Shown: one piece after another, positions 1 through 64,000 of the stretch | How positions within the stretch are numbered: position 1 is the first letter of the stretch | Layout: each line of letters starts with the position of its first letter | Source of the DNA: an uncultured delta proteobacterium | Lineage (GTDB): Bacteria > Desulfobacterota > Binatia > Binatales > Binataceae | Assembly: GCA_963711565.1 (NCBI GenBank) | Contig: CAVQEQ010000001.1 | Span: forward strand, 928,001 to 992,000 | Length of the DNA: 64,000 nt | Direction: 5' to 3' | Made by a program: the position numbers and the translations under genes | The notes under the pieces: model-generated | Seen by the model: only the letters and a program-made list of their open reading frames with translations | Database searches by the model: none | Told to the model about the DNA's origin: nothing

Positions 1-123
1 CAGGAAATCATTCGATGGCTGGGCGACGGCGATCCGACCACCAAGATCCTGATCGAGCAGATCAACAAGGTCGAAGAAGAGCACGCCAACGACATGTTGG
101 ACCTCCTCACCAAGATGGGCTGA
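1..123 (+). CDS. Ferritin-like/bacterioferritin family protein, 3' end only
   Basis: Frame 1 reads QEIIRWLGDGDPTTKILIEQINKVEEEHANDMLDLL*. The DPTT and EEEH motifs match the last helix of ferritin-like di-iron proteins. Confidence 0.8.
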   Translation, partial: QEIIRWLGDGDPTTKILIEQINKVEEEHANDMLDLLTKMG

Positions 124-180
124 CGACTCGCGCTTATGACGGTAACGCCGACTTGATCGCTTCCGCGCCCCCGATTTCCT

Positions 181-1917
181 TCAGCGGCCCGCGGGCTCGA
201 GCGGCCAGGTAAAAGAATCCGGCAAGTTGCTTGCGTCGATGAAGCTGTCCGTCAGGATGCGATGCAGGCGCGCCCATTCTTTTCGGGCGTCCGGACTTGG
301 CGTGCCGTGGGCGAGGTTGTCGAGCTGGAGCGGATCGCTCTTGATGTTGTACAGCTCGTATTCCGCCTTGCCGCCTTCCATTCCGAAGTAAATCGCGTAG
401 GTCCAGTCGCCTTCGCGAATCGCGCGGATGTGACCGGCCGGCACGTCGGCCGGAAGAAAAAACAGATCGTCGAAAGAAAATATCGTGTGATCCTGCACGC
501 TCGTCGATGGATCCTTCATCACAGGCACGATGCTCTTGCCCAGCGCGTAGGACTCCGCATTCGCAACGCCCGCGAGATCGAGAATCGTGGGCAGAAGATC
601 CAGGTGATCGTAAAAAGCCTCGGTCGCGCGCGGCTCCGGAAAAAGTTTCGGGTTGTGGACGATCAGCGGGACATGGATCATTTCTTCGTACGCGGTGTAG
701 GCCTTCTCCCGCATCCCGTGTGACAAGCCGCCCTCGCCGTGGTCGGCGAAGCGCAGGATGATCGTGTTGTCCATCAGCCCGGTTTCCTCGAGCGTGTCGA
801 GCACAGTCATGATGTGCTTGTCGACGACCGTGTTGAGGTACGCGTAGAAATTCACGTACTCGTTGCGCGCTTGCGCGGTCTCGATCGGCGAGAACTTGTT
901 GAAGGCGTAGCGCGCGGCCTTCTGCACGCTCGGTTTGGTCGAGAGATCGTCGGCGTAGTTGGGCGGCATCTCGATGCCGAGTTTAACGAAGGCGTCGCGC
1001 TTATAGCCGGCCATCTTCCAGAAATGCGGATAGACGTAAACGTCGTGCGGATTGACCAGCGAGACGAACAGGCAGAACGGTTTGCCCAGCTTGGGCGCGC
1101 GATTCTTGAGATAGTCGACGACGCCTTCGCCGAAGCCCGGCGTCTGGCCGCGGTCCTCCGCATTGCGGCCGTTGACGTAGCGCCCATCGTTATCGGGATC
1201 GGCGCCACCCAGCGTCGCGAGGCCGTTGAATTTGCCAAACTCGGTGGGCTGCCATTGCTCGATCGCGTTGCCGGCATCGGGCGGGTTCCATCCTGACCAG
1301 CCGTAGTTATCCTCCATCGCTTTGATATCGGCCTCCGTCCAATCCTCGCCGCCGTTCCCAATCGCAGCGTTGGACGCGTAGCTCAGGTGCCATTTGCCCT
1401 TCCAGACCACTTCGTAGCCGGCCTTTTCCTTCATCAGCGAGGCGATATTCGGTTGCCGATTCTTATGCACGAGGCCGGGCCACAGGAAAGTCCGCGTCAC
1501 GCGGTTAATCGGCGCGAAACGCCCGGTCATCATCAGCGCTCGCGACGGCGAACATTGCGTGACTGCGGTGTAGGCGCGGTTGAAATACAGGCCGTGGCGC
1601 TTGAGGCGCTGCAAGCCGGGCAGGTTCTTCTCAGCCCACCCGGAAGGCCAGTGCATATGGTGGCGCTCCTGATCGGTCATCAGCACGACGATGTTGGGTG
1701 TCCTCGGAACGTCAGCCGTTTCGCTGGTGGAGGCTCGCGCGGTGCTAACGCGAGGCATTGGCGAGAGCGCGGCCGCGATACTGGCTCCCGCGCCGAGCTG
1801 CAGCAAACGTCGCCGGCTGATCCGATTGGTCACTGCGGGATGCGGATTTGCATTCGAGGTTGTACCGCTCTTTTCGGATGCCGCGAGGTCTGAATTCTTG
1901 TCGTCGGATTTAGTCAA
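181..1917 (-). CDS. Tat-exported formylglycine-dependent sulfatase (choline-sulfatase-like)
   Basis: SRRRLL Tat motif, PNIVVLMTDQ, CSPSR (CxPxR), GKWHL, ADHGE. TTG start is approximate. Confidence 0.9.
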   Translation of the reverse strand: MTKSDDKNSDLAASEKSGTTSNANPHPAVTNRISRRRLLQLGAGASIAAALSPMPRVSTARASTSETADVPRTPNIVVLMTDQERHHMHWPSGWAEKNLPGLQRLKRHGLYFNRAYTAVTQCSPSRALMMTGRFAPINRVTRTFLWPGLVHKNRQPNIASLMKEKAGYEVVWKGKWHLSYASNAAIGNGGEDWTEADIKAMEDNYGWSGWNPPDAGNAIEQWQPTEFGKFNGLATLGGADPDNDGRYVNGRNAEDRGQTPGFGEGVVDYLKNRAPKLGKPFCLFVSLVNPHDVYVYPHFWKMAGYKRDAFVKLGIEMPPNYADDLSTKPSVQKAARYAFNKFSPIETAQARNEYVNFYAYLNTVVDKHIMTVLDTLEETGLMDNTIILRFADHGEGGLSHGMREKAYTAYEEMIHVPLIVHNPKLFPEPRATEAFYDHLDLLPTILDLAGVANAESYALGKSIVPVMKDPSTSVQDHTIFSFDDLFFLPADVPAGHIRAIREGDWTYAIYFGMEGGKAEYELYNIKSDPLQLDNLAHGTPSPDARKEWARLHRILTDSFIDASNLPDSFTWPLEPAGR

Positions 1918-2057
1918 ACTGGTGTTCGGCTCGGTCAGTCACCACTACTCTTCGAGAGCGGCGCTGGTCAACGCGGCGTCCGACCATCGAGCTGACTTTA
2001 CACGAGTTTCCGCGCCTGATAGCACCTAATTAGGTGCTCGACTAAAAGAGGTGCTTC

Positions 2058-2354
2058 GTGGCCAGGATCAACATCGCGAAAGACATTCAGTCGCTGACAA
2101 CCTTCAGGCGTAATTCGGGACAATTTCTCAAACAGATCAAAAAAACGAAGCGCCCCATAGTGTTGACCGTCAACGGCAGGGCCGAGGCGGTCGTGCAGGA
2201 CGCCAAAGCCTATCAGCGGCTGCTCGATATCGCCGCCCGGGCCGATGTCTACGAAGCACTACGACAGAGCGAGGATGACATCGCACACGGCCGGACGCGG
2301 CCCGCGCGCCAGGTATTCGACGAGTTGCGGCGCCGCTATGGCATACCGCGTTGA
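2058..2354 (+). CDS. Type II antitoxin, Phd/YefM family
   Basis: IQSLTTFRRN...RPIVLTVNGRAEAVV N-terminal Phd motif; overlaps the toxin gene. Confidence 0.9.
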   Translation: MARINIAKDIQSLTTFRRNSGQFLKQIKKTKRPIVLTVNGRAEAVVQDAKAYQRLLDIAARADVYEALRQSEDDIAHGRTRPARQVFDELRRRYGIPR

Positions 2355-2658
2355 ACTGACACCTCGCACGAAGCGAGACCTGATCGACATCTACGAACGG
2401 ATCTCGGTTAACGATTCCGTGGCCGCCGCTCGCTGGTTCAATAGACTCGAGCGGGCGATCGACTCGCTCGAACAGTTTCCACACCGCTGCCCGGCAGCTC
2501 CCGAAGCCAAAATGACCAAAGTGGAGTTGCGCAATCAGCTCTACGGGTCCAGACGCGACGTGTACCGAGTAATTTACGATATCGACGAATCGCGTAAAAC
2601 TGTCCGTGTTCGGGCGATCAGGCACGGGGCTATGGATGGGTTCTCCGAAGAAGGCTGA
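2338..2658 (+). CDS. Type II toxin, RelE/ParE family
   Basis: ATG 2338; YRVELT..AxRDLxDI-like start, SLEQFPHRC, YRVIYDI, VRAIRHG. Confidence 0.88.
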   Translation: MAYRVELTPRTKRDLIDIYERISVNDSVAAARWFNRLERAIDSLEQFPHRCPAAPEAKMTKVELRNQLYGSRRDVYRVIYDIDESRKTVRVRAIRHGAMDGFSEEG

Positions 2659-2662
2659 CTCG

Positions 2663-3183
2663 TCAGCGCGCGCGGTAGTAGAGCCAGGCGCGTTCGGAGA
2701 TCGCGGCGACATAGAACATCGCGATCAGCGGCGCGACAACGCGCACAATTGCGCCGGGAAGCGGCGGCGCGATCGCGAGCGTGATCACGAGCGCATAGTT
2801 GATGATTCCGCCCCAGTGCCCGAGCGGCTCTTTATCGGACCTGACCCGCGCGCTCCGATCACGATCGAATCGATCGCGTACTGGCTGAAGGAGAGCGCGA
2901 TCAGGATCGGAATATAGAAAGGTAGCGCGCCCGCGGCCGCCTCGCAGAATAGCGCCGCGAGTACGAACGTCACATCCGCGATGCCGTCGAGCCATCGCCC
3001 GCTGCCGCTCGCGACGCTGAGCCGCCGCGCGATTCGCCCGTCGATAAAATCGCTGCCGGCGGCGACAATCGCAACTATCGCGAATGCCAGCCGTCCCTCG
3101 TGCCCATGCGACGCCAACTCGATCCAGATTGCCGCGAGTGCGAATCTCAGCGCACTCAGGCCGTTGGGTATCTGCGCGAGCAT
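2663..3183 (-). pseudogene. CDP-alcohol phosphatidyltransferase, split by a 1-nt frameshift near 2825 (probably an assembly error)
   Basis: IPNGLSALR...SDFIDGRIARR...GRWLDGIAD motif in ORF 2785..3294. The C-terminus (LGHWGGIINY) continues in ORF 2663..2995. Confidence 0.8.
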
Positions 3184-3252
3184 CACTTTACTGCGGCGCG
3201 GCGGGGTTGGCGTTTCGCTCGCGCGAGCCGAATGCTCTACAATTGAACTCTT

Positions 3253-4230
3253 ATGCCCGGAAAAACTTCCCGCACGATCCAGGTCGTCAGCCACGGCCCG
3301 TCATGCCTCGACGGTGTGATGGCGGCGGCCGCAGTGGCGCGCTTTTACGATGGCCATAAAGTCTTAACCACGCTGGCCGGCAACAACGAGGCCGACAACG
3401 TAATCGGTAACCTGACCCTCAAATCCGACGACGCCAGCGATGAAATCTGGATCACCGACCTGTCCTGGAACTCACCGGCGACCGGCGTGCGCCTGGCGGA
3501 GTTGGCCGCGCGCGGTGCGCAGATTTACTGGATCGATCATCATCGCACCGCAGTTTCCCGCGCCGATGCCCCTGAGTTCAAGGTGCCGTTCGCCGGCAAG
3601 GTTCTCAGCGAACAATATTCGGCGGCGCGCCTGACCTTCAATTTTCTCAAACGCATGGGCCGCGACTTGCCCGAGCGCCAGCGCGCCGAGTTCGACGCCT
3701 TCCAGCCGTTCGTGATGATCGCCGACGATCACGACCGCTGGGTCCACAAGATTCCCGAGTCCGCCGACTGGGCGCTCGCCGTGCAAACGCTCGGCGGGAT
3801 TTCGTCGTTTCGCGAAATCATGAAACTGCGCGAGCCCCGCATGAGTCGCAAGCTGCGCTCCGCCTTCGAGTCGGGCCAGGATGCGATGCGCCGCAGCCTC
3901 GAACTCGCGCACGCGACGATGGTCGATCGCAAGCTCGACAACGGCATCACCGTGCGCACTGCCTGCTGCTTCGGCTACAGCAGCGAAGTCGCGGCGCAGC
4001 TCTACAAGGGGCAGACGCGGACGGTCGTCGCGCTGTTCGATTTGCGCAGCCAGGGCGTCAGCCTGCGCCGTAGCTCTGACAGCGAGGTCGATTTGTCTCT
4101 GCTCGCGCAGCGTTACGGCGGTGGCGGTCATGCCGCGGCGTCCGGCTTCGCAATTCCCGATCTGCGCCGCCTCCCGGCCGAGCGGCTGGCCGAAATTCTG
4201 GGCGATCAGCTCGAAAAGCCAGCACCCTGA
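3253..4230 (+). CDS. DHH/DHHA1 phosphoesterase (NrnB-like nanoRNase family)
   Basis: HxxxCLDG, ITDLS, IDHH, SLR...GGGHAAASG. Confidence 0.85.
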   Translation: MPGKTSRTIQVVSHGPSCLDGVMAAAAVARFYDGHKVLTTLAGNNEADNVIGNLTLKSDDASDEIWITDLSWNSPATGVRLAELAARGAQIYWIDHHRTAVSRADAPEFKVPFAGKVLSEQYSAARLTFNFLKRMGRDLPERQRAEFDAFQPFVMIADDHDRWVHKIPESADWALAVQTLGGISSFREIMKLREPRMSRKLRSAFESGQDAMRRSLELAHATMVDRKLDNGITVRTACCFGYSSEVAAQLYKGQTRTVVALFDLRSQGVSLRRSSDSEVDLSLLAQRYGGGGHAAASGFAIPDLRRLPAERLAEILGDQLEKPAP

Positions 4231-4277
4231 TCGGCCGCGCGCCCTTCTGCATCAATGATTGCCTGGCCAGTTTCACC

Positions 4278-4889
4278 GTGAGCAAAGAAGAAGTAATCAA
4301 GGAGTACCGCGTCCGCGAGATCCTCGAAGCCGCACGGCGCGTGATGGCTCGATACGGTATGCAGGGCACCACCGTCAACCGCGTCGCCGAGGAAGCGAAG
4401 GTCGCCAAGGGCACCATCTATCTCTACTTCGACGGCAAGGACGCGCTCGTCCATGCCGCGGTCCTCGAGGGCCTGCGCGAGATGGTTGCCGAAACCGTCG
4501 CGTCGGACGACCCCTCGGTGCCGCCACTCGAGCGAATCCGCGAGCTCATCCTGGCGCAGTTCCGAATTCAGGCCTCGAACCAGGATTTTTTGAAGACGCT
4601 GATCATCGGCAACTCGCTCGACATCGAGCTCGAATCCGAGGCTAGCCGCGAATACATGCGCGTCTACGCCGGCCATCTCGACTTCATGGCGTCGGTGCTG
4701 CAGGACGCAATCGATCGCGGCGCGATTCGGCGCATCGATCCCCATTTCGCGGCGTTCATGCTGGGCGAAATGCTGACCGGGTCGCTGCGCCGCCGCCTGC
4801 TCAAGCTGGCGTCGAGCCCGCTCGAATCGGACGCCGAAGCGGTCGTCGAACTTTTTCTCAAAGGCATCGCGGCGCTCCCTGAAGCTTAG
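4278..4889 (+). CDS. TetR/AcrR family regulator
   Basis: ILEAARRVM...VAEEAKVAKGTIYLYFDGK HTH. Confidence 0.92.
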   Translation: MSKEEVIKEYRVREILEAARRVMARYGMQGTTVNRVAEEAKVAKGTIYLYFDGKDALVHAAVLEGLREMVAETVASDDPSVPPLERIRELILAQFRIQASNQDFLKTLIIGNSLDIELESEASREYMRVYAGHLDFMASVLQDAIDRGAIRRIDPHFAAFMLGEMLTGSLRRRLLKLASSPLESDAEAVVELFLKGIAALPEA

Positions 4890-4985
4890 GTGTCTCGGAG
4901 CTTCGCTGCGCGCGTCTCCATCTTCAATCCTGCTCCCGCGTTCTGATACGCTCGCGCAATTGTGAGCGCTGGAGACAAAACAACT

Positions 4986-5345
4986 ATGGGCGAAATCGCG
5001 ATCGTTCTTGCACTCGGACTGGCAGCGGGCATCCTGGGCGGATTCGTCGGCGTCGGCGGCGGCGTGCTGATCGTTCCGGTGCTCGTGCTGATGCTCGGCT
5101 TCGATCAACATCTCGCGGTCGGCACTTCGCTTGGCGCCCTGTTGCCTCCCGTCGGTATTCTCGGCGCGTACGAGTACTATAAGCACGGCCATCTCAACGT
5201 CACATACGCGCTGCTGCTGGGCATCGGCTTGCTGATCGGCGCCTACATCGGTGCGGTGTACGCAGTTAAAATGCCCGCCGCGACCCTGCGCCGTATCTTC
5301 GGAGTGTTCCTGCTCCTGACCTCGATCCGCATGCTCTACAAATGA
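4986..5345 (+). CDS. TauE/SafE (TSUP) family half-size transporter
   Basis: GILGGFVGVGGGVLIVP, AVGTSL; hydrophobic throughout. Confidence 0.85.
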   Translation: MGEIAIVLALGLAAGILGGFVGVGGGVLIVPVLVLMLGFDQHLAVGTSLGALLPPVGILGAYEYYKHGHLNVTYALLLGIGLLIGAYIGAVYAVKMPAATLRRIFGVFLLLTSIRMLYK

Positions 5346-5389
5346 ATCGTCGCCTTGCGCTCTAGAATGACGGTAACTAAGTTCGCGAT

Positions 5390-5818
5390 GTGGACGCGCG
5401 GCTCGAACAAGCAATCAACCTTCTGCTCGAATCCGAGCGCGCCGGCGTGCTCGCACTCGACAAACTCATCGCCAACGTCAAGCAAGCCGAGCTGAAACAG
5501 TTCCTGTCCGGCTCGCGCGCGATGGAACAGCGCAACGCCGAGGAACTCGAGGCCCTGATTCGCGACAATGGCGGCAAACCGTCCACTGGCGTCGGTCCCT
5601 TCGCCCGCAAAGTCGCCGCGCTCGAGTCGATTCGCGATCGCCTGAACCTGCTGTCGCGCGGCCAGGAATGGGCCGCGCGCAAAACCGAAGTAGCACTCGC
5701 ACTCGCCCCCGCTGACGGTCCCATCCACGACTATCTGACCGCGATGGCGAATCGGCATCGCGCCGAAGTGGAATGGGGCCGCGCCGAAGTAATCCGCCTC
5801 ACCTCTCTGTCATCCTGA
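5390..5818 (+). CDS. Ferritin-like helical protein (DUF6306-like)
   Basis: LLESERAG...RLNLLSRGQEWAARK...H pattern. Confidence 0.6.
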   Translation: MDARLEQAINLLLESERAGVLALDKLIANVKQAELKQFLSGSRAMEQRNAEELEALIRDNGGKPSTGVGPFARKVAALESIRDRLNLLSRGQEWAARKTEVALALAPADGPIHDYLTAMANRHRAEVEWGRAEVIRLTSLSS

Positions 5819-5852
5819 CGAAGCGAGCAACGCGAGCGGCAGGAAGGATCTC
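5808..5852. repeat. Small palindromic element of TGTCATCCTGA...GAAGGATCT type
   Basis: ATCCT/AGGAT arms between convergent genes; it supplies the TGA of the upstream gene. Single copy in this window. Confidence 0.45.
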
Positions 5853-5906
5853 GGACAGCTTCGCGTGAGCGAAGCCGGTACCGGTTTTGAAATCGCGAAG
5901 CGCTCC

Positions 5907-6623
5907 TCAGCGTGAACGTTTCGCAACGAACACCTCGCGACCCCAGTCATCGATTAAACTGCGCGGTTCGAATCCGGTTTCACGTAACAGACGCATCCAC
6001 TCGGCGCGCGGAAAGATCCCCTCGACGTGCGAATCGTGCACGACATGCGTGTCGCCGCGACGGTCGCGCAGAATTATCGCGAAGTCGGTTCGATACGTCG
6101 TGTCGGCCGGATCGGGATCGACGACCCACATCAGATAGCGAAGGCTGCGGCTCTCATCGCCGTCGTGTCCGCCATGCCTGGTCTCCGCGACGAATGTTTC
6201 CCGCACGCAGTCCGGTACGAACAGCGCTACGCCACCTGCGCGACAATGCCGGTACGCGGTGCGGATCGCGGCGCGCAGATCGTCTGCGTTCGTCATGTAA
6301 GAAACCGCATCATGCACAAATACCGCATCGAACGTTCGTCCGAGGATCACCGAGCGCATATCGCCCTCGAAGTGCTCGCACTCCGGATTGAGCTTGCGGC
6401 TGACGGCAAGCATCTGCGGCGACAGATCGACCAGCGTCATTTCAAATCTCGATTTGAGATGCAGCGCGTTGTTGCCGCCGCCCGACCCGAGTTCGAGCAC
6501 AGTGCGCGGCGCGCGGCTGCACGCGTCGACAAGCACGCGCGCAAAGTACGCCGCCTCTTCCGCATAGTCGTCAGGCGCCGAGAACAGCGGCCACCATTCG
6601 GCGAGCTCGTCGTACAGCTTCAT
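5907..6623 (-). CDS. Class I SAM-dependent methyltransferase
   Basis: VLELGSGGG, VDLSPQML, GDMR, FDAVFVHD. Confidence 0.9.
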   Translation of the reverse strand: MKLYDELAEWWPLFSAPDDYAEEAAYFARVLVDACSRAPRTVLELGSGGGNNALHLKSRFEMTLVDLSPQMLAVSRKLNPECEHFEGDMRSVILGRTFDAVFVHDAVSYMTNADDLRAAIRTAYRHCRAGGVALFVPDCVRETFVAETRHGGHDGDESRSLRYLMWVVDPDPADTTYRTDFAIILRDRRGDTHVVHDSHVEGIFPRAEWMRLLRETGFEPRSLIDDWGREVFVAKRSR

Positions 6624-6631
6624 CGCGAGCC

Positions 6632-7234
6632 TCACTTCACGGGCGGCGCCGGCACTTCCGCCATGCGCGCCGTAGTATCCGAGTCGTACTCGAGATGCAG
6701 CGCGCGCACGATCATGCCATGCATCCGCCAGAGCCCGATCACGTAAAACAACTCCATGATCTGCTCGTCGGCCAGATAACTCTTGAGCGCGGCGAAGGTC
6801 TCGTCTTCGACCAGGTTGCGCCCGATGATTTCATCCGTCGCCTGCATCACGGCGCGCTCAACGTCGCTGAACTTGTCGCTGACCGCCCAGCTCTTTATCG
6901 CCGCCAGCTTGTCCTCGGAAACGCCCACCATACGCGCGACCTTGAGATGCTGCGAGTACTCGAACCGCGAATCGCCGACGATTCCGGTGCGCAGAATCGC
7001 CAGCTCGCGCAGCTTCGGCGGCAGCTTCCGCCCCGGTTGCATCAACGCCATCAACGAATTGCGCGCGTTGAAGAGCAGGTCGGGCACCAGCGCAAACGTC
7101 GTCCAGTAATCGCCCGGCGTGCCGGTGGCAGTCCCCGGCTCGGCTACGGGATCGCGATCGCCAAAGAATTGCTGGTAAAGTTCGCGGATTTCCGGGGTAG
7201 CTTCGGCCTTACTGACCTGACGTAGTCGTCCCAT
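6632..7234 (-). CDS. Carboxymuconolactone decarboxylase/AhpD-like protein
   Basis: LPPKLRELAILRTG...FEYSQH...FSDVERAV. Confidence 0.85.
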   Translation of the reverse strand: MGRLRQVSKAEATPEIRELYQQFFGDRDPVAEPGTATGTPGDYWTTFALVPDLLFNARNSLMALMQPGRKLPPKLRELAILRTGIVGDSRFEYSQHLKVARMVGVSEDKLAAIKSWAVSDKFSDVERAVMQATDEIIGRNLVEDETFAALKSYLADEQIMELFYVIGLWRMHGMIVRALHLEYDSDTTARMAEVPAPPVK

Positions 7235-7339
7235 GATCGCTCCTTATGCAACCGATGCCCGTTTCGACGAAACCACTATCGCCGATGTTCCGCGCTCTTG
7301 CGAGGCTGCGCGCGCGGCGCGATAATCCGATGCTCCGGT

Positions 7340-7417
7340 GGACGCATAGCTCAGCCCGGTTAGAGCGCTTGCCTCACATGCAAGAGGTCCCTGGTTCGAG
7401 TCCAGGTGCGTCCACCA
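7340..7417 (+). tRNA. tRNA-Val, anticodon CAC
   Basis: Acceptor stem GGACGCA/TGCGTCC, D-arm TAGCTCAG, anticodon arm CTTGC-CTCACAT-GCAAG, T-loop GGTTCGAGTCC, encoded CCA. Confidence 0.97.
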
Positions 7418-7776
7418 TTTTTCTCTCAGTTATTCATGCTGTTCTCGCCCTCTCAGTTCAGAACGGTACGTTCTTCACGCTCCGACTGTGGGGGATAAAA
7501 GGGCGACCCCGAGAGAGGCAGACTCCCGTATCGAAACCGGAGGTCTTGAAGCTTGAGGGCAGTTGGAAAGACGCAATCAAGGATTGATTGACGAAGCGTT
7601 CTCCTGAGGGCTGGTCCGAATCCGACTAACGCCGTAATATTATCCACAGAGCGCAGGTGCCGCTGTATATAGATAGCTGACGCCTGATTTGATTTTATAT
7701 TACCAATTCCAATATTATCCGCCCAACTACAAACGGCAAAAACCTGCCGAACAAGGCTGCGGAGGCGGAGGGGTTA

Positions 7777-8424
7777 ATGGCTTTAGAACGTAGCAGGTTG
7801 CTGGAAATCCTTAAGCGAACGTCCTACTTGGAGAGCGATACTCCCGTTTACCGTCTAGCTTCGGGCATCGACAGCAAATACTACATCGACTGCAAGAAAG
7901 CGCTATCCGATCCAGAAGCGCGAGATTGTCTCGCGACACTGGTCCTCCAGCTGTTTGGCACCGCGCCGATCGAGGCCGTAGGCGGATTGGAGCTTGGGGC
8001 TTATCCGATCGCGACTTCAATTTCGGACAAGATTTATAGAGACATCCACAAGAATGTTCGAGTGTTCGTGGTTCGGAAGGATCGAAAAAAGCATGGCATC
8101 ACATCGCTGATCGCCGGAGATACGAGACCGGGTGATCGCGTGCTGATTGTCGATGATGTGATCACTTCGGGTAGCTCAGCAATTCAGGCGATAGACACGG
8201 TACGCGACGCGGGCCTGAAAGTGGACGACGTAGTCGCGATGGTGGATCGCGAAGAGTCAGACGGTCGCAAGAATATTGAAGCGAAGGGCGTGCGATTTCA
8301 CGCGATTTTCACTCTCAATGATCTCAAGAGCTTCGATGGACCCGGCGACAAAAACAAAGATCCAAAATCTGATCAACAGCGGACTCTACGAAGACAATCT
8401 TCGCGAGTTGCTGCAACTAGTTAA
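7777..8424 (+). CDS. pyrE: Orotate phosphoribosyltransferase-like type I PRTase
   Basis: LASGxxSxYYIDCK, GGLELGAYP, VRKxxKxHG loop, VLIVDDVITSGSS PRPP motif; GGAGG RBS. Confidence 0.85.
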   Translation: MALERSRLLEILKRTSYLESDTPVYRLASGIDSKYYIDCKKALSDPEARDCLATLVLQLFGTAPIEAVGGLELGAYPIATSISDKIYRDIHKNVRVFVVRKDRKKHGITSLIAGDTRPGDRVLIVDDVITSGSSAIQAIDTVRDAGLKVDDVVAMVDREESDGRKNIEAKGVRFHAIFTLNDLKSFDGPGDKNKDPKSDQQRTLRRQSSRVAATS

Positions 8425-8647
8425 ACAGAACTTCTTCGATAATCCCGCTCTATGCGGTTCGCTGATCTCGATATTGCTCTCCCTTATTGAGGAGTTCGGT
8501 CAGGGCCACGTTAGTACGGTCCTTCTGAATTACTTTCAGCAGAATTTGACCCAACCGATGCTGGATGCCCTCGCGGCAGAGTCGGGTCCGCCGCAGACAC
8601 TGCTCAACGCTCTCAACAACCTTCACTCCGCCTGGTACAAGCTCTGA
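8336..8647 (+). CDS. Hypothetical helical protein (103 aa) overlapping the pyrE 3' end
   Basis: ATG 8336 in frame with ORF 8276..8647; Leu/Asn/Gln-rich amphipathic sequence; fills the islet up to attR. Confidence 0.6.
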   Translation: MDPATKTKIQNLINSGLYEDNLRELLQLVKQNFFDNPALCGSLISILLSLIEEFGQGHVSTVLLNYFQQNLTQPMLDALAAESGPPQTLLNALNNLHSAWYKL

Positions 8648-8901
8648 TTTGGCGAATGCTCCCGGATTTTTCGATTTTCCCGCAAAAATTTCTTGAGCGA
8701 GTTGATCGCGCCCGATCAGAGCCAATACCAACCTCCCCGTGGGGGCGGGTTCACTTTCGAGTCCAGGTGCGTCCACCAATTAATTCGATCAGTTGAGACG
8801 CTCGGTTTGGCGGCCGCCGCTGATTGAAGTACCTTGGAGTACGCGATCCTGTTAATTCGCAAGCGTCGAAGTAATTTGCATCACCGCCGCGAGGTCTGAA
8901 A

Positions 8902-9150
8902 ATGTTTGAAGACGAAACCATAGACATTGCGTGCCCGAAGTGTGGCTTCAAGAACTCGCTCCTGGTGCGGGAAATCGAACAGCACGCCGAAACTCATATC
9001 GTCTGCCAGGGCTGCAAGGTCGGCGTGAAAGTGGAGGCCTCGGAGTTTCAGCATCGACTCAATGAGATCAACGACGAGGTCGAAGCGATGCAGGTCGAAG
9101 CCCGGCACGGGAAGAGCCCCAAACCACGCAAAGGCGATTTTCAGATTTGA
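8902..9150 (+). CDS. Small Zn-ribbon protein
   Basis: CPKC...CQGC followed by an acidic helix; GAGG RBS. Confidence 0.7.
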   Translation: MFEDETIDIACPKCGFKNSLLVREIEQHAETHIVCQGCKVGVKVEASEFQHRLNEINDEVEAMQVEARHGKSPKPRKGDFQI

Positions 9151-9238
9151 GGTGCCCTGACCGTCTTCTCGCTCGAAAGCTAAGAATCGACGGCTGCGAT
9201 TCTCGCGCGATTTCAAAACTTGAAGGGAGATCTCTGCG

Positions 9239-9535
9239 ATGAAGAAGACCAGGGTAGCAGGAGCGATGCTCGCGACCGCGGTCGCATTGGCTTTCACCGC
9301 CGGCGTGGTACGTGCCGAAGACACGTCGAACGGGGCCACCCAGGCGGCGCAAATCAAGTGCCTCGGTGCGAACGCGTGCAAAGGGCAGAGCGCGTGCAAG
9401 ACCGCTACTTCCAGCAACGATTGCAGGGGCAAAAATTCGTGCAAGGGTAAAGGCTACATCATCACCGCCGACGCCAAATCGTGCGAAGGCAAGGGCGGTC
9501 ACATAGGCAAGAAAGCCCCGATGCCGGGGATGTAG
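9239..9535 (+). CDS. Secreted 6-Cys protein resembling BufA2 bufferin-type precursors
   Basis: Signal peptide ending VRA, then KCLGANACKGQSACKT..NDCRGKNSCKGKG..CEGKGG. Confidence 0.8.
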   Translation: MKKTRVAGAMLATAVALAFTAGVVRAEDTSNGATQAAQIKCLGANACKGQSACKTATSSNDCRGKNSCKGKGYIITADAKSCEGKGGHIGKKAPMPGM

Positions 9536-9633
9536 CTGGTCACTGTTTATTCCTAATTTTCCGGGGTACCGGGGTTCGCCGTCATCATCCACGCGTTGCC
9601 TTCATAAGGTTCGCGCGATTGGAGGAATCGCTC

Positions 9634-9939
9634 ACGAAGTTTCTGCGCACAGGCATCTATCCAATCGCTGCGCTCCTTCTGCTCTTGTCGCTTGCCGCCC
9701 CCGCTGCTGCCGACATGGACGGTGTGATGATGCACGGCGGAAAAATGATGATGATGAAAGCGGGCCGGCCAGCGACTGCGATGGATCATGAAGTCACAAT
9801 GTCGGACGGCACCGTTGTCGAAGTCGATGGCACCGTCAAACGGAAAGACGGCAAGGAATTTCATCTGCAAAACGGTGAAATGATCATGATGGACGGGCAT
9901 CTAATGAAAGGCGGCAAAGCCACCCCGATGAGTCAGTAG
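9634..9939 (+). CDS. Secreted Met-rich protein (DUF6799-like)
   Basis: Signal peptide ending AAA; mature part has 14 Met in 75 aa. Start is ACG 9634 after GGAGG, or TTG 9619. Confidence 0.75.
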   Translation, partial: TKFLRTGIYPIAALLLLLSLAAPAAADMDGVMMHGGKMMMMKAGRPATAMDHEVTMSDGTVVEVDGTVKRKDGKEFHLQNGEMIMMDGHLMKGGKATPMSQ

Positions 9940-9975
9940 GAACTTTGTCGTTCGCCGAACGGTTGTAGATTCACG

Positions 9976-10728
9976 ATGGACGCGCGTCCGCCAAAAGATC
10001 GAAAATCCACGAGAGTCACCACGCCGCTTCGAGTCTCGCCGCCGTGGAGTGAGACTACCGACTCATCGCACGCGGAAAACCGCCGCAGGCAACGACGTGC
10101 CCAGCCGGCCGCGATTCGGCTGGCGCATTGGATCAACATTCCACTGCTCGTCATCATGGCAGGCAGCGGCCTGCAGATTCTCGCCGCGTATCCGGCGCTC
10201 GGTCCGCGCGGCGCGCAATATTGGTGGTATCCGTTTCAGAACGACGCGCCACCGTCATGGCTTCGCTTCGGCGGATGGCTCGCGGGCGCGCGTCACTGGC
10301 ATTTCGCGATCGCCTGGTTCCTCATCCTCAACGGCGTGATCTATCTCATCTATATGATCGCGAGCGGTGAATGGCGCCGCCGTGTTTTCATTCCGACGCG
10401 CGACACTTCGAACGCGGTCGCGATGTTCGCCTACTACTTGCGCGTCCGCAAAACTCCGCCGCCCGAGGACTTCTACAACGGCCTGCAACGGATGGCGTAC
10501 ACGTCCGCGATTATGTTCGCCGTCGTGGTGGTTATGTCGGGCCTCGCGATCTACAAACCGGTCCAGTTGTATTGGATCACCGCGGCATTCGGCGGATACG
10601 ACGTCGCGCGCGTGGTGCATCTGAGCTGCCTGGTTTTGCTCGCGATGTTTACGGCGATGCACCTGGTGCTCGTCGCGCTGCATCCGAGGACGATCGTCAC
10701 GATGGTGACCGGGGGGCAGCGTGGCTAG
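9976..10728 (+). CDS. Cytochrome b membrane subunit (Ni-hydrogenase/thiosulfate reductase cyt b type)
   Basis: RLAHWIN, ARHWHF, YNGLQR, ARVVH...MH heme-ligand His in TM helices. Start uncertain. Confidence 0.88.
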   Translation: MDARPPKDRKSTRVTTPLRVSPPWSETTDSSHAENRRRQRRAQPAAIRLAHWINIPLLVIMAGSGLQILAAYPALGPRGAQYWWYPFQNDAPPSWLRFGGWLAGARHWHFAIAWFLILNGVIYLIYMIASGEWRRRVFIPTRDTSNAVAMFAYYLRVRKTPPPEDFYNGLQRMAYTSAIMFAVVVVMSGLAIYKPVQLYWITAAFGGYDVARVVHLSCLVLLAMFTAMHLVLVALHPRTIVTMVTGGQRG

Positions 10729-11413
10729 GTTAATCACGCGGCGAAAACTGCTGCTCGGTCTCGCCGCGAGCACTGCGCTAGCTGGATGCGACAGCCGCGC
10801 CGCGTCGATGTTCCTGTCCGGGATGGGACGCTGGAACGAGCGCGTCGATCGGTTGTTGTTCTCGGAGAATCGGCTCGCGCCCGAACCGCCAGCGTCCGAG
10901 CTCACGCCCGAGGCTGCGTTCCCGAGCTACTTCATTTCCGACTCGATGCCGTTCGCGCCGGATAATTGGGCGCTCAAGGTTGGCGGCGTAGTCGCGCGGC
11001 CCGCGGTCTTCACGCTCGAGCAGCTCAAGCGGATGCCGCAAACGGGAATGCGCATTCGCCATCACTGCGTCGAGGGTTGGTCTGCGGTGGCCGAATGGAA
11101 TGGCGTGCAACTCCGCGAGATTGCGCGGATGGTCGGTGCGAGCCGCGACGCGCAGTACGTCGAGTTCAAATCATTCGACAACGGCTACTATTCGACGTGG
11201 GACATCGAGAGCTCGATGCATCCGCAGACGATTCTCGCCTACGGCATGAACGGCCGCCCGCTATATCCCGATCACGGCGCGCCGCTCCGCCTCTACTCGC
11301 CGGTGAAACTCGGCTACAAAATGGTAAAGTACCTGACCGAAGTGAATTTCCTCCCGACGCGCACCGGCGGCTACTGGGAAGATCAGGGCTACGACTGGTA
11401 CGGCGGCGTCTAG
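10721..11413 (+). CDS. Molybdopterin oxidoreductase, sulfite-oxidase/MsrP(YedY)-like, Tat lipoprotein
   Basis: TRRKLL..LAGC signal, HHCVEGWS (Mo-ligand Cys), HGAPLRL..KLGYKMVKY, GGYWED. Confidence 0.9.
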   Translation: MARLITRRKLLLGLAASTALAGCDSRAASMFLSGMGRWNERVDRLLFSENRLAPEPPASELTPEAAFPSYFISDSMPFAPDNWALKVGGVVARPAVFTLEQLKRMPQTGMRIRHHCVEGWSAVAEWNGVQLREIARMVGASRDAQYVEFKSFDNGYYSTWDIESSMHPQTILAYGMNGRPLYPDHGAPLRLYSPVKLGYKMVKYLTEVNFLPTRTGGYWEDQGYDWYGGV

Positions 11414-11463
11414 TCGAAAGCGATCGAGTTGTTCGTCGGGTTGAAACATCTGGAGAGAATGCG

Positions 11464-12231
11464 ATGCTCCGATACCGTAGCTTTGAAGAAATAGTCGATC
11501 ATCCGGGTTTGCGCATCGTGTTAGTCAAAGGCGTGCCCAGCCCCTGGGGCCAGGCCGCCAAGGCTATCTTTGAAATCAAGGGTCTCGATTACGTCGCCGC
11601 TCCATGGCTTGGGGGCGAACCCAACGAAAACATCGTGGCTTGGAGTGGTGCGACGAGCGCGCCCATCGTCGCTTGGGCCAAGGAGCGACCCGTCAATCGC
11701 TGGATCGACATCCTCTATCTGGCCGAACGACTCGCGCCCAAGCCTGCGCTGATTCCGACGGACGCTATGCAGCGAGCGCTGATGATCGGTCTGTCGCACG
11801 AAATTTGTGGCGAAATGGGTATCGGCTGGAACCGGCGTTTACAGCTCTTTGCGCCGGCTTTCGCGTCCGGCACTCCGTCAGCTGGAGTTAGCCGGATGGG
11901 CAGCAAATATGGATACAACGAAGTCGACCTCAAAGCTGCCGGAGAACGCACGGCCGCCTCGCTCAACGCGCTCGCAAACCAGCTCAAATCGCAGTACGCG
12001 CGGGGGGTGAAGTATTTTGTCGGAGACGCCTTGAGCGCGCTCGACGTTTACTGGACGGCCTTCGCCAATCTGCTCGACCCCTTGCCCCAGGAGCAGAACC
12101 CGATGTCTGAGGGCCTGCGGCGCGGCTTCACGGCGACTGACCCGGCCATCAAGGCGGTCCTGGACCCGCTGCTACTGGAACATCGCTCCCGTATCTTTCG
12201 CGAGCACTTCCGCGATCCGATGGAGCTGTAA
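11464..12231 (+). CDS. Glutathione S-transferase-like protein
   Basis: PSPWGQAAK, ILYLAERLAP, YFVGDALSALDVYW; GGAG RBS. Confidence 0.75.
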   Translation: MLRYRSFEEIVDHPGLRIVLVKGVPSPWGQAAKAIFEIKGLDYVAAPWLGGEPNENIVAWSGATSAPIVAWAKERPVNRWIDILYLAERLAPKPALIPTDAMQRALMIGLSHEICGEMGIGWNRRLQLFAPAFASGTPSAGVSRMGSKYGYNEVDLKAAGERTAASLNALANQLKSQYARGVKYFVGDALSALDVYWTAFANLLDPLPQEQNPMSEGLRRGFTATDPAIKAVLDPLLLEHRSRIFREHFRDPMEL

Positions 12232-12244
12232 GCGCAGGCAGCGT

Positions 12245-13471
12245 TTAGTCGATCGCGAGGCTTGCGAACGACACCGCCGACTCGCTCTGCGGTTCCATCG
12301 CGATTCCATATTTGAGCAACCGCGCGCTGCGGCCACGGAGCAACTCGAGTTGCGTGTACATCGGCGACAGACCGCAAATTCGGCGCGCGTCGCGATCCTT
12401 AAGGATGTCGGCGAAGAAACCGTCCGGGTCGCCGCGCCTGATGCTTTCTATCAGGCGAAGATCCTCGCGCTGGACGCGCTCGGCCACGGCGCGATCGGCG
12501 GCGAACTCGTCGCCGAATTTCTTACCGACGTGCGCGAAATCCACGCCCGAAAGAATCAACACGCGACGATTCTCCGCGTCCAGCTCGGCTTTCAGCGCCG
12601 CGATGAACGATCCGACGCGCGAATCGCGCGCGGGCGTGACTCCGCTCGCCACCATTTCATGGAACGAACTGACGAGGATCGGCACGACCTGGTAGCCGCG
12701 CACTCCGAATGCGTACGCGAGGAACAGTGCCTGGAATTCGATCGAGTGCTCATTGCGATGCAGCATCTCGTCGGCGAACAGATCCCCTGCGTAACGCGCC
12801 GCGAGCCGATCGATAAACGCACCGTCGGTCTCGACCGCGCCGAACGGCGTCGCGTAGTTCTTGCGCGTCGCACTGAACAGCTCAGGCCCGGCGCCGTAGT
12901 GCGAGGTTCCCAGGATCACGACCAGCTCGGGCGGTTCGTGCGCCATCAGCTCGTGATACGCGTGCGCGTACGCGGAGGCGCCTCGTCGCGGATCTATATG
13001 AGGCGCGATCAAGCCTGCGAGCGACGCTGACTTCTTTTTCGAGACGGCGCGGCCAGGTCCTTCGGGCGGATCGAAGAACGCCGCAAGCTCGAGCCGCAAC
13101 TTCGCCGGATCCTTCTCATAGCAGAGTCCGGCCAGCGCCGCCGGACGATCAGGACTCGCGAGAAATTCTTCGCGCACGCGCCGCTCACGCTCATGAAATG
13201 CAGGCGAATCGAGAAAGTACGCGCGATCCAGCGCCGCGATCAGCTCGTCGAGCTTTTCGAGCGGAATCATCTCGCCGAAGCGCTTCGCAAACGCTGCCTG
13301 GATGTCCTTCAGCGCCATCAGGCCGTCGAACAACGTCACGATGAAGTACGCGCCCATCCCGAGCATGATCGGCTCGGGCGCAAGCCCGCTCGGATCGCGC
13401 AAACAGATCAGCGTCTGATCCTGCTGCTCGACGGGGAAAGCCTCGACGGCGCGAATCTTTGGATTTTCCAT
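12245..13471 (-). CDS. AmmeMemoRadiSam protein B (Memo family) with N-terminal extension
   Basis: RPAALAGLCY, IAPHID, LGTSH, EHSIEFQ, DFAHVG, ICG. Confidence 0.9.
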   Translation of the reverse strand: MENPKIRAVEAFPVEQQDQTLICLRDPSGLAPEPIMLGMGAYFIVTLFDGLMALKDIQAAFAKRFGEMIPLEKLDELIAALDRAYFLDSPAFHERERRVREEFLASPDRPAALAGLCYEKDPAKLRLELAAFFDPPEGPGRAVSKKKSASLAGLIAPHIDPRRGASAYAHAYHELMAHEPPELVVILGTSHYGAGPELFSATRKNYATPFGAVETDGAFIDRLAARYAGDLFADEMLHRNEHSIEFQALFLAYAFGVRGYQVVPILVSSFHEMVASGVTPARDSRVGSFIAALKAELDAENRRVLILSGVDFAHVGKKFGDEFAADRAVAERVQREDLRLIESIRRGDPDGFFADILKDRDARRICGLSPMYTQLELLRGRSARLLKYGIAMEPQSESAVSFASLAID

Positions 13472-13590
13472 CGCGAATTATGAATCTTGGAGTTAGTTCG
13501 TGGGCCGCGTTTACAGATGCTACGAGCTTTGACAAACTGCGGCAAGCTGATAGAAATTCTCCGCGCAAAAATCCAAAATCGCCTCGAATC

Positions 13591-14025
13591 ATGTCCGACG
13601 ACCAACATCGACGCCGCGCCGCTCTGACTGGCTCTCATGCGCGACGCAAGCACGCGCGTGCGCGTGCCCGCTACAAAGTTGCGCGTACTGATTCGCTCGC
13701 GCCCGGTGAATCGCTGAAGTTCATGCTGCCGATTCGCGGCACCGACGAGGAATGTTTTCTGATCAATTTCGGCGGTGAGTTTCACGCCTACGTCAATCGA
13801 TGCCGCCATGTGCCGATGGCGATGGACTGGGTCGACAACCAGTTTTTCGCGGAGGACGGCCGCTACCTGATGTGCCAGACGCACAACGCCTACTACGAGC
13901 CGGCGAGCGGCGAATGTATCGCCGGGCCGCCGACCGCATGCGGCAAATATCTTTATCGAGTGATGACCGAAATTGACGAAGGAGTCATCTACGCGCGTCC
14001 GCCGCAGGAAGAATTCGAAGACTGA
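13591..14025 (+). CDS. Rieske [2Fe-2S] ferredoxin
   Basis: NRCRH...CQTH, GECIAGP. Start approximate. Confidence 0.88.
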   Translation: MSDDQHRRRAALTGSHARRKHARARARYKVARTDSLAPGESLKFMLPIRGTDEECFLINFGGEFHAYVNRCRHVPMAMDWVDNQFFAEDGRYLMCQTHNAYYEPASGECIAGPPTACGKYLYRVMTEIDEGVIYARPPQEEFED

Positions 14026-14044
14026 GAGAGAGGACGACTACGGC

Positions 14045-14296
14045 TTATTCGTACTCGTCGCCGAAGTGGGCGCGCACGATTCGCGCCTTCAGGTACTCGA
14101 GCGTGCCGAGATCCTCGACGATGTCGCCGCCGGTGTCGTAGAAGAACAGCTCGCCGTTCTTCGTGCGCCCGACCGCGATGATCCATTCAAGATCGTCCCG
14201 GTCCTCAAGCAAATAGTTGATTGTCTGCGCCACCCCGCGGCCCGGGATAATCGTAATCTTCGGCCTTGGGAGTTTTTCCTTTTCCTGCTTGGGCAT
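14045..14296 (-). CDS. Hypothetical protein
   Basis: ATG 14296 with a purine-rich RBS; protein-like 83 aa directly downstream of the rlmD-like gene. Confidence 0.65.
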   Translation of the reverse strand: MPKQEKEKLPRPKITIIPGRGVAQTINYLLEDRDDLEWIIAVGRTKNGELFFYDTGGDIVEDLGTLEYLKARIVRAHFGDEYE

Positions 14297-14370
14297 CTCT
14301 TTGATCAACCCTCTGACGGCGGGAGGATGCGCGAATCGACCACTCAATTACTCTAAGAATGCCCCGCGAT

Positions 14371-15621
14371 CTAAGTCAATAGCGCGTGCACCGCGATCTC
14401 AACATGATGCGTGTTGGGGAAGAAATCGAACCCGCGAACCCGATTGACTTTGTATCCAGCGCCTGAAAGCACCCGCATATCGCGCGCCAGCGTCGTCACG
14501 TCGCATGACACGTAGATGACGGCGGGTGCCCGCAACTTGACGATCGGCTCCATCAGATCGGGCGCGCCGGTGCGCGGCGGATCGAGAATGATGATCTCAG
14601 GACGATAGCGCGCGCGATGCAGAAAGTCCGCCGTCGCCGACGCTTTCATCGCGACGAATTGCGCATCGCGAAAGTTCAAGCGCGCCGCATTGTGCGATGC
14701 CGCCGCGATTGCGCCCGCGTCCGCATCGACGCCCGTCACTCGCGCACCTCGCCGTGACGCGGGGAGGCTGAAGTTTCCCGCGCCGCAGAACAAATCGAGC
14801 ACCGGCGACGACTCGTGAATCGCCGCCATCTCCATCACGCTCGCGACCAGCTTCCGGTTCTGCGCACGATTCACCTGGCTGAAAAGATCGGCGTCAACAT
14901 CGATCGAGAGTCCAGGTTCGAGCTCGATCGTGATCGACGGCTCGCCGACGGTCGCGCGATGCGTCCCCGATCGCAACACGATTCCCGCAATCTCGTTGTC
15001 CGACTCGAGCACATTGCGCGCGCCCCGGAGATCCTCATCTGTCGCCGGCTTCTTCAGATGCGCGACCTGCACTTCGCGAGCGCTGTCGCGCACCACCTCG
15101 ATCTCCTCGACGCGCTTGCCGAGCGATCGCGCCAGGTGTATCGGCATTCGGATACCCGCCTCGGCAACCATGCATGAATCGATCTCGACGATCGAGTTGC
15201 TGCCGGCCTCGTAAAATCCAAGCACGCCCTTGGCGCCGACCCTGAGCCGGATTCTCGACCGATAGCCGAACTCCTCAGGCGCCGGCTCGACCAATCCGAC
15301 TGGATCGATCTCGATTCCCAACGCGTGACCCAGCTCGCGCGCGACAACCTCGCCCTTGAACCGCACCTGCGCGCCGTAGTCGATATGCTGCCAGTCGCAT
15401 CCACCGCATCGCGGGAGGTATGGACACGGTGCTGCACGACGGTCGGTGCTCCGGCTGATGACATCGCGAATCTTCGCGACCGCGTAATCGCGCCGCTCCG
15501 AAACTATCTCGACGTCGAGCCTGTCGCCCGCCACCGCGCCTGCAACCATCACCGCCTTGCCGTCCTGACGGCCGACGCCGAACGGCCCGAACGTCATCGC
15601 GCTGATTTCAATCTCCGGCAT
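14371..15621 (-). CDS. rlmD: 23S rRNA (uracil-5)-methyltransferase, RlmD/TrmA family
   Basis: TRAM domain, CPYxxxCGGC Fe-S motif, FSQVN, LDLFCGAGNF, LDPPRTG, YVSC, DFFPNTHHVE. Confidence 0.9.
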   Translation of the reverse strand: MPEIEISAMTFGPFGVGRQDGKAVMVAGAVAGDRLDVEIVSERRDYAVAKIRDVISRSTDRRAAPCPYLPRCGGCDWQHIDYGAQVRFKGEVVARELGHALGIEIDPVGLVEPAPEEFGYRSRIRLRVGAKGVLGFYEAGSNSIVEIDSCMVAEAGIRMPIHLARSLGKRVEEIEVVRDSAREVQVAHLKKPATDEDLRGARNVLESDNEIAGIVLRSGTHRATVGEPSITIELEPGLSIDVDADLFSQVNRAQNRKLVASVMEMAAIHESSPVLDLFCGAGNFSLPASRRGARVTGVDADAGAIAAASHNAARLNFRDAQFVAMKASATADFLHRARYRPEIIILDPPRTGAPDLMEPIVKLRAPAVIYVSCDVTTLARDMRVLSGAGYKVNRVRGFDFFPNTHHVEIAVHALLT

Positions 15622-15720
15622 CGCGCCCAAACTTTATCCCCACTACGCAATTTGCGCGACGCGCCTTATAATGGTGCCCGCGCTCTCGCGCTTCTGCTTC
15701 TGCACTCACCGGGTGACGCC

Positions 15721-18700
15721 TTGGCAATCGAGACTGAACTTCGCGATCTAATCGACAGGAATCTCCCCGCTGACTCCGCGCCTCGCGTCGCCGCTTTCGC
15801 CGCGCGGCTGTTCGCGCACGAGTCCGCCGACAATCAGGATCGCGTCCCGGCCAAGCGCCGCCTTGCGCTCGTTCAGTCGGCGTTTGAATTCTTTTCGGTC
15901 CGCACCGAGCCCGTGATCGCGCGAGTCGAAGCGGTTCCGGGCGACGACACTCTCGCCGTCGTCGAGACCGTCACCACCGATTGCCCGTTTATCGTCAACA
16001 GCCTGCTCGAATATTTTCATCACCTCGGCGCGAACGTGCGTACGATTCTCCATCCGATCTTCAAAGTCACTCGCGACAAGGATGGGCGCATCGTATCGTT
16101 CGAGCAGTCCTCATCCGCCGAGCGCGGCGAATCGTTCGCCCACGCGGAACTCAAGCTCGCGCCGACGCCTGAGCAGGCGCGGCAAATCGAGCGCAACGTC
16201 ATCTCGATTTTAACCGAGGTCCATGAGGCGACCGATGATTTCGATGAAATGACCGGCCGCGCACTGCAGATCTGCGAGGAAACCGCTGCCATGCGCGAGC
16301 TGGTCGAAGTCCGCGACCTGATGCGCTGGCTGGTCAACGGCGGTTTCGTATTCCTCGGCTTTCGCCGCTATCTCGTGACCCGCGACGACGGCGCCGCCAA
16401 ATTCGTGCTCGATCCCGGAACGGAACTCGGCATCATGCGCGAGCATGACGAGTCACGATTTCGCACTTCGGTCCCGCTCGAAGAACTTTCACCCGCGCGC
16501 CGCAAGCTCTTCTTCGAAGGACCGCCGCTGGTCGTCGGCAAGTCGCGCGCCGAGTCGCACGTGCATCGGCGCCGCCCGATGGACAGCGTGTCGATTCGCC
16601 GCGCCGACGCATTCGGCCGCGTCGTTGCGTTCGACAATTTCGTCGGCCTGTTCACGTCCAAAGCTTACGCCGAGGAAGCGCAACACATTCCGGTCCTGCG
16701 CGCGAAGTTGCGCGAGGTGCTCGAGTCCGAAGGCGCCGTGCCGGGCTCGCACGACTACAAGGAAATCGTTTCCGCCTTCAACAGCTTCCCCAAGGACGAG
16801 CTTTTTCGCGCGCCCGTCGCCGAACTGCGCGCGCAGTTGCGCCTCATCCTCAACGTCAAGAGCGAGGCTGCGGTGCGGCTGTTCGTCGCGCCCGATCTGC
16901 GTCACGGTAACGTGATTGCGCTGGTCGTGATGCCGCGCGAGTCCGGTTCCGCCGATCTCAGCCGGCGCATCCAGGACACTCTCGCCGCCGCGCTCAACGG
17001 CACGCTCGTCTATTTCCATTTGGCGCTCGGCGAGGGATACACGGCGCGCCTCCATTTCTGCTTTTTGGCCGATCCGCCAAAGACCTCGGTCATCCGCGGC
17101 CTTGAAACCGCGATCGCCGACCTCGCCCGGCGATGGGACGATCGTTTGCAGGAGCGGTTGCTCGAAAAATTCGGGCCAAAGCGCGGACATGCGCTCGCGG
17201 AGCGATGGGCCGCTGCGTTCAGCGCCGACTACCAGGCTGCGATTGACGTGGCGCGCGCGCTCGGCGACATCGAAGACATCGAAGCACTGCTCGCCGGCGG
17301 CCGCGATTTCGTCGTCGAAACCGAACCTCATAAAAATGGCGACGATCGCAGCGACATCCGCATCATCGGATTCGGTGACGCGCCGATGCTCTCCGAGTTG
17401 ATGCCCACGTTGCAGAACTTCGCTATCGAGGTGCTCGCCGAGGACGTGCACGAGCTTCACCCTCGCGCTGACGGCAAAGTGACGCGCGCGTACCTGCAAG
17501 TTTTTTCCGTGCACGGACCGAACTCGCAGCCGTTCGCAAAATCTCCCGGCGCTCCGCTGATTGCCGACGCCATCGCCGCCGTGCGCAACGGTCTCGCCGC
17601 CGACGATGCGCTCAACGCGCTCACTCTCACCGCCGGCCTCGCCTGGCGCGAGGTCGCTCTGATGCGCGCATATCTCGTCGCCGCGTTTCAGATGCGCCTG
17701 GCGCCTGCGCGTCTCGGGTTGCAGCGCGTTCTGTTGCTGTATCCCGATATTACAAGGTCGCTGTTCGAATTGTTCACCGCGCGCCTCTCGTTCGACAGTC
17801 CTGCCACGCCGGAAAAAATCGCGGAGTTGCGCGAAGCGTACGTCGCTCGCCTCGGCTCGATCGACAATATTGTTGACGATCGAATTGCGCGCGCGTTGCT
17901 CTCGCTGGTCGAGGCGACTGTGCGGACTAATTTTTTCCGCGAGACGCCTTCACCCGACCCCTACATCGCGCTCAAGTTCGAAAGCGCTCGCATCACTAGC
18001 CTTCCCGACACCGCGCCGCTCTACGAAATTCACGTCAACAGTCCGCGCATGGAAGGATGCCATCTGCGCCACGGACGTCTCGCGCGCGGCGGCATCCGCT
18101 TCAGCGACCGAGTCGACGACTACCGCACCGAGATTCTCGACCTGATGAAGACGCAGACCGTGAAGAACGCGATCATCGTCCCGTTCGGCGCCAAGGGCGG
18201 CTTCATCGTCAAGCCGCGCCCGCGTCATCAGGCGGATCCTCGCGATGGTGTCGAAGCCTACCGGACGCTGATGAACGCGATGCTCGATCTCACCGACAAT
18301 CTGACCGACGACGGCCCCGTGCATCCCGCCCGCGTCCGCGTGCTCGACAACGACGGCCCATATCTCGTCGTCGCCGCCGATAAGGGCACCGCAACTTTCT
18401 CGGACATCGCCAACGGCATCGCAATCGAGCGCGGCTTCTGGCTCGGCGACGCGTTCGCATCTGGCGGCGAGCACGGCTACGACCACAAGCAGCTTGGGAT
18501 CACGGCGCGCGGCGCCTGGGAGTCCGCGCGCCGCCATCTGCGCGAGATGGGCCGCGACCCCGACCGCGGCGCGCCGATCACGATGCTTGGCATCGGCGAC
18601 ATGTCGGGCGACGTGTTCGGCAACGGCCTCCTGCGCTCGCGTAACGTGAAGCTCGTCGCCGCCTTCGACCATCGCCACATCTTCATCGATCCAGATCCCG

Positions 18701-20475
18701 ACCCCGCCGCGAGCTTCGACGAACGCAAGCGCCTGTTCGATCTGCCGCGCTCGAGTTGGGCCGACTACAATCCCGCTCTCATCAGCGCCGGCGGCGGCGT
18801 CTTCCGCCGCGGTCAGAAACGCATCGAGCTAAGCAATCAGGCGCGCGCCGCGCTCGGATGCGATGCCGACGCGCTCGACGGCGAGTCGTTGATTCAATGC
18901 ATTCTGCGCGCTCCGGTCGATCTATTTTACAACGGCGGCATCGGCACCTATGTTCGCGCGACGACCGAGACCGACGCCGCAGTCGCCGACCACGCCAACG
19001 ACTCATGCCGCATCACCGCGCCCGAACTTCGCGCGAAGATTGTCGTCGAAGGCGGCAACCTCGGCTTCACTCAGGCGGCGCGTATCGAGTACGCCCTCGC
19101 CGGCGGCCGCATCAACACCGACGCGATCGACAACTCGGCCGGCGTCGATATGTCGGATCACGAGGTCAATCTCAAGATTCTGCTCGAACCCGCGGTGGCA
19201 CGCGGCGAACTCGCCTTCGACGCCCGCAACCGCGCGCTCGCCGCATGCGCTGGCGAAGTTGCCGACCGCGTCATCGCCGACAATCGCGACCAGGTGCTGT
19301 CGCTCAGCCTCGAACAGCTGCGCAGTCGCACGCTCCTTAACGAGTTCCGCGACCATCTCCAGGCCATCGAGGATCGCGGCATCCTGCACGGGATGGAACC
19401 CGCAATGCCTCCGCGCGAGGCGATGCGCGACCGCCACGCGCGCTACCCCGGCCTCACTCGTCCTGAGCTCGCGCTGGCCACGGCCTATACCAAGATCGAT
19501 CTGATCGAGCGGCTCGAGACCACTGTGCTGGTTGACGATTCGTACCTCGTCGGACGATTCCTGCAACCATACTTCCCGCCCTCGCTCGCCGAGCACGCCG
19601 ATGTCGCGACTCATCGCCTCCGCCACGAACTGATCGCGACGCGCGCCGTCAATGAACTCGTCGATCTCGTCGGCTCGACTTTTGTCTTCAGCCACGTTCG
19701 CGATCGCGGCGTCGCGGCCGAGGACGTCGTCCGCGCGTGGGTGATCGCGACCGACGTGCTTTCGATTCACGAACGCGCCGCCGAACTCAAGCGCAACGCG
19801 GCGACGATCGCGGCGGCATCCGAACTGGGCGCATTTCTCGCGCTCGAACGAGCATGCCGCAGCGCCGCCGGATGGGCGCTCGGCGAACTCGAGCCCGCCA
19901 CTTCGATCGGCGCCGCGGTGACCCGCTTCAAGCCTGCCTTCGAGAAGCTATGCGCCGAATTCGAAACGATGCTCGCCAGCGGCGAGCGCGACCGCTTCGA
20001 GCGTCTCTATCGCGAGCTGCGGGTTGATGTGCTCGAGGGCGAATTGGCGCACGGGCTCGCGCGCCTGGCCTTCGCCGATCACATTCTGAGCGTGCTGAGT
20101 CTCAGTTTCGCCCGCGAAGTTGACCCGGTCAGAACGGCTCAGGCCTACTTTCAACTCAGCGCGCAACTCAACTTCGCAATTCTCGAGGAAGCGCTTCAAT
20201 CGATCGGCACTGATGACCGCTGGGAACGGCGCGCCGCCAACGAACTCGCCACCGAACTTCGCGCCGCTCGAATAGCTCTGTGCTGCGCGGTGCTCGACGC
20301 CATCGCCGACGATCCCGATCTGACTGTCGATGAATCGATCGAGCAGTTGAAGCGTGTCCGCGCGAACCGTTTCGCGCAACTAAAGCAACTCTTCGACGAA
20401 CTAAAGACCCTGGCATCGCCGACCCTACCCGCAATCCAAGTCACAATCCGCGCCCTGTCCCGATTGGCTGCATGA
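15721..20475 (+). CDS. gdhB: Large NAD-specific glutamate dehydrogenase
   Basis: ARGGIRFSDR, KNAIIVPFGAKGGF, YLVVAADKGTATFSD, GIGDMSGDVFGNG, EGGNLG, NTDAIDNSAGVD. TTG start inferred. Confidence 0.95.
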   Translation: MAIETELRDLIDRNLPADSAPRVAAFAARLFAHESADNQDRVPAKRRLALVQSAFEFFSVRTEPVIARVEAVPGDDTLAVVETVTTDCPFIVNSLLEYFHHLGANVRTILHPIFKVTRDKDGRIVSFEQSSSAERGESFAHAELKLAPTPEQARQIERNVISILTEVHEATDDFDEMTGRALQICEETAAMRELVEVRDLMRWLVNGGFVFLGFRRYLVTRDDGAAKFVLDPGTELGIMREHDESRFRTSVPLEELSPARRKLFFEGPPLVVGKSRAESHVHRRRPMDSVSIRRADAFGRVVAFDNFVGLFTSKAYAEEAQHIPVLRAKLREVLESEGAVPGSHDYKEIVSAFNSFPKDELFRAPVAELRAQLRLILNVKSEAAVRLFVAPDLRHGNVIALVVMPRESGSADLSRRIQDTLAAALNGTLVYFHLALGEGYTARLHFCFLADPPKTSVIRGLETAIADLARRWDDRLQERLLEKFGPKRGHALAERWAAAFSADYQAAIDVARALGDIEDIEALLAGGRDFVVETEPHKNGDDRSDIRIIGFGDAPMLSELMPTLQNFAIEVLAEDVHELHPRADGKVTRAYLQVFSVHGPNSQPFAKSPGAPLIADAIAAVRNGLAADDALNALTLTAGLAWREVALMRAYLVAAFQMRLAPARLGLQRVLLLYPDITRSLFELFTARLSFDSPATPEKIAELREAYVARLGSIDNIVDDRIARALLSLVEATVRTNFFRETPSPDPYIALKFESARITSLPDTAPLYEIHVNSPRMEGCHLRHGRLARGGIRFSDRVDDYRTEILDLMKTQTVKNAIIVPFGAKGGFIVKPRPRHQADPRDGVEAYRTLMNAMLDLTDNLTDDGPVHPARVRVLDNDGPYLVVAADKGTATFSDIANGIAIERGFWLGDAFASGGEHGYDHKQLGITARGAWESARRHLREMGRDPDRGAPITMLGIGDMSGDVFGNGLLRSRNVKLVAAFDHRHIFIDPDPDPAASFDERKRLFDLPRSSWADYNPALISAGGGVFRRGQKRIELSNQARAALGCDADALDGESLIQCILRAPVDLFYNGGIGTYVRATTETDAAVADHANDSCRITAPELRAKIVVEGGNLGFTQAARIEYALAGGRINTDAIDNSAGVDMSDHEVNLKILLEPAVARGELAFDARNRALAACAGEVADRVIADNRDQVLSLSLEQLRSRTLLNEFRDHLQAIEDRGILHGMEPAMPPREAMRDRHARYPGLTRPELALATAYTKIDLIERLETTVLVDDSYLVGRFLQPYFPPSLAEHADVATHRLRHELIATRAVNELVDLVGSTFVFSHVRDRGVAAEDVVRAWVIATDVLSIHERAAELKRNAATIAAASELGAFLALERACRSAAGWALGELEPATSIGAAVTRFKPAFEKLCAEFETMLASGERDRFERLYRELRVDVLEGELAHGLARLAFADHILSVLSLSFAREVDPVRTAQAYFQLSAQLNFAILEEALQSIGTDDRWERRAANELATELRAARIALCCAVLDAIADDPDLTVDESIEQLKRVRANRFAQLKQLFDELKTLASPTLPAIQVTIRALSRLAA

Positions 20476-20542
20476 TGCACGCCATCGAGCCCCCGCCCCT
20501 GAGAGCAAAGTAGTGCGCCGCGCGCAACTTTGCGCTTCTCAG

Positions 20543-20586
20543 TGGGTGCAGGGGTCACCCCTGCCGCCCGCCGCGCAGGCGATTAT
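20543..20586 (+). repeat. REP-like palindromic repeat, copy 1
   Basis: TGGGTGCAGGGGTCACCCCTGCCGCCCGCCGCGCAGGCGATTAT; hairpin GCAGGGG-TCA-CCCCTGC. Confidence 0.85.
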
Positions 20587-20620
20587 TCCAATTAAGTTGT
20601 CTGCCGCCCGCTGATTCTCG

Positions 20621-21604
20621 TCAGAGCGCGACCCTCGGCAATTGCGCCGTCGCCTGCATCGCGGATTGCGGCGCGGAATCGACGCGCTCTGCTTCCCGCG
20701 GCTCTCTCAAGTCCTGGTACAGCCGCAAGCCCGCCGCGACCAGGAAGGCGGTGGTCGCAAAGTTGACGCCGATCTCTGCCAGGCCGACCAGAAAGATCGA
20801 TGTGCCAAGAAACCCCGTCACCACTCCCACCGGCCCAAACAGCAGGCTCACCACCACGAACGCGCCCGCGGCCCACGTGTTGTATCCCGACCATACCGCG
20901 AGAAATACCACGATCCGCGTCGCCACTTTGAAGAACCGCTTGCGCATCAGGTCGCGGCTGAACAGCAGCGCATGCCAGCTATGCTTGCCGTCGAAGATCA
21001 GCGCGAACTGCGCGAAGTACAACCACGCGTAAATCAACGCGCCGAGCATGATCATCAGCACCAGCGCGATGTATGCCCACACGCCGACCGAACCCGGCAT
21101 GAAATTCAACGTCTCCTGGAACAGGAACAGCCCTGCCGCCGGCGCCAGCAGTTGCAGGATCGTCACCCAGATGAATCCCGGCGCCAGCGGAATCGATCGC
21201 CGGTAAACCTCGATCGCCTCGCCGACAATCGACGGCTCGCGGATTCCCGCCTGGATCCTCTTGAGCGAACACAACGTGATCAGCGTCACCAGCAGAGTGA
21301 CTAGCCCGAAGATCACATGCAGCGCCTTCGTGACCCACGGCGAGAACGGTTGCGGCTCCTGCAAGGGCGCGGTCTTGGCCGGCGCATCGACGCTTTCCAC
21401 TTGCGTGTAGCTGATATTTTGCGATCCCGGCTCGAACGTCGTGGCGAGGTGGTACTGCAGATTCAACGCGTCCGGCAGCAGGCACAACGCCGCCGCGAGC
21501 AGCAACGGCGCCAGCACCACTGCCAGCACCGACCAATTTCCGCGCAGATCGTTTACCGCGTTAGCGAGATATATGAAGCTGCTTTTGAGGCGAACAGGAT
21601 TCAC
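20621..21604 (-). CDS. Hypothetical multi-pass membrane protein
   Basis: About six hydrophobic segments; ALLFSRDLMRKRFFK pattern typical of DUF975/GDPD-membrane-like domains. Confidence 0.75.
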   Translation of the reverse strand: MNPVRLKSSFIYLANAVNDLRGNWSVLAVVLAPLLLAAALCLLPDALNLQYHLATTFEPGSQNISYTQVESVDAPAKTAPLQEPQPFSPWVTKALHVIFGLVTLLVTLITLCSLKRIQAGIREPSIVGEAIEVYRRSIPLAPGFIWVTILQLLAPAAGLFLFQETLNFMPGSVGVWAYIALVLMIMLGALIYAWLYFAQFALIFDGKHSWHALLFSRDLMRKRFFKVATRIVVFLAVWSGYNTWAAGAFVVVSLLFGPVGVVTGFLGTSIFLVGLAEIGVNFATTAFLVAAGLRLYQDLREPREAERVDSAPQSAMQATAQLPRVAL

Positions 21605-21725
21605 GGCGCGTTAGAGGTTGGCATCCTCACCCAATCGAGACAAGTCCGCTGCATTTCCCCATGATCGCTCCCCGCTTCGATGGTATATTGATGGCTCACG
21701 ACGATCCTACACGGAGTACCCACTC

Positions 21726-21974
21726 ATGGCCGACGACCGCGCATTGAAAATCGAGCATGAGAACAAAATGATTCGCCGCCTGCGCTTCCTGGTCGAGCTG
21801 ACCTTCGCCACCATCGCGCAGGACAACGACATGACCCTCGAGCAGGGATGGGAACACGTGCTCGCGCTCAAGGGCGCCGCGGTCACGATGTTTCCCGGCA
21901 AGGAAGAAACCTTCGACCTCGTCTATCTGCCGCGCTTCTCGCGTCTGCTCGCCGAGCGATTCGGCGCGAATTGA
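21726..21974 (+). CDS. Small conserved-looking hypothetical protein
   Basis: GGAG RBS; RRLRFLVEL...FPGKEETFDLVYLPRF; stop overlaps the nagA start. Confidence 0.75.
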   Translation: MADDRALKIEHENKMIRRLRFLVELTFATIAQDNDMTLEQGWEHVLALKGAAVTMFPGKEETFDLVYLPRFSRLLAERFGAN

Positions 21975-23083
21975 AGCTCGCGGGCCTTATCGCAAAGCCC
22001 GACGGCTCGCTCGTCCGCGGGCATGTCAGGTTCGCCGATCGGATCACCGCGCTCGACTCCGTGTCCGATGCCGGCGACGACTACATCCTGCCCGGTTTCG
22101 TCGATCTCCAGGTCAACGGCTCGCACGGCATCAACGTCATGAACGCGTCTGCCGACGCGCTCGCAACTCTAAGCCGTCATCTCGCGCGCGAAGGCACGGT
22201 CGCTTGGATGCCGACCGCGGTCACCGCGCCGATTGAAAAGATCGCGCAGGTTCACGAGTCGATCGCGAGTGCGCTGGAAAATTCGCAGCGCGATGACTCC
22301 GCCGAGGCCGCCGCGATTCTCGGTATGCATCTCGAAGGCCCGTTCATTTCGCCGCACCGCCTCGGCGCGCATCCCACGCTCAACCTCGAGCCGCGCGGCG
22401 ACGCCTTCGATCGTGTGCTCGCGATGCGCGCGCTTCGACTGCTCACCCTCGCACCCGAGCTGCCCGGCGCGCTCGACGCGATTCGCCGCCTTGCTGCGCG
22501 CAACGTCGTCGTCTCGATCGGCCACACCAACGCGACCCTCGATGAGGCGAACGCCGGAATCGCCGCCGGCGCCCAGATGTTCACGCACTTGTTCAACGCG
22601 ATGCGTCCGTTGAATCATCGCGACCCCGGCGTCATCGCCGCCGCGCTCACGCCTTCGCCTGCCATCCCCGCAATCATCCCCGACAGCGTCCACGTGCATC
22701 CCGCGATGCTCCGTCTCGCTGTCACCGCGCGCGGGATAGACGGCATCATCATCGTCACCGATAAAGTAGCGCCGGCAAAAACCACTAACGCGGAAAAAAC
22801 CGTCGGCCGCGCGCGCGCGACGATTCGCGACGGCGCCGCACGCCTCGACGACGGCACGCTCGCCGGCAGCATCATCTCGATGCTCGCCGGCGTCCGCTTG
22901 ATGGTCGAAAAGGTGGGCGTCAGCATCGGCGACGCCGCCGTGATGGCCGCGACCAACCCGGCGAATCTCATCGGCGCCGGCGATCGCGGACGCATTCAGG
23001 CCGGCGCGCGCGCCGATTTAATCGTGCTCAATCAGGCGCTAGAGTTGAAGTCAGTATTCATCGGCGGTCGCGAGCTGAGCTAG
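21971..23083 (+). CDS. nagA: N-acetylglucosamine-6-phosphate deacetylase
   Basis: PGFVDLQVNG, HLEGPFI, TLAPE, GHTNA, THLFNAM, TD, LAGS. Confidence 0.93.
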   Translation: MKLAGLIAKPDGSLVRGHVRFADRITALDSVSDAGDDYILPGFVDLQVNGSHGINVMNASADALATLSRHLAREGTVAWMPTAVTAPIEKIAQVHESIASALENSQRDDSAEAAAILGMHLEGPFISPHRLGAHPTLNLEPRGDAFDRVLAMRALRLLTLAPELPGALDAIRRLAARNVVVSIGHTNATLDEANAGIAAGAQMFTHLFNAMRPLNHRDPGVIAAALTPSPAIPAIIPDSVHVHPAMLRLAVTARGIDGIIIVTDKVAPAKTTNAEKTVGRARATIRDGAARLDDGTLAGSIISMLAGVRLMVEKVGVSIGDAAVMAATNPANLIGAGDRGRIQAGARADLIVLNQALELKSVFIGGRELS

Positions 23084-23127
23084 TCGCCGGTCGCCATAAA
23101 ATCTCAACTACCAATCGGAGCCAATCG

Positions 23128-23982
23128 ATGCCGCTGAACATTGCCTGCGTAGGCCGCGAATACCCGCCCGTCACGATCAACGTCACCCTCGACGCGATGC
23201 AGAAGTACGCGCGCGCCTACAACGACGGCAACCCCGCGTTCTTCGACGCGAGCCGTCCCACCGACATCGTCGCGCCCCCCATGTTCGGCGTCACCGTCAC
23301 CTGGGACGCCCTGATGAAGGCCATGATGGATCCCGATCTCAAAGTGGACCTGTTGCGTCTTGTTCATGGCGAGCAGGACATGGAATTTCCAAATCCGATT
23401 CGCCCCGGCGACGTCATCACCGCGAACGCAAAGGTCCTTTCGATCGAGGCCAAGAGTACCGGCGAGACCATGACCGTCGAGCTGAACGCCGCCAATCAGA
23501 AGGGCCAGCCGGTTCAGAAAACTCTCTTCATTATTTTTATTCGAGGCGCGCGCAACCGCGACGCCGCGGCCACCGAACCGCGCCCCGCCGAGCCCGATCG
23601 CGGTGCGCCGCTCTTCACCGTCGCGCAAACCATCGACAAGGATCAGACCTTCCGCTACCGCGACGCTTCCGGCGATCCCAATCCGATCCACGTCGATGAG
23701 AACATCGCGAAGATGGCGGGCCTGCCCGGCATCATCGTGCATGGCCTCTGCACAATGGCGTTTACGTCGAAGGTCGTGATCGACAAACTCTGCGCCGGTG
23801 ATCCGAATCGCCTCAAGCGCCTGCGCGTCCGCTTCTCCCGTCCCGTGCTGCCCGGCCAGACCATCACCACCAAAATCTGGGCCGACGGCGAGCGCGACGG
23901 CCGCAAAATTTTCGCCTACGAGACTTTCAATCCCGACGGCCAGCCGGTCATCAAGGGCGGCGTCGCCGAAGTCGCAACCTGA
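23128..23982 (+). CDS. Double hot-dog MaoC-type (R)-enoyl-CoA hydratase/dehydratase
   Basis: LVHGEQ in domain 1; SGDPNPIH..IIVHGLCT and VRFSRPVLPG in domain 2. Confidence 0.9.
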   Translation: MPLNIACVGREYPPVTINVTLDAMQKYARAYNDGNPAFFDASRPTDIVAPPMFGVTVTWDALMKAMMDPDLKVDLLRLVHGEQDMEFPNPIRPGDVITANAKVLSIEAKSTGETMTVELNAANQKGQPVQKTLFIIFIRGARNRDAAATEPRPAEPDRGAPLFTVAQTIDKDQTFRYRDASGDPNPIHVDENIAKMAGLPGIIVHGLCTMAFTSKVVIDKLCAGDPNRLKRLRVRFSRPVLPGQTITTKIWADGERDGRKIFAYETFNPDGQPVIKGGVAEVAT

Positions 23983-23997
23983 CGTTCTTTCTCCGCC

Positions 23998-25254
23998 GTG
24001 AAAATCACCATCGGCCTCTCGCTCTCTCTCACCGGCGAATACGCGCCGATGGGCCGGCAGGCCGAACTCGCGATTCGACTATTTATCGCCGACGCCAATG
24101 CCGGCAGCGCGCTGCGCGTCGGCGGCGATCGCTGTGAGTTCGCGCTCGAATCTCACGACGACGCGAGCGATCCCGTGCGATGCGCCGAAATTTATCGCTT
24201 GCTATGCGCGGATCGCCGCGCCGGCATTATCTTCGGCCCCTACTCCAGTCGCCTTGCGCGCGTCGCCGCCCCAATCGCCGAACAATCGGGCCGGGTCTTC
24301 GTCAATCACGGCGGCGCCGGCGACGAACTATACGAGCGCGGCTACAAGCTAATCGTAGGAATACTCAGTCCCGCAAGTGACTATTTGCGCGGCTTCGTCC
24401 GACTACTCACTCAACTCAAGCTGTGGCGCAAGCGCGTCGCGATCGTCGCGTCGAAATCTGTCTTCGCCCGAGCGGTCGCGTCAGGCTTCGAGCGCGCCGC
24501 CGACGAACGTGCGGCGCGCCGCCGCGGAGTCCGCGTCCGCGTCAAATGGAACGGCGCGTTCGATCCCGACTCGACGCCCGCGCGCCTTTTCCCCGCGCTC
24601 AAGCGCAACCGCGTCAACGCACTCGCCAGCGCCGGCAGCTACGATCACGACGTCGCCGTCATGCGCGCGGTCGCAGCCTCCGGCCTCATCATCCCGGTGC
24701 TCGGATGCGTCGCGGCCGGCGTGCGTCGCTTCGAGTCGGACCTGGGCGAGCTGGCGGACGGCATCGTCGGCCCGTCGCAATGGGAGGATTCCCTTGAGCT
24801 CGAACCCGCGCTCGGTCCGACGCCCGCCGAGTTCGCCCGCCGGATGCGCACTGCCGGCGCCGCCGACACTCCCGACTATCCCAGTGCGCAGATTTACGCC
24901 GCCGGCCTCATCACCGCCGCCGCGCTTGCGAGCGCCGGCCGTCTCGACGACGCGATGCTTCGTGCCGCATTTTCCGATCTGCAAACCACCACGATGTTCG
25001 GCGACTTCGCGATCGATCGCGTCACCGGCCGGCAGCTCGGTCATCAGATGTTGCTCGTGCAATGGCATCGCGGGCGCAAGGTGATCATCGTGCCCGAATC
25101 GCACGATGATTCAGGCTCGCTCGATTTTCCCGCCGGATGGCGTCTGCTGCTTGCGGGCGCCGAAGCGCTTCGCTTAAGTCGTCCTGACGATTTGCAGGAA
25201 TCGCTCGACGACGAAGATCCGGACCAGGATAAAGATGAGCGCAATCACGATTAG
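23998..25254 (+). CDS. Branched-chain amino-acid-type (type 1 PBP) binding protein with no evident signal peptide
   Basis: IGLSLSLTGEYA, HDDASDP, IFGPYSS, FGDFAID, LVQW. Confidence 0.85.
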   Translation: MKITIGLSLSLTGEYAPMGRQAELAIRLFIADANAGSALRVGGDRCEFALESHDDASDPVRCAEIYRLLCADRRAGIIFGPYSSRLARVAAPIAEQSGRVFVNHGGAGDELYERGYKLIVGILSPASDYLRGFVRLLTQLKLWRKRVAIVASKSVFARAVASGFERAADERAARRRGVRVRVKWNGAFDPDSTPARLFPALKRNRVNALASAGSYDHDVAVMRAVAASGLIIPVLGCVAAGVRRFESDLGELADGIVGPSQWEDSLELEPALGPTPAEFARRMRTAGAADTPDYPSAQIYAAGLITAAALASAGRLDDAMLRAAFSDLQTTTMFGDFAIDRVTGRQLGHQMLLVQWHRGRKVIIVPESHDDSGSLDFPAGWRLLLAGAEALRLSRPDDLQESLDDEDPDQDKDERNHD

Positions 25255-26452
25255 ACTCGAACGCACCAAGGTCATCGCCATCGGCCTGATGTCCGGCACT
25301 TCGCACGACGGCGTCAGCGCGGCCGTGGTCGAGCTCGACGAGCGTTCCCGTCCGCCCGCGCACATGATTGCGTTTCACACTTTTCCGTACACCGCGCGCT
25401 TCCGCAAAGAATTGCTCGCCGCTTCTGCCGACGAGAAAATCGGCGCCGCCGCGATTTCGACGCTCAACTTCGCCCTCGGCCGCGAGTTCGCCCGCGCCGC
25501 CGTCGAGATCGCCAAACTCGCGCGCGTCGCACTGTCCCGCGTTGCCTTCATCGGCTCGCACGGCCATACATTTTTTCATCTGCCGCCGCGCCGCACGACG
25601 CGTGGACAGCTCGCCTCCACGATGCAACTCGGCGAGTCCGCCGTCATCGCCGCTGCCACCGGTGTTCCCGTCGTCGCCGACTTCCGCACGATGGATCTCG
25701 CGCTCGGCGGCGAGGGCGCGCCCCTCGCGCCGCTCGCTCATCTATGGCTGTTCGCCGACCCGAAGCTCGGCCGCGTCGTGCAGAATATCGGCGGCATCGG
25801 CAACGCGACTTACATTCCGCCGCGCGCAAGCCTCGGCGACCCCAACCTGATCGCATTCGATACCGGCCCCGGCAACGCGATGCTCGACGCGCTCGCCTCG
25901 CGAATCTCCGCCGGCCGCCTCCGGATGGATCGCGACGGACGCCTCGCCGCGCGCGGTCAGGTCAACGGACCGCTGCTCGCGAGGCTGATGCAGAATCCGT
26001 ACTTTCGCCGACGCCCGCCCAAGTCAACCGGCCGCGAGGAGTTCGGCCCACACTTGCTCGATCGCATCGTCGCCGACGCCCGCCGCATGAAAATCGTCAA
26101 CTACGATCTGGTTGCGACCGTCACGGCATTCACCGCGCGCTCGATCGCCGAAGCATGCCGCCGCTTCATCTTCCCGCGTGGTCCCGTCAATCAGTTGATC
26201 GTCACCGGTGGCGGCGCGCAAAATCCCACTCTTATGCGAATGATCGCGGCCGAGCTTCCCGACGTCGAAGTGATCACCGCTGCGGACGTCGGCATCGACG
26301 GCGACGCGCTCGAGGCCGTCGCCTTCGCCATCCTCGGCTACCAAATGCTGCGCGGCCGCCCTGGCAACATCCCGACGGTCACCGGCGCGCGCGCCCCCGC
26401 CATCCTCGGCAAACTCACACTACCGCCAACCCCGGATGAAAAACTGAAATGA
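25235..26452 (+). CDS. anmK: Anhydro-N-acetylmuramic acid kinase
   Basis: IGLMSGTSHDG, GSHGHT, DFRTMDLALGGEGAPL, NIGGIGN, FDTGPGN, PKSTGRE. Confidence 0.95.
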   Translation: MSAITIRLERTKVIAIGLMSGTSHDGVSAAVVELDERSRPPAHMIAFHTFPYTARFRKELLAASADEKIGAAAISTLNFALGREFARAAVEIAKLARVALSRVAFIGSHGHTFFHLPPRRTTRGQLASTMQLGESAVIAAATGVPVVADFRTMDLALGGEGAPLAPLAHLWLFADPKLGRVVQNIGGIGNATYIPPRASLGDPNLIAFDTGPGNAMLDALASRISAGRLRMDRDGRLAARGQVNGPLLARLMQNPYFRRRPPKSTGREEFGPHLLDRIVADARRMKIVNYDLVATVTAFTARSIAEACRRFIFPRGPVNQLIVTGGGAQNPTLMRMIAAELPDVEVITAADVGIDGDALEAVAFAILGYQMLRGRPGNIPTVTGARAPAILGKLTLPPTPDEKLK

Positions 26453-26931
26453 CGATCGCCTTCGAGCGCAACGGCATGCAGTTCGATTTCCGCGCCAGCG
26501 GGATCGCGATTCACCGCGGCCATGTCCTCCTGGTCCGCATCGAGCGGTACCCCTTCTGGTTTCTGCCCGGCGGTCATGTCGAAATCGGCGAACTCGCCGA
26601 CGCCGCGATGATACGAGAGATGCGCGAGGAGACCGGCCTGGACATAAAAATCGATCGCATCGTCTGGGTGGTCGAGAACTTCTTCACGCTCGACGGCAAA
26701 CGCCATCAAGAGCTCGGCTTCTACTATCTGGTCACGCCACCGTCTGGCGCGCCTCAGCTCGATCTCAGCAAGGAATTCTACGGCACAGAAGAAAACGGCA
26801 CGCCGCTGATCTTCCGATGGCATCGCCTCGACGCGCTCGCCGATCTCAATATATTCCCCTCGTTTCTGAGAGCAGGTCTAACCGCGCTGCCTGCTTCAAT
26901 CAGTCACCTCGTTCAAAACGATCTGCCCTGA
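26449..26931 (+). CDS. NUDIX hydrolase
   Basis: Nudix box GGHVEIGExxxxAxxREMREETG. Confidence 0.92.
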   Translation: MTIAFERNGMQFDFRASGIAIHRGHVLLVRIERYPFWFLPGGHVEIGELADAAMIREMREETGLDIKIDRIVWVVENFFTLDGKRHQELGFYYLVTPPSGAPQLDLSKEFYGTEENGTPLIFRWHRLDALADLNIFPSFLRAGLTALPASISHLVQNDLP

Positions 26932-27065
26932 CTTTTCCGGTCAGGATTTACCCACTCCTACTAAAGAATGAGTGCAATAACTTGACGTAAGCGAGCCTCC
27001 GTGAGAGCCTGCCGCGCCTTGACACAGGCGCTGACTTCTTGGCCCTGATTGGTCATGGAGGATAG

Positions 27066-28346
27066 ATGACAAACCGGAACCTGAGCACCGTGGTCGCGAC
27101 TGCGACGCTGGCATTCACAATTTTCATCTCGTCGCCCGCGACGCGCGCCGACGACGATTCGGAAGTCGGATCGTCCCCCGACGCCGCGATCACACTGTCG
27201 AATTTTCAGGCGGCGGTGGTTATCGGGCAGCCCGATTTCTCCAGCAGCATGGTCAACCAGGGGATAGCGGAGGGCAGCGCTGCAGCTGATACCATCTGTA
27301 ATGGTTATGGGGCCGCTGCTGTTGGGCCGACGGGCGTGCTCTATCTTAGCGATGAGTGCAATCAGCGTGTGCTCGGTTTCACCGGAATTCCATCATCCAA
27401 TGACGCCGACGCGGATTTCGTGCTCGGCCAGCCGGATTTTACCACGACCGGCCAAGCCAACGGGGCTAACCAGTTCGGCGGACCTCAATCGCCAGTCATC
27501 TCCGGCAAGGAGCTCCTGGTCTCCGACTGGTACAACAGCCGTATCCTCATATGGAAGACCGCTCCGACGACGACTCAGGCTCCCGCGAACATCGTGGTCG
27601 GCCAGGCTAAATTTGGCACTCGGACGGACGCCTGCAGCGCTAAGGGCCTCGACGCTCCCGAAACTATTTCGGTCGGCGGCGGAAAACTGGTCGTGGCCGA
27701 TTCCGATAACGCTCGCGTGCTCATCTTCAAAAAGATTCCCAAAAAGAACGGCCAAAAAGCGGATATCGTCCTCGGCCAGAAAAATTTCAAGACCTGCGTC
27801 GAACTCAACAACGGCGAAGGAGCAACGGGTTCGCCGACCGCCGCTAACTTCAGTTATCCCGCGGGAATTTGGACCGACGGAAAAAGGATTGTCGTCACCG
27901 ACGAAGATGAAAATCGGGTTTTGATTTGGACCAAGTTCCCGAAAAAGAATTTTCAGCCGGCCGATATCGTCCTCGGACAACCAGACTTCACCTCTGACGT
28001 CGTAAACAACAACAGCTCGGGCGGTTCGGGACTGCCGAGCGCAAAGAACATGAACATGCCTTATGACGGCGTGTTCAGTAACGGCACCCAGCTCTTCGTT
28101 GACGATCAGGAAAACAACCGCATTCTGGTTTGGAACACCTTCCCGACCGCGAATTTCACGCCCGCCGATGTCGTGATTGGCCAGCCGAACTTCACCTGCG
28201 GTGTCGCAAACAACGATGGCTCAGGATGCACCTCGGGCACGGCATCCGCCAGCAATCTCAGCCAGCCGACCGGGGTCTTCCAAATCAACAACCAGCTCAT
28301 TGTAACCGACGGCAATAGCCGGTACCTGATTTACAACGGCATGTAG
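27066..28346 (+). CDS. Secreted NHL-repeat beta-propeller protein
   Basis: Signal peptide; repeated A-D/N-x-V-L/I-GQ-P/K-D/N-F and NxRILIW units. Confidence 0.85.
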   Translation: MTNRNLSTVVATATLAFTIFISSPATRADDDSEVGSSPDAAITLSNFQAAVVIGQPDFSSSMVNQGIAEGSAAADTICNGYGAAAVGPTGVLYLSDECNQRVLGFTGIPSSNDADADFVLGQPDFTTTGQANGANQFGGPQSPVISGKELLVSDWYNSRILIWKTAPTTTQAPANIVVGQAKFGTRTDACSAKGLDAPETISVGGGKLVVADSDNARVLIFKKIPKKNGQKADIVLGQKNFKTCVELNNGEGATGSPTAANFSYPAGIWTDGKRIVVTDEDENRVLIWTKFPKKNFQPADIVLGQPDFTSDVVNNNSSGGSGLPSAKNMNMPYDGVFSNGTQLFVDDQENNRILVWNTFPTANFTPADVVIGQPNFTCGVANNDGSGCTSGTASASNLSQPTGVFQINNQLIVTDGNSRYLIYNGM

Positions 28347-28443
28347 TCGAATTTCACGCGCCGATTCGTCTCCGGCGCCGCCGCCACCGCTCGATCCACC
28401 AGATGACACGCGAGCCGACGCTCTACGCCTCTTCGTCTGTCGT

Positions 28444-29049
28444 TCATTCGCCGAGCGGCTTCGCGACGCACAGTCCGTCCATAAGCAGTCGCCACACGTC
28501 GTTGTACGCGGCTTCGATCGCTGGGTCAGCCCACTCGGCAGCGTGTGCCGGGTGATGAAACCGGGACGTGGCGAAGAGCACCGCCCGGCCGGCGGCCACA
28601 GGGTCGACGGTGCGGAACGTACCTTCCTTGACACCGGACCGGATGACCATCGCGGCCAGCCCGATCAACTCTTCGACGTGAGCGGTGGCGACGGACTGCG
28701 CGTCGGCCGCCAGCGTACGATAGGCGGCGAACAGCTCCGGGTCTTGGGATGCCCGGCGGCGTTTGACGGCGATCAGCGCATCGAACAGCCGCCGTAACCG
28801 CTGCTGGGCCGGGCCCGGCTTGGCGGCGATGGCTCGCAGCGGGGGCATGGTCGCCTCTGCCCACCGGCCGACGACCAGATCGCGCAGCTCGGCCTTGGTC
28901 GCCACGTGCCGGTACACTGCTGCGTGGCTCACTCCCAGAGCCCGGGCCACGTCCACTACGTTCGCCTTGGCCGGGCCGAACCGGCGGATGACGTCCTCGG
29001 CCGCGGCAAGGATCCGATCGCGAGTGAGCGGGGTGTCAGCGGAAGACAT
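28444..29049 (-). CDS. TetR family regulator
   Basis: ILAAAEDVIRRFG..VVDVARALGVSHAAVYRH. Confidence 0.92.
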   Translation of the reverse strand: MSSADTPLTRDRILAAAEDVIRRFGPAKANVVDVARALGVSHAAVYRHVATKAELRDLVVGRWAEATMPPLRAIAAKPGPAQQRLRRLFDALIAVKRRRASQDPELFAAYRTLAADAQSVATAHVEELIGLAAMVIRSGVKEGTFRTVDPVAAGRAVLFATSRFHHPAHAAEWADPAIEAAYNDVWRLLMDGLCVAKPLGE

Positions 29050-29074
29050 GTGGACCTCTCAAGAGCTGCCGTGA

Positions 29075-29957
29075 TCAATGCGTCGGCGCGGCGGCGATGC
29101 CGTCCAGCTCCGCCAGGGTTTCGGGCGACAGCGTCAATTGCCCCGCGGCTAGGTTCTCGCGGAGGTGCGCGACCGACGACGTGCCGGGGATCAACAGGAT
29201 GTTGGCCGACCGGTGCAACAGCCACGCCAACGCGACCTGCATCGGAGTGGCCCCGCCGGCCCGCGACGGACGACAGGATGGACGACTGCAGCGGCGCGAA
29301 CCCGCCGAGCGGGAAGAACGGCACGTACGCGATACCCTGCCGGGCCAGGTCGTCGATCATAGCGTCGTCTTGGCGGTAGATCAGGTTGTAAGCGTTCTGC
29401 ACGCACACGATGCTGGTTATCGCTTGTGCCTCGGCCACCTGGGTCGCAGTGACGTTGCTCAGGCCGATGTGTCGGATCAGCCCCTTGCGCTGGAGGCTGG
29501 CCAGCACCGTCACCTGCTCGGCGATGGACCCCTCCTCGGGGCCGTGGCCCGACCCCATCACGCGGTAGTTGACAATGTCGAGCGCGTCCACGCCCAGGTT
29601 GCGGAGGTTGTCGTGGACGCCTGCGGTCAGCTCCTCGGGCGAGATAGCTCGTTGCCACGACTTGTCGGGAGGGCGGCGGCCCCCGAGCTTGGTGACGATC
29701 ACCATCCCGGTTGGGTACGGATGCAGAGCCTGCCGGATGGTCTGGTTGGTAACGTGCGGGCCGTAGTAGTCGCTGGTGTCGATATGGTTCACGCCGGCCG
29801 CAACGGCCTCGCGAAGGACTGCGACGGCACCGTCCGGGTCCCTAGGCGGCCCCCACACGCCGGGACCGGCCAGCTGCATGGCACCGTAACCCATGCGGTT
29901 CACAGTCAGCGAAGTCTTTGCGAACGTGAATCTTCCGCCGGGGCTGGTCGGGCTCAT
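29075..29957 (-). pseudogene. Aldo/keto reductase (YdbC-like), 1-nt frameshift near 29250 (probably an assembly error)
   Basis: GYGAMQL, HIDTSDYYG, IGLSNV, VQNAYN. The C-terminus ATPMQVALAWLL..LIPGTSSVAHLREN is in another frame and ends at 29075. Confidence 0.85.
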
Positions 29958-29995
29958 CGTAAGTTCCTCCGAGTGTTACAAGTTTCGATTTTGAA

Positions 29996-30895
29996 TCAGA
30001 TTTCGAGATTGTGCGCCCGTTCGAGATCCGCGATTAGCCCAGGGCCAACCGGGCGCCATCCGAGCCGCTCGCGCGTCAGCGCGCTGGACGCCGCAAGATC
30101 GATCATGGCGAGGTGCGCCATCCAGCCGAAGTACTTCGGCGCCTCCTCCGCTGTGATCGACTCGACCGGCATCTTCAATCGCGCACCGATCACCTCGGCG
30201 ATGTCGCGCAGGGCGACGCCCTCCTCGGCAACCGCATGGTAGCGCGCGCCTGCCTGGCCCTTCTCGAGCGCCAGCCGGTAAAGCCGGACGGCGTCGGAGA
30301 GGTGCACGGCCGGCAAGCGGTTCTTGCCCTCGCCGACATACGCCACCCGGCCCTGTTGCCGCGCCGTCTGGATATGAAGTGTGATCCGTCCCTGCTTGCT
30401 CGTGTCGTGCACCTGCGGCAGTCGCATCACCATCACGCGTCCGCCGCCCTTGGCGATCAGGGCCTCGGCCGCCTCCTCGGAGGCTGCGCGGGGAAACTCC
30501 GCCGAGCTGACGTGGTCGTCGGTCTCCACTGCGGGCGCGCCAGTCTTTGACCGGACGAGGCCCGTGCCGGAGGTGATGATGAGCGGCCGGTCTGATCCGG
30601 CCGGCACCTCGCCGAGCGTCTCGATGACTTTGCGGTCGTCCTCGCTGTTCTGCTTTAAGTTGGAGAAGTCGTGGTTGAAGGCCAGGTGAATCACAGCATC
30701 CGACTTGGCCGCTCCGCCTTTCAGACTTTCCAGGTCTTCGAGGGAACCTCGATGTACCTCGGCGCCGGCCGCGGCAAGAGACTTTGCTCCCGCCTCGGAT
30801 CGGGTAAGACCCAGCACCTGATAGCCTGCGTTGATCAGCTCGGGGACGAGGGCGCAACCGATAAAACCTGTAGCACCGGTAACAAAGACACGCAC
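29996..30895 (-). CDS. Extended SDR / NAD-dependent epimerase
   Basis: VFVTGATGFIG, VIHLAFNH, AVHLSDA. Confidence 0.9.
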   Translation of the reverse strand: MRVFVTGATGFIGCALVPELINAGYQVLGLTRSEAGAKSLAAAGAEVHRGSLEDLESLKGGAAKSDAVIHLAFNHDFSNLKQNSEDDRKVIETLGEVPAGSDRPLIITSGTGLVRSKTGAPAVETDDHVSSAEFPRAASEEAAEALIAKGGGRVMVMRLPQVHDTSKQGRITLHIQTARQQGRVAYVGEGKNRLPAVHLSDAVRLYRLALEKGQAGARYHAVAEEGVALRDIAEVIGARLKMPVESITAEEAPKYFGWMAHLAMIDLAASSALTRERLGWRPVGPGLIADLERAHNLEI

Positions 30896-30906
30896 GACTA
30901 CTCCTC

Positions 30907-31827
30907 CTATTGTGCGGGAACCGTCGCCAGCAAGGCGCGTGTCTCGGCGACGACGCGATCCTGGAACTTCGGATCGCGCACGAGCGGGGAACCGAGCATC
31001 GGGTGGCCGCCTTCGTCGTAGTAGATGCCGGTCTGACCGGATGCATCGATCAGGACTTTGGTGGCAACGCGCCCGGCCCGCTTAGGGGTGCTCCAATCCT
31101 TCATGAAGGGCGCGATCAACGGAAGGATGTATTTCAACAAGAAGCGCATGAGGACGTTGGACCCGCGTTCGAGGCCTGTGTTCGGTATAAAGCCCGGTTC
31201 GAGCGCGTTGAAGCGTAACCGTGGAGTCTCACGGGCGAACGCCATCGCCGCGGCAAGATTGGCCTGCTTCGACGTGGCGTAAGCGTCAAAGCCCGTTTGC
31301 GTGGCGCCGCCCGGTTTCCACTCGCCGCGCGCGCTCGCCTCCGCAGAGATATAGCGACCGCCGCGGAAGCCGACAGCCTTGGCGAGCTTGCGCTCGGGAT
31401 CTTCTACGGCGGAGGCGACGAAGACGACGTTCGCACCATCGGGGAGATGCGGCACGAGCGCTTCGGTCAATGCGAACGGTCCGAGGTGGTCGGTTGCGAA
31501 GGTCAGGTCCCAGCCGATCGCGTTCTTCGTGGGACGCATCTGCCCGCCGATGCCCGCGTTGTTGAGGAGGCCGGCGATCGCAAGATCAAGCGCGATAATT
31601 TCCGCAGCCGCGCGCGCCACGCTCGCCGGATCAGACAAGTCGCACACGACCGAAACCGCGTGCTGTCCTTTTTGCTCGATGGACCTCTGCACCTCGTCGA
31701 GCTTTCGGCGGTCTCCGCCGACCAGGACGACCGTGCCGTGCTTGGCCAATTCGAATGCAGTGTTGCGACCGATGCCGGAGGTCGGTCCGGTCATGATGTA
31801 CGCCTTTCGATCTGAAGGATTTTCCAA
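30907..31827 (-). CDS. Short-chain dehydrogenase/reductase
   Basis: TGPTSGIG, NNAGI, HLGPFALT, YATSK. Confidence 0.9.
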   Translation of the reverse strand: MENPSDRKAYIMTGPTSGIGRNTAFELAKHGTVVLVGGDRRKLDEVQRSIEQKGQHAVSVVCDLSDPASVARAAAEIIALDLAIAGLLNNAGIGGQMRPTKNAIGWDLTFATDHLGPFALTEALVPHLPDGANVVFVASAVEDPERKLAKAVGFRGGRYISAEASARGEWKPGGATQTGFDAYATSKQANLAAAMAFARETPRLRFNALEPGFIPNTGLERGSNVLMRFLLKYILPLIAPFMKDWSTPKRAGRVATKVLIDASGQTGIYYDEGGHPMLGSPLVRDPKFQDRVVAETRALLATVPAQ

Positions 31828-31907
31828 ACCGGTCCTCGGCGTATCTTCCTCTACTTAGTGCGTTGCTCGTTTCCGAATGCCGACGAGACTAAGTGTACAC
31901 GATTCAG

Positions 31908-31936
31908 TTACAGAAATCAAATATTGAAATCCGTAA
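31908..31936. promoter_or_regulatory. Imperfect inverted repeat, putative TetR operator
   Basis: TTACAGAAATCAA-ATA-TTGAAATCCGTAA (10 of 13 positions pair), upstream of the SDR-SDR-AKR-TetR unit. Confidence 0.5.
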
Positions 31937-32012
31937 GTTGAACGAGCGCGGGCGCTTTGGCAAAACTGTGTCCCGCGAGGCGTAGGTGAGGGCGTCCGCT
32001 ACAAACTGAATC

Positions 32013-33296
32013 TCACGCGCTACGCTTGTCGTCCGGCGCCTCGACTCCCGCCTTCGCCGCCGACTCGACCACCGCCGAACGGAAGATGCCATGCGCCATC
32101 GTCGATTCCTCGCGATCCGTGCGCACCGCATAGACTTTCATCCGCACTTCATGCGCCGACTTGTCATCGGGCGCTGCCGCCACCGCCCAATCCGCCAGAT
32201 GACACGCGAGCACGATATCGCCCGCCGCGAGTTTTTCATTCGCCCGCGCGATCATTGGCGCGATTCCGCCGGCCAGCGCCGCGATTTCCCGCGCCCGCTC
32301 GCCGTCCGTCGCGGGTTTAAGATTCGACGGAGTGCCGTCGTACCATCCGCCTTCCAGCCGCCAGATATTACGCACGATAAACTCGGGCTCGTCATAAACC
32401 GCCTGCAGCCACGGCTTCTCCGCAAGATTCGCCGGCGGCTTGACGGTGTGAATTACCTCGTCGAGCGGCGCGCCCGCATTCATCATCGCAATTGTCTGAT
32501 CGTATAAACTCTGCAGATAGTTCGCGGTGTCGTTCAGCACCTGGCGCACGCGAATCGCGCCGAACACCGGGTAGCCATGCCCTGGCACGAGCACTTCCGC
32601 GCCGAGCTTCGCCATCACGCGCAGCGCCTCGGCCCATTCGCGTGCGTAGCGCTGCGCCTTCTGCGGATTGCCCGCGTTGGGCGCCGCCCAGATGATCAAA
32701 TCCCCGGTGCACAGCACTTTGCGCTGCGGGATATATACCCAGCAATGGTCGTCGGTCTCGCCGCGCGCGTGATGGCATTCATACTTGTCGTCGCCCGCAA
32801 CTACATTCAACTGACTATCGAAGTAGGTATCCGGATATACATACTCAGTCGGCCATGGAGCCGGCCGGTTGAACTGCCGCGTATTGACTACTGTGTTGTA
32901 GCCAGCCGTCCGCTTGTAGCGATCGAACCGCGCCGCGACTGCGCGATGCCCCACGACGCGCGGCCGCGCGACCTTGTTCTTCTGCGCATCCGCGACAATC
33001 GCCGGCATCCCGCACGCGTGATCGACATGCCCATGCGTGTAAATCGCCGTGTTCACCCGCTCCGGCGAGAACCGCCGAATCAGTTTCACCGTCGCGTCCT
33101 GGTTGAAGTAGCCGCCCGTGTCGATCAGCACGAGCCCCTCGCGCGTCTTGGCCGCCGTCACGTTCGCAAACCAGCGATAGAACATCACGCCATCGGCAAT
33201 CTCTTCATACTCGCCAGTCGGCACCAGCGGATGGAACTGGCGAGTGGTTATCGCGCCAGTAAAAATCTTCTCCGACTGATCTCTTATGACGCCCAT
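32013..33296 (-). CDS. Alkyl-sulfatase-like metallo-beta-lactamase fold hydrolase with dimerisation domain
   Basis: THGHVDH, HARGETDDH, PNAGNPQK, PGHG, GGWYDG. Confidence 0.88.
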   Translation of the reverse strand: MGVIRDQSEKIFTGAITTRQFHPLVPTGEYEEIADGVMFYRWFANVTAAKTREGLVLIDTGGYFNQDATVKLIRRFSPERVNTAIYTHGHVDHACGMPAIVADAQKNKVARPRVVGHRAVAARFDRYKRTAGYNTVVNTRQFNRPAPWPTEYVYPDTYFDSQLNVVAGDDKYECHHARGETDDHCWVYIPQRKVLCTGDLIIWAAPNAGNPQKAQRYAREWAEALRVMAKLGAEVLVPGHGYPVFGAIRVRQVLNDTANYLQSLYDQTIAMMNAGAPLDEVIHTVKPPANLAEKPWLQAVYDEPEFIVRNIWRLEGGWYDGTPSNLKPATDGERAREIAALAGGIAPMIARANEKLAAGDIVLACHLADWAVAAAPDDKSAHEVRMKVYAVRTDREESTMAHGIFRSAVVESAAKAGVEAPDDKRSA

Positions 33297-33365
33297 ACGA
33301 CTTGTCCCTTCCGGCTCTTACCTCGCCCAGGTTAAGATGTCGCGTTCCTCGCAACCTATTATTCG

Positions 33366-33466
33366 CCTCTCCCGCTTAGTTGCGGGAGAGGTCGCGCCAC
33401 TGGCGCGGGTGAGGGGGGAGCTTCACGGGAGAGGCGGCAGGCCGCATCGCGGCCGGTAGGTGAGGG
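33366..33466. repeat. Tandem CCTCTCCC/GGGAGAGG...GGTGAGGG palindromic elements
   Basis: Hairpin CCTCTCCCGC-N6-GCGGGAGAGG, with two GGGAGAGG-hairpin-GGTGAGGG units. Confidence 0.65.
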
Positions 33467-33487
33467 TTCTGCGGCTCATGCACAATT

Positions 33488-34192
33488 TCAATCCCCTTCG
33501 ATCCGATGCAGCTCCCCAATATGCCGAATCTTCTCATGCTCGACCCACGTGTAGCGCCGATGCTGATCGATCAGCCGCGCCTCGATTCCCGCCGCGCGCG
33601 CACCCTCTACATCGATCGAGTAGATATCGCCGGTAAATTTCACTTCGTCAGCAGCGACGCCGAGCCGTTCGAGCGCGATCTGAAAAATCCGCGGATCCGG
33701 CTTCGCCACGCCGACAATATGCGAGTCGATTATCACGTCAAAGTATTTCGCCAGCCCGAATCGTTGCGCGTCCGCTTCGACCTGCCCCTCCGCATTCGAC
33801 ACGATCGCGAGCTTGTATCCCGCCGACTTGAAGGCCTCGAGCGCCTCGAATGTGCCCGGCCGCACGACACGCCACAGCGTGGCCTCGCGATGTATCGCGC
33901 CGAACCTTGCCGCGTGCTCGCGAAATTCTTCTTCCGGAATTCCCGCCGCCGCCATCCAGCCGCGAAAAAAATGCTCGTACGCCGCGGCGGTCGCCAGCCT
34001 GTTCCCCTCGCTCATCAGATGCCGATCGATCGCCGCACGCCCCGCGTATTCCGCATGCTCGAGCGCAAGCGCATCGAGTTTGCGCCCCTCGCGCGAAAAC
34101 TCCCGCGCCAGCAATTCATAATCCAGAAACGCGAGCGTGCCGCCAAAGTCGAACATCAGCGCCTTCAGTTTTTCTCTTTTCTTGGGATTCAT
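33488..34192 (-). CDS. HAD-superfamily hydrolase (subfamily IA)
   Basis: FDFGGTL, IVSN, KPDPRIF, GDIYSIDVEGA. Confidence 0.92.
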   Translation of the reverse strand: MNPKKREKLKALMFDFGGTLAFLDYELLAREFSREGRKLDALALEHAEYAGRAAIDRHLMSEGNRLATAAAYEHFFRGWMAAAGIPEEEFREHAARFGAIHREATLWRVVRPGTFEALEAFKSAGYKLAIVSNAEGQVEADAQRFGLAKYFDVIIDSHIVGVAKPDPRIFQIALERLGVAADEVKFTGDIYSIDVEGARAAGIEARLIDQHRRYTWVEHEKIRHIGELHRIEGD

Positions 34193-34250
34193 TCCGCAAA
34201 TCAGCTTAGCAGCCCCCGGCCATCACCCGCATCTTTTCTTATCTTAATAC

Positions 34251-34306
34251 TGGGTGCAGGGGTCACCCCTGCCGAAGGAAGTCTGAAACCCACGCGGGGT
34301 TTCAGA
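34251..34306 (+). repeat. REP-like repeat copy 2 plus a second hairpin
   Basis: First 24 bp identical to 20543-20566, then TCTGAAACCC-ACGCG-GGGTTTCAGA. Confidence 0.8.
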
Positions 34307-34402
34307 TTAAATTCCTAAGTCTCATTGCGCGGCTATCTAGCAAAAAGATATGATTTTTCTGGAGATTTCTCCCCGTCGCGCCAGCACTCAGCAGGAGTAG
34401 TG

Positions 34403-35011
34403 ATGTTCACCGGTATCATTGAAGATCTCGGCACCGTCGAAAGCCTCAAGCCGACCGACCAGGGCGCGGTGATTTCCGTCCACACCTCGCTCCCGATTTC
34501 CGAAATCACCATCGGCGACTCGATCACCGTCAACGGCGCCTGCCTGACTGTGATTTCCAAAAACCCCGGCCGCTTTGCGATGGACGTCTCGGCTGAAACC
34601 CTCCGATGCACCGGGCTTGGCAGTCTGAAACCCGGCGCCCGCGTCAATCTCGAGCGATGCCTCACGCTGGGCAAGTTGCTCGGCGGCCATCTCGTTTCCG
34701 GTCACGTCAACGGCGTCGGCCGCGTCGTTTCGATCAAGCCCGAGGGCGACTCGAAACTCTTCACCTTCGAGGTCGCACCCGCACAGGCGCGCTACCTGGT
34801 CGAGAAAGGCTCGGTCGGTATCGACGGCATCAGCCTCACGATTTTTTCGATCAACGACAACAATTTTTCCGTCGAGGTGATTCCCCACACGCTGCGCTCG
34901 ACGACGCTCGGCTTCAAGCAGCCCGGCGATTCCGTCAACATCGAGAACGACATGCTGGTCAAGTACGTCGAGAAGATCCTCGCCGTGCGAGCCGCCGCAA
35001 CCCCCGCGTAG
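34403..35011 (+). CDS. ribE: Riboflavin synthase (alpha chain)
   Basis: MFTGII start, GDSITVNGACLTV, VNLER, GGHLVSGH, KGSVGIDGISLT; AGGAG RBS. Confidence 0.97.
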   Translation: MFTGIIEDLGTVESLKPTDQGAVISVHTSLPISEITIGDSITVNGACLTVISKNPGRFAMDVSAETLRCTGLGSLKPGARVNLERCLTLGKLLGGHLVSGHVNGVGRVVSIKPEGDSKLFTFEVAPAQARYLVEKGSVGIDGISLTIFSINDNNFSVEVIPHTLRSTTLGFKQPGDSVNIENDMLVKYVEKILAVRAAATPA

Positions 35012-35023
35012 ATACTGAAAACG

Positions 35024-35491
35024 ATGAGCCTGATGCAGATACCGCGCAAGATCGAGTACGCACTGCGTGCGATGATCTATCTCGCCGATCATCCCGCGGG
35101 CGTGGCGCGCGGCACTGAGATAGCCACTCGCGAGCAAATCCCGAAGTACTATCTCGAAAAAGTCATTCGCGATCTGATGCGTCGCGGCCTCGTCCATGCG
35201 CGCCGCGGCCCCGGCGGCGGCTACCAGCTCGCGCGCAAAGCGGACACCGTCACGTTCCGCGACATCATCGAAGCCGTCGAGGGTCCGATCACGCTCAACG
35301 TATGTACCGACGGCAGCAGCTCATGCGCTCTGCAGCCGACCTGCCGGATGTATCGCGTGTGGGAGAAGGGTCAGCGCGTCCTGCTCGAAGTTTTCTCCGA
35401 CACCTCGCTCGCCGAAATAGCCGCGTCGCGCCCATCGCCGCCCATCTGCCCTCCCGACGAAATCTCGCCGGCCAAGTCGCAGCCCGCATAG
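35024..35491 (+). CDS. Rrf2 family regulator with three Fe-S cysteines
   Basis: YALRAM, RGPGGGYQL, IIEAVEG, C-x6-C-x5-C. Confidence 0.93.
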   Translation: MSLMQIPRKIEYALRAMIYLADHPAGVARGTEIATREQIPKYYLEKVIRDLMRRGLVHARRGPGGGYQLARKADTVTFRDIIEAVEGPITLNVCTDGSSSCALQPTCRMYRVWEKGQRVLLEVFSDTSLAEIAASRPSPPICPPDEISPAKSQPA

Positions 35492-35547
35492 CCCGAATTG
35501 AAGACGCCCCGAACCCCGACGCCGCGAACGCCCCCCGCGCGATTCTT

Positions 35548-35581
35548 CCCCTTCCCTCGAGGGAAGGGGTTACGGGTTAGG
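35548..35581. repeat. CCCCTTCCCT/AGGGAAGGGG palindrome, related to the 33366 elements
   Basis: Perfect 10-bp stem followed by GGGTTAGG; intergenic. Confidence 0.55.
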
Positions 35582-35616
35582 TTGCCCGCATTCTTCTCTT
35601 TTCCGGATCCCACCCC

Positions 35617-36798
35617 GTGAGCGATTTCGCACCCATCAGCCTCGGCGACTTCACCGCAAAACCGCGCCGCGGCGCTCCGGTCTTCACCGAGAAAACTTTC
35701 TACCTCGAGGAATTCTACGGCAAGAGCCTGCTCTTCGCGCTGATTCCGCCCGCCGGACAGCGCATCGCCGAATTCGACTCTCTCCTCCTGACGCTCCGCG
35801 AATTGCGCCGCAATCAGACCCGATGCGTCGTCATCGTTTCGCCGAGCGCGATGCCGAAGCTGATGCGCCGGCTCGGACGCCTCGCGCCCAAGGAGCCGCC
35901 GCCCGTCTTCAACCCGTCCGAAGGATTGCGCTCGCGCCCCTATCCGCCCGACTCCGCCGTCGCCGAAATCTGGGAGCGGCTCCGCGCCGGCTCGATCGTC
36001 GTCGCCTCGATGAGTCGCGACGACGCCGACGATCTCACCGTCTTCGCGCGCGAGCTCGCCAGCCGGCTGCGCGTCTTCAAGCTCCTGATGCTCGATCGGC
36101 GCGGCGGACTGCTCGACAAGGACGGCAACCGGCTCTCCTTCGTCGAGGAACGCCGCATCGGCCGCACGATGCGCAATATCCGCTCGCCCGCTCGCAGAGC
36201 CATCGTCCGCGCCGCCCTCGACGCGCTTGAAGACGGCGTAGGCTCCGTCAACCTGGTCGCGCCTGCCGACGTTTACGAAGAACTCTTCAGCTTCATCGGC
36301 GCCGGCACGCTGTTCACCGAGATGCAGTACGGCTTCGTCCGCCCCGTTTCGATCGACGACTTCGAGGAAGTCGAGGCGCTCATCGTCCGCGGTCAGAACG
36401 AAGGCTACCTGCTGCCGCGCACGCCCGAGCAGATCGCGCAGATCCTGCCTTCATGCTTCGGCTATCGAATCGGCGACGAGCACCTCGCCGGAATCTGCTC
36501 GCTGCTGACCGAGCCCTACCGCCGCGACCGATGCGGCGAGATCACCGCGATGTACACCCTGACACGCTTCCAGGGCGAAGGCGTCGCCGCCGTGCTGGTC
36601 CGCGAGATCTTGAAGGAAGCCAGGGCGCGCCGCCTCAAATATCTGTTCGCCTGCACCAGTGACGATCGCGTCGCCGGACTCTTCTCCCGCCTCGGCTTCA
36701 AACGCGTGACCGCCCGCGAGGTCTCCGCATCCAAGTGGCGCGACTACGATCCCTCGCGCATCCAGAGCCTGAGTATATTGCGCACCGACCTCGACTGA
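35617..36798 (+). CDS. ArgA-like N-acetyltransferase (degenerate kinase-like domain plus GNAT)
   Basis: ALEDGVGSVNL..EELFSFIGAGTLF linker, GYLLPR, FQGEGVA acetyl-CoA motif. Confidence 0.75.
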   Translation: MSDFAPISLGDFTAKPRRGAPVFTEKTFYLEEFYGKSLLFALIPPAGQRIAEFDSLLLTLRELRRNQTRCVVIVSPSAMPKLMRRLGRLAPKEPPPVFNPSEGLRSRPYPPDSAVAEIWERLRAGSIVVASMSRDDADDLTVFARELASRLRVFKLLMLDRRGGLLDKDGNRLSFVEERRIGRTMRNIRSPARRAIVRAALDALEDGVGSVNLVAPADVYEELFSFIGAGTLFTEMQYGFVRPVSIDDFEEVEALIVRGQNEGYLLPRTPEQIAQILPSCFGYRIGDEHLAGICSLLTEPYRRDRCGEITAMYTLTRFQGEGVAAVLVREILKEARARRLKYLFACTSDDRVAGLFSRLGFKRVTAREVSASKWRDYDPSRIQSLSILRTDLD

Positions 36799-36835
36799 CT
36801 ATTCGTCGAATAACTAGTTGCTATTTACTTTCGCG

Positions 36836-37270
36836 TTAATTGTGTCGATCGCAGGCTGTGATATTTTCCTGTATCCGGCAAAATTGCGCGCGATCCTTTC
36901 CCGCCGAGGCCCGGCAATGTGTCATCGCCTGTCTCGTGGCGACCGCCACGTCCGGTCCGAGCCCCCAGCCGAAGCCGGGTGTCCCGGACTTGGGATCGAA
37001 TGCTGCCGCGTAGCACTTCCCCGTGAACGTCCGCATGATCCTGCATCGCGCCGCTGCTTTCTGGACGTCGGGTTGCGAACGACACTTCTCAAGTGCCGCC
37101 GCGATTGCCCCCTCGCGCGTTGAATCGTCAACACTTCCACCGATAGCAACTCCATCCACCACAACGTTGCCAGTCGACCCAATAGCCAGAGCCCCTTCAG
37201 CCCCGACGCGAGCCGAGAATCCGATCAGCGCCGTGAGACCGAAGAGTGAGACGATCAGGATCTTTTGCAT
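36836..37270 (-). CDS. Secreted DUF4189-like Cys-containing protein
   Basis: Signal peptide, GALAIG, AALEKC...C...C...AMTHC...C...C. Confidence 0.75.
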   Translation of the reverse strand: MQKILIVSLFGLTALIGFSARVGAEGALAIGSTGNVVVDGVAIGGSVDDSTREGAIAAALEKCRSQPDVQKAAARCRIMRTFTGKCYAAAFDPKSGTPGFGWGLGPDVAVATRQAMTHCRASAGKDRAQFCRIQENITACDRHN

Positions 37271-37448
37271 GTTTTCCTCTTCTCGCCATTGCTAAGCCAT
37301 AAATGGCTTCACGCGATCTTAGTTAACAGCATTTGACCGGCATGACCGAATTGACGCTACTGAAGCCCTAACGCTACCGCGGCCGCATCCGGCGCTCCCT
37401 CAATTTCACGTGGCGGCGATTCCGGCGCCGCTCAGTGGCGCTTCACGC

Positions 37449-37493
37449 TGGGTGCAGGGGTCAGCCCATGCCGCCCGCCGCGCAGGCGATTAT
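37449..37493 (+). repeat. REP-like repeat copy 3 (slightly degenerate)
   Basis: TGGGTGCAGGGGTCAGCCCATGCCGCCCGCCGCGCAGGCGATTAT. Confidence 0.85.
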
Positions 37494-37573
37494 GCTCTTC
37501 TTGACCGATCGAGAAGAAGTTGCTCGGAGATGGCGGGTGCGCGATACCTTCAATAGTAATCGAGGTGTCAGTC

Positions 37574-38383
37574 ATGGCTGATAGTGGAATCAAGGTTCGA
37601 ATCGAGGGTGAGCTCGCTTACATCGCGCTCAACCGGCCGGAGAAGCGCAACGCGATTAACCAGGCGATGCTCCGGGCGCTTCCCGAGGCGATCGACGAGG
37701 TCGATCGGACCGACGTTCGCGCGATCATCATTTACGGCGAGGGCCAGGCGTTCTCCGCCGGCATCGATTTCACCTCGCTCACCAATGATACCGGCGCGCG
37801 CGGCGGCGAAGGCGGCGGTCCCCACCTGCAGCGCTTTCGGCGCTTCGTCGCGGAGTCGCAGGCGTCGCTGAATCGGATCGAGAGCGTCGAGAAGCCGGTC
37901 ATCGGCGCGCTGCACGGCTTCGTCGGCGGCCTCGGACTCGAGCTCGCGCTCGCCTGCGACGCGCGAATCGCTTCCGTCGGCGCGCGCCTCGGGATGCCCG
38001 AGGTGCGCATCGGCCTGGTGCCCGACGTCGGCGGCACTACGCGGCTGACGCGGACGGTCGGCTACGCCCGCTCGAAGGAACTGATCATGACGGCACGGAT
38101 GATCGAAGCGGCTGACGCTGAAAAGATCGGGCTGGTGAATCGCGTCGTCGCCGAAGGGACGCATCTCGCGGCGGCCGAAGAGCTGGCGCGCGAGATGGCG
38201 CGCAACGCCCCGCTCGCGGTCGGCCTCGCCAAGCGCATCATCGACAAGGGCCACGGCCTCGACAAGATGACGTTCCAGGAGCTCGAAGTGCTGGCGCAGA
38301 GCTCGCTCCTGCTCACCGAAGATTTTCGCGAAGGCGCGACCGCCCTGGCGCAGCGGCGCGAGCCGCGCTTCAAGGGACGTTGA
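37574..38383 (+). CDS. Enoyl-CoA hydratase/isomerase
   Basis: LNRPEKRNA, FSAGID, GLGLELALACD, PEVRIGLVPDVGG. Confidence 0.95.
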   Translation: MADSGIKVRIEGELAYIALNRPEKRNAINQAMLRALPEAIDEVDRTDVRAIIIYGEGQAFSAGIDFTSLTNDTGARGGEGGGPHLQRFRRFVAESQASLNRIESVEKPVIGALHGFVGGLGLELALACDARIASVGARLGMPEVRIGLVPDVGGTTRLTRTVGYARSKELIMTARMIEAADAEKIGLVNRVVAEGTHLAAAEELAREMARNAPLAVGLAKRIIDKGHGLDKMTFQELEVLAQSSLLLTEDFREGATALAQRREPRFKGR

Positions 38384-39308
38384 GGCGCATCTCGAAGCCC
38401 AGTTCGATGCTTTCGCCGGGCGCGAGCTCGCGCATCCCCGCCGCGACGCCCCGCGCCGCAAGATTGAACGCGTCGGGCGCGCAAGTGTACGGCTCGAGCG
38501 CAACGACAGGATTATCAGGCGGCGCATACAGGACGAAGTCGCCGAACGCGGCGTCCGCACGAATCTCGACCGCGACTTTCATCGACGGATCGATCAGCCG
38601 CGCACGCACCTTCGACGCATCGCCCTCTGATATTGGCGCCATGCGGAATACGTCATCGTAAGTCTCAGCTCCAAGCGCACGCGGCGCGCGAAGATCATAC
38701 TTGCCTGCGAGCGGTTCGACGTTACCAGTAGGAATGAGATTCGAGTCGAGCGCCCATCGGGCGTTGGCGTCGAGCTGGACTATCATCGCGTCGCGCGCGC
38801 CTTTCGGATTGAGCGGCGCGTGAAAATATGGATGCGCTCCGAATCCGAACGGCATCACTGAGTCGCCCGTGTTGCTGATGCGCGCCTTCAATCTCAGTCC
38901 ATTACCTACTTCGTAGTCTATTTCGAGCGTGAACGGCCACGGCCAGATCGAATTGAGATCCGGATAGTCAGAAGAATCGAAAATCGTGGTGACGAAGTAG
39001 GGTCCGCGCCGCGTCATGCGAAAGGCGCGTTCGCATGCGAAGCCATGAATCGCGTTGCCGCGTGCGGGTTCGTTCACCGGCAGCCCGTACTCGCGACCCT
39101 CGAACGTGAAGCGTGCGCCACCGACGCGACTCGGCCACGGAAAGAGAATCGGAATGCCGCCGCGATGCGGATGCTCGCGCCATGCGTCGGGACTCGCGGG
39201 CCCCGCGATCACGTCGAGCGTGCCGGCGCGGTAGCTGAGACATTGGCATCCGGCGCCGGGCACAATCACGGCGCGTTCACTCTGTGCCTCGAGAGTTATG
39301 AGTTCCAC
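38370..39308 (-). CDS. Aldose 1-epimerase family protein
   Basis: GIPILFPW, IHGF, GAHPYF, YDDVF, ALEPYT. GTG start inferred. Confidence 0.9.
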   Translation of the reverse strand: MELITLEAQSERAVIVPGAGCQCLSYRAGTLDVIAGPASPDAWREHPHRGGIPILFPWPSRVGGARFTFEGREYGLPVNEPARGNAIHGFACERAFRMTRRGPYFVTTIFDSSDYPDLNSIWPWPFTLEIDYEVGNGLRLKARISNTGDSVMPFGFGAHPYFHAPLNPKGARDAMIVQLDANARWALDSNLIPTGNVEPLAGKYDLRAPRALGAETYDDVFRMAPISEGDASKVRARLIDPSMKVAVEIRADAAFGDFVLYAPPDNPVVALEPYTCAPDAFNLAARGVAAGMRELAPGESIELGFEMRLNVP

Positions 39309-39436
39309 GATGATTAGCGAATTGCGGCAGCGAGGGTTCGGCCCGAAGGTTGGGCGTCCCCCCTCGATTGAGTACACCTTGCCGCGCGACGAAGTGGCTA
39401 ACTACAATCGCGTGCTATGCAGAAACGCGGAACTGA

Positions 39437-39745
39437 CTAATGGTCGCGTCCGCCGCCGCGGCGTTCGCCACCGCCGCCACCGCCACCTGCGCCGCCGCTG
39501 CGCGCCTGCGCTTCGTTGACGCGAATCGGACGGCCCTTGATGTCGCGGCCGTTCAGTTTCTTGATTGCGCCTTCGGCCGCCTCATCGGTCGCCATCTCGA
39601 CGAAACCGAATCCCCGCGAGCGATTGGTGGCGCGATCAATGATGACTTGCGAGCTGTCCACCTTTCCTGCTTCTGAAAATACGTCGAGCAGATCCTGGTC
39701 GGTCACAGTCCAAGCCAGATTCCCAACATACAGTCTGCGGCCCAT
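39437..39745 (-). CDS. RRM RNA-binding protein with Gly-rich tail
   Basis: RNP2 LYVGNL, RNP1 RGFGFVEM. Confidence 0.95.
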   Translation of the reverse strand: MGRRLYVGNLAWTVTDQDLLDVFSEAGKVDSSQVIIDRATNRSRGFGFVEMATDEAAEGAIKKLNGRDIKGRPIRVNEAQARSGGAGGGGGGGERRGGGRDH

Positions 39746-40046
39746 CACTCTCTCCTTGCGCGCATCCCGAGTGCCTCGCGGCGTCCAGCGTCAATAGCTA
39801 TACCGACAGCGCGCATCTAGTCAGAATTCCGGAATGCTTATAGCATCGCGCCAAGCGCAAACATAGTGCTCTTTTTGTCCGATTTTCCCCTAATTCATAT
39901 CGCTAGTTAGTAGGGAACTGATTAACCAAATCCACACCCAGCAATGATCTGAAAGTACGATGCCTATGCGCAATATCGTAAGCATTATGAATCCTCGTTG
40001 AGTCTAAAATCGTTTTGCCATACGAGGTCGGCCGTCAGGACTTCAA

Positions 40047-40250
40047 CTACGCCGACGAGAGAAGGTTTGCGCGGCTCGTCTCCGGGGTCTGACCACCAGC
40101 GGCGGGAATCAGCCACGAGAGCCACCGTCGGTTGAGGTGATCGGCGAGCGTCAACGACGTTCGCCGCGGACGTAGATCACGGTCCATTTCCATTCGCAAA
40201 TTCGATTGGCTACGTGGCCTGCCTCGGCGACTGATTAAACTTTCCGCCAT
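40047..40250 (-). CDS. Small basic hypothetical protein with RRGRPR motif
   Basis: 67-aa ATG ORF in an otherwise empty region; no clear RBS. Confidence 0.35.
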   Translation of the reverse strand: MAESLISRRGRPRSQSNLRMEMDRDLRPRRTSLTLADHLNRRWLSWLIPAAGGQTPETSRANLLSSA

Positions 40251-40422
40251 GTGACTATCTGGATGCGAGCGTCAAGAGTTAATTCGAAACACCTATCCAC
40301 TATATCCACTTGAATGAAGTTGATAGTGGACAAAATGACTTTGATACTTGTAGATATGGGATTCATTGTGTATGTTCAAAGTTGATTTATACTGATCGAT
40401 CCCCTCGAAAGGAGATAGCTAC

Positions 40423-40806
40423 ATGCCTCGCAAAAGTACCTCAGGTGGAACCTCATCGGCGTTCCAGCAAGTACAGCGGCAAGCGCGCACTTTGCTACTC
40501 AATCTGCGTAAGGAGATCCGCCTGAAGGAGTCAGTACTTAGTAAGTTGAAGCAGGAGGAAGTGCGACTGGGATCGTTGATCGGACGGGCGGGCGGCTCGG
40601 CCAAGTTGGTTAGCAGCGGACCCACGGGCCGCGTCAATTGGCGCGCCGTGCTTTCGGCGCTTCCCAAGCAATTCAAGGCGGCCGACGTTCGCAATGTGCG
40701 GGGACTCAAGGGCAAGCGGCCGTCGGAGATTTTTGCGGCAATTACGCGATGGATTGATGCCGGCACCGCGCGGCGAAAGGCACGCGGAGTGTACGAAAGA
40801 GTCTAG
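40423..40806 (+). CDS. Basic hypothetical protein: coiled coil, linker, putative DNA-binding C-terminal domain
   Basis: Strong AAAGGAG RBS; heptad Leu pattern; C-terminal ITRWIDAG..RRKARGVY resembles a winged-helix end. Confidence 0.8.
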   Translation: MPRKSTSGGTSSAFQQVQRQARTLLLNLRKEIRLKESVLSKLKQEEVRLGSLIGRAGGSAKLVSSGPTGRVNWRAVLSALPKQFKAADVRNVRGLKGKRPSEIFAAITRWIDAGTARRKARGVYERV

Positions 40807-40946
40807 CCGAAGATTCGCGCGCACCTGCCGCAATGCGGTATGGTGCAATCGAGTCCAATTGAGCGGCGCCGCGATTGATCAGCAGCGCCGTTTCTATTGT
40901 TCCGCTGAATACGAAACCTCACTCGCGTGCGAAAGAGTCAGACCAC

Positions 40947-41981
40947 ATGGCCGTGATGACGATTGAATGGCGGGCGGATACCGTCCGCATGATCGATCAG
41001 CGCCTGCTTCCAGGGCGCGAGGTGATTCGAACCTATCGCGAATATCGCGGTGTCGCGGAGGCTATCCGCACGATGGTTATTCGCGGCGCGCCGGCGATTG
41101 GCGTCGCGGCGGCGATGGGGGTCGCACTCGGAATCAAGGGCACCGCGGGCGCGAAGGCGAAGAAACGCTTCGCGCTCGTCGCAAAAACACTCAAGGCGAC
41201 CCGGCCCACCGCGGTGAACCTGGCGTGGGCGGTTGATCGGATGGGACGCGCGCTCGACGAGAGCGATTCGCTGGGTGCGGCAGAATTGTTTGCTCGGATG
41301 CGCGCGGAGGCGATTGCGATTTACACGGCAGACATCGCTGCCAATCGTGCGATGGGAAAATTCGGCGCTGAACTGATCGGAGACCCGGCGACGGTGCTGA
41401 CGCATTGCAATGCCGGCGCACTCGCGACGGCGGGATACGGCACGGCGCTCGGCGTAGTGCGGGCGGCACGCGACGCGGGGAAAAGAATCCAGGTGTTTGC
41501 CGACGAGACGCGGCCATTCCTGCAAGGCTCGCGCCTGACCGCGTGGGAACTGCACAAGGATCGGATACCGGTGACAGTGATCGCCGACAACATGGCGGCA
41601 ACAGTACTCTCGCAGAACAAGATCGATTGCGTGGTCGTCGGAACAGATCGCACGGCAGCCAACGGCAACGTCGCCAATAAAATCGGCACCTACCCACTGG
41701 CAGTGATGGCCCGGCGGCACGGCGTCCCCTTCTATGTCGCGGCGCCGCTATCGTCGATCGACCTGGACTGTCCCAACGGCGCGGCGATTCCGATCGAAGA
41801 GCGCTCGGGCTCGGAGCTCACCGAGTACGGCGGCAAGCAGATCGCGCCCAAGGGCGTCCGCACGTTCAACCCGGCGTTCAACGTCACGCCAGCCGAGCTG
41901 GTGACAGCGATCATCACCGAACGGGGAGTCGCATATCCTCCCTACACGGAAAGTTTGCGCGCGCTCAAAAACAAATCTTGA
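40947..41981 (+). CDS. mtnA: S-methyl-5-thioribose-1-phosphate isomerase
   Basis: IDQRLLP, IRGAPAIG, RPTAVNL, LTHCNAGALAT, DETRP, ANKIGT. Confidence 0.97.
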   Translation: MAVMTIEWRADTVRMIDQRLLPGREVIRTYREYRGVAEAIRTMVIRGAPAIGVAAAMGVALGIKGTAGAKAKKRFALVAKTLKATRPTAVNLAWAVDRMGRALDESDSLGAAELFARMRAEAIAIYTADIAANRAMGKFGAELIGDPATVLTHCNAGALATAGYGTALGVVRAARDAGKRIQVFADETRPFLQGSRLTAWELHKDRIPVTVIADNMAATVLSQNKIDCVVVGTDRTAANGNVANKIGTYPLAVMARRHGVPFYVAAPLSSIDLDCPNGAAIPIEERSGSELTEYGGKQIAPKGVRTFNPAFNVTPAELVTAIITERGVAYPPYTESLRALKNKS

Positions 41982-41989
41982 TCGACTGA

Positions 41990-43009
41990 CTATTCATCGA
42001 AATGATCCAGATACTCAGAAAGTCCATAGCCAATCTTCCCATCCCAATTCCATTCAGTCATACCTTCTGCGATTCGAGTGACTATTCCTGCGCGGCGATT
42101 GCGCAATGGAATCATCGATAGCACTTTGCCGGTAATGACTACTGGCGCTCCACCGTCAATGGTCTGACAGGTCAGCTTGATCTTGTCGTGGAGCTGCTGC
42201 TCACCGGCGAATTCAGTCTGAACATCGACCTTCACGATGTGCAGGAACGGCTTGCCCTTGCGCGCGATGAATCCTCCCGGGCGCTCGCTACCGTCGCGAT
42301 TCACTGTGATCGTGGCCATCGCACCAAGATCCTCGTCGAAGTTCATCGTGAGCCATCGATAGAACTTCGGCGCCTGCCAATAGCGCGGTCCCCAGCTATG
42401 GTCGCGCAAACCGAGCCCGTCGATCTTGAACTCGCGATCCTTGCTGTCGGTCGTCAACACGAGTTTCCCCGTTGCGTGGCCGAGCTGCTCCAGGTGCCCC
42501 TTGGCGAATTGAGCCTCGGGGTCACCGGACGGTTTCGGCGAGACCCACTTGTCTCCATTCTTTTCGCGCAGCTCACCTCCCCATCCGGGAGAGGTAGCGA
42601 CGTAGTCGATTTCTAGCGCGGCTTTCGAGTACGGATTGGTCTTAAACGCCTTGGCTGGGTCGGCCATCTCGAGCGGATTCTTCAGAATACAGAGTTTGCC
42701 GCGATAGCCGACGCGATGGCGCTCGAACGGTTTGACCACTTCGAATTTTGCGCCGCCCGCGTCGTGCGCGTCGTTGTTCTTGATCTCGGGCCGCTGAAAC
42801 ATGAAGCCGACGGTTCCATCCGGGAGATAAAGGCACGCCGTCATCTCCGCGTATCCTTCGTTCGCACGATTACCCAGTCGGATAAAACCGCCGAGGCGCT
42901 GACCGCGATCGTAGAAATTGTAATACGCACTCTCGTTGAAATTGGACTCGCCGGTGTTCGGATGCATCAGGTCGTCTTGTTCGAGCAGTACTACTTTGGT
43001 TTCGGGCAT
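41990..43009 (-). CDS. Beta-barrel protein of CrtC/tocopherol-cyclase-like type (DUF7064/7065-like)
   Basis: NESAYYNF, HLEQ, GLRDHSWGPR, GYGLSEY. Confidence 0.75.
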   Translation of the reverse strand: MPETKVVLLEQDDLMHPNTGESNFNESAYYNFYDRGQRLGGFIRLGNRANEGYAEMTACLYLPDGTVGFMFQRPEIKNNDAHDAGGAKFEVVKPFERHRVGYRGKLCILKNPLEMADPAKAFKTNPYSKAALEIDYVATSPGWGGELREKNGDKWVSPKPSGDPEAQFAKGHLEQLGHATGKLVLTTDSKDREFKIDGLGLRDHSWGPRYWQAPKFYRWLTMNFDEDLGAMATITVNRDGSERPGGFIARKGKPFLHIVKVDVQTEFAGEQQLHDKIKLTCQTIDGGAPVVITGKVLSMIPLRNRRAGIVTRIAEGMTEWNWDGKIGYGLSEYLDHFDE

Positions 43010-43012
43010 TAG

Positions 43013-43447
43013 TCAGATCTCCTTTTGATCTTTTCCGGCGTTGCGAATTGCGATGTCATTCTCGAGGTAGCGCGGATTCGCGATGCGCAGTTTCTCCTCG
43101 ACGCTCTGGCGCACTACCGCAAGCACTTCGCGCCGCCAGTCGCCATCGTCAGCGTCGCCCGCGCGAATCCTGGCGGTCAACTCTTCGCCCATTTTCACAT
43201 CGGCGGCGCGCAGATCGTCGAGGCTGTGCAGATGCGGCGCGTCCTGCCCGAGCAGGCGAGCAAAAGCCTTCACCTCGCCTCGAACCAGCGGATCTTCCAT
43301 CTTTATCTCGCGCGCGACAATGCGCATCACGTTGGCAACGACTCGCGCCTGGAACTGGCGCGCCCCCTCGATTGTCGGAACGAGTTCGCGATCGACGAAG
43401 TCGGCGGCTGCTTCGAGCAATTCAACTGAGGTTGGACGGTCCTGCAT
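43013..43447 (-). CDS. DUF6285-like small protein (LvaB-like)
   Basis: QDRPTSVELLEA...FQARVVAN..IVARE...KLRIANPRY. Confidence 0.8.
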   Translation of the reverse strand: MQDRPTSVELLEAAADFVDRELVPTIEGARQFQARVVANVMRIVAREIKMEDPLVRGEVKAFARLLGQDAPHLHSLDDLRAADVKMGEELTARIRAGDADDGDWRREVLAVVRQSVEEKLRIANPRYLENDIAIRNAGKDQKEI

Positions 43448-43486
43448 ATTGACTACTCACATCACGTTTTCGAGATTAGCATGTTG

Positions 43487-44506
43487 CTATTCGATCAGAT
43501 TCAAGAGTTCCAGCTCGGTTTCTGCGGTTCGCCGTCCAATACTGGCGAGTTCGACACTCTTTACGAATCCGTCGATATGCGTGCGCGCCTGACTTATCGT
43601 GATTATGCCCCAGCGCAGATTACCGAAGACCTCCCAGAAGCGCGCCGCTTCAGGATCGACCGGCGAGCCGCTGGCCTTTTCGTAAGCGGGGAAGAAATCC
43701 TCGCGTGTACCGAGCCCTCCGACCGGCTTCCGATCATTGCCGAAGCGCCACGCCCGCACGCACATCCATCCGACATCCTCCATCGGATCGCCCAGATGCG
43801 CCAATTCCCAATCCAGGATCGAGCGCACGCCTTCGGGACCGAAGATGACATTGCCGATTCTGTAATCGCCGTGAACGAGCGTTTTTCGCGGAGTCTTTGG
43901 AATGCGCTTCAGGAGCCATCGGAAGGCCAGTTCGAACGCGGGATGCGGTTCGAGCGCCAGGCGCCGGAAGTTTTCCTCGTAGCGTTTGACCTCGGTCAAC
44001 GCGGCGTTGTCGCCCGGCTCCGGCAGGAAGTCGAGCTTGTGCTTGACCGGATCGATTCGATGAATTTTCGCGAGAATTTCGGCGAGTTGCGCCGGCATCA
44101 CTTCGCGCGCGCGGGCGTAAGTGTCGTCTCGGAGCAGCCGGCGCGCCAGAGTCTCGCCCTCGATGCGCTCCATGATGAAAAACGCGGAACCAAGCACGGC
44201 GGGATCTTCCGAAACCCAGAAGACCTCGGGGACCGGGACGCGTTCTTCGAAGGCGGCGCGAATCACCATGAACTCGTGACGCCGATTGGTTGAGATGTTG
44301 TGCGCGCCGGCATCGCGTCGCAACACCATGGCGCGCCGAGTAGTTTCGCCGCCGCGCTCTGTCGCGCAATCGAACGACCAGATCTCGCGCGATGCGCCAC
44401 CCGGCATCTTGCGAAAATTCTCGATCGCGACACTGTCGAAGCGGCCTTTCGTACGGATGAAGCCGGTCAGCCGTCGGACCATTTCGCCGGGTTCGATTTT
44501 CTCCAT
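43487..44506 (-). CDS. APH-family phosphotransferase (LvaA/ACAD10-11 kinase-like)
   Basis: GGASRE, LVHGDYRIGN, ILDWELAHLGDPMED, ELASIGRR. Confidence 0.92.
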   Translation of the reverse strand: MEKIEPGEMVRRLTGFIRTKGRFDSVAIENFRKMPGGASREIWSFDCATERGGETTRRAMVLRRDAGAHNISTNRRHEFMVIRAAFEERVPVPEVFWVSEDPAVLGSAFFIMERIEGETLARRLLRDDTYARAREVMPAQLAEILAKIHRIDPVKHKLDFLPEPGDNAALTEVKRYEENFRRLALEPHPAFELAFRWLLKRIPKTPRKTLVHGDYRIGNVIFGPEGVRSILDWELAHLGDPMEDVGWMCVRAWRFGNDRKPVGGLGTREDFFPAYEKASGSPVDPEAARFWEVFGNLRWGIITISQARTHIDGFVKSVELASIGRRTAETELELLNLIE

Positions 44507-44565
44507 TGCGCGTACTCACTTCCTATCGAAATGAGTATCACGAAATTTCGCCCCTTCGCATCGGT

Positions 44566-45375
44566 TCAGGCGCGATGCCCCACCCGCTGTGCAATTCCGT
44601 CGCCGAGAAGGTTGAAGCCGAGAATCGAAAATCCGATCGCGAGTCCCGGCGCAGTCGTGAGATGCGGCGCGACGAGCAGGAACGCGCGGCCGGCGTCGAG
44701 CATGTTGCCCCAACTGGGAGTGGGTGGAATCGCGCCCAGGCCGAGGAAGGAAAGCGCCGCTTCCGCCCCGATGATTCCGCCGATTCCGAACGTCGCCTGC
44801 ACGGCAAGCGGTCCGACGACGCCGGGCAGCAGATGGCGCATCAGCAGTCGCGAGCGGCTGGCGCCGAGGGTCTCGGCGGCGAGGACGTACTCGCGCTCGC
44901 GCAGGGTCAGCACTTCGCCGCGCACGATGCGCGCGTATCCGGTCCATCCCATGGCGGTCAGCGCAATGACGAGATCGATCAGCCCCGGTCCCAAAATTGC
45001 CGCCAGCGCGATCGCAAGCAGGATTCCCGGAAAGGCGAGAACGATATCGACGCCGCGCATCACGAGGTTGTCGATTCGGCCGCCGGCCAGCGCAGCGGTC
45101 GCACCGATCAGGCTGCCGACGACCAGCGAGATCGCGACGACGATCGTGGATATCGAAAGCGAAAGGCGCGCGCCCCACAGGATACGGGCGAGAACGTCGC
45201 GGCCGAGCGCGTCGCAACCAAACGGGTGCGTGCGGCTGGGACCGGCGAGAATGTCCGCGAGATCGATCGAGATCGGATCGGCGCGGACCAGTATCGGACC
45301 TATGATTGCTGCCACAACGATCGCGACGACAATAGTCACTCCAATAGTCAGTGATGGATTACGTACTACTCTCAC
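44566..45375 (-). CDS. Peptide/nickel ABC permease (DppC-like)
   Basis: HPFGCDALGRD, EYVLAAETLGA, EAALSFLGLG. Confidence 0.93.
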   Translation of the reverse strand: MRVVRNPSLTIGVTIVVAIVVAAIIGPILVRADPISIDLADILAGPSRTHPFGCDALGRDVLARILWGARLSLSISTIVVAISLVVGSLIGATAALAGGRIDNLVMRGVDIVLAFPGILLAIALAAILGPGLIDLVIALTAMGWTGYARIVRGEVLTLREREYVLAAETLGASRSRLLMRHLLPGVVGPLAVQATFGIGGIIGAEAALSFLGLGAIPPTPSWGNMLDAGRAFLLVAPHLTTAPGLAIGFSILGFNLLGDGIAQRVGHRA

Positions 45376-46292
45376 GAGATTCTCACTCGCGGGTCCACCA
45401 TCGCGTAAACTATATCGGTCGCCATGTTCACGACGACGTAGGTCATCGCGAACGTGAGAACGCATCCTTCGACGACAGGATAATCGCGCGCTCCGATCGC
45501 AGTGATGAGCAGGCGGCCGATACCCGGCCAGGAAAAAATTATTTCAGTGATGAGCGTGCCGCTAAGCAGCGCGCCCATTTGCAGTCCGATGATCGTCACA
45601 ACGGAAGTGAGCGCGTTTTTGAGTCCGTGGCGTACGAGGGCGGCGCGCGCGCTCAACCCCTTGCTCAGCGCGGTGCGCATGTAGTCGCTCTCGCGCACGC
45701 GAATCAGGCTTTGACGCAGCATCCGCGCGAGGATTGCGGCCAGAGCAGTGCCGAGGGTGACGGCGGGCAGGACGAGATGCGCGATTCCGCCGCGGCCAGT
45801 AAGCGGCAGCCAGCGAAGATCCAGCGAAAATAAAATCATCAGCAACGGGCCTAAGTAGATGTGTGGAATCGAGATGCCGACGATTGCAAATCCCATCGCA
45901 CCGAGATCGCCGGCGCCGCCGGGATTCGCTCCCGCGATCAATCCCAGCGGGAACGCCAACAGAACAGCGACCAGCATCCCCGCCGCGGCAAGCTCGATCG
46001 TCGCGGGGAACCGTTCGGCGATTAGCTCCGAGACCGGCTTGCGATATGAAGTCGATTCACCCAGATCGCCTACAGCGAGTCCGCCGAGATATCCGGCGTA
46101 CTGCTCCAGGAGCGGACGATCGAGGCCGAGCTGATGACGCATCCCGACAATGTCGGCGGGCGCGGCAGTTTCGCCGAGCATCGCGACCACAGGATCGCCC
46201 GGCACCAGGTGGATAATCGCGAACGTCAGAGTCGCCACACCAAGCGCGACGGGCACAAGCGCGAGCAGTCGTCGGACCAGGTAATTGATCAC
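45372..46292 (-). CDS. Peptide/nickel ABC permease (DppB-like)
   Basis: PGDP, LGLDRP, DYMRTALSKG, EIIFSWPGIG, RDYPVV. Confidence 0.93.
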   Translation of the reverse strand: MINYLVRRLLALVPVALGVATLTFAIIHLVPGDPVVAMLGETAAPADIVGMRHQLGLDRPLLEQYAGYLGGLAVGDLGESTSYRKPVSELIAERFPATIELAAAGMLVAVLLAFPLGLIAGANPGGAGDLGAMGFAIVGISIPHIYLGPLLMILFSLDLRWLPLTGRGGIAHLVLPAVTLGTALAAILARMLRQSLIRVRESDYMRTALSKGLSARAALVRHGLKNALTSVVTIIGLQMGALLSGTLITEIIFSWPGIGRLLITAIGARDYPVVEGCVLTFAMTYVVVNMATDIVYAMVDPRVRIS

Positions 46293-46296
46293 TGAA

Positions 46297-47862
46297 TCAA
46301 TCCGACGGCGCGCCGCCGCCGGCCGGGCCAACGAGTGTCAATGTCGCCAGAGAACGGAAACTGCCGTTGGGATACGCGTCGAAGCCGACGAGTCGCCGAT
46401 TCATCACCGCGACGTTGTCCACCCACCACAACGAAACGTACGGCAGATCGTCGGCGGCGAGTTGCTGCACCTGCGCGTAAATTGTTTTTCTCGCGTCGAG
46501 ATCGACGGTACTCATTCCGGCTTCGAGCAGACGATCCAGCGCGGGATTGGAATAGTAACCTCGATTCTCTCCATGCGGTGGCGTCTTCTTCGAGTCAAAT
46601 ATCATGTAATAGCTATTCGGATCGTTGATGCCGACCCATTGGAGAGAAGTCAGATCGAAGCTGCCGGCTTGAATGTCAGCATAGTAGGTAGCGAAGTCGA
46701 GCGTCCGAATAGTCAGTTCGATACCTACTCGCTGAAGCATTGCCTGAAACACTTCGCCCATGCGCGCACCTTCCGGTGTGGTCTTGTATTCGAATCGAAG
46801 CCCGCGCATCCCGTTGCTCGCAGCCGGATATCCAGCTTCGTCCAGCAGTTCACCCGCCTTTTGCGGATCGTAAGAATAGCTAGTGACGTTACCGTCGTAT
46901 GCCCAGTTCTCGGGCGAGAGCATGCCAGTAGCTATCCGCCCCGCGCCGCGCAACATGGTATTGACTATTGTATCGCGGTCGATCGCGTAGGCGATGGCGC
47001 GGCGCACGCGTACGTCCCGCAGCCGAGGATCGCGAAAGTTGAACGACAGGTATTTGTAGGTGGTGCCGGGAGTCTTGCTGACCTGCAGAAACGGATGCGC
47101 CGCGATCCACGGCAGCACGTCGTTCTCGATATAGTTTCCGGAGAAGTCGCAGACCCCTTCTGCCAGTTCGAGCGCCTGCACCGTCGGGTCGGGTACGATC
47201 TTCAAAAGGATGGACTGTGCGGCGGCCGAGGGATGCGGATAATACGGATTGCGCTCGAGCCGAATGGCCTCGTCGCGCACGTAATCAACCATCCGGAATG
47301 GGCCGCTGCCGATGGGAGCGGCTGACCTTTGTTTCGCGGGCAACGGAGTACCTGCCGGCACGATTCCCTCAGTCGCCAGTTCGAGTGCCGGCGCGTACGG
47401 CCGGGCGGTGGTCATGACGATCGTGTAGTCGTCCGGCGCGTCGATCGACTTCAACTGTTCGAGGCCGGCGCGTTTTGGCGACATCGAATCCGGCGCGAGA
47501 ATCGAGTCGTAAGTGAATAGCACGTCACGCGCCGTCAATTCGCGGCCGTCGCTGAAGCGCACGCCGCGCTTGAGATGGAAGATGATTTCCGTTGGTGAAG
47601 GACGCTCGATGCTCTCCGCGAGATGGCCGACGAATTGACCGTTGCGATCGGTCTTCACCAGCGAGTCGAAGATAAGTTCGTTGATACGCGACGAGGTCGC
47701 GTCAGTGCCGAAACGCGGGTCGGTCGAGGTCGGCGAGGTTTCGATATCCACCTGGATCGTCTTCGGCGAACGTTCGACGCGGTGATCGCATCCCGCGAGC
47801 GCGATCGCCGCGGCAATCTTCGCGAGCAACAGCAGCCGGGCAGTTGTCTTCCTCGTCCACAC
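46297..47862 (-). CDS. Family 5 ABC substrate-binding lipoprotein (DppA-like)
   Basis: LAGC lipobox, FSDGRELTARDV, PIGSGPF, VRRAIAYAIDR. Confidence 0.93.
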   Translation of the reverse strand: MWTRKTTARLLLLAKIAAAIALAGCDHRVERSPKTIQVDIETSPTSTDPRFGTDATSSRINELIFDSLVKTDRNGQFVGHLAESIERPSPTEIIFHLKRGVRFSDGRELTARDVLFTYDSILAPDSMSPKRAGLEQLKSIDAPDDYTIVMTTARPYAPALELATEGIVPAGTPLPAKQRSAAPIGSGPFRMVDYVRDEAIRLERNPYYPHPSAAAQSILLKIVPDPTVQALELAEGVCDFSGNYIENDVLPWIAAHPFLQVSKTPGTTYKYLSFNFRDPRLRDVRVRRAIAYAIDRDTIVNTMLRGAGRIATGMLSPENWAYDGNVTSYSYDPQKAGELLDEAGYPAASNGMRGLRFEYKTTPEGARMGEVFQAMLQRVGIELTIRTLDFATYYADIQAGSFDLTSLQWVGINDPNSYYMIFDSKKTPPHGENRGYYSNPALDRLLEAGMSTVDLDARKTIYAQVQQLAADDLPYVSLWWVDNVAVMNRRLVGFDAYPNGSFRSLATLTLVGPAGGGAPSD

Positions 47863-47886
47863 GGTTGGCGCGATAATAACATGACG

Positions 47887-48417
47887 ATGAGCAAAGATTG
47901 GCGCGCGAAAATCAGACTGCGGCAGGGCGACCTGACTGACGCCGATGTTGATGCGATCGTCAATGCCGCCAACAACGATCTGATGCTCGGGGGCGGCGTC
48001 GCGGGCTCGATTCGCGTCAAGGGCGGACCGGCGATTCAGCAGGAGTGCAACAAAATCGGACCGATTGCGCTGGGCGAGGCGGCGATAACGGGCGCGGGAA
48101 GGCTGCGTGCGCGGCACGTGATTCACGCAGCGAGCATGCGGCTGGGCGAATCGACGTCGGAGGCGAATCTGCGCGCCGCAACGCGCAACTCATTGAGGCG
48201 CGCCGATGAAAACTCGCTGAAGTCGATCGCATTTCCGGCGATCGGCACCGGCATCGCGGGTTTTCCAATCGAGCGATGCGCTCAGGTGATGCTCGAGGAA
48301 GTGCGCGCGCATCTCGACGGTCCGACGACGCTCGAGCGGGTGGATTTCGTGCTCTTCGATCGACCGTCGCTGGAAGTATTCGAGCGAGTGTTCGGCGGGA
48401 TGAAGGATCTGCGCTGA
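47887..48417 (+). CDS. Macro domain protein (MacroD/YmdB-like)
   Basis: GDLT, AIVNAAN, GGGVAG, VIHA, IAFPAIGTG. Confidence 0.93.
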   Translation: MSKDWRAKIRLRQGDLTDADVDAIVNAANNDLMLGGGVAGSIRVKGGPAIQQECNKIGPIALGEAAITGAGRLRARHVIHAASMRLGESTSEANLRAATRNSLRRADENSLKSIAFPAIGTGIAGFPIERCAQVMLEEVRAHLDGPTTLERVDFVLFDRPSLEVFERVFGGMKDLR

Positions 48418-48571
48418 TGCCGCGAAAACAAATTCGACACTCGGCGTTCATCGCGTCGTAACGCTCGCCGTTTTTAATCGTCTCAGGTTGAGTGCGGCAA
48501 TTTTTTCCTGCGCCGGTGCGGATGTGGGGCGGATGGATGACATCGAGGGCCTGGGACGTTACCTTCTAACC

Positions 48572-50086
48572 ATGCGGCTGGGAGCCATCGATGTCGGATC
48601 CAACTCCGTCCACATGATCGTCGCCGACGTTAGCCGCGACGGTCACCTCGAAGTCGTCGATCGCGTCAAGGAGATGGTGCGGCTCGGCCGTCGCTCGTTC
48701 ACGACGGGACGCCTCACGGCGGAATCGATGGACCTTGCGGTCCGCGCGCTGGTGAACTTCAAAAAACTGCTGCGAGTGCGCCGCGTGGAGAGGCTGCGCG
48801 CGGTGGCTACCAGTGCGGTACGCGAGGCGCGCAATCGCACGGAGTTCATCCGCCGCATCAAGCGCGAAACCGGCCTGACGGTCGAAGTGATCTCCGGCCT
48901 CGACGAGGCGCGCCTGATCTTCCAGGCCGCGCGTCATGCGCTCGGCCTCGACGGCGGACCTCATCTGCTCGTCAACGTCGGCGGCGGCAGCGTGGAACTC
49001 GTGCTGGTGCGCGACGGTAAGCCGCTGTGGATGCGCAGCGTGAAGCTCGGCGCGGCGCGACTAGCCGAGCGCTTTCTCCTTGACGACCCGCCGACGCGCG
49101 CGCAGCTGAGCAAGCTCGAGGTGTATCTCGAACGCACGATCGGTCCGCTGATGCGCAAGGCGAAGCGCGCGGGCGTGGTCCGCGCTATTGGAACGTCGGG
49201 CACGATCAACACCCTGGTCGCGATGGCGCGATCTTCGCGCGGCGAGGAGCTGGGGCGCCTGCATGGGGCGAGCGCGTCGGCCGGCGAGATTTCCGATCTG
49301 TCGCGCGACCTGGTCGAGGCCAACGCCGCGCTCCGCGTCGATCTCCCCGGGATGGACGCCAAGCGCGTCAACCTGATGCCCGCCGCTGCGACCCTCGTGA
49401 ACTTCATCCTGAAAAAATCCGGTGCGCCGGAGCTGGTCGCATGCACCTGGGCGCTGCGCGAGGGCGTGCTGCTGGGCCTCGCCCACAAGATCGATTCGCG
49501 CTCGGCCGCCGACGCCCGACGCCGCTCGGTCGGCGCCCTCGCCACTCGATTCGCCGCCGCCAACGACCACGGCAAGCAGGTCGCCAAGCTCGCGCTGAAG
49601 CTCTTCGATGCGACCGCGCCCGTTCTGGGCCTGCCCAAGTCCTCGCGAGAACTCCTTGAATTCGCGGCTTTATTGCACGATATTGGCCACGCGATTGATC
49701 ATGACCGGCACAATCGCCATTCTTACTACCTGATTAAGAATGCGGAGCTGTTCGGCTTCGACACTGACGAAATCGAGGTCATCGCACAGGCGGCTCGCGG
49801 GCATCGCAAGCAGGCCCCGAAGCTCGATTCGCCGGATTTGAAATCGCTCAGCCCCGCCAAGCGCCGCGTGGTTAGGGGCCTCGCCGCGATTTTGCGTGTT
49901 GCCGACGCGCTGGATCGAAGCCACTTCGGTGTGGTTAAGAATATCGAGGTCAGGTATTCACCGGGTCGTGTGATCGTCGGAGTCGATTCGAAGCGCGAGA
50001 AGGCCGACCTCGAACTGTGGACATGCGAGAGAAGAACCGACCTGTTATCGAGACTGCTGGATCGGCAGGTGGTGTTGCAGCGCTAG
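48572..50086 (+). CDS. ppx: Ppx/GppA phosphatase with HD domain
   Basis: AIDVGSNS, ATSAVREA, EARLI, GGGSVE, LREG, ALLHDIG. Confidence 0.95.
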   Translation: MRLGAIDVGSNSVHMIVADVSRDGHLEVVDRVKEMVRLGRRSFTTGRLTAESMDLAVRALVNFKKLLRVRRVERLRAVATSAVREARNRTEFIRRIKRETGLTVEVISGLDEARLIFQAARHALGLDGGPHLLVNVGGGSVELVLVRDGKPLWMRSVKLGAARLAERFLLDDPPTRAQLSKLEVYLERTIGPLMRKAKRAGVVRAIGTSGTINTLVAMARSSRGEELGRLHGASASAGEISDLSRDLVEANAALRVDLPGMDAKRVNLMPAAATLVNFILKKSGAPELVACTWALREGVLLGLAHKIDSRSAADARRRSVGALATRFAAANDHGKQVAKLALKLFDATAPVLGLPKSSRELLEFAALLHDIGHAIDHDRHNRHSYYLIKNAELFGFDTDEIEVIAQAARGHRKQAPKLDSPDLKSLSPAKRRVVRGLAAILRVADALDRSHFGVVKNIEVRYSPGRVIVGVDSKREKADLELWTCERRTDLLSRLLDRQVVLQR

Positions 50087-50862
50087 AGCTGCCCGCCGCC
50101 GTTCCTTCGCCTTCGCCCAACGGCCACGTTATTCCATCGGCCGCGCCCAGGACCCTGCTCGAAACTCCCCATCCTTATAAGGGACGTTTGATCTGCGTCG
50201 AGGGAATCGACGGCTCGGGCAAATCGACGCAACTGCTGCTGCTCGAGCGTTGGCTCCGCGCGCGCGGCTACCCGGTCCATTTCACGGAGTGGAATTCGTC
50301 GCGGCTGGTGCGGCGCTCGATGCAACGTGGCAAGAAAAAGAATCTGCTGACGCCGACCACGTTCTCGCTGCTGCATGCCGTCGATTTCGCCGACCGTCTG
50401 ACTTATCAGATCCTGCCGCCGCTGAAGGCCGGCATGATCGTGCTCGCCGATCGCTATGTCTACACTGCCTTCGCTCGCAACGTCGCGCGCGGCGTGCATC
50501 CGGATTGGGTGCGCTCGGTATACAGCCCCGCGCTGCGCCCCGATTTGACGCTCTACTTCCGCGTGCCGATCGATATCTCGCTCGAGCGCCTGCTGTCGGG
50601 ACGCGCCAAGCTCAAGTATCACGAGGCGGGCATGGACGTCGGTCTCTCTGCCGATCCGGTCGAGAGCTTCCGCATGTTCCAGAGCCGCGTGTTGGAAATT
50701 TACGATCAATTGACGACCGAGTTCGGGATGCGTCCGATCGACGCGACTGCCGAGATCCCCAATCAACAGAAGGTTGTGCGCACGATGGTCCAGGAAATTC
50801 TTCGCGACTATGACCTCAAGCGAGCGAACGGAAAAAATGGCGCCACATCGCAGACACGCTAA
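50023..50862 (+). CDS. Thymidylate-kinase-like P-loop protein A
   Basis: VEGIDGSGKST, ADRY, PDLTLY. Start uncertain. Confidence 0.88.
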   Translation: MREKNRPVIETAGSAGGVAALELPAAVPSPSPNGHVIPSAAPRTLLETPHPYKGRLICVEGIDGSGKSTQLLLLERWLRARGYPVHFTEWNSSRLVRRSMQRGKKKNLLTPTTFSLLHAVDFADRLTYQILPPLKAGMIVLADRYVYTAFARNVARGVHPDWVRSVYSPALRPDLTLYFRVPIDISLERLLSGRAKLKYHEAGMDVGLSADPVESFRMFQSRVLEIYDQLTTEFGMRPIDATAEIPNQQKVVRTMVQEILRDYDLKRANGKNGATSQTR

Positions 50863-51592
50863 AGCCTGGTACGGTCACGGCCTGCCGTACATCGCGAAGA
50901 AGCGCCTGCCCGGCCATTTGATCGCAATCGAAGGCACCGACGGCGTCGGCCGTTCCGCGCAAATCGAACTGCTGCGGCCGTGGCTCGAGCTCGAAGGCTA
51001 CGCCGTCAGCAACACCGGATGGACCCGCTCGCCGCTCCTTTCCGAGACCATCAACGAAGCCAAGGCCGGCCATCAGCTCACGGTGACGACCTTCTCGCTG
51101 CTCTACGCGGCCGATTTTGCCGACCGCCTCGAACACGAAATCCTGCCGGCGTTGCAGGCCGGCTTCATCGTGATCGCCGATCGCTACATGTACACCGCAT
51201 TCGCGCGCAACTCCGTGATGGGCGCCGACCCCGATTGGACGCGCGAGGTCTTCGGCATGGCGCTGGTGCCCGACCTCGTCCTCTACCTCGACATCGACGT
51301 CGAGTCGCTCATCCCGCGCGTCATCATGGGCAAGGGGATGGACTACTGGGAATCCGGGATGCATCTCGCGCTCGGCACCGACCTGTTCGATTCATTCGAG
51401 CGCTACCAGAGCCGCCTCATTGACGAGTACCGGCGCCTGTCGAGCGAGTTCGGCTTCATCTCCGTCAACGCGCGCCTTCCCATCGAAGAGCTGCAAAGCG
51501 AGATCCGAAAACACATCGCCGAATATCTGTCCGGCGCCAACGGCAAGCCGCGTCCCGACTCGGCCGACAACGGCGTATCGCGCAAGGAATAG
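50837..51592 (+). CDS. Thymidylate-kinase-like protein B with a degenerate P-loop
   Basis: IEGTDGVGRSA, ADRY, PDLVLY; clear paralogue of protein A. Confidence 0.88.
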   Translation: MAPHRRHAKAWYGHGLPYIAKKRLPGHLIAIEGTDGVGRSAQIELLRPWLELEGYAVSNTGWTRSPLLSETINEAKAGHQLTVTTFSLLYAADFADRLEHEILPALQAGFIVIADRYMYTAFARNSVMGADPDWTREVFGMALVPDLVLYLDIDVESLIPRVIMGKGMDYWESGMHLALGTDLFDSFERYQSRLIDEYRRLSSEFGFISVNARLPIEELQSEIRKHIAEYLSGANGKPRPDSADNGVSRKE

Positions 51593-51596
51593 GACT

Positions 51597-52665
51597 GTGG
51601 AAGATGAATCGCGCTCCGATGCGCCGCCGCGCAGGGTGACGCTTTCCCCCGGCGAAACCGTGGCCGACGCGGCGCGCAAGGCGATCGCGTTCGGCGCCGA
51701 ATCGCTCCTGCGAAATCAGAACGCGGCTGAAGCGGGCGACGTGGAGCCGATACATCAGCTGCGCGTCGCCACCCGGCGCCTGCGCGCGTCGATCGAATTG
51801 TTCGCGAACGTCATTTACGCCGCGCAGCTCAAAATCTTCCGGCGTGACATTCCGTGGATCGCCCATCAGGCGGGTGCTTGTCGCGAATGCGACGTGACCT
51901 CGGCGCTGATCGCCGCGCGCGCTGAAAAAATCGGTAGCGACCTGAGCGACGCGATCGCGCCGATGCTCGCGGCGCTCGACGAACGCCGCAAGGCCGGGCA
52001 CGCGACGTTATACGACCTGCTCGCGTCGAAGCGCTATCAGGGTCTGCTCGCGAAACTGTCGCACCCGGCGATCAAAAAAGTCGGCGCCGACCGCCGGCTC
52101 GGCGTCGTCGCCGCGCAATTGATCAGGCCCGCCTCGCGCGGCGCATCGCGCCTCGGCGAGAAGATCGCCGACGACGCTCCCGCCCTGGTTTTCCACAAGC
52201 TCCGCGTGCGCATCAAGCGGCTGCGCTACGAACTCGAAGATGATGGCGCCGCTCGGCGCCAAGCGTCATCGCAAAACTCTGGCCCGGCTCGAACAATTGC
52301 AGGAATTGCTCGGCCTCTATCACGACACCACGGTCGCGATTGCGTGGCTGTTGTCGTATGCCGAGACGTCGGCCGCGCCGCCCCGGACCGTGCTCGCGGC
52401 CGGCGCGTTGATCCAGTCGCTCGGCAAGCGTGAAAGCAAACTGCGGCGGCAATGCATGAAAGCGTGGAAGCGGTTCGAGCGTTCCGACGCGATGCGGGAT
52501 ACGCTCGAGGAAATTCGCAAAGCCGGCAGATTGAGCCCGATGCCCGTGAGCTCGCCCACTCAGGCTGCTGAATCATGCGAATCCGATCCGACGGATGAAT
52601 CGCGAATCGCGCACTCCAATCACAATTCGATGAACTCCCACTCCGCCGCGGCAACAATCCCATGA
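51597..52665 (+). pseudogene. CHAD domain protein, 1-nt frameshift near 52240 (probably an assembly error)
   Basis: IHQLRVATRRLR and FHKLRVRIKRLRY in one frame; LQELLGLYHD continues in ORF 52240..52665. Confidence 0.88.
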
Positions 52666-53162
52666 TGCTTTATATTCTCCGTCACGCGACCGCTGAACAG
52701 GCCGCGTCGAGCGGCGACGACGGCGCACGCAAGCTGACAGATCGCTCGAAGGAAAAAATGCGCGGGGCCGCGGCCGGCTTGCGCGCGATGGGCCTTAAGT
52801 TCAACGTGATCCTGACCAGCCCGCTGGTGCGCGCCGCCGAAACCGCCGAGATAGTGTCCGCCGCCTACGAAAACGCTACGCCCCCGCAAGTCCTGCCCGC
52901 GCTCGCGACCGGCATCGCCGCCACCGAAGCGGTAACCGCCCTGCGCGCATTTTCAAAGCACGAAGACGTAATGATCGTCGGCCACGAACCGCAACTGAGC
53001 GCGGTGACGTCAATCCTGCTAACCGGCGCGGCCGACGTAGCTCATTTGAAATTGAAAACGGGCGGCTGTATCGCGATCGACTTGCCGACGCGCTTCGAAC
53101 GCGGCGGCGGCGAGCTTCGCTGGATGCTGACCCACAAGCAATTGCGCCAGATGCGCAAATAG
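52662..53162 (+). CDS. sixA: Phosphohistidine phosphatase SixA
   Basis: LYILRHA, R-LT, TSPLVRAAETA, VGHEP. Confidence 0.92.
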   Translation: MMLYILRHATAEQAASSGDDGARKLTDRSKEKMRGAAAGLRAMGLKFNVILTSPLVRAAETAEIVSAAYENATPPQVLPALATGIAATEAVTALRAFSKHEDVMIVGHEPQLSAVTSILLTGAADVAHLKLKTGGCIAIDLPTRFERGGGELRWMLTHKQLRQMRK

Positions 53163-53170
53163 CGGCGCGC

Positions 53171-53788
53171 TCACTCCCACACTACCTTCACCGGGACTTT
53201 CTCCGGCTCGACTTTCGCCGCTCCGCTGCCCGGAATTGAGATCGCACTCTCCGGAAATTTGTCAGCCATCCAGATTTTTCCCGGCGTCAGCGCCGTCACC
53301 ACTCCGTCCGGCCTGACTTGGTCGCGAATATGAACCGCGCATGACCATCGCGCCGGCTCGCCGTTTACCGCGGGCAGCGTCCCCGTCATCGCCTCGCAAA
53401 TCGAATTATCCGCCAGCCTGAAAATCCACGGCTCCGGTTTCATTTCGCGGCTGGGGGAATTCGGCAGCGGCTTGCTCAGCTTCAAAACGAAGCCCTCGGT
53501 ATTCAGCGCCGGGTCGGCTCCGCAAACAAGCTCATCGCTCTTCGCCGTTACTGGAAAACACGGATCGCTGATTCCGTTGCCCACGGTGCATCGCCACGCA
53601 CCCGGTCGAGTAATCGCGATCGATTCAGTCCAGCACGACCCTTCTTGCGCGGCACCGCTCGGAATCGCGGGAACGAACCGAATTACTTTGGTCTCGATTA
53701 TCGTCAGCGGACTAACCGGCACCTGTGCCCGGACCGAGGTGGAGCTGAACATCAGCAAGAAACTGAAAATAAATATTTGGACTTTCAT
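53171..53788 (-). CDS. Secreted Cys-containing hypothetical protein
   Basis: Signal peptide ending VRA; GSCW..AWRC..DPCF..C..C..C; TGATG coupling to the upstream gene. Confidence 0.7.
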   Translation of the reverse strand: MKVQIFIFSFLLMFSSTSVRAQVPVSPLTIIETKVIRFVPAIPSGAAQEGSCWTESIAITRPGAWRCTVGNGISDPCFPVTAKSDELVCGADPALNTEGFVLKLSKPLPNSPSREMKPEPWIFRLADNSICEAMTGTLPAVNGEPARWSCAVHIRDQVRPDGVVTALTPGKIWMADKFPESAISIPGSGAAKVEPEKVPVKVVWE

Positions 53789-55152
53789 CAATTCGTCGGT
53801 ATCGGCAGCGGAAAGGTTGGGGAAGGTGTAGTGCCCGAGTGCACGGCCGCGGTGGCGACGCCGGCGAGGCTCAGATACCAGTCGCTCGGCAGCGGGCATC
53901 CGTCCGCATCGAGCGTCACGAATGAATATCCAGGCGGAATCCCGCTGACCGGAACTTCCGAGGCCTGTGGCAGCATCTTGAACATCGCCGTGCCTTCGTT
54001 TACCTCGTCGAACATCGCGCCATAAACCATCGTCGCTCCATCGCTGAGTGCGTCGTAGATCTGCTCCCAGTAGAAGAGGCCGCATTCGCGCGGAATCTGG
54101 TTGATTGGCGAGCTCACGCCCAGCGAGCGATTGGTGTTGGCGAAGGAGTAGCCCGGCCACACGACCGGCATATAGTCGACGCCGATCGCGCGCGTGGCCG
54201 CCAAGTCCGGTTGCCACACAGTCGCGCTATAACTGTCCGCCCCGGCATCGTTCGTGTAGCGGCCGACCGACCATGGACTCAACACGCCAAGCTTCGGCCA
54301 GACCTTCTTCCATTTGGGATCGGAAGAGGCATCCAGCCTGCCCGTCCGCCAATACGACGGCACGCCGCCCATTATGGTTATCCCCCCGAATTTCTTGCTC
54401 GCCTTTTCGAGTCCATTGAGGATGTCCTCCGCATTGGCCGGCGTAAGCGGCCGACCCGAAAAGCCAAACCCCCAGACCGCGAGCAGCGGATGCCCCCGAT
54501 GGTGCAGATAGGCGGGGCTGGTTGTAATCCCTTCCTTCTCGAGTTCCTTCCAGTCCTTCGCCACGCTCGAGATCTTGTCCTCCGGCAGGCCGGTGAGGTC
54601 GTACATGACGAAGAACACCCGCCCATTGTCCTCGGCCGCCTGGCGGACGTTGGTAAGGTCGATATTGCGCGCATCGCGCGTCGGAGCGTCCAGCAGATCC
54701 ACCGCGAACCGTTGCAAAGCGACGCCGTCCAGCCCGTATTGCTGCATCCATTGGAAGTGCGTCTCGACCGTTGCCGGGTTCGCGTTGCTGAAGAGATTCA
54801 CCGGATTCCCGCTGGCGTCGAGCATGCTGGTGACGCATTGCTCAGCCGTTGGGTAATCGGCGGCATTCGGCAGAAAATCCACGGTCGGGTCGGGTCCCGA
54901 AAACCAATGCCACCAGCCGACCTTTGTCCCGTCGCCCGGACAGTTGAACCAGCCCTGGTAGCCCATGATCAACTTCCCGGTAAGCGTGCTGGCGTCGACG
55001 GTGTCGGCGGTCTTGACGAATTGCGCCTTAACGATGCGCCCCTTGCGCTGCACACCCTGCGCGTGGGCGCATCCGGCTGGGATCGCCAGAAACCCGAAGG
55101 CGCCCAGAGCCAGCAGCCGCAGGCAGTTTCTTGTCCAGGACATCATTCGCAT
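53788..55152 (-). CDS. Secreted GH71/GH99-like glycoside hydrolase
   Basis: MGYQGWF, HFQWMQQYGLDG..QRF, MYD, SPWSVGRY, AMFDEVNEGTA. Confidence 0.8.
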   Translation of the reverse strand: MRMMSWTRNCLRLLALGAFGFLAIPAGCAHAQGVQRKGRIVKAQFVKTADTVDASTLTGKLIMGYQGWFNCPGDGTKVGWWHWFSGPDPTVDFLPNAADYPTAEQCVTSMLDASGNPVNLFSNANPATVETHFQWMQQYGLDGVALQRFAVDLLDAPTRDARNIDLTNVRQAAEDNGRVFFVMYDLTGLPEDKISSVAKDWKELEKEGITTSPAYLHHRGHPLLAVWGFGFSGRPLTPANAEDILNGLEKASKKFGGITIMGGVPSYWRTGRLDASSDPKWKKVWPKLGVLSPWSVGRYTNDAGADSYSATVWQPDLAATRAIGVDYMPVVWPGYSFANTNRSLGVSSPINQIPRECGLFYWEQIYDALSDGATMVYGAMFDEVNEGTAMFKMLPQASEVPVSGIPPGYSFVTLDADGCPLPSDWYLSLAGVATAAVHSGTTPSPTFPLPIPTN

Positions 55153-55163
55153 TCCAAGTCATA

Positions 55164-56969
55164 TCAAAAAATCGGCAGCCTGACTCCCAATGTGACCATC
55201 GCGCCGCTCGCGACGCCCATCAGCGCCTCGCCCGCTACTAGGCCCGCCGCAAGCAGAATCCCGGGTCCGCTCTCGGCTTCGTCGTCGGGTCCGAAAAACG
55301 AGTGGGCGAGCGCGCCGATGAAAATCGCGACGCTGAGCCCAAACGGAAGATACAAACCGATCGCGGCCGGCATGATCGGCGTGCGCCACTGCGATCCGAT
55401 TCGTTCCAGGTAGCGATCGCTGAAGCCGAGCATCGCCGCGAGGATGGCTCCCGTCGCAATCGTTCCCAAGGGCAAGCCGCCGTGGAACACTCCCTGCGTC
55501 ACCTTCGCCATCAGAAACGCTTGCGGAGCCGCCAGCGCGCCGGCCCGCGCAGTCGCGGTGCCCGCGATTCCGTAACCAGCGATCAGCAGGTTTAGAATCG
55601 GCGCCATCAGGAACGACGACGCGATCGCGCCGATCAGCACGCCGATCTCCAGCGAGCGCGGCGTCGCGCCGACGTGAAATCCGGTCGCGAGGTCGTGCAT
55701 GGAATCACCCGCCATCGCTGCCGCCGTGCACACGATCGCGCCGGAAAGAATCGCCAGTTGCGGCCCGACGCTCGGGGACACGCCGACCAGTTTCAGGAAC
55801 AGCGCAACGGCGAGCAGTACGATTACCGTCACGCCCGACACGGGATTGTTCGACGCGCCGACTATTCCCGTCAGATAGCCCGCGATCGCCGTCGCGAAAA
55901 GACAGATTAACGTCAGCAGAATTGCGAGCACCGCGCTGAGCGCGACATCACCGCTCAGCCCAACGCAGATGGCGAAGACTACGGGAACGCAGAGCGCCAC
56001 CGCCGTCAGCACCGCGCGCGCCGAGAGATCGGTGTCCTCACGCGCCGTGGCGACCGCTTGCGACGAGCGCACGACGCGGATGCTGTCGGCGATCGCAGAC
56101 GCGATTCGCGTGCGCAACTTCCACAGCGTCACGACGCCGCCGGTGAGCATCGCGCCGACACCGAGATAACGCACCTGGCCGCTCCACAATTGCTGCGCCG
56201 TCGCGGCGGCATTACCTGCTCCATCACCACCATGAAGGGCGGTGAGCACGGGAATCGCGACCAGCCACGCGAATGCGCCGCCGGCGAATACCAGCGCCGC
56301 GATCCTGATTCCGATGATGTAGCCGACGCCGAGCAGCGCCGCCGAAATGTCGATCGAGCCCGCGACTGCCGCACCGCCGACCCATCGCGCGCCCGACACC
56401 GCGCCGGGAATAGCTCCGGCCACGTCCTGAAGGGCTTTCAGAGCCGCCGACAGCAGCCCGCCGATGACGAGGGGACGAACATTGGCCTGCGCGTCGGCCG
56501 CGCGAAGCACCTGCGCGCACGCGACGCCTTCGGGAAACGGCAGCCGCTCCTCGACGACATACGCGCGGCGCAGGAACACCACGAGCAGCGCGCCCATCGT
56601 CGCGCCGACGACGCATAGCGCCGTCACCTCGACGTACGGCAGAGTTCTGACGCCGCCGAGAATTACCAGCGCCGGGAAAGTGAAAATCGCGCCCGCCGCG
56701 ACCGCTTCGCCCGCCGACGCGATCGTTTGCACGACGTTATTCTCGAGAATCGTCGAGCCGCCGAGAATCCGGAGTATCGCCATCGAGATGACCGCGGCCG
56801 GGATGCTCGCTGACACCGTCAGGCCCGCGTACAAACCGAGATACGCATTCGCCGCGCCGAGAATCAGCGCGAGCGCGATGCCAAGTGAGATGCTCCGCGG
56901 CGTCAGCTCGCGAATCGGCTCAGAAATTGGAGTAGGAACGTCGCGCTGCACGCCGACAATATATGTCAT
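55164..56969 (-). CDS. OPT family oligopeptide transporter
   Basis: NAYLGLYAG, ENNVVQT, FPEG, NNPVSG, APQA, GLVAGE. Confidence 0.93.
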   Translation of the reverse strand: MTYIVGVQRDVPTPISEPIRELTPRSISLGIALALILGAANAYLGLYAGLTVSASIPAAVISMAILRILGGSTILENNVVQTIASAGEAVAAGAIFTFPALVILGGVRTLPYVEVTALCVVGATMGALLVVFLRRAYVVEERLPFPEGVACAQVLRAADAQANVRPLVIGGLLSAALKALQDVAGAIPGAVSGARWVGGAAVAGSIDISAALLGVGYIIGIRIAALVFAGGAFAWLVAIPVLTALHGGDGAGNAAATAQQLWSGQVRYLGVGAMLTGGVVTLWKLRTRIASAIADSIRVVRSSQAVATAREDTDLSARAVLTAVALCVPVVFAICVGLSGDVALSAVLAILLTLICLFATAIAGYLTGIVGASNNPVSGVTVIVLLAVALFLKLVGVSPSVGPQLAILSGAIVCTAAAMAGDSMHDLATGFHVGATPRSLEIGVLIGAIASSFLMAPILNLLIAGYGIAGTATARAGALAAPQAFLMAKVTQGVFHGGLPLGTIATGAILAAMLGFSDRYLERIGSQWRTPIMPAAIGLYLPFGLSVAIFIGALAHSFFGPDDEAESGPGILLAAGLVAGEALMGVASGAMVTLGVRLPIF

Positions 56970-56996
56970 CGCGCAGCGGCGAGCGCGAGAGATGCT

Positions 56997-57488
56997 CTAG
57001 CTGTTCTTCGACTCCTGGAGCTTCGGATGCTCGACGGGCTTGCCGGCTGCAACCCAGCCCTGGATACCGTCGCTCATGACGCTCACGTCGGTGTATCCCG
57101 CGGCGATCGCGCGCCGCGCGGCCTCGTGCGACGCGGTGCATTGCGGGTCGGCGCAATAGAAGACCAGCTTGGCGCTTTTGTCGGGCGGCAGCGTCGTGGC
57201 GACATCGTACTTATCGTCGCTGCTGAGTAGATGCGCGCCTGGGATTACTCCGGCCGACGAACGCAGTCCCCATCCGTTCGCGTCATAGATGTTGACGTGC
57301 GAGTTCGGATTGGCCATCAGCGAGGCGAGATTATCGGCGCCGATGAGAGCGAACTTGTCCGGCTCTTTCGGCTTGTTGTTGAGAAGCGATCCGATGTCAA
57401 ACGCAAAGGCCGACGCCGTGGCGGACAAAACGATTGCGCCGACAATCGCCAAAACGACCGAGCGGCGCGCCCGCAAATAAATACTCAT
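56997..57488 (-). CDS. Secreted rhodanese-like protein
   Basis: Signal peptide, IPGA, VFYCADPQC, GIQGW. Confidence 0.88.
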   Translation of the reverse strand: MSIYLRARRSVVLAIVGAIVLSATASAFAFDIGSLLNNKPKEPDKFALIGADNLASLMANPNSHVNIYDANGWGLRSSAGVIPGAHLLSSDDKYDVATTLPPDKSAKLVFYCADPQCTASHEAARRAIAAGYTDVSVMSDGIQGWVAAGKPVEHPKLQESKNS

Positions 57489-57577
57489 ACCGGTAAGGGT
57501 ACCAAACGGCTTCGCGCGGGCAAAGATAGAATGATTCCCGCCCTTGAGCCATATTCGATTCGAGGTAAATCGTCGTC

Positions 57578-58357
57578 ATGCTGAAACTATTCGAGCATCC
57601 GTTTTCGCCGTACGTGCAGAAGGTCAAAATCGCACTCTACGAAAAGAATGTCGCGTTCGAGGTCGAGGTCCCCGACGCCTTCAGCGGCGCGCCGACACAA
57701 TTCGGCAAGACCAATCCACGGCTCGAGGTGCCCGCGCTGGTCGACGACGACTTTGCGATCTTCGACTCGACCATCATTCTGGATTACGTCGAAGAGAAAT
57801 GGCCCGTGCCCGCGATCTTGCCCACGACCCCGCGCGAGCGCGCTCGCGTGCGGATGGTCGAAGACGTGTGCGACACCTACTACGAGGCTATCAACTGGGG
57901 CCTGATGGAAGTGCGCGCGTGGAAGCGCGTAACCGGCGACGCCGCGAAACAACTCGAAACGAAAGCATCCGCGCAGACCGCCGGCGTGTTCGCATGGCTC
58001 GAACGCGAGCTTGGCGCCGCAAACTATTTCAACGGCGCGTCATTCGGCTACGGCGATTTGAGCGTTTACCCGCACGTGCGCGGCTCGATCGTCTGGGGCA
58101 TCCCGCCGAAGGCTGGAACCCGCCTCGCCGCATGGCTGACCCGCGTCGAAGAACGACCGAGCGTGCGCAAATCGATCGAGGCGGCACAGCAGTTCGCCGG
58201 CTCGATGGACATCCTGCCGCGGATGCTCGAGTCGGGCGCCTTCGCACGCCAATACCGCGACCATCGCCTCGAATGGATGCTCCGCAGCGGAGGCATCGAC
58301 GTGGTCCTCGAAGGTTTGAAGAAGAAGACGATCCGGTTCTCGAGCGAGATCTCCTAG
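57578..58357 (+). CDS. Glutathione S-transferase family protein
   Basis: SPYVQKVKIAL, NPRLEVPAL, DSTIILDY. Confidence 0.92.
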   Translation: MLKLFEHPFSPYVQKVKIALYEKNVAFEVEVPDAFSGAPTQFGKTNPRLEVPALVDDDFAIFDSTIILDYVEEKWPVPAILPTTPRERARVRMVEDVCDTYYEAINWGLMEVRAWKRVTGDAAKQLETKASAQTAGVFAWLERELGAANYFNGASFGYGDLSVYPHVRGSIVWGIPPKAGTRLAAWLTRVEERPSVRKSIEAAQQFAGSMDILPRMLESGAFARQYRDHRLEWMLRSGGIDVVLEGLKKKTIRFSSEIS

Positions 58358-59004
58358 CGCGCGGCGGCCACAAATCCGGAGATGTCGCGGACGATCTCGC
58401 CACGCTCGATCGGCACGCATTCGGCGGGGAACTCGCGCGTGATCCGATGGCCCGCGTCCACCAGCGCGGCGATGAAGCTATCAAGATGGCTCATCGCACG
58501 CGGCAGGATGTCGTGCATCACGACCAGCGTGTGCGGCCGCGTTGAGGCGTTGCGAAGGGCGCGATCGACCCACGCGTCCTGGTCGATCCAATCCTCGGGG
58601 ACGCAATTCCACAGCACGCAGGTGTAGCGGTTCGCGACAATGTGATCGACGGCAGCACGGCTCAGCAGATGAGGCCCAATTTTGCCGCCGCCGCCGAACG
58701 GGCGGAACAGTTTCGGATTTTCGGCGAGTGCGCCGATCAAATTCTCGGTCTTTGCGATTTCTGAATCGACGGCGTCTACATTCGGATCGTCGCCCAGCGG
58801 AATCCGATGTGTGTACGAATGATTGCCGATTCGATGCCCCTCGGCTGCCGCTCGCTGCGCCAACTTCATCTTCTCAGGCGATGCAAGATTTTTGCCGAGC
58901 ACGAAGAACGACGCCTTGACGCCGCGGCGCGCGAGCACGTCGAGCACTATCGGCGTCACCGCGGGATCGGGGCCGTTATCGAACGAGAGTGAGACGTCGC
59001 CCAT
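58354..59004 (-). CDS. Polysaccharide deacetylase (NodB) family protein
   Basis: LSFDNGP, ASFFV, GNHSYTH, FRP, VMHD. Confidence 0.9.
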   Translation of the reverse strand: MGDVSLSFDNGPDPAVTPIVLDVLARRGVKASFFVLGKNLASPEKMKLAQRAAAEGHRIGNHSYTHRIPLGDDPNVDAVDSEIAKTENLIGALAENPKLFRPFGGGGKIGPHLLSRAAVDHIVANRYTCVLWNCVPEDWIDQDAWVDRALRNASTRPHTLVVMHDILPRAMSHLDSFIAALVDAGHRITREFPAECVPIERGEIVRDISGFVAAAR

Positions 59005-59013
59005 AGACTGCCA

Positions 59014-59871
59014 CTACTTGGCCGCGGTGAATGTGAACGAGTCGCCTTTCTTCGAGATCTTTCCCGCCGACGGAGTCGCAAAGTGCGTCCCGAACACGAC
59101 GACGTTGGTGTCGGCGTACTTCTCGCAGAATGCGCGCCGCGTCTTCTTGGCCATGGGAAGGTCGGAATCGAAACCGTCGTCCCATTCAGGAAATTTGCAT
59201 TGAATCGGATGATGCATCAGGTCGCCGGTGATGACGGCCTCATTCCCCTTCGACGAAATCCGCACGCTGTGATGCCCTGGAGTGTGGCCGGGCGTCGGCT
59301 CGAGCCATACTTCGTCGGTGATGCGAAAGTTCGAATCGACCATGTCTGCCACGCCCGCATCGACGCAGGGACGCACCGAATCTTCCACCGGATCGCGCGC
59401 GTCCTTGCCGTCGAAATGCGACCAGTAATCCCATTCGGTGCCGCCGATGATGTAGCGGGCGTTGGGAAACGTCGGCACCCACTTGCCGTCCTTGAGCTTG
59501 GTGTTCCAGCCGACATGGTCAACGTGCAGATGCGTACAAACGACGCGATCGATCTTGTCGCTCGGATGGCCGGCTTTTTCCAGGTCGCTCAGGAACGGCA
59601 GCTTGAGGTTGCTCCACACCGGATTCGAACGGACCTTGTCGTTGCCGATGCAGGTATCGACGATGATGCGCTTGCCCTGCGACTCGATGATGAGCGCGTG
59701 GATGCTCATGCGCAGCTTGCCCTTCTCGTCGGAGAAAGTCGGATAGAGCCAGTCCGCCTCCTTCTGGACGTTCTCGGCGGTGGCGTCCGGAAAGAGCCAC
59801 GTGCCCCGCCATGGTGCCTCGCTCTCGATGATACGCGTTATTTTGACGTCGCCGACTTTGAACTGGTTCAT
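59014..59871 (-). CDS. MBL-fold metallo-hydrolase
   Basis: THLHVDHVGWN, PGHTPGH, GDLMH, THF. Confidence 0.92.
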   Translation of the reverse strand: MNQFKVGDVKITRIIESEAPWRGTWLFPDATAENVQKEADWLYPTFSDEKGKLRMSIHALIIESQGKRIIVDTCIGNDKVRSNPVWSNLKLPFLSDLEKAGHPSDKIDRVVCTHLHVDHVGWNTKLKDGKWVPTFPNARYIIGGTEWDYWSHFDGKDARDPVEDSVRPCVDAGVADMVDSNFRITDEVWLEPTPGHTPGHHSVRISSKGNEAVITGDLMHHPIQCKFPEWDDGFDSDLPMAKKTRRAFCEKYADTNVVVFGTHFATPSAGKISKKGDSFTFTAAK

Positions 59872-59992
59872 CGCGAATCCTCCTGCGTAAGGCCAACTTA
59901 GCCCGAACTTTGGAGATTCGCCAAGCGTGAATGTTTGGCGCGAACTGGGCTATAGCTACTCGCGTACCAACGCGCTCGATGGAGGAATTGCG

Positions 59993-60463
59993 ATGGCGAA
60001 AATTCGCGGCGAAGGTCCGCAGCAGGATATCGATGAGATCGTACGGCTCCACAATCTATGGGTGAAAGCGAATCGCACCGGCAGTATCCCGATGATGCGC
60101 GACGCGTTTGTCGGCGGCGACAAGTTCTTCGGCTGGAACCTCAACGGCTTTGCCTACGACGGGATCGAAGAGTGGGCAACGCTGTGGGAATGGCTGGCCA
60201 ACTTCAAAGCGAAAGCAACGCTCGGCGAGGATGAAGACCTGCGCGTGCGCGTCCGTGGCGACATGGGATTTCTCTCGTGCCACGCGCCGTTCACGATCAC
60301 GCTCGCCGACGGCAACCCTCTTCCTGGCAGCGGCAAGTTCCGCAGTACCGAGGTCTACGTGCGCGAGGACGACAAGGGCAAGCCCGTCTGGAAGATGTGG
60401 CATTGCCATTTTTCGTGGTGTGCGCAAGGTCCACGAATGGCGTTCGAGAACGAGGCAAAGTGA
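59993..60463 (+). CDS. SnoaL/NTF2-like protein
   Basis: GGAGG RBS; RSTEVYVR..WKMWHCHFS C-terminal strand pattern. Confidence 0.8.
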   Translation: MAKIRGEGPQQDIDEIVRLHNLWVKANRTGSIPMMRDAFVGGDKFFGWNLNGFAYDGIEEWATLWEWLANFKAKATLGEDEDLRVRVRGDMGFLSCHAPFTITLADGNPLPGSGKFRSTEVYVREDDKGKPVWKMWHCHFSWCAQGPRMAFENEAK

Positions 60464-61476
60464 TGGCCAAAGTTCGAGAGTTCGGCGTCGGCTTCGAGAA
60501 TCTGCACCCACGCGAGTTCGTCGCGCACGCCAAACGAGCCGAAGATGCGGGCTTCGGGACATTCTGGGTGCCCGAAGATCCCTTCTATCGCGGCGCGTTC
60601 AGCGTGGCGTCGGCGATCGCGTGCGGCACCTCAAAGATCAAGATCGGTCTGGGCATCGTGAATCCATACTTGCGGCATCCCGCGCTCACCGCGATGGAAT
60701 TCGCGGCGCTGGACGAACTCGCGGACGGGCGTGCGATTCTCGGGATCGGCGCGGGGCTGAAGGATTGGATCGAGGGGCGGTTGAAGATTCCGTACAAACT
60801 GCCGACCTGGGCGATGCGCGAGACGGTCGAGATCGTGCGGCGATTCTTTCGCGGCGAGGAGCTGTCCTACGCGGGCCGCGTCTTCAACGCCGAGCGGGTC
60901 AAATTGAGTTTCAAGCCGGCGCGCACCGAGATCCCGATCTATCTCGGAATACTCGGCCCGAAGAACTGCGAACTGACCGGCGAAGTCGCCGACGGGCTGC
61001 TGCTCAGCATCATGTCGTCGCCGGCCTACGTCAGATTCGCGATGGAACATGCCCGGCAGGGGCTGAAGAAATCGGGGCGCAGCGAGAACGACTTCAACGT
61101 CGGCGCCTACATCTTCTCGTCGATATCGGAGGACGAGCGCGCGGCGCGCGATCGACTGCGGCCCATCGTCGCGATCATGGTCTCGCTGATGGCGCCGCAG
61201 CCGAATACGCCGATTTTCGCCGCCGCGGGTTTGCCGGCTGAGACGATCGTCAAATTTGGCGAGAGTTTTGCGCGCGGCAAGCTTCCCGTCAACATGGTGA
61301 CCGACGAGATGCTCGATACGTTCACGATTGCCGGCAGTCCCGCGCGATGCCGCGAGAACCTCGCGAAACTGATCGAAGCCGGCGTGACGGCGCCGGTATT
61401 TTTCGAAGTGCCGGGCATCCCGCCGCAGCAGACGATGGACGATGCAGAAAAGCATCTGCTGCCGTATTTCACTTAA
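60463..61476 (+). CDS. LLM-class flavin/F420-dependent oxidoreductase (Mer-like)
   Basis: AEDAGFGTFWVPE, NPYLRHP, GRAILGIGAG, IPIYLG..GPK..GEVADG. Confidence 0.9.
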   Translation: MAKVREFGVGFENLHPREFVAHAKRAEDAGFGTFWVPEDPFYRGAFSVASAIACGTSKIKIGLGIVNPYLRHPALTAMEFAALDELADGRAILGIGAGLKDWIEGRLKIPYKLPTWAMRETVEIVRRFFRGEELSYAGRVFNAERVKLSFKPARTEIPIYLGILGPKNCELTGEVADGLLLSIMSSPAYVRFAMEHARQGLKKSGRSENDFNVGAYIFSSISEDERAARDRLRPIVAIMVSLMAPQPNTPIFAAAGLPAETIVKFGESFARGKLPVNMVTDEMLDTFTIAGSPARCRENLAKLIEAGVTAPVFFEVPGIPPQQTMDDAEKHLLPYFT

Positions 61477-61490
61477 GAGAGGAATCGACG

Positions 61491-62987
61491 ATGGCATTCA
61501 AGGTTCCCAGCGCTGAAGAATTGAAGAGAATCGCGCGCGCGAATCATATCGAGCTGACCGCTGGGGAGCTCGCGGCGTTGGAAAGCATGATGCCGGGGCA
61601 AATGGCGATCCTCGAGAAGATCGACGCGATTGCCGAGATGCCGCGGGAATCGGTGACGCGCTATCGCGATCGCAAGGCGGGCGAGCGCCCATCGGCCAAG
61701 GACGATCCGCTCAACGCGATCGTCACGCGATGCAGCGTCAAGGGCGCGGCGAGCGGTCCGCTGAAGGGCAAGCGCGTCGGAGTGAAGGACAGCGTGTGCG
61801 TGGCCGGCATTCCGGCGAGCGGCGGGTCGTCGGTGCTGAAGGGTCACGTGGCCGCCGCCGACGCGACGATTGTTGCGCGGATGCTCGACGCGGGCGCGGA
61901 AATCGTCGCGACATTGAACATGGACGACTTCGCGCTGTCGGGCGACGGCCGCACCAGCTTTTACGGACCGGTGCGCAATCCGCACAACCCGGAGTATTGC
62001 GCGGGCGGTTCGTCATGCGGCTCGGCGGCGGCGCTCTACTACGACGATATCGATCTGACGGTAGGCACCGACCAGGGCGGCTCAATCAGAATTCCCGCGT
62101 CGTGGTCGGGCGTAGTCGGTATCAAGCCGACCTACGGCCTCGTGCCTTACACGGGCGTGATGAGTATTGACCCCACTCTCGATCACGTGGGCCCGATGGC
62201 GCGTACCGTGAGCGACGTTGCGATGCTGCTCGAAGTGATCGCGGGCAAGGACCCGCTCGATCCGCGCCAGCGCGAAGTGACGACCGCGCCGTATCGCGAG
62301 GCGCTCGGCAAGTCGCTTGACCGTATCAAGCTGGGCGTTGTGCGAGAGGGCTTTACGCAAGCAGGCGCCGAGGCCGACGTGAACGCCGCGGTGAATCGCG
62401 CAGTCGCGGCACTCGGGAAGCTCGGCGCACGCGCGACCGAGATTTCGATTCCCGCGCACAGCGACGCCTCCGATCTGCTCTACGCGATCGTGCCCGAGGG
62501 GATGGCGATGCTGGCGCGCACGAACCTGCACGGGACGCATCACGCGGGTGCGTACATGCCCGAACTCGCCGCGCATTTCGGGCAGCACTTCCCGGAGCGG
62601 GCGAACAACGTCGCGCTGACCGTCAAGTTCATGCTGATATTCGGCAACCTCGTGCGCGAGCGCTATCACGGAAAATATTATGCGAAGGTGCAGAGCTATC
62701 GGCCCGCGCTGACGGCGAAATACGACGCTGCGCTCAAAGAATACGACGCGCTGGTGATGCCCTCGACGCCCATGAAGGCGCATCGCCAGGACTCGCAGGC
62801 GCCGTACTCGATGATCACCAACACGGCGCCGTTCGATATCACGGGGCATCCGGCGATCAGTGTGCCGTGCGCGAAATCGAACGGACTGCCGGTCGGGTTG
62901 ATGATCGTCGGGCGGCACTTCGACGACTTGACACCGCTGAAGATTGCGTATGCGTACGAGCAGAGCGTCGATTGGCTGAGGCCGTAG
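61491..62987 (+). CDS. Amidase-signature family amidase
   Basis: GVKD, GGSSCGS, GTDQGGSIRIPA, KPTYG, TGHPAISVP. Confidence 0.95.
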   Translation: MAFKVPSAEELKRIARANHIELTAGELAALESMMPGQMAILEKIDAIAEMPRESVTRYRDRKAGERPSAKDDPLNAIVTRCSVKGAASGPLKGKRVGVKDSVCVAGIPASGGSSVLKGHVAAADATIVARMLDAGAEIVATLNMDDFALSGDGRTSFYGPVRNPHNPEYCAGGSSCGSAAALYYDDIDLTVGTDQGGSIRIPASWSGVVGIKPTYGLVPYTGVMSIDPTLDHVGPMARTVSDVAMLLEVIAGKDPLDPRQREVTTAPYREALGKSLDRIKLGVVREGFTQAGAEADVNAAVNRAVAALGKLGARATEISIPAHSDASDLLYAIVPEGMAMLARTNLHGTHHAGAYMPELAAHFGQHFPERANNVALTVKFMLIFGNLVRERYHGKYYAKVQSYRPALTAKYDAALKEYDALVMPSTPMKAHRQDSQAPYSMITNTAPFDITGHPAISVPCAKSNGLPVGLMIVGRHFDDLTPLKIAYAYEQSVDWLRP

Positions 62988-62990
62988 CAA

Positions 62991-63694
62991 GTGCAACTCG
63001 CAAAGCGATTCGTGGACGTGGGAATTTTCACAAATCGGATCGACGAGATGCGCGCGTTTTACGGCGAACGAGTCAGGCTGCCCTATGAGGAGTTGCTGCC
63101 GGTCGGCGGCGGCGTCCGGCAATATCGCTACGGGCTGCTCGGCTCGGTGCTCAAGATAAATCACTCGCGCGATCCGCAGCCGGCGCGAATCGCGGGCGGC
63201 TACCGGATGCTTTCGATTTCCGATCCGCGAACTCCGATGCCGATCCCGATGCAGGACCCCGACGGCAACGACCTCGAGCTGATCCCGGGCGGCCAGCGCG
63301 GGGTCAATCAGATCGAAATCCATATCGGCGTCACCGACGAGGCCGCCTTCGAGCATTTCTACGCCGACGCGCTGAATGGTGAGCGGCTGGCAGCCGGTCG
63401 TTTCAAGCTCGGCGAGACGATCATCAGCTTCCGCCACGACCCGGCGGCCGTGTCCGCATCGAAGTCAGAGCCGGACGTGATGGCGTCGATGCGCGCAGTC
63501 GGGATGCGTTATATCACGATCCAGGTGCGCGACTGCGACAGCGAGCATCGGCGTTGATGTCGATGGGCGTGTGGGAAGGCGCCGCGCCGCTGACGCTCGG
63601 CAAGGTCGCGCGCATCTCGATGATTCGCGATCCCGACGGCAACTTCATTGAGATTTCACAGCGGGCCTCGCTGACTGGCCCGATCCCGAGCTGA
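62991..63694 (+). pseudogene. VOC/glyoxalase protein, 1-nt frameshift near 63552 (probably an assembly error)
   Basis: DPDGNDLEL in ORF 62991..63557; the second DPDGNFIEISQ follows in another frame to TGA 63694. Confidence 0.8.
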
Positions 63695-64000
63695 CTGGGG
63701 GCACGGCGGGCGCGGCTGGGGGCTCGGAAACGAGCAGCGAGCGAACGATCGGCACCAGCGACAGTTGCGACGGTTCGTCGCCCGCGATCCCATCGACGAG
63801 CTGCTTCAGCTTCGCGCCCGGATAATCCTTGCGCGCAACGATCAGCGGGATGTGACTGTCCTGCATCGACGCGCTGCCATGCCACGAATGATACGGCGCC
63901 GAGAAGTAGAAGCGGTCTTTAATCGGCCGGTTTAGCCCCGACTTCGACAGCAGCAGCACGTCGCCGGCGCGATTGCCGTATGGCCCCGCGCTCAGCCATC
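63645..64000 (-). CDS. Alkaline phosphatase/nucleotide pyrophosphatase superfamily protein, 3' end only
   Basis: RAGDVLLL...SWHGS...DSHIPLIVA; the frame is open to the window edge. Confidence 0.6.
   Translation of the reverse strand, partial: WLSAGPYGNRAGDVLLLSKSGLNRPIKDRFYFSAPYHSWHGSASMQDSHIPLIVARKDYPGAKLKQLVDGIAGDEPSQLSLVPIVRSLLVSEPPAAPAVPPVSSGSGQSARPAVKSQ

Follow-up and report, generated by a model that had tools for sequence, protein, structure and literature searches.

Gene organization

Five genes on the + strand, ppx, A, B, a CHAD-domain gene and sixA, lie between positions 48572 and 53162 of the window (the whole 64,000-nucleotide stretch that was analyzed), overlapping or abutting one another as the preliminary description had stated. 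The host is a soil bacterium. The ppx gene (48572-50086) encodes an exopolyphosphatase of the Ppx-GppA type with a C-terminal domain III (HD) (PF02541, E 5.9e-61; PF21447, E 1.3e-30) and is the single Ppx-GppA match in the genome. It overlaps gene A (50023-50862), the orthologue of the catalytic subunit cPPK3, by 64-70 nt, with the start of A at ATG 50023 or GTG 50017. Gene B (50837-51592), the orthologue of the second subunit rPPK3, overlaps A by 26 nt. The CHAD gene, of a polyP-binding family, starts at GTG 51597, 4 nt past the end of B, and runs to 52665 in two frames, so that PF05235 matches it in two pieces (E 8.6e-30 and 3.6e-5). Its end overlaps sixA (52662-53162), encoding a phosphohistidine phosphatase (TIGR00249, 79.8 bits; cut-off 74.5), by 4 nt (ATGA). 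Like ppx, the CHAD and sixA genes are the sole copies in the genome. The A+B pair is present in 33 of 36 same-genus genomes (with B in two pieces in 3 of these), and median dN/dS is ~0.05 for both cores, A and B (28 and 29 loci); the pairing is thus not due to chance.

A macro-domain gene (47878-48417, + strand; PF01661, E 2e-36) lies upstream of ppx across a gap of 154 nt and is possibly co-transcribed with the operon. It precedes ppx in 3/3 long loci of the same genus; seven loci from other families, of which several are incomplete, did not show it, and the published PPK3 operon has no such member. A scan for promoters and terminators found no excess over shuffled sequences (1 versus 1.0; 9 versus 6.2 +/- 2.7). 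Only 5-6% of words were present in five RNA runs, which is not counted as evidence of expression.

The two frames of the CHAD gene reflect one extra A at 52237-52238 (a +1 frameshift) that the preliminary description overlooked; 26 of the 29 loci from relatives have the gene in a single frame. Within ppx, positions 48974 and 49370 carry A where the contigs of 4/4 runs have G, each change placing Asn for Asp, the first in the Ppx xGGGSxE motif. At 50479, within gene A, the assembled A likewise gives Asn, while 28 of the 29 loci from relatives encode Asp there and the remaining one lacks coverage of the site. These changes might be taken for decay of an operon made redundant in this strain by PPK1 and PPK2, and the recurrence of the same CHAD insertion in locus L023 would fit. 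However, all four are missing from the contigs of 4/4 runs, whose long pieces are ~99% identical, three of the operon's G-to-A changes share one six-base context resembling a systematic miscall, and dN/dS is low; decay is considered highly unlikely. Genome-wide counts of the hexamer are suggestive only, as the motif is rare in relatives too. Given their absence from near-identical contigs in all four runs, the frameshift and several G-to-A changes are probably assembly errors.

Family assignment of A and B

A and B have the thymidylate-kinase fold, as confirmed by PF02223 matches over the cut-off, by PDB matches and by a model of B (pLDDT 92) whose top fold match is 2plr (TM 0.81, rmsd 2.2 Å). 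The best solved relative of both is Sulfolobus tokodaii ST1543 (STK_15430; PDB 2plr, 4nzy, 4rzx, 5h70), at E 9.1e-57 for A (phmmer, 2plr/5h70) and E 1.4e-42 for B, with the next matches at 6e-14 and 3e-12, respectively. The ST1543 structures lack the r partner and were deposited under the name dTMP kinase, but the protein has since been identified as a cPPK3 homologue (PMC12995831). The proposed paralogy of A and B is borne out (43% identity, E 4e-64), at an identity above the 22-38% of the preprint (bioRxiv 10.1101/2024.08.28.610084). A recent A/B duplication was considered and rejected, as the two sit in different clades.

With canonical Tmk (TIGR00041), A and B share the fold, the P-loop, the DRX motif and the lid arginine. 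However, they are only 26-27% identical to the genome's own Tmk, and their TIGR00041 scores, 78.6 bits for A and 82.6 for B, lie below the cut-off of 83.25, B by only 0.65 bits. The canonical tmk, whose presence the preliminary description had left to be checked, adjoins a holB-like ORF at C1:452001-452642 (TIGR00041, 187 bits). The dTMP-binding EP motif, found in 15/15 Tmk rows, is replaced by WN in A and WT in B; where Tmk has its EPG motif, A reads TEWNSS and B TGWTRS, so the reported lack of the usual TREPG holds. In a careful tree of 45 rows, hand-chosen from 99 by dropping long, gappy or redundant ones, 37 PPK3-like rows, with A and the Sulfolobales c and r subunits among them, are split from the 8 canonical Tmk with 100/98 support; in the quick tree of all 99 rows, support for the Tmk side is 96. 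B falls with four archaeal r subunits (Sulfolobales rPPK3) in a 19-row clade of the careful tree (98/100). Support is lacking for a single clade on the c side, recovered in 20% of bootstrap trees. The archaeal r subunits, placed within bacterial r, have a long branch that meets a second long one, a warning about their placement.

Public annotations would make A (or A+B) a second ATP-dependent dTMP or NMP kinase, a reading that draws on the PF02223 match, on homologues named dTMP kinase in their sources and on the deposited function of ST1543. The absent EP motif and the canonical tmk elsewhere argue against it, as do the failure of the orthologue Saci_2019 to make dTDP (PMC12995831) and the fact that the ST1543 assay tracked ADP alone, according to the preprint (bioRxiv 10.1101/2024.08.28.610084). 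A thymidylate or nucleoside monophosphate kinase is thus extremely improbable. Two-domain class II PPK2 enzymes (e.g. PA3455) offer another comparison, drawn in the PPK3 paper itself: an active and an inactive P-loop unit are combined for polyP-driven nucleotide phosphorylation (PMC12995831). They belong to a different family, however: PF03976 (PPK2) has no match in A or B at E 0.01, and the genome's own PPK2 is encoded elsewhere.

The system to which the operon corresponds is PPK3 of Sulfolobus acidocaldarius, formed by Saci_2019 (cPPK3) and Saci_2020 (rPPK3) of the operon saci_2017-2021 (Hofmann et al., JBC 2026, PMC12995831; bioRxiv 10.1101/2024.08.28.610084). PPK3 activity, activation at 1:1 and a tetramer were shown biochemically for that pair (PMC12995831). 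The system itself is thus already known and explained by the 2024-2026 paper, and the earlier remark that no biochemical characterization existed was wrong with regard to the orthologous pair; a literature search found no assay of any bacterial PPK3. A and B show the marks of the family: a Tmk fold in a clade apart from dTMPK, adjacent c and r genes (c before r, overlapping), ppx, sixA and CHAD neighbors, a separate canonical tmk and no conserved EP motif. The same five gene types occur in archaea in the order sixA-ppx-c-r-CHAD, whereas sixA is last here, and B is extended at its N terminus, where a GLP motif is conserved. A motif scan for Sulfolobales orthologues returned 11 loci, 6 with the operon, 1 a canonical tmk and 4 without a match to the queries, and a primer-derived scan for saci_2020 gave 0 matches; the archaeal reference used below is therefore six Sulfolobales-type orthologues in place of the Saci_2019/Saci_2020 pair.

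The probable catalytic subunit

Gene A contains the motifs GSGKST (as described earlier), TFSLLHAVDFADRL and EAGM, and its product is 45-49% identical to the six Sulfolobales-type cPPK3 proteins. Both the Walker A Lys (K69, codon 50221-50223) and the DRX Arg (R146) are intact (numbering from GTG 50017). A further retains W92-N93-S94, K106-K108, H120, R127, R154, R158, R191 and K200, and keeps 77 of the 120 columns that are invariant in the six archaeal cPPK3. As a proxy for the basic cleft, in place of the paper's own residue list, 18 columns with K, R or H common to the six archaeal c subunits were compared: A has K, R or the same H at 15/18, and B at 9/18. Following the WNSS position is a helix with a net charge of +7 in A and 0 in B. 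Since this charge distinguishes A and B but fails to tell archaeal c and r apart, it was left out of the family criteria. Judged on its sequence matches and the residues it keeps, A is the catalytic cPPK3 orthologue.

The second subunit

B carries GVGRSA, TFSLLYAADFADRL and ESGM, and like 5/6 archaeal r subunits has Arg for the Walker A Lys. The Arg codon, CGT (50951-50953), is three bases away from either Lys codon, in line with the earlier point that it is no one-base error from Lys; a sequencing error as its origin was rejected, and so was a decaying pseudogene. In Saci_2020 and STK_15420 the DRX Arg is replaced, which serves as a mark of rPPK3, and its loss is the published reason for rPPK3 inactivity (PMC12995831). 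The archaeal rPPK3 lack this Arg in 6/6 cases (Gly, DGY), but B keeps it (R116, codon CGC 51182-51184), as do 60/62 B-like domains and 120/120 closest relatives. The published reason thus does not apply to the bacterial form, the trait common to both being the Walker A Lys-to-Arg change, and B is classed as an orthologue of rPPK3 rather than a proven inactive subunit. Its earlier description as a pseudokinase is plausible as regards the lost Walker A Lys; it is not established, since the DRX Arg and other basic residues, lost in the tested archaeal type, are kept.

Bacterial B may accordingly belong to the same heteromer and yet not be a dead scaffold, acting as an allosteric sensor of nucleotide or polyP or through residual catalysis, with the P-loop Arg as a tuning site and the archaeal subunit as a degenerate offshoot. 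The prevalence of the DRX Arg points this way, as do R116, R124 and the lid R161, invariant across 23 bacterial r rows, the r-specific conserved R39, R64, Y90 and W171, a dN/dS as low as that of A, and the position of archaeal r as a long branch inside bacterial r. However, B lacks the Walker A Lys, WNSS, H120, K107-K108 and K200 of cPPK3, and its post-WNSS helix has no net charge, though that measure fails to split archaeal c from r. A Walker A Lys-to-Arg change usually spares binding but impairs transfer, and constraints at the interface might by themselves account for the conservation. A sensing or residually catalytic B is held to be possible but doubtful.

PPK1, PPK2 and the likely function of PPK3

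As the preliminary description noted, the window contains no ppk gene, but an intact 761-aa PPK1 is encoded at C1:1137498, and ppk2, the sole PF03976 match in the genome, lies at C3:61438 (TIGR03709 over the cut-off). A role for the operon as the cell's missing ppk, implied earlier, is not borne out. Both PPK1 and PPK2 are absent from most PPK3-bearing genomes (PMC12995831), whereas PPK1 was found in 35/36 same-genus genomes, and ppk1, ppk2 and PPK3 occur together in 29/36.

In vivo, the main task of A and B could nonetheless be polyP synthesis, in a granule cycle that they share with CHAD and Ppx and that is separate from PPK1. They occupy the usual place of ppk1, beside the genome's only ppx, CHAD and sixA genes; outside the genus, ppk1 occurs in 1/7 PPK3-bearing genomes versus 11/17 without PPK3 (a comparison weakened by the relatedness of the genomes and by several fragmentary assemblies); and cPPK3 is able to make polyP (PMC12995831). 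However, the archaeal enzyme is ~50-fold faster toward ATP (12.4 U/mg, versus 0.22-0.25 U/mg for polyP synthesis; PMC12995831), and PPK1 is intact here and nearly universal in the genus. A mainly synthetic role is judged unlikely.

The locus is very probably a bacterial PPK3 operon, in which A and B, as orthologues of the catalytic and regulatory subunits, likely form an A2B2 complex for reversible phosphotransfer between polyP and ADP/ATP, likely favoring ATP regeneration. The DRX Arg of B, the presence of both PPK1 and PPK2, the closeness of B to the TIGR00041 cut-off, the limits of the tree on its c side and archaeal r branch and, in the assembly, the broken CHAD frame and the Asn in A count against this assignment. 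The heteromer itself is inferred from orthology and from natural c+r fusions, as in P0121 (Alicyclobacillus) and in c+r+Ppx-domain-III proteins, and the activity, 1:1 activation and tetramer of the Sulfolobus pair would carry over by analogy. The earlier proposal of an A/B heteromer acting as a polyP-dependent nucleotide kinase or polyP synthase with a regulatory B thus gains support from the mechanism demonstrated for Saci_2019/Saci_2020 (PMC12995831). Within the complex, the intact P-loop of A would be the site for ADP/ATP, with polyP held in a basic cleft that takes the place of the dTMP pocket, and B would activate A through oligomerization. Phosphate would be released from the polymer by Ppx, and CHAD would be the granule-binding component. 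As orthologues of the Sulfolobus subunits, A and B likely make ATP from stored polyphosphate; given that ppk1 is also present, we infer a division of labor in which PPK1 is likely the main polyP maker and PPK3 a low-energy ATP buffer.

Implications for the family

Candidate PPK3-type relatives are numerous: 7,629 of 8,000 scored sequences passed E 1e-20, many of them labeled dTMP kinase, a wide mis-annotation that hints at a bacterial membership beyond 'a few bacteria'. Elusimicrobiota and records of apparently eukaryotic origin also contain domains resembling cPPK3 fused to SPX, MFS or DUF2252. An Atlas search for one such by-catch protein, P0218, gave no score above 0.78. The SPX-fused proteins point to possible eukaryotic polyP enzymes.

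Two soluble proteins are enough to test directly the conflict between the DRX Arg kept in B and the explanation published for rPPK3 inactivity. On a tentative and rather unlikely view, bacterial B is the ancestral, still ligand-binding rPPK3 and would determine in which direction PPK3 runs, either as a switch sensing nucleotide or polyP or as a second active site; the kept DRX, lid and neighboring arginines and the near-fixed P-loop Lys-to-Arg change suggest it. If true, PPK3 would have a job distinct from those of PPK1 and PPK2, which would explain why the genus keeps all three. A genus with PPK1, PPK2 and PPK3 is a natural case for asking the role of each.

Operon organization and identity of the subunits

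The five genes of the preliminary description were borne out at their coordinates. All lie on a single strand, abutting or overlapping, and were assigned by Pfam/NCBIfam as follows: ppx (48572-50086; Ppx-GppA plus domain III), gene A (50017/50023-50862) and gene B (50837-51592), both Thymidylate_kin, the CHAD gene (51597-52665; CHAD) and sixA (52662-53162; SixA). A and B share 43% identity, and the motifs quoted for them, like the CGT codon, proved correct when checked against the sequence. The ppx, CHAD and sixA genes are the only ones of their kind in the genome. A Macro-domain (ADP-ribose-binding) gene lies immediately 5' of ppx (47878-48417) and is kept in all three same-genus long loci. 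The closest named homologues of B come from Candidatus Binataceae, and the best-matching sequencing runs are soil metagenomes.

A and B correspond to the catalytic (c) and second, regulatory (r) subunits of PPK3, the two-subunit polyphosphate (polyP) kinase of Sulfolobus acidocaldarius (Hofmann et al., JBC 2026, PMC12995831; preprint 10.1101/2024.08.28.610084). Saci_2019 (cPPK3) synthesizes polyP, while Saci_2020 (rPPK3) has no activity alone and stimulates most strongly at 1:1, the complex being a tetramer (PMC12995831). The enzyme forms ATP from polyP and ADP ~50-fold faster than it synthesizes the polymer, and neither protein forms dTDP (PMC12995831). The archaeal operon runs sixA-ppx-c-r-CHAD, and the existence of bacterial members was predicted (PMC12995831); "Binat" was not found among 31,788 of the 47,545 rows of supplement 1.

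Among proteins of solved structure, the S. tokodaii cPPK3 homologue ST1543 is the closest to A (E 9e-57) and to B (E 1.4e-42), with canonical Tmk far behind, and the ST1543 entry is also the best structural match to the predicted model of B (pLDDT 92). The separate canonical tmk whose presence was to be confirmed is found at C1:452001, on another stretch of the source genome. A motif scan yielded six full-operon archaeal loci (Metallosphaera, Acidianus and two archaeal MAGs), to whose c subunits A is 45-49% identical. With the r subunits of these loci B shares 28-32% identity and, because archaeal r is fast-evolving, it is nearer to archaeal c by raw identity (37%). A careful 45-row tree separates the PPK3-like rows from Tmk at 100/98 and places B with archaeal r at 98/100. 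The c rows show no resolved branching at its base, and the archaeal r branch is flagged by the program as joining another long branch. The grouping is supported by four replacements common to B and archaeal r: the Walker A Lys by Arg, the c-type His120 by Tyr, Glu91 by Gly and Lys200 by Asp.

Residue pattern of the second subunit

The inactivity of rPPK3 has been attributed to a lost DRX arginine (PMC12995831); the term "Walker A" was not found in the main text of that paper. Whereas all six archaeal r subunits compared have DGY, B has DRY. The best 150 representatives of 50% clusters were surveyed for both motifs, and the 125 domains spanning both were counted, fragments being dropped. Among B-like domains (n = 62), the Walker A position is Arg in 57 and the DRX Arg is kept in 60; A-like domains (n = 50) have the Walker A Lys in 46 and the DRX Arg likewise in 46, and 13 of the 125 domains could be assigned to neither type. 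The Walker A Lys-to-Arg change also occurs in five of the six archaeal r subunits. These motif counts in bacterial and archaeal proteins indicate that the trait shared by r subunits is Lys-to-Arg, and that the DRX Arg was lost later, in archaea. Purifying selection is equal for B and A (dN/dS ~0.05).

In a small group (P0200, P0237, P0266 and P0227), the DRX Arg is replaced and WNSS lost, as in r subunits, with the Walker A Lys retained; the first three show the reverse of the B-like pattern. All four fall on the c side of a quick tree, and here a regulatory subunit possibly arose a second time, independently.

Apparent lesions in the assembly

A single additional A at 52237-52238 breaks the CHAD reading frame, a defect absent from the preliminary description. 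Among 29 loci from relatives, 26 have CHAD in a single frame; of the others, L023 (genome G009) carries the identical extra base, L020 has no CHAD and one is ended by a contig end. Contigs of all four sequencing runs lack the extra base, and all four have G where the window has A at 48974, 49370, 50479 and 51467. At the first three positions the window therefore encodes Asn, and its relatives Asp. One six-base context is common to three of the four G-to-A changes. The insertion and base changes are probably assembly errors of a systematic base-calling kind, strain-specific decay being an unlikely alternative. Other genes of this genome may carry false frameshifts or Asp-to-Asn changes.

Other polyphosphate genes and distribution

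The source genome also encodes an intact PPK1 (TIGR03705) and a PPK2 (TIGR03709), both above cut-off. Its ppk1 is surrounded by unrelated genes, and its ppk2 lies outside the window (within G000:C3:61438-66000), by-eye reading placing it a few genes from putative phoU, phoB and phoR ORFs. Among 36 same-genus genomes, the A/B pair occurs in 33, ppk1 in 35, ppk2 in 33 and all three together in 29. In other families of the class, PPK3-like genes were found in 7 of 24 genomes (one truncated by a contig end), only one of the seven having ppk1. These families agree with the published replacement pattern (PMC12995831), whereas the source genus is an exception. In one of them (L048:3169-6111, G038) a ppk2 gene lies immediately 5' of the PPK3 pair.

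Natural fusions and cPPK3-like relatives

Natural fusions tie the operon's parts together: c with r (P0121, Alicyclobacillus), c and r with Ppx domain III (P0141, P0151, P0160, P0193) and Ppx with c (P0338). The accessible published text contains one possible PPK3 fusion only (PMC12995831).

In three apparently eukaryotic records, P0218, P0274 and P0337, the Walker A, WNSS and DRX motifs of a cPPK3-like domain are all intact. The architecture is SPX-cPPK3-DUF2252 in P0218 (794 aa; from EukProt, with the label Ancoracysta twista) and SPX-MFS-cPPK3-DUF2252 in P0274 (1297 aa), and in P0337 (labelled Rotaria sordida; 1350 aa) the kinase is the sole Pfam-scored domain. Since SPX is a phosphate-sensing domain of eukaryotes, these may be phosphate-regulated polyP enzymes, prey or a contaminant being another possible source. 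As far as the available published text extends, PPK3 has been reported from archaea and bacteria only (PMC12995831), and no open-access paper was found combining SPX, thymidylate kinase and polyphosphate.

An MFS-cPPK3-DUF2252 fusion family of ~1,200 aa (P0212, P0213, P0217, P0230, P0245, P0275-P0330) has no fused r subunit and possibly couples polyP synthesis to transport. Kinase and DUF2252 occur together in 63 of 72 matches to P0218, and Elusimicrobiota account for 9 of the 11 matches naming an organism. P0212 and P0218 are sisters in the 45-row tree (96/99), which suggests gene transfer between P0212-type bacteria and eukaryotes. Further cPPK3-like domains lie within large InPase-domain (PF18823) proteins (P0214, P0235, P0336; one also with ART-PolyVal) that resemble the polyvalent proteins carried by mobile elements, and P0248 joins NUDIX to such a domain. 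The apparently eukaryotic proteins are probably of greater interest than the operon finding.

Proposed function

The system itself is already known; the second subunit of the bacterial form departs from its published description. Neither an assay of a bacterial PPK3 nor a report of cPPK3 fusions was found in the open-access literature. By orthology, A and B would most likely operate as an A2B2 complex as in Sulfolobus, with A, activated by B, moving the terminal phosphate of polyP onto ADP, and the reverse reaction would proceed only when the ATP/ADP ratio is high. Because PPK1 is at hand for synthesis, PPK3 would most simply be an emergency ATP buffer beside proteins that degrade and bind the polymer.
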